Assembly (NCBI GenBank): GCA_016219835.1
Contig: JACRKL010000107.1
Location: forward strand, 1-12,343
DNA from: Candidatus Woesearchaeota archaeon
GTDB lineage: Archaea; Nanobdellota; Nanobdellia; Woesearchaeales; JACRKL01
Reading direction: 5' to 3'
DNA: 12,343 nucleotides
Shown piece by piece: positions 1-12,343 of the stretch. Under the pieces are notes generated by a model. That model made no database searches, was not told the origin of the DNA, and worked only from the letters and a program-made list of their open reading frames with translations. A program made the position numbers and the translations under genes. Numbering within the stretch: the first letter of the stretch is position 1; every line of letters starts with the position of its first letter.

Positions 1-137
1 AATCAGACAAAGAGTTGGAAGAGTAGTGAGAAAGACATGCTCATTCTCGAAATCTTTAGAAAACCACGACAAGGTTATCGGGTTGTTTCTTCAAGAAAGA
101 AACATGGAGCGTTTATCAGTCAAATGATAACACTTCC
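1..137. repeat. Left terminal inverted repeat, 137 bp, perfect reverse complement of 12207..12343
   Basis: I compared 1..137 base by base with the reverse complement of 12207..12343 and found 137/137 identical. The first mismatch is at position 138 (a) versus the complement of 12206 (c). It contains an internal 8-bp-stem hairpin at 84..104 (tgtttctt-caaga-aagaaaca). Confidence 0.96.
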
Positions 138-674
138 AAAGTTCTGATAGTATGCTTCTATTTCACTCTCATTTACAGAGACCTTTGACAAGACTGTTGC
201 ATTGAGGAATTGGGAGATCGTTATTTCCCGTTGGAAACTTTCTCTCAGCTCACCGACGGTAAGGCTATTAGCGGCGCTCACTTTCAAAAGAAATTCAAAG
301 GCACCCTCATTAACCTTAGAGGAGATATCGGCATTTACATCCGCTTCAGATGCATTAAACCCTTTCTTGATTGCCTGTTGATAAAGCAATGTTTCAATAA
401 TACTTGCATTAAGAAAGAAGCTGTGCGTGGGTAGTTCATCTGGATTGTTTGCGTATTGCCCTTCCCCCCTTTTTGACATGACATCAAAGTCTGCCTGAGT
501 AATCGGCTCACTGTTGACATAGGCAACAATGGTTTGGTTGAGGACTGCACCTACAGGAGTTACCGTTGTTGTATTAGGAGAGGTAGGAAGATCTTGGTCT
601 GATCTTTGCGTTGAGGCGCAGCCAGCAAATACTACCATAAGCAACAGCACGCTTATGATCCCCTGTTTTCTCAT
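120..674 (-). CDS. Lipoprotein with a SurA-N / PrsA-like chaperone N-terminal domain, apparently 3'-truncated at the repeat boundary
   Basis: The N-terminus MRKQGIISVLLLMVVFAGC has a lipobox-like signal. The body (VAYVNSEPITQADF.., LLYQQAIKKGF.., SEIEAYYQNF) resembles the N-terminal domain of SurA/PpiD/PrsA-type foldases, but no parvulin domain follows. The last 5 codons (GSVII) and the stop lie inside the inverted repeat (120..137). A TTTAAATA box at 697..704 sits 22 nt upstream of the ATG. Confidence 0.7.
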   Translation of the reverse strand: MRKQGIISVLLLMVVFAGCASTQRSDQDLPTSPNTTTVTPVGAVLNQTIVAYVNSEPITQADFDVMSKRGEGQYANNPDELPTHSFFLNASIIETLLYQQAIKKGFNASEADVNADISSKVNEGAFEFLLKVSAANSLTVGELRESFQREITISQFLNATVLSKVSVNESEIEAYYQNFGSVII

Positions 675-696
675 GGATGTTGGGTTAAGGCATTTG

Positions 697-704
697 TATT
701 TAAA
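697..704 (-). promoter_or_regulatory. TATA-like box (TTTAAATA on the minus strand) for the lipoprotein gene
   Basis: It lies 22 nt upstream of the ATG at 674, consistent with an archaeal leaderless promoter. Confidence 0.5.
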
Positions 705-978
705 TCTGCCTACACAAAACCTATAACTCAGATATGTTTACAGTAAGATAGTAAGACTAGCAGTGCTACCATGGCCGTCGAAACTGTGAGGATGCCATCC
801 AAAGGGCAAATGGTAATTCAGCAGGACATTAGAGAGGAGATTGATGCCAGCGAGGGAACTGTTTTTTAGTGCTATGCAACAGAGACGCAGTGATACTGCA
901 GAAACTAAAAACCCCTCCAAACGAGTGGAATTGCACTCCGCCACAGGATGACTTGCAGATGAAAGAATATTTTGGTCT

Positions 979-2073
979 TTAGACACTCACCACTACTTCC
1001 TTTTCCTTCAGATCAATCTTCTTGATCTTGCTCTGCTGCTTTAATTTTTCTTTCAATTCTTGTTCGCTGTACTTCTTGATCGCTTCCCTCATGACTTGCA
1101 AAATCTGCTGCAATTCCTGATAGTGTTCGTAGATCATCTCGCCTTTTCTCTTCTGCTCCTCTGCTTCTTTCTCCCATGTTTTGATCTGCTGCTGCTGTGC
1201 AGAGAGAATCGTTTTGACGCGCTCTATTTCTTTCTGGTGCGGCGAAGACTTGAGTTGTTGTGGTATTGCTTTCACGAGTGCTTTGATCGCTTCATTGAAC
1301 GTTGCTTGCTTGATTTGCTTTTCTTTGGGGTAGGAATGCAGGAGGAATGGAAATGCTTCGTTTTCATACAGCACAGGATCCAGTGACCGATGCAGCAATG
1401 CTTGAGCTGCTTGTAACAGATTTTTCTGCTCGTGTTGTGTTAACGCTTTTGGACTTTTTTTCTTATCGAGCTCTGCCACAAAACACGCTTCTTCTGCGTA
1501 GATGCCACCCAATCCCAAATCTGCAACAAGGCACTTGACGATCTGCTCTTTTTCCGTCAAAGCAAGCAGGTTCTTCCATGCGGTAAAGTCGAGCTCCGGC
1601 AGAGCATACGCCATCGTTGGAGCAACATAGGCGATATTTGTTTTCAAGCTCCGGTCTTTCCGTTCGAGTTGATTAAGCAATGCAATGATCTTTCCTTCTC
1701 TGACGAGGATGAGGTTGCCTTTGTTAAAGAGCTCAATGATAAGCTCATATTTTGTTTCTTTCGTTTCTAAGTTGATCTTCAGAATCCGCTCAAAGCCCAG
1801 CTGCTCGATGCTTCTGATCCTGCTTCCTTCCAGATGCTTCCTCAGCTGCATGCAGAATCCCGATGGTGCTTCGGTAGGTGATTTTTCCAGTTCAATGACG
1901 ACAATACCCGGCAGTTTTATTCGTAGAATCACTTTGCCCGTTTCCCGTGCATAGATCTGGATGAGAAACTCTTCTTTCTCCGGCTGGTAGATCTTGTCGA
2001 TCTTCCCTTCCACAAGCTGTTGGAGCTCTTTGGTTAGATAGAAGAGATCAAGAGCAGAGAGTTGTGTTTTCAT
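979..2073 (-). CDS. NFACT-family (RqcH/Rqc2/FbpA-like) protein with NFACT-N, HhH and coiled-coil regions only; the C-terminal NFACT-R region is missing
   Basis: MKTQLSALDLFYLTKELQQLVEGKIDKIYQP.., GFCMQLRKHLEG.RI and LIIELFNKGNLILV are typical of NFACT-N. DLGLGGIYAEEAC looks like an HhH motif and is followed by a coiled coil. The protein ends at ..KKIDLKEKEVVVSV after 364 aa, whereas family members I recall are about 600+ aa with a DUF814/NFACT-R domain. I chose the start at M41 of the tracked ORF because TTTATATT (2096..2103) lies 22 nt upstream of it. Confidence 0.75.
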   Translation of the reverse strand: MKTQLSALDLFYLTKELQQLVEGKIDKIYQPEKEEFLIQIYARETGKVILRIKLPGIVVIELEKSPTEAPSGFCMQLRKHLEGSRIRSIEQLGFERILKINLETKETKYELIIELFNKGNLILVREGKIIALLNQLERKDRSLKTNIAYVAPTMAYALPELDFTAWKNLLALTEKEQIVKCLVADLGLGGIYAEEACFVAELDKKKSPKALTQHEQKNLLQAAQALLHRSLDPVLYENEAFPFLLHSYPKEKQIKQATFNEAIKALVKAIPQQLKSSPHQKEIERVKTILSAQQQQIKTWEKEAEEQKRKGEMIYEHYQELQQILQVMREAIKKYSEQELKEKLKQQSKIKKIDLKEKEVVVSV

Positions 2074-2095
2074 GGTGGTGGTGGTGCGTATGGGG

Positions 2096-2103
2096 AATAT
2101 AAA
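2096..2103 (-). promoter_or_regulatory. TATA-like box (TTTATATT on the minus strand) for the NFACT gene
   Basis: It lies 22 nt upstream of the ATG at 2073. It is back-to-back with the divergent box at 2117..2124. Confidence 0.45.
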
Positions 2104-2116
2104 CGTTTGCACAATC

Positions 2117-2124
2117 TTTAAAAG
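2117..2124 (+). promoter_or_regulatory. TATA-like box (TTTAAAAG) for the 80-aa basic ORF
   Basis: It lies exactly 22 nt upstream of the ATG at 2147. Confidence 0.4.
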
Positions 2125-2146
2125 CCAAGAAAGACATTCTGGGCGT

Positions 2147-2389
2147 ATGGTCACCCATAGGCACATTGAGAAAGAGCTCAACAAATATTTCAAGGCAAAA
2201 GAGAAGAGAAAGTATGCGATTCATAAGGTCATTAAAAAGTCACATCGTGAGATCGAAGAAGATAAGATTTTAATGCGCATCAACTCCGGAGAAGATCCTC
2301 GAGTCCATGTGTTTTCTGTGGTTACGCCATTCCAGCGATCGCTGCGAAAAGCAAAAAAGTGGGTGTGGAAGAGGATCAGGAATTGGTGA
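2147..2389 (+). CDS. Hypothetical small basic protein (80 aa)
   Basis: This is an internal start (M26) of the tracked ORF 2072..2389. I chose it because of the TATA-to-ATG spacing shared with other genes here. The product is Lys/Arg-rich (MVTHRHIEKELNKYFKAKEKRKYAIHK...KKWVWKRIRNW). I recognise no family. Confidence 0.4.
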   Translation: MVTHRHIEKELNKYFKAKEKRKYAIHKVIKKSHREIEEDKILMRINSGEDPRVHVFSVVTPFQRSLRKAKKWVWKRIRNW

Positions 2390-2409
2390 GACCTTCATGA
2401 GTCTCATCT

Positions 2410-2802
2410 TTAGTACTTCAGTAATCTCAAGCCGGGAATAGAAGCATAATGTTCATCTCTGGTCACCAAGACTTCCCCATGGGCGCTTACAATACCTGCT
2501 ATCATAAGATCTTCTGTTCCTATAGGCTTTCCTTTTTTGACTAGCATTGCTTCATATTCAGCCGCATGCTTTGCACTCTGCTCATCAAGTGGCAGAATGG
2601 TGAGAGATCGAAAGAGCTCAAGTACCTTTATTTTCTCTTTTTCAGAGTGTTGTGAAAGAAGCAGACCTGCCCAAAGTTCCATGACTGAAGGTGTAGCAAC
2701 AGTGAAGTTGGTTTCCTTGCGGTCAAACGTTTCTCTAAGGTCAGCAATGCTTGCTTTCCCTCGAAGAAGGTCAATTAAAAAACACATATCAAGGCAAACC
2801 AT
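2410..2802 (-). CDS. vapC: PIN-domain ribonuclease toxin, VapC-like
   Basis: MVCLDMCFLIDLL carries the first PIN acidic residue, and further on are ..PLDEQSAKHAAEY.. and ..TEDLMIAGIVSAHGEVLVTRDEHY, a typical PIN layout. The start at M14 of the tracked ORF is preceded by GGAGGG 4 nt upstream and lies 10 nt after the antitoxin stop. Confidence 0.85.
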   Translation of the reverse strand: MVCLDMCFLIDLLRGKASIADLRETFDRKETNFTVATPSVMELWAGLLLSQHSEKEKIKVLELFRSLTILPLDEQSAKHAAEYEAMLVKKGKPIGTEDLMIAGIVSAHGEVLVTRDEHYASIPGLRLLKY

Positions 2803-2812
2803 ATTCCCTCCG

Positions 2813-3070
2813 TTAGTGATGAGCTTTGCTGAGTTCTGCAATAACGCGTCCTACCCGTTTCGTGTGGACTTTGTTTCTTGCTCTTCTCATTTCAAGGATA
2901 TTCTTCTCCAACTCTGCTCCCCCTTCTGGGCTTAAAATACCAAAGAAATCGGAGAGTGGTCTCCTCTTGGATACCCTCAAGAATAAGTCGCTAAAGCTCT
3001 CATGTTCTTCTTTAATTTTTTTCATTGCTGCATATGCATCTTCGGTTACGGTAATCGTTTTGACTGCCAT
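2813..3070 (-). CDS. vapB: VapB-type antitoxin (archaeal COG1753 / DUF217-like)
   Basis: MAVKTITVTEDAYAAMKKIKEEHESFSDLFLRV matches the remembered pattern of that family (KTI.v.de.Y..L...K...ESFSd.i..L). It lies immediately upstream of the PIN gene on the same strand. A TTTAAAGA box sits 23 nt upstream of the ATG. Confidence 0.75.
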   Translation of the reverse strand: MAVKTITVTEDAYAAMKKIKEEHESFSDLFLRVSKRRPLSDFFGILSPEGGAELEKNILEMRRARNKVHTKRVGRVIAELSKAHH

Positions 3071-3093
3071 ACCTAAGTTTATGTATGTTTAGA

Positions 3094-3101
3094 TCTTTAA
3101 A
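3094..3101 (-). promoter_or_regulatory. TATA-like box (TTTAAAGA on the minus strand) for the vapBC operon
   Basis: It lies 23 nt upstream of the vapB ATG at 3070. Confidence 0.4.
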
Positions 3102-3122
3102 TGTTGTTATGTTTACTTCGGT

Positions 3123-3863
3123 CTATGCTTTCGCTACATTCTCCCACAGATATCTGTGGTATCGTCGGTAATTGTCGGCAAGCTCTTCGCTCTCGATGAC
3201 GAAGGCAAAGTCAGAATCCCCATAGACGATATTTGCAATCTTGTTGCCAAAAATGCCCATGACTGTTGGGTTGCCGCTCCACTCTTTTGGCAGGAAGCGA
3301 ATCGTTTCAAGCTTCAAAGGTTCTCTAATTTCTTCTCTCATCTCAGAACGCATCAAATTAACCCATTTGCATTTTTTTTCTATTCTTCGACGATTCCATC
3401 CAGCAAACCACTCCGGATATTTCTTAGGTGTATATCTTCCTGAGCCGATCCAATAGACGAGATCCGCAGAAAGCATATCTTCCCATACCGCTTTGACGCC
3501 CTCCGATCCGCGAAAGACAGTTGCGTCAATGGGCGGCTTTTTGAAGGCGTAGCTCGCCAGCAACATTGGCATTTCCTTCTTGACATCTTCCTTAAGATCT
3601 TCCCAGCTTCTCTCCTTCTCTTCGATGTAGCCGATGATCTTGCTTGGGTGGGTGATCTGAAACAATCGATGCTTGTTCTCCGTCACATAGGTGATAATCC
3701 CTTTCTCGATGAGCTTGTTCAGAATGTCGTAGATATTCCTGCGTTCAATGCCGACGGATTCGTGAATGTTATTGATGGTTGACTTTCCTTTGGTCAGAAG
3801 GGTGTTGTAGACTTTGATCTCCCCGTCGGAAAGTCCAAGCTTCCTAAGAATTTCTGCTTGCAT
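3123..3863 (-). CDS. TrmB-family winged-helix transcriptional regulator
   Basis: The N-terminus LGLSDGEIKVYNTLLTKGKSTINNIHESVGIERRNIYDILNKLIEKGIITYV is a typical TrmB wHTH. The C-terminal ~150 aa domain is of unknown specificity. The gene is divergent from the 3971..5681 operon. Confidence 0.85.
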   Translation of the reverse strand: MQAEILRKLGLSDGEIKVYNTLLTKGKSTINNIHESVGIERRNIYDILNKLIEKGIITYVTENKHRLFQITHPSKIIGYIEEKERSWEDLKEDVKKEMPMLLASYAFKKPPIDATVFRGSEGVKAVWEDMLSADLVYWIGSGRYTPKKYPEWFAGWNRRRIEKKCKWVNLMRSEMREEIREPLKLETIRFLPKEWSGNPTVMGIFGNKIANIVYGDSDFAFVIESEELADNYRRYHRYLWENVAKA

Positions 3864-3884
3864 AAGGATACCATGCTGAGGGTG

Positions 3885-3895
3885 TATTTATATTT
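3885..3895 (-). promoter_or_regulatory. TATA-like box (AAATATAAATA on the minus strand) for the TrmB-family gene
   Basis: The core ATATAAAT (3886..3893) lies 22 nt upstream of the ATG at 3863. Confidence 0.45.
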
Positions 3896-3897
3896 TA

Positions 3898-3916
3898 TGG
3901 TATTGTTACAATACCA
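3898..3916. promoter_or_regulatory. Perfect 9-1-9 palindrome TGGTATTGT-t-ACAATACCA, candidate operator
   Basis: I checked this by hand as a perfect inverted repeat. It lies between the two divergent TATA-like boxes (3885..3895 and 3923..3934), over the positions where their BRE elements would be. Confidence 0.5.
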
Positions 3917-3922
3917 CATCGG

Positions 3923-3934
3923 TTTAATATAAAA
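3923..3934 (+). promoter_or_regulatory. TATA-like box (TTTAATATAAAA) for the 3971..5681 operon
   Basis: This A/T-rich box lies about 37 nt upstream of the ATG at 3971. GGTGA (3961..3965) between them could serve as an SD, which implies a short leader. Confidence 0.4.
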
Positions 3935-3970
3935 CTCTACTTTTTAGTAGTACTACAAAAGGTGAACGTA

Positions 3971-4405
3971 ATGACTCAAGAACAAAAAGATGAACATTAT
4001 AAACCGTCGGAAAATAAATCCCGTTTTGGTACCTTTCTCACGGGTTCAATCCTTGTAGCAGGGGCAGTTATGGGTCTGATGTTTATTGACCGATGTACTC
4101 CTCTTGGTGGAAGTTATCAAATAAGAAAATCATCGGGTTATACATTTACTAACTATACGGACATTAACAACGACGGAAAAAAGGAGTTAGAGCTTCAGCT
4201 TGCAGATGGTAATCTCTTTTATGTCTTTGTTCCTACCCATGGAGTGTACAAAGGAAAACCAGTTGTTCTCCCGAAGTCTTTAGCAGAAAAAGTGTGTGAT
4301 CCTTGCTCTTCTTCTGCACCAATTCCAACACCAATCCAAACTCCGAATCCATCGCAGATTTCTCTCGAGACAGCAATTACGACGTACGGAGGAAGACACC
4401 CATGA
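3971..4405 (+). CDS. Hypothetical single-pass membrane-anchored protein with a Pro/Ser/Thr-rich tail
   Basis: There is one hydrophobic helix (FGTFLTGSILVAGAVMGLMFI). DINNDGKKELELQL is an FG-GAP/Ca-binding-like motif, and the tail is SSSAPIPTPIQTPNPSQ. The ATG at 3971 is preceded by GGTGA; a GTG at 3962 is an alternative start. The stop overlaps the next ATG (ATGA at 4402..4405). Confidence 0.55.
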   Translation: MTQEQKDEHYKPSENKSRFGTFLTGSILVAGAVMGLMFIDRCTPLGGSYQIRKSSGYTFTNYTDINNDGKKELELQLADGNLFYVFVPTHGVYKGKPVVLPKSLAEKVCDPCSSSAPIPTPIQTPNPSQISLETAITTYGGRHP

Positions 4406-4926
4406 ATATCGACGATACTATTCGGATTGTCTGGTTTGACATGCATCCAGCAGTTCGTAATATGATGCGGGAAAAACTAAAAGATGAAAACGGCAATAAA
4501 ATTACGATCATGCCTTACCAAGATCCTTCTCAGTTAAAGGAAGTTGAACGAAGAGTCAGAGACTTCCCACCTAACTTGATCATCACCGATTTGATTTTCA
4601 GTGAAATCAATGATGGAGATACAGCATACCAGTTTGTTCAACAGATGAAGCAGAGCAGGGAATTAAGAGAAGTGCCTCTTATTGTTTTGAGCGCTTGGGT
4701 CTCTGATGATCCTAAGAGTAAATTCTATAACGGCAGATTTGTAGATGCAGGGGCAGTTGCTGTCTACAACAAGCACCCAGAATATATTCCACCGTTAAGG
4801 GAGCTTGTTGCTTATGCAAAACCCTACTCCCCATCAGAAACTCCTTCTGTCCAAGTGCCATCCCAAAATCCGTTGTCGTGTCTTGTAGGATATTTCAATA
4901 ATTTCTTCGGAGGAACACCAAAATGA
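4402..4926 (+). CDS. Stand-alone CheY-like receiver (REC) domain protein with a Pro/Ser-rich C-terminal tail
   Basis: The REC landmarks occur in order: IRIVWFDMHP (beta1, with only one acidic residue), NLIITDLIF (candidate phospho-acceptor Asp), PLIVLSAW (conserved Ser/Thr) and AVYNKHP (conserved Lys). I chose the start at M34 of the tracked ORF because GGAGG lies about 10 nt upstream and the ATGA overlaps the upstream stop. Confidence 0.65.
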   Translation: MNIDDTIRIVWFDMHPAVRNMMREKLKDENGNKITIMPYQDPSQLKEVERRVRDFPPNLIITDLIFSEINDGDTAYQFVQQMKQSRELREVPLIVLSAWVSDDPKSKFYNGRFVDAGAVAVYNKHPEYIPPLRELVAYAKPYSPSETPSVQVPSQNPLSCLVGYFNNFFGGTPK

Positions 4927-5681
4927 ACTACATCAAAAAAACAATAGCAACCCTTGCACTGATCGTAGCAACAGCACTTCCAGCATACGCATCCGATATC
5001 TTCATAGGCAAAAGAGGTCCAACATCGTGGCAAGTCGATCAACGTCTCAGTCTTGCAGAAAATGAATTACATTTAGAAACCATCACATCCAACACGATCT
5101 TCAAATATTGGACCGGTAAAGAAAAAGGCGGCTGGTTTTTTGTGAATCTGCCGTACAAACATCTTTCGTTGAAAGACGAAGAAAACAGCGGACTTGGCGA
5201 TCTCATCATCGGCGGTGGTCCTCGAGGAACTTTTTCCTTTGGAAAAGCAGGACAGCTTGATGTCCTCAGCTACGGCTCACTCACACTTCCAACTGGAGAA
5301 ACAGCAGCAAAGCTTCCGCTGGGCAATGGACGATATGATCTTACTGCTGGCATTTTTGCAAGCTACGTGCATCCTGAGTTTGATGTGCACGCTTCAGCTT
5401 CCTACACTGCAACGGGAGAAAATAAGAAAGGCATCAATCCTCCTGATAAAACTGATTTAGGCATGGTTATCGGTAGAGAAGTGGTCAAGAACTTTCGGCT
5501 TGCGGCTGGCATGACGACACAACAGCTCGATGATGGCAGGCATCTCGAGTCTGCTCGCATAGTGGGAAGATATACCTTTTCGCCAAACCTGCATATAGAA
5601 CTCATCGGCGACTACGGAACAGGACATAATAGCATGCCGTTGCAGAATAGCGCAATGTTTATTCTGAGGTATAATCTCTAA
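4923..5681 (+). CDS. Secreted protein resembling bacterial outer-membrane beta-barrel 'transporter' proteins (Phenol_MetA_deg / COG4313-like)
   Basis: It has a Sec signal (MNYIKKTIATLALIVATALPAYA|SD). NSGLGDLIIGGGP, SLTLPTGE and LPLGNGRYDLTAGIFASY match the GlGDl / aPTG / lG.g.w motif order that I recall for that family. The alternating hydrophobic pattern continues to the C-terminus (MFILRYNL). The ATGA overlaps the REC gene stop. Confidence 0.55.
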   Translation: MNYIKKTIATLALIVATALPAYASDIFIGKRGPTSWQVDQRLSLAENELHLETITSNTIFKYWTGKEKGGWFFVNLPYKHLSLKDEENSGLGDLIIGGGPRGTFSFGKAGQLDVLSYGSLTLPTGETAAKLPLGNGRYDLTAGIFASYVHPEFDVHASASYTATGENKKGINPPDKTDLGMVIGREVVKNFRLAAGMTTQQLDDGRHLESARIVGRYTFSPNLHIELIGDYGTGHNSMPLQNSAMFILRYNL

Positions 5682-5708
5682 ATGCCTCAAGATATTTCTT
5701 TGCGGAGA

Positions 5709-5717
5709 TTTTATATA
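5709..5717 (+). promoter_or_regulatory. TATA-like box (TTTTATATA) upstream of ORF 5766..6056
   Basis: It lies about 48 nt upstream of the ATG at 5766. GAGGTGG (5755..5761) is 4 nt upstream of that ATG. Confidence 0.35.
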
Positions 5718-5765
5718 CCAGAAACCCCTTTCTAAACTCATCAGAGTTTGTATCGAGGTGGAAAC

Positions 5766-6056
5766 ATGAGATCTATTACTGATATCATCAAAAAATGCAG
5801 TATCCCCGTTGTAGTTATGTCTATCCCACTCTTTGCAGGCAATGTAATCAGCTTCATTGGAATAATGGAAGCTAATACGTGCAGAATTGTGCATCAGTGC
5901 AGCATCGACAATCGTTTTGAGAACTATCTCGCCTCAACGCAGAAAACGTTTGGTGTTCATGTTGGAAGTACGGCGTTAGCATATTTCACGTATCCGGGAG
6001 CGCATGCAGCAGCAGAAGTGATCAATTATCAGATAGACACTCGTTATCAGAAATAG
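5766..6056 (+). CDS. Hypothetical protein (96 aa)
   Basis: This is an internal start (M7) of tracked ORF 5748..6056, with a strong SD (GAGGTGG) and an upstream TATA-like box. I recognise no family. I preferred it over the antisense ORF 5457..5894, which has no signals and overlaps the beta-barrel gene by 225 nt. Confidence 0.4.
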   Translation: MRSITDIIKKCSIPVVVMSIPLFAGNVISFIGIMEANTCRIVHQCSIDNRFENYLASTQKTFGVHVGSTALAYFTYPGAHAAAEVINYQIDTRYQK

Positions 6057-6075
6057 CTGTTGAACTCTGACCTTC

Positions 6076-7332
6076 TCACGTCCCTTCCTGCCAGCTCGCC
6101 AGATATTTTCTTTGCTCGTCAGTTAAGGTATCAATCTTCATGCCCAGTGCATCAAGCTGCAATGCTGCAATGTGATCATCGATCTCTGCAGGAAGCGTGA
6201 TCACAACCGGTTTTAATTTGCCTTTGTGTTTCACGAGATATTCGCATGCCAATGCCTGTCCGCAGAACGAGGTTGCCATTACCGTGCTGGGATGACCTTC
6301 TGCGCATGCTAAATTAACCAGCCTTCCTTCTCCTGCGACCATAATCTTCTTGCTATCGACAAGGTATTCATCAAACAACGGTCGGATCGTCCTCTTCGGA
6401 TACTTTGCAAGCGCAGACATTTCTATTTCATGATCAAAATGCCCTGAGTTTGCAAGCACTGTTCCATCTTTCATGGTTTTGATATGCTCCATTCTGATGA
6501 CGTGCTTGTTGCCGGTGACGGTGATAAACACATCGCCGATCTTCGCTGCTTCTTTCATTGGCATCACAGCAAAGCCGTCATAAACTGCTTGCAGAGCTGC
6601 GAAATGATCCACTTCAGTCACAATGACCCTTGCCCCCAACCCATCGGCTCGCAGTGCAACACCTTTGCCGCAGCTGCCATATCCCAATACAACAACAACC
6701 TTGCCCGCGAAAAGAATGTTGGAAGCTCGTAACAATCCATCAATCGTACTCTGGCCTGTCCCCAGATAATTGTCTAACAAATGCTTGGTCTTGTTATCAT
6801 TCACAGCAATCATCGGATACTTAAGGGCTTTCTCTTGCTCCATCGCCTTGAGCCGAATAACTCCGGTTGTTGTCTCTTCGCAGCCGCCGATAATGCTGGG
6901 TATCAAAGCAGCATGCTTCTGATGAATCTCCGTTACCAGATCACAGCCATCATCGATCGTGATGTTCGGCTTGGTTGCAATGACCTTGTTGAGAAACGTG
7001 TAATAATCCTCTTTGGATTCTCCTTTGTATGCCCAGACTTTAACACCATCGGCTGCCAATGCAGCACAGACATCATCTTGGGCAGAAAGCGGATTGCATC
7101 CTGTAATGGCAACATCGGCTCCGCCTGCCGCCAAGGTCTTGACAAGGACAGCAGTCTCCTTGGTGACGTGCAATGCCAACGCTATGCGCATACCTTTGAA
7201 TGGTTTTTCCTTGGCAAAACGCTCTTTGATCTTCAGCAAGGCAGGCATCTGCATTTCTGCCCATGCAATATTTTTTCTTCCCTGTTCTGCGAGCTTGATG
7301 TCCTGTACCGTGTAATTTTCTGCCTGCATCAT
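6076..7332 (-). CDS. ahcY: S-adenosyl-L-homocysteine hydrolase, short archaeal-type form (possibly S-inosylhomocysteine hydrolase)
   Basis: The full-length 418 aa product carries ITGCNPLSAQDDVCAALA, the NAD fold VVVLGYGSCGKGVALRADGLGARVIVTEVD and the C-terminal DEQRKYLASWQEGT. AGGTGA lies 5 nt upstream of the ATG, and the gene is 19 nt downstream of the kinase gene. Confidence 0.93.
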   Translation of the reverse strand: MMQAENYTVQDIKLAEQGRKNIAWAEMQMPALLKIKERFAKEKPFKGMRIALALHVTKETAVLVKTLAAGGADVAITGCNPLSAQDDVCAALAADGVKVWAYKGESKEDYYTFLNKVIATKPNITIDDGCDLVTEIHQKHAALIPSIIGGCEETTTGVIRLKAMEQEKALKYPMIAVNDNKTKHLLDNYLGTGQSTIDGLLRASNILFAGKVVVVLGYGSCGKGVALRADGLGARVIVTEVDHFAALQAVYDGFAVMPMKEAAKIGDVFITVTGNKHVIRMEHIKTMKDGTVLANSGHFDHEIEMSALAKYPKRTIRPLFDEYLVDSKKIMVAGEGRLVNLACAEGHPSTVMATSFCGQALACEYLVKHKGKLKPVVITLPAEIDDHIAALQLDALGMKIDTLTDEQRKYLASWQEGT

Positions 7333-7351
7333 GGTTTCACCTTTGTTATCG

Positions 7352-8251
7352 TTAAAATTCCCTCATGGTTCTGAATTCATGAACGCGTTTCTCAATATCA
7401 TTCCATGTCAACTTCTTCATGCGCTCCAGCGAAAAGTCCTCTGCATTAAAGGAAGCAAGCGCACTGCCATAAACGATCGCTTTCCGCAGATTCTTCTCCG
7501 ATATATCGCCTGTTTTTGCCAGATAACCGAGCAGTGCTCCTCCAAACGCATCGCCGCATCCGGTAGGATCCTTGATCATTTCTAATGGATAACCGGGCGC
7601 ATTGAAATGCTTTCCCTCAGTAAACAGGAGAGCTCCATGCTCGCCTTTTTTTATGATAACTCCTTGCACGCCCATCTTCAGTGCTTCCTGTGCAGCCTTC
7701 ACAAGATTGGGTGTTTCAAAAAGCTGTCGCGCTTCCGCGTCGTTCAGGAGCAGAATATCTACTTTGCGTATGGCTTTCTTCAACGCGTCTGGCTTTGTCT
7801 TGATCCACAAATCTCTGGTATCAAGTAGTGTCAGCTTTGGCTCAACCAGCTGCTCAATCACTTGCAGTTGCATCTCCGGATCAATATTAGCGAGGAACAC
7901 ATACTTTCCTTGCTGATATTCGAGGGGGAGTTTTGGCTCGAAGTCGATCAGCGATCCCAAAATGAGATGAGTGGTATTCGCTTCATGCATCGTGTATTCA
8001 TAGACCCCTTCCCAGCGGAAGCTTGCTCCTCGTTTCTGGATCCCTGCGAGATTGATGTGCTTTGCTGCAAGGAGATCCAAGTGTTCTTCTGGAAAATCGG
8101 TGCCAACAATGCTCACGATGCCTGGCTTTGCAAAGAAGGAAGCTGCAAAGGCTGCATAGCTCGCAGATCCTCCAAGAATATTCCGATGTTTACCGAATGG
8201 TGTTTCTACACTGTCGAGAGCAACGGTCCCCAAGATGATTGGATTAGGCAT
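7352..8251 (-). CDS. PfkB-family sugar/nucleoside kinase (adenosine/nucleoside kinase-like)
   Basis: GGSASYAAFAAS sits near the N-terminus and DPTGCGDAFGGALLGYL (PfkB signature 2) near the C-terminus. I chose the start at M81 of the tracked ORF because TTTAAATA (8274..8281) lies 22 nt upstream. The longer N-terminal extension would be antisense to the 83-aa gene. Confidence 0.85.
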   Translation of the reverse strand: MPNPIILGTVALDSVETPFGKHRNILGGSASYAAFAASFFAKPGIVSIVGTDFPEEHLDLLAAKHINLAGIQKRGASFRWEGVYEYTMHEANTTHLILGSLIDFEPKLPLEYQQGKYVFLANIDPEMQLQVIEQLVEPKLTLLDTRDLWIKTKPDALKKAIRKVDILLLNDAEARQLFETPNLVKAAQEALKMGVQGVIIKKGEHGALLFTEGKHFNAPGYPLEMIKDPTGCGDAFGGALLGYLAKTGDISEKNLRKAIVYGSALASFNAEDFSLERMKKLTWNDIEKRVHEFRTMREF

Positions 8252-8273
8252 AGACCCTAAAAAAGGGCGATGA

Positions 8274-8281
8274 TATTTAAA
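8274..8281 (-). promoter_or_regulatory. TATA-like box (TTTAAATA on the minus strand) for the kinase-ahcY operon
   Basis: It lies 22 nt upstream of the ATG at 8251. Confidence 0.5.
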
Positions 8282-8298
8282 GATTGTGAGAAGTCCGT

Positions 8299-8550
8299 CT
8301 ACCTTTTCCGAACCCTCTTCATCCACCACTGCTTCACCACCGCGAGGGTCAGCGTAGAAAGCAGGAACCCGGCAACTGGCACGAGCGCATTGAGCCATGG
8401 GTTTGGTGCGTTGATTAAGAATAGAAAGAGCACAACGATGAAATATGTAATCAGGGCAATAATACCTCTTCTCGTCTTGCTCGTCTCCCAAGCTTTGTCT
8501 CCTTCAACTCGCTTGTTTCTTGCTTTGATGGACTCAAGTTCTGCTTGCAT
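8299..8550 (-). CDS. Small conserved-looking two-helix membrane protein (83 aa)
   Basis: MQAELESIKARNKRVEGDKAWETSKTRR is followed by two hydrophobic helices (IIALITYFIVVLFLFLI and ALVPVAGFLLSTLTLAVV). The N-terminal amphipathic helix with a DKAWETS motif looks familiar from small membrane proteins, but I cannot name the family. I chose the start at M31 of the tracked ORF because of the TATA box about 21 nt upstream. Confidence 0.6.
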   Translation of the reverse strand: MQAELESIKARNKRVEGDKAWETSKTRRGIIALITYFIVVLFLFLINAPNPWLNALVPVAGFLLSTLTLAVVKQWWMKRVRKR

Positions 8551-8571
8551 AGAATAATGATGGTACAAGGA

Positions 8572-8579
8572 GTATAAAT
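8572..8579 (-). promoter_or_regulatory. TATA-like box (ATTTATAC on the minus strand) for the 83-aa gene
   Basis: It lies 21-22 nt upstream of the ATG at 8550. It forms one arm of an imperfect inverted repeat with 8598..8609. Confidence 0.4.
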
Positions 8580-8597
8580 GAGTTGCGGCAGAGCAAG

Positions 8598-8605
8598 ATT
8601 TATAA
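8598..8605 (+). promoter_or_regulatory. TATA-like box (ATTTATAA) for the polytopic membrane protein gene
   Basis: It lies 35 nt upstream of the ATG at 8641, which implies a leader of about 12 nt. Confidence 0.35.
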
Positions 8606-8640
8606 CTCCCATTATGCTGAGTAGATTCTACACCGTTCAA

Positions 8641-9180
8641 ATGGATCTTAACTCATTCGTCTCCTGGATGCTGGACATCGGCATAGATGAAGTAGCCCTT
8701 CCTTTTCTCCTGTTTTTCATCATCCTCTATGTCGGTCTCGGGAAAATCAACATATTTCAGAAAGAGAAGAATCCCAGAGTCTTATTCGCTTTGGTGATGT
8801 CCTTCATCCCGATCATCGCCCACGTCATGCATCTCTATCCGCCCTGTTGGGATGTTGTCGATGTCATCAACCATGCGTTTGCAGACATTGCTTATTTCAT
8901 CCTTGGCATCCTGATATTTGTCATGGTGGTTGGCTTTATTGGCTTCAGCGTTAGCAGCATTCAGAAGCTGCTTGGCTGGTTTTCGATCGCTGCCTTTGGA
9001 TTTGTTGTCTATGCGTTTATCACGTCAACGGAGAGGGGATGTGTCAATCTTGACATCGGCTTGCTGGATAGCAATCTGTTTTGGTTGATTTTGCTCATCG
9101 TCCTTGCTTTCTTCCTCATCCGCTGGCTGATCAAGAAATTAGGTGGCGGACACGATGGTCATGGAAGCCATGGGCATTAA
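8641..9180 (+). CDS. Polytopic membrane protein with a His/Gly-rich C-terminus
   Basis: It has about 5 hydrophobic segments and ends in KKLGGGHDGHGSHGH. The start is uncertain: 8641 is preferred from the TATA position, and 8578 (preceded by AAGGAG) and 8614 are in-frame alternatives. Its stop overlaps the convergent thrS stop within TTAA (9177..9180). Confidence 0.6.
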   Translation: MDLNSFVSWMLDIGIDEVALPFLLFFIILYVGLGKINIFQKEKNPRVLFALVMSFIPIIAHVMHLYPPCWDVVDVINHAFADIAYFILGILIFVMVVGFIGFSVSSIQKLLGWFSIAAFGFVVYAFITSTERGCVNLDIGLLDSNLFWLILLIVLAFFLIRWLIKKLGGGHDGHGSHGH

Positions 9181-11120
9181 AGTACCAGCTTCCTCTCATC
9201 CTTCACTTTCTTCAGCCGCTCAACAAGCTCATGGGCTTTCACGCCAAACTCGACGTTATTACCTATCCTCACCGCAAGCGTCTTTGCTTCCATTTCTTTA
9301 TCGCCGATCGTCACAATAACGGGAATATGCATCTTCTCAGCATCCATGACTTTCTTAGGGATGGTGTTTGCCTTGTAGTCTGTTTCTACACGAATATCGA
9401 CGGCAGCAAGTGCTTTCTTGACGTCTTCTGCATAATCGATGTGCCGATCCGCAACCGTCAACAGAGCAACTTGCACAGGGCTTAACCAGAACGGGAATCT
9501 GCCGCCAAAATGCTCGATCAAAAATGCCATGAACCGTTCATGCGTGCTCAATGGAGCACGGTGGATGACATAGACGTCCGGGTTCTGCTTGCCGTGGTCA
9601 TCGACATAAAATAATCCGAATCGTTTCTTCGCTGCGAAATCAAGCTGCACGGTTGACATGGTCTCTTCTCTTCCAAAGACATTCTTGAATTGCACGTCGA
9701 TCTTTGGCCCATAGAATGCTGCTTCATTCGCTGCTTCGACGAATTTGAGCTTTAATTTTAGGAGCACATCACGCAAGACTTCTTCAGCATGATCCCAGCT
9801 GTGCGGTTCATCTATGTATTTTTCTTTGTTGCTCCGCTCTCCCAGGGAAAGTCTGAACCAATAGTCTTTCAGCCCAAAGGTTTCGAAGTATCCTTTGATC
9901 AAACTCAACACTGCTTCGATCTCGTCGTAAATTTGCTCTTTTGTGCAATAGATGTGCGCATCATTCATGCGCATGCTCCTTACTCTAAGAAGTCCGTTTA
10001 ACGTCCCAGATAACTCTTTGCGGTAACACGTTCCATACTCCGCAAGTCGTAATGGAAGCTCGCGATAGCTTCGCTGCTTCATCCTGAAAATGAGATGATG
10101 CATCGGGCAGTTCATTGCCTTGAGATAATAATCGCCATCATCCAACGTCATTTTAGGATACATGCTTTCTTCATAATATGGCAGATGTCCCGACGTCAAA
10201 AAGAGTTCTTTCTTCGCGAGGTGTGGCGTACTTACGCGAACATAGCCGCCTTTCTTCTCCATATCCATGGCAAAATTCTCAATCTCCTGCCGCATGACTT
10301 CACCTTTCGGTAGCCAGACAGGAAGACCTTTACCGATCATTTCAAATTGAGCAAAAAGCTCTAGCTCTTCACCGAGCTTTTTGTGATTGCGTTGTTCAGC
10401 AAGCTCCTGCTGCTCAAGGTACTGCTTGAGCATTTTTGCATCAGGGTAGCTGACGCCATAGATCCGTTGCAAGCTCTGCTTGCTTTGGTCTCCTCGCCAA
10501 TAGGCACTGCTCACTTTCGTCAACTTGAACGCTTTGATCTTTCCTGTGCTTGGCAAATGAGGACCTCTGCACAAGTCTGAGAAATCTCCTTGCGTGTAGA
10601 TCGACACCTTTGTTTCCCCTGCTTTTGCAAATTCGTCGAGCAGCTCGAGCTTGAAGTGATTTTTGGCATAGATCTTCTTCGCTTCAGCAATGCTCACTTC
10701 TTTCCTGCTGACCTTGTAATCGGCTGCAGCGATCTTCTGCATCTCTGCTTCGATCTTGCTCAGATCATCGGGGGTAAATGGTTCCTTTTTCTCAAAGTCG
10801 TAATAGAATCCCGTTTCAATAGCAGGTCCAATAGTGAGTTTCACATCCGACCAGAGCTTCACGATTGCTTGTGCGAGCAGATGTGCAGATGAATGCCAGA
10901 AAACTTCTTTGCCTTCTGTTCTATCGAATGTGATGATCTCGATCTTGGCATCATGCTCCAGTGGAAGAAAGAGATCCTGCATCTTTCCATTCACTTTGAT
11001 AATGAGAGCTGCTTCTGCCAATCGTTTCCCGATCAGCGCAGCAAACTCGCGGCCCAGCATTCCTTTCTTTACCTCTTTGGTAGATCCGTCTGGTAAGGTA
11101 ATGGTTATCATGCTGCTCAT
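9177..11120 (-). CDS. thrS: Threonine--tRNA ligase, bacterial-type architecture (TGS, editing, class II catalytic and anticodon-binding domains)
   Basis: The 647 aa product has ITITLPDGS (TGS), WHSSAHLLAQA and DLCRGPHLPSTG (editing-domain motifs), NCPMHHLIF, MNDAHIYC and VIHRAPLSTHERF (Zn and class II motifs), and an anticodon-binding C-terminus. GGTGA lies upstream of the ATG, and the TATA-like box is at 11156..11163. Confidence 0.95.
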   Translation of the reverse strand: MSSMITITLPDGSTKEVKKGMLGREFAALIGKRLAEAALIIKVNGKMQDLFLPLEHDAKIEIITFDRTEGKEVFWHSSAHLLAQAIVKLWSDVKLTIGPAIETGFYYDFEKKEPFTPDDLSKIEAEMQKIAAADYKVSRKEVSIAEAKKIYAKNHFKLELLDEFAKAGETKVSIYTQGDFSDLCRGPHLPSTGKIKAFKLTKVSSAYWRGDQSKQSLQRIYGVSYPDAKMLKQYLEQQELAEQRNHKKLGEELELFAQFEMIGKGLPVWLPKGEVMRQEIENFAMDMEKKGGYVRVSTPHLAKKELFLTSGHLPYYEESMYPKMTLDDGDYYLKAMNCPMHHLIFRMKQRSYRELPLRLAEYGTCYRKELSGTLNGLLRVRSMRMNDAHIYCTKEQIYDEIEAVLSLIKGYFETFGLKDYWFRLSLGERSNKEKYIDEPHSWDHAEEVLRDVLLKLKLKFVEAANEAAFYGPKIDVQFKNVFGREETMSTVQLDFAAKKRFGLFYVDDHGKQNPDVYVIHRAPLSTHERFMAFLIEHFGGRFPFWLSPVQVALLTVADRHIDYAEDVKKALAAVDIRVETDYKANTIPKKVMDAEKMHIPVIVTIGDKEMEAKTLAVRIGNNVEFGVKAHELVERLKKVKDERKLVL

Positions 11121-11155
11121 AGTTTCACCCTCTCCGGAAAAGCAATGGTTGGGGG

Positions 11156-11163
11156 ATATTTAT
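11156..11163 (-). promoter_or_regulatory. TATA-like box (ATAAATAT on the minus strand) for thrS
   Basis: It lies 35 nt upstream of the ATG at 11120. The GGAGAGGGTGA SD-like tract lies between them. Confidence 0.4.
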
Positions 11164-11190
11164 AGGTTGTGATGGTGTTTGTAGGAATGG

Positions 11191-12171
11191 CTAATGCAGT
11201 GCATGCGGATAGAGATCAAGCTTGAACTCCTTTGAGACAATGCAGAACTCATGATTCCGAATGAGGTCTGGAAATTGCTCCTTCAGGTTGAGAATGATAT
11301 TCTGAAATGCGTCATAGCTCTCCAGCTCGAAGTCAATCTCAAAATCCCAGTTGCCGATCACCTTTTGTGGCCAGACTGCTCCTTGCACTGTAGAGACATA
11401 CGTAATGAACCGGTTAAGCTTTTCCTTTGGCGGGTTTGAAAGAAAGAGCATAAGTTTGCAGAAGATGTTTCCCAACGCTTTTGGATCAAGATGAGCTTTG
11501 TAGGCGAGGATAACTCCTTTGCGTTCCAGTTCCTTGATGCGGTACTGCACAATCCTTGCCGTTGTTTTTATCTTTTGAGCAATCTCGGTGACTGGCATCC
11601 GACCATGGTTTGCCAGTATGCGCAGGATTTTTTCATCCATCTCATGGATCTTGAGCTGAGGATCTTTCGTCGTATGGTAGACGGTTTGGATTGCTGGATC
11701 TTTTTTATCTTTCAGAAATGTTCTTGATTGATGCGCAAGATACAGTGTAGTAGTGACTGCTTTTTCTTGAACGACTGCTGAAAATCTGTTTAAGGCTTGC
11801 TGCATTTCATCATCAAATTCGTTTGCATTCCTGACTAAAAAGCCAACAATCAAATCCCAGCGTCCGGTAGTTATGGCAACCCACTCGGTTAGCTCATGGT
11901 CTCTGAAATATTGGGCAATATCCTCGATCTTTGCCTGGTTAGCATTGGTAAACCGCAGATAGAGCTTATATTTCACGATCCCGAGTTTGAAGTAATTGAT
12001 GACGGTATGAAATCGGAGAATAACCCCTTCGTCCATCAGCCGGTCTATGCGATACTTCACCACTTCTTTGCTCAATCGCACTGCTTTGCCGATCTGGCTG
12101 TTGGAGCGCCTCGCACGGACATCCAGTTCTGAGAGGATCTTCTGGTCTTTTGTGTCAAAATTTAATGGCAT
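11191..12171 (-). CDS. Tandem-fused Lrp/AsnC-family transcriptional regulator (two HTH + RAM-like modules in one chain)
   Basis: The two halves align by eye: KDQKILSELDVRARRSNSQIGKAVRLSKEVVKYRIDRLMDEGVILRF versus MDEKILRILANHGRMPVTEIAQKIKTTARIVQYRIKELERKGVILAY. Each half is followed by an effector-domain-like region of about 80 aa. Confidence 0.85.
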   Translation of the reverse strand: MPLNFDTKDQKILSELDVRARRSNSQIGKAVRLSKEVVKYRIDRLMDEGVILRFHTVINYFKLGIVKYKLYLRFTNANQAKIEDIAQYFRDHELTEWVAITTGRWDLIVGFLVRNANEFDDEMQQALNRFSAVVQEKAVTTTLYLAHQSRTFLKDKKDPAIQTVYHTTKDPQLKIHEMDEKILRILANHGRMPVTEIAQKIKTTARIVQYRIKELERKGVILAYKAHLDPKALGNIFCKLMLFLSNPPKEKLNRFITYVSTVQGAVWPQKVIGNWDFEIDFELESYDAFQNIILNLKEQFPDLIRNHEFCIVSKEFKLDLYPHALH

Positions 12172-12193
12172 AGTATATCATAATCACATTTTA

Positions 12194-12201
12194 TACTTAA
12201 A
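12194..12201 (-). promoter_or_regulatory. TATA-like box (TTTAAGTA on the minus strand) for the Lrp-like gene
   Basis: It lies 22 nt upstream of the ATG at 12171. The position where its BRE would be straddles the inner boundary of the right inverted repeat. Confidence 0.4.
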
Positions 12202-12206
12202 TGTTG

Positions 12207-12343
12207 GGAAGTGTTATCATTTGACTGATAAACGCTCCATGTTTCTTTCTTGAAGAAACAACCCGATAACCTTGTCGTGGTTTTCTAAAGATTTCGAGAA
12301 TGAGCATGTCTTTCTCACTACTCTTCCAACTCTTTGTCTGATT
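12207..12343. repeat. Right terminal inverted repeat, 137 bp, perfect reverse complement of 1..137
   Basis: Same comparison as for the left copy. The inner boundary at 12207 lies 36 nt upstream of the ATG of the Lrp-like gene (12171) and just outside its TATA-like box (12194..12201). Confidence 0.96.

Follow-up and report, generated by a model that had tools for sequence, protein, structure and literature searches.

The window analysed here, the whole 12,343-nucleotide stretch of contig JACRKL010000107.1 (assembly GCA_016219835.1, a metagenome-derived Candidatus Woesearchaeota genome), begins and ends with the same sequence in opposite orientations. Such ends could belong to a complete linear element, to a chromosomal segment lying between two copies of a repeat, or to a product of assembly, and the question is which of these the locus represents. 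Our analysis indicates that the window is probably an ordinary 12-kb stretch of Woesearchaeota chromosome, its assembly having halted at both ends inside inverted copies of a longer repeat that occurs in multiple contexts.

Structure of the inverted ends

Positions 1–137 are the exact reverse complement of 12207–12343 (137 of 137 bases), as a sequence-only reading of the window had reported. A chance origin of this match is excluded, since the next-best inverted pair in the window reaches at most 32 nt at 72%. The same reading described an abrupt end of identity at 138 and 12206. A mismatch is indeed present at position 138 (A at the left end, against C at the reverse-complemented right end), but positions 139–140 are identical again (AA) and genuine divergence starts at 141, so that each arm measures 140 nt, including the mismatch at 138. 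The repeat has a real inner boundary, at 137/138, or at 140/141 if one mismatch is allowed. The outer end of the left copy is the end of the contig, beyond which the repeat itself probably extends.

The left junction falls within a gene for a SurA_N-like lipoprotein, where bases 120–137 of the repeat encode the final five codons (GSVII) and the stop of the truncated reading frame. Alignments of homologues to this protein end at residues 176–181 in 146 of 149 cases, and at least 40 further residues follow the cut in 141 of the 149 homologues; the left junction is thus a true breakpoint or insertion site. The interruption of this gene suggests that the left repeat copy arrived by insertion or rearrangement. 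The lost part of the gene is expected to span at least 45 codons and to end with the LRxxAxI motif conserved among the homologues. The truncation had not been mentioned in the sequence-only reading.

The right junction looks native. The 35 unique bases that separate the right repeat copy from the start codon of the intact Lrp/AsnC gene contain an A/T-rich, TATA-like stretch on the gene strand, TTTAAGTATAAAA, which is a putative promoter. A native right junction combined with a broken gene on the left is the pattern given by an inversion with a duplicated breakpoint. The repeat could accordingly be a non-mobile, inverted segmental duplication left by a staggered-break inversion of the 12-kb segment, with any additional sequence contexts contributed by a second strain. 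The G+C content of the repeat (0.38) is like that of intergenic DNA (0.40, versus 0.45 in coding DNA), and no transposase-like match is present, both in keeping with such an origin. We nevertheless regard it as unlikely, as a two-copy repeat alone fails to give the contig ends in the simulations described below, and further contexts would be needed in addition.

Gene content between the repeat copies

The features of the window are listed in Table 1. Domains were assigned as SurA_N-like, NFACT_N, PIN/VapB, TrmB, PfkB, AdoHcyase, ThrRS and double Lrp/AsnC, and the proteins correspond to NCBI entries MBI5391090–MBI5391105, labelled Candidatus Woesearchaeota archaeon. When every sizeable ORF of the window was scanned against Pfam and PHROGs, no transposase, integrase, polymerase or capsid protein was matched, in agreement with the housekeeping and regulatory content noted previously. 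The same scans detected no protein-primed polymerase, terminal protein, telomere resolvase or partition gene, and no invertase or recombinase gene within the segment; the sole PHROG matches in the window are helix-turn-helix regulators. An Rfam search of the whole window at permissive thresholds returned no match, and ARAGORN found no tRNA in the window, and hence no tRNA-type attachment site. We count an interior that holds only cellular genes, free of replication, partition, capsid and recombinase functions, in favor of a chromosomal segment. At 80 thrS loci of other genomes (best identity 57–62%), the neighbor genes of the window are absent except for one TrmB-like gene. Synteny at these loci is uninformative, so the native flanks of the segment are not deducible from relatives.

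Table 1. Features of the 12,343-nt window (positions, strand and basis of assignment).
Feature	Position	Strand	Basis
Left visible part of the repeat (R)	1..137	+	Exact reverse complement of 12207-12343
SurA_N-like lipoprotein gene, cut after about residue 178 by the repeat	120..674	-	PF13624 and homologue alignments
Left junction zone, AAAG	138..141	+	138 differs between copies, 139-140 common
Unique segment (probably chromosomal), 12.07 kb	138..12206
NFACT_N	979-2073	-
VapC	2410-2802	-
VapB	2813-3070	-
TrmB	3123-3863	-
Three overlapping genes	3971-5681	+
AhcY	6076-7332	-
PfkB kinase	7352-8398	-
Membrane protein	8641-9180	+
ThrRS (thrS)	9177-11120	-
Lrp/AsnC (double)	11191-12171	-
Unique spacer, 35 nt, right repeat copy to Lrp/AsnC start codon	12172..12206	-	Sequence read directly
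Right junction zone, CAA (- strand)	12204..12206	-	Junction comparison and contig ends
Right visible part of the repeat	12207..12343	-	Exact reverse complement of 1-137

This gene content bears on the possibility of a small linear replicon, of which the contig would be the core, bounded by long terminal inverted repeats common to other replicons and carrying essential genes. At both ends the core runs into the same repeat, inverted and at a coordinate that agrees to within one base, the repeat appears to occur elsewhere too, and a gene is cut at its border, as is known for terminal repeats of linear replicons. However, genes for replication, terminal protein, telomere resolution and partition are absent, the genes present are an ordinary chromosomal mix, and graph branching accounts for the contig ends, so that physical ends are unnecessary. 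A linear replicon is therefore very unlikely, and we give the same very low standing to the broader idea that the segment is the core of a linear or otherwise separate DPANN element, which would share its terminal repeats with sister elements and carry thrS and ahcY.

Contig ends in two assemblies

The deposited contig was compared with an independent assembly, the Logan contigs (k = 31) of run SRR12113407. The corresponding Logan contig is 12122 bp long, is identical to positions 112–12233 of the window, and keeps 26 repeat bases at one end and 27 at the other. The reads therefore contain both inner junctions, and how much of the repeat is retained tracks K. Databases record the deposited NCBI contig as 12344 bp, as against 12343 for the window; the deposited contig probably has one extra base at the right copy, making 138 repeat bases there, although the discrepancy could also be a matter of bookkeeping, with no base missing. 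The retained part of the repeat therefore varies with K (26/27 at K = 31; 137 and probably 138 in the deposited contig) while the inner boundary stays fixed. No branch is seen at 137/138 in either assembly.

The anchor points are common to both assemblies: position 142 at the left end and, at the right end, the base complementary to 12203. On the left, 31 − 5 = 26 and 142 − 5 = 137; at the other end, 31 − 4 = 27. The difference of 5 probably represents the inner bases up to the first base that separates this repeat copy from another. MEGAHIT builds its unitigs from (k+1)-mers, so that an assembly at k141 has 142-mer edges. Such genomes were released by a groundwater study that assembled with MEGAHIT 1.2.9 at default settings (PMC7906910), and contigs of that project carry names of the form k141_.... 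The deposited assembly was thus presumably made with MEGAHIT at k141, and the window presumably belongs to this project, although a search of the study did not yield the run number SRR12113407. The sequence-only reading had taken the length of 137 as matching no k or k−1 of the common default maxima, and as a slight argument against a pure graph-overlap artefact; this argument fails, since 137 equals 142 − 5 with a maximal MEGAHIT k of 141. Because the visible repeat length depends on K, 137 is no biological length but a by-product of the graph, set by the assembler.

Simulation of contig ends

Exact de Bruijn unitigs were simulated under five models. The only one to match both contigs combines a long repeat with one additional context sharing R followed by AAAG and one sharing R followed by CAA. 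It gives 112–12233 (12122 bp) at K = 31 and 1–12344 (12344 bp) at K = 142. The two divergence points of this model were fitted to the Logan ends, and both MEGAHIT ends were then predicted to the base. An exact 137-bp repeat, whether the segment has a single orientation or both, a long repeat with two copies, and one copy with a fold-back junction all predict 108–12236 at K = 31, where 112–12233 is observed. Working through the graph by hand led us also to reject a SNP bubble close to the junction and the exchange of base 138 by gene conversion. Across the rejected models, simulated or hand-worked, the contig starts at 108, 111 or 139, compared to 112 in the observed contig.

The stopping points of the two assemblies thus suggest that the repeat continues outward and occurs in extra contexts: one further sequence in the sample would have R followed by AAAG and diverge at 142, and another would have R followed by CAA and diverge at the base right after CAA. 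In the mechanism we propose, a unique stretch of 12.07 kb in the chromosome of a DPANN archaeon, Candidatus Woesearchaeota, would be flanked by two copies of a repeat in opposite orientations; the repeat would extend past its visible part and have two or more other contexts in that sample. Such a repeat would block a de Bruijn assembler, with the unitig stopping on each side once its K-mers lose uniqueness. The unitig would then retain a few bases fewer than K from the repeat: 137 at the left end and 138 at the right with 142-mers, and 26 and 27 with 31-mers. The left copy, whether inserted or brought in by rearrangement, would have interrupted the SurA_N-like gene.

Two other explanations make predictions for these ends. 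If the repeat were exactly 137 bp, the 12-kb segment could be flipped by homologous recombination, both orientations would coexist, and the 142-mer graph would branch at the outer edge of the repeat. Such an invertible repeat places the contig end at its outer edge, or at most one base from it, at K = 141/142, which is near the observation, and the perfect identity of the copies is compatible with ongoing recombination. We consider it quite improbable, since it predicts a contig of 12129 bp (108–12236) at K = 31 rather than the 12122 bp of the Logan contig, leaves the one-base asymmetry in both assemblies unexplained, and finds no recombinase gene in the segment.

An artefact would require a single native repeat upstream of the Lrp gene, with the left copy produced by fold-back chimeras that join base 138 in inverted orientation. 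The broken gene at the left junction would fit, and so would the distance of 12 kb between the inverted joined points, as points joined kilobases apart in inverted orientation are the usual geometry of amplification chimeras. Yet two assemblers at very different K pass from 138 into the repeat and do not branch to a native continuation of the SurA_N-like gene, and the native path would be expected to prevail over a rare chimera. The fold-back model also predicts 140–141 repeat bases at K = 141/142, which are not seen, just as its ends at K = 31 are not. Furthermore, the methods section of the study that is the probable source of the data (PMC7906910) describes no amplification step. An artefact of this kind is marginally less credible even than the invertible repeat. 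The sequence-only reading had left four options for the window. Inverted copies of a longer repeat that continues outside it, whether they flank an invertible chromosomal segment or a composite-transposon-like unit, are now favored, while a linear replicon and an artefact are disfavored by the contig-end simulation and the gene content.

Identity of the repeat

The end of an IS, a MITE and a duplicated gene had been proposed as identities that a database search might recognize, but no relative of the 137-bp sequence was found at either the DNA or the protein level in any of the collections searched. Exact-pattern scans of viral contigs, GTDB species genomes and JGI metagenomes with the repeat DNA gave no match, and neither did blastn against plasmids. 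The repeat contains a single long open frame, of 48 codons, which returned zero candidates in a search of 5.8 billion proteins, no Pfam match at E-values up to 10, and no relatives in metagenome contigs. No further copies of the inner end of the repeat are present in the window at up to 3 mismatches. Folded as single-stranded DNA, the repeat is unremarkable (z = −1.8). The 137 bp were also considered as a complete MITE; this was rejected, since the two ends form no terminal inverted repeat: the 5′ end is AATCAGACAAAG, whereas the 3′ end, reverse-complemented, is GGAAGTGTTATC. Our first guess, a tentative one that we hold at somewhat less than even confidence, is that the repeat is an IS-like mobile element; a duplicated chromosomal segment is our second.

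Comparison with known systems

In plastid-type large inverted repeats and at inversion breakpoints, a single-copy segment is likewise enclosed by inverted copies, with a gene cut at the border. They differ from the present case in that a two-copy repeat fails to give the contig ends. The locus also resembles an IS-flanked or composite-transposon-like segment, where the same repeat end adjoins the segment on both sides in inverted orientation, one copy interrupts a gene, and the repeat occurs, as it appears to here, in more than two contexts. Disruption of a target, as caused here by the left copy, is expected of such a segment, and is not specific to IS. No transposase, terminal inverted repeat or target-site duplication is visible, since the remainder of such an element would lie beyond the window, and the cargo of housekeeping genes does not imply mobility of the whole 12-kb unit. 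As a biological record, the locus adds a gene disruption associated with a repeat, and perhaps a 12-kb segment that can invert, from a poorly sampled Woesearchaeota lineage, which is of modest interest.

The window is probably an ordinary case of a repeat-limited contig end of the kind met in de Bruijn assembly. It shares with that system a K-scaled overlap (26/27 at K = 31, 137/138 at K = 142) around an identical unique interior, and differs in that the same repeat is met at both ends in inverted orientation, mimicking terminal inverted repeats. The case serves chiefly as a warning: a contig with perfect inverted ends can be mistaken for a complete linear element, and tools that check contig ends only would score it as "ITR, complete". 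Comparison of the same locus in assemblies of different K exposes such a K-limited stub, even without the reads.

Inverted ends and their inner junctions

Bases 1–137 of the window are the exact reverse complement of its last 137 bases, which bears out the perfect 137-bp inverted ends described in the sequence-only reading. The runner-up inverted pair anywhere in the window is only 32 nt long at 72% identity. The abrupt stop of identity at base 138, also described there, holds in part: with both copies read in the same sense, this base is A in the left copy and C in the right copy, but bases 139–140 are identical again and the true divergence starts at 141.

The left junction lies in a gene at 120–674 (−), which matches the SurA-like N-terminal domain and to which the repeat supplies the last five codons (GSVII) and the stop codon. 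A full HMMER scan identified 287 relatives of this SurA_N-like protein at E up to 0.001, and the best 149 of them were re-aligned. Homology stops at query residues 176–181 in 146 of these 149, while 141 extend at least 40 residues further (median 156). Even short relatives have ∼45 further residues, closing in a conserved LRxxAxI segment that is absent from the window protein. The left copy is therefore located at a breakpoint inside the gene, and the alignments indicate that the inner boundary of the repeat is biological. The right copy stops 35 nt upstream of the start codon of an Lrp/AsnC regulator, just outside an A/T-rich, TATA-like stretch; this junction could be native or a second insertion site.

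Two assemblies of the same locus

Three window proteins match exactly NCBI entries from Candidatus Woesearchaeota archaeon (MBI5391090.1, MBI5391104.1 and MBI5391105.1), and the deposited contig carrying them is recorded at 12344 bp, one base above the 12343 of the window. A Logan contig assembled at k = 31 from run SRR12113407 (12122 bp) bears the same proteins and is 100% identical to window positions 112–12233. As two independent assemblies give the same interior and the same two inner junctions, these junctions are present in the reads. A fold-back chimera would require that both assemblies lack the broken gene's native continuation.

A groundwater study used MEGAHIT 1.2.9 with default settings for assembly (He et al. 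2021, PMC7906910). The deposited contigs of that study bear k141 names, and we infer from the accession style, organism name and run number, all of which fit, that the window probably comes from it; tracing the run number did not confirm this link. Of the repeat, the k = 31 contig retains 26 bases at its left end and 27 at its right end. In the deposited contig these numbers are 137 and, if its additional base belongs to the right side, 138. For its unitigs, MEGAHIT uses (k+1)-mer edges. If K is 31 in the Logan assembly and 142 in that made with MEGAHIT, the first K-mer of both contigs reaches exactly 5 bases into the interior on the left (to window position 142) and 4 on the right.

Origin of the contig ends

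Exact unitigs were computed for five models on synthetic sequences built round the real window. The fifth model has the repeat continuing outward, with one extra sequence sharing the repeat plus AAAG and another sharing the repeat plus CAA.

Unitig ends obtained under each model, in window coordinates or retained bases
Model	K = 31	K = 141 or 142
Exact 137-bp repeat, one orientation	108–12236	whole repeat kept, contig runs on into flanks
Exact 137-bp repeat, both orientations	108–12236	138 and 138 repeat bases
Long two-copy inverted repeat	108–12236	140 (K = 141) or 141 (K = 142) at each end
Single copy plus fold-back junction	108–12236	140 (K = 141) or 141 (K = 142) at each end
Long repeat plus two further contexts	112–12233 (12122 bp)	137 left, 138 right (1–12344, 12344 bp; K = 142)

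Models one to four place the ends 4 and 3 bases away from those of the Logan contig. For an exact 137-bp repeat with inversion polymorphism, agreement is rough with the deposited contig and fails with the k = 31 contig; a fold-back chimera, which matches neither, is disfavoured. Both lengths predicted by the fifth model equal the recorded ones. Its two points of divergence were chosen to match the Logan ends; with these fixed, the model places both ends of the deposited contig to the exact base. Because only this model gives both lengths, we conclude from the simulation that the assembly graph branches at the contig ends and that the repeat is probably longer than its visible part and present in more than two contexts. 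The visible 137 bases thus correspond to 142 minus 5, which removes the previous argument that 137 fits no k or k−1. The simulation also predicts that the base missing from the window is a repeat base at its right end. The inverted ends are best read as an ordinary result of assembling a chromosome segment flanked by inverted repeat copies.

Gene content of the interior

Pfam and PHROGs scans agree with the gene content read previously from the sequence; the interior carries a SurA_N-like lipoprotein, an NFACT_N protein, a VapBC pair, a TrmB regulator, three small overlapping genes, S-adenosylhomocysteine hydrolase, a PfkB kinase, a membrane protein, threonyl-tRNA synthetase and a double Lrp/AsnC regulator. 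Neither scan detected transposase, recombinase, replication, partition or capsid genes in the window, which also contains no tRNA and has no Rfam match across its length. A linear replicon with terminal repeats is disfavoured, since no gene supports it and it is superfluous for explaining the ends. Among the origins initially proposed, the unitig simulation and gene content thus favour a segment between inverted copies of a longer repeat or a composite-transposon-like unit, and disfavour a small linear replicon and an assembly or fold-back artefact.

Three genes at 3971–5681 (+) are linked by 4-nt start/stop overlaps (4402–4405 and 4923–4926) and probably form a single operon, to which no function is assigned. 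The first gene lacks a family match, the second resembles a receiver domain only weakly (E = 0.005), and the third (4923–5681) encodes a Phenol_MetA_deg-type β-barrel protein (Pfam E = 2.6e-9). This barrel and the SurA_N-like lipoprotein belong to families typical of bacterial outer-membrane biology. Their presence on a contig assigned to an archaeon is odd, as such a cell has no outer membrane. The NFACT protein (979–2073 (−), 364 aa) consists of N-terminal and middle domains only. The ∼300 nt following its gene (within 675–2073 (−)) show no family match, and Pfam gives no hit for an ORF at 738–986. The NFACT-R/C part that normally forms the C terminus seems absent, so a second gene close to the left end may be truncated. 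The Lrp/AsnC regulator (11191–12171 (−), 326 aa) is a tandem double and has two helix-turn-helix domains of the AsnC type. In species-representative genomes, the threonyl-tRNA synthetase (9177–11120 (−)) has its closest relatives in Aenigmatarchaeota and Woesearchaeota, at only 57–62% identity. At the 90% identity level, all three window proteins that were looked up are singletons. The lineage carrying the window is very poorly sampled.

Nature of the repeat

One inward reading frame is open across all 137 repeat bases, and the A/C difference at 138 is synonymous in it (CCA versus CCC, both proline). Searches of the protein database, Pfam and metagenome contigs gave no relative of its peptide. 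At 0.38, the G+C content of the repeat resembles that of intergenic DNA (0.40) rather than coding DNA (0.45). When the repeat is folded as DNA, only a short hairpin at 83–104 (GTTTCTT CAAGA AAGAAAC), with no obvious role, is stable. The 137 bases themselves lack terminal inverted repeats, and the window has no additional copy of their inner end. No exact or near match to the repeat was found in viral contigs, species-representative genomes, JGI metagenomes or plasmids. Relatives of thrS in other genomes have no gene order in common with the window, so that the native flanks cannot be inferred from them. The most economical reading of the repeat is an IS-like element, because the same end is predicted to occur at several sites, one of which is inside a gene; the chief alternative is duplication of a chromosomal segment.
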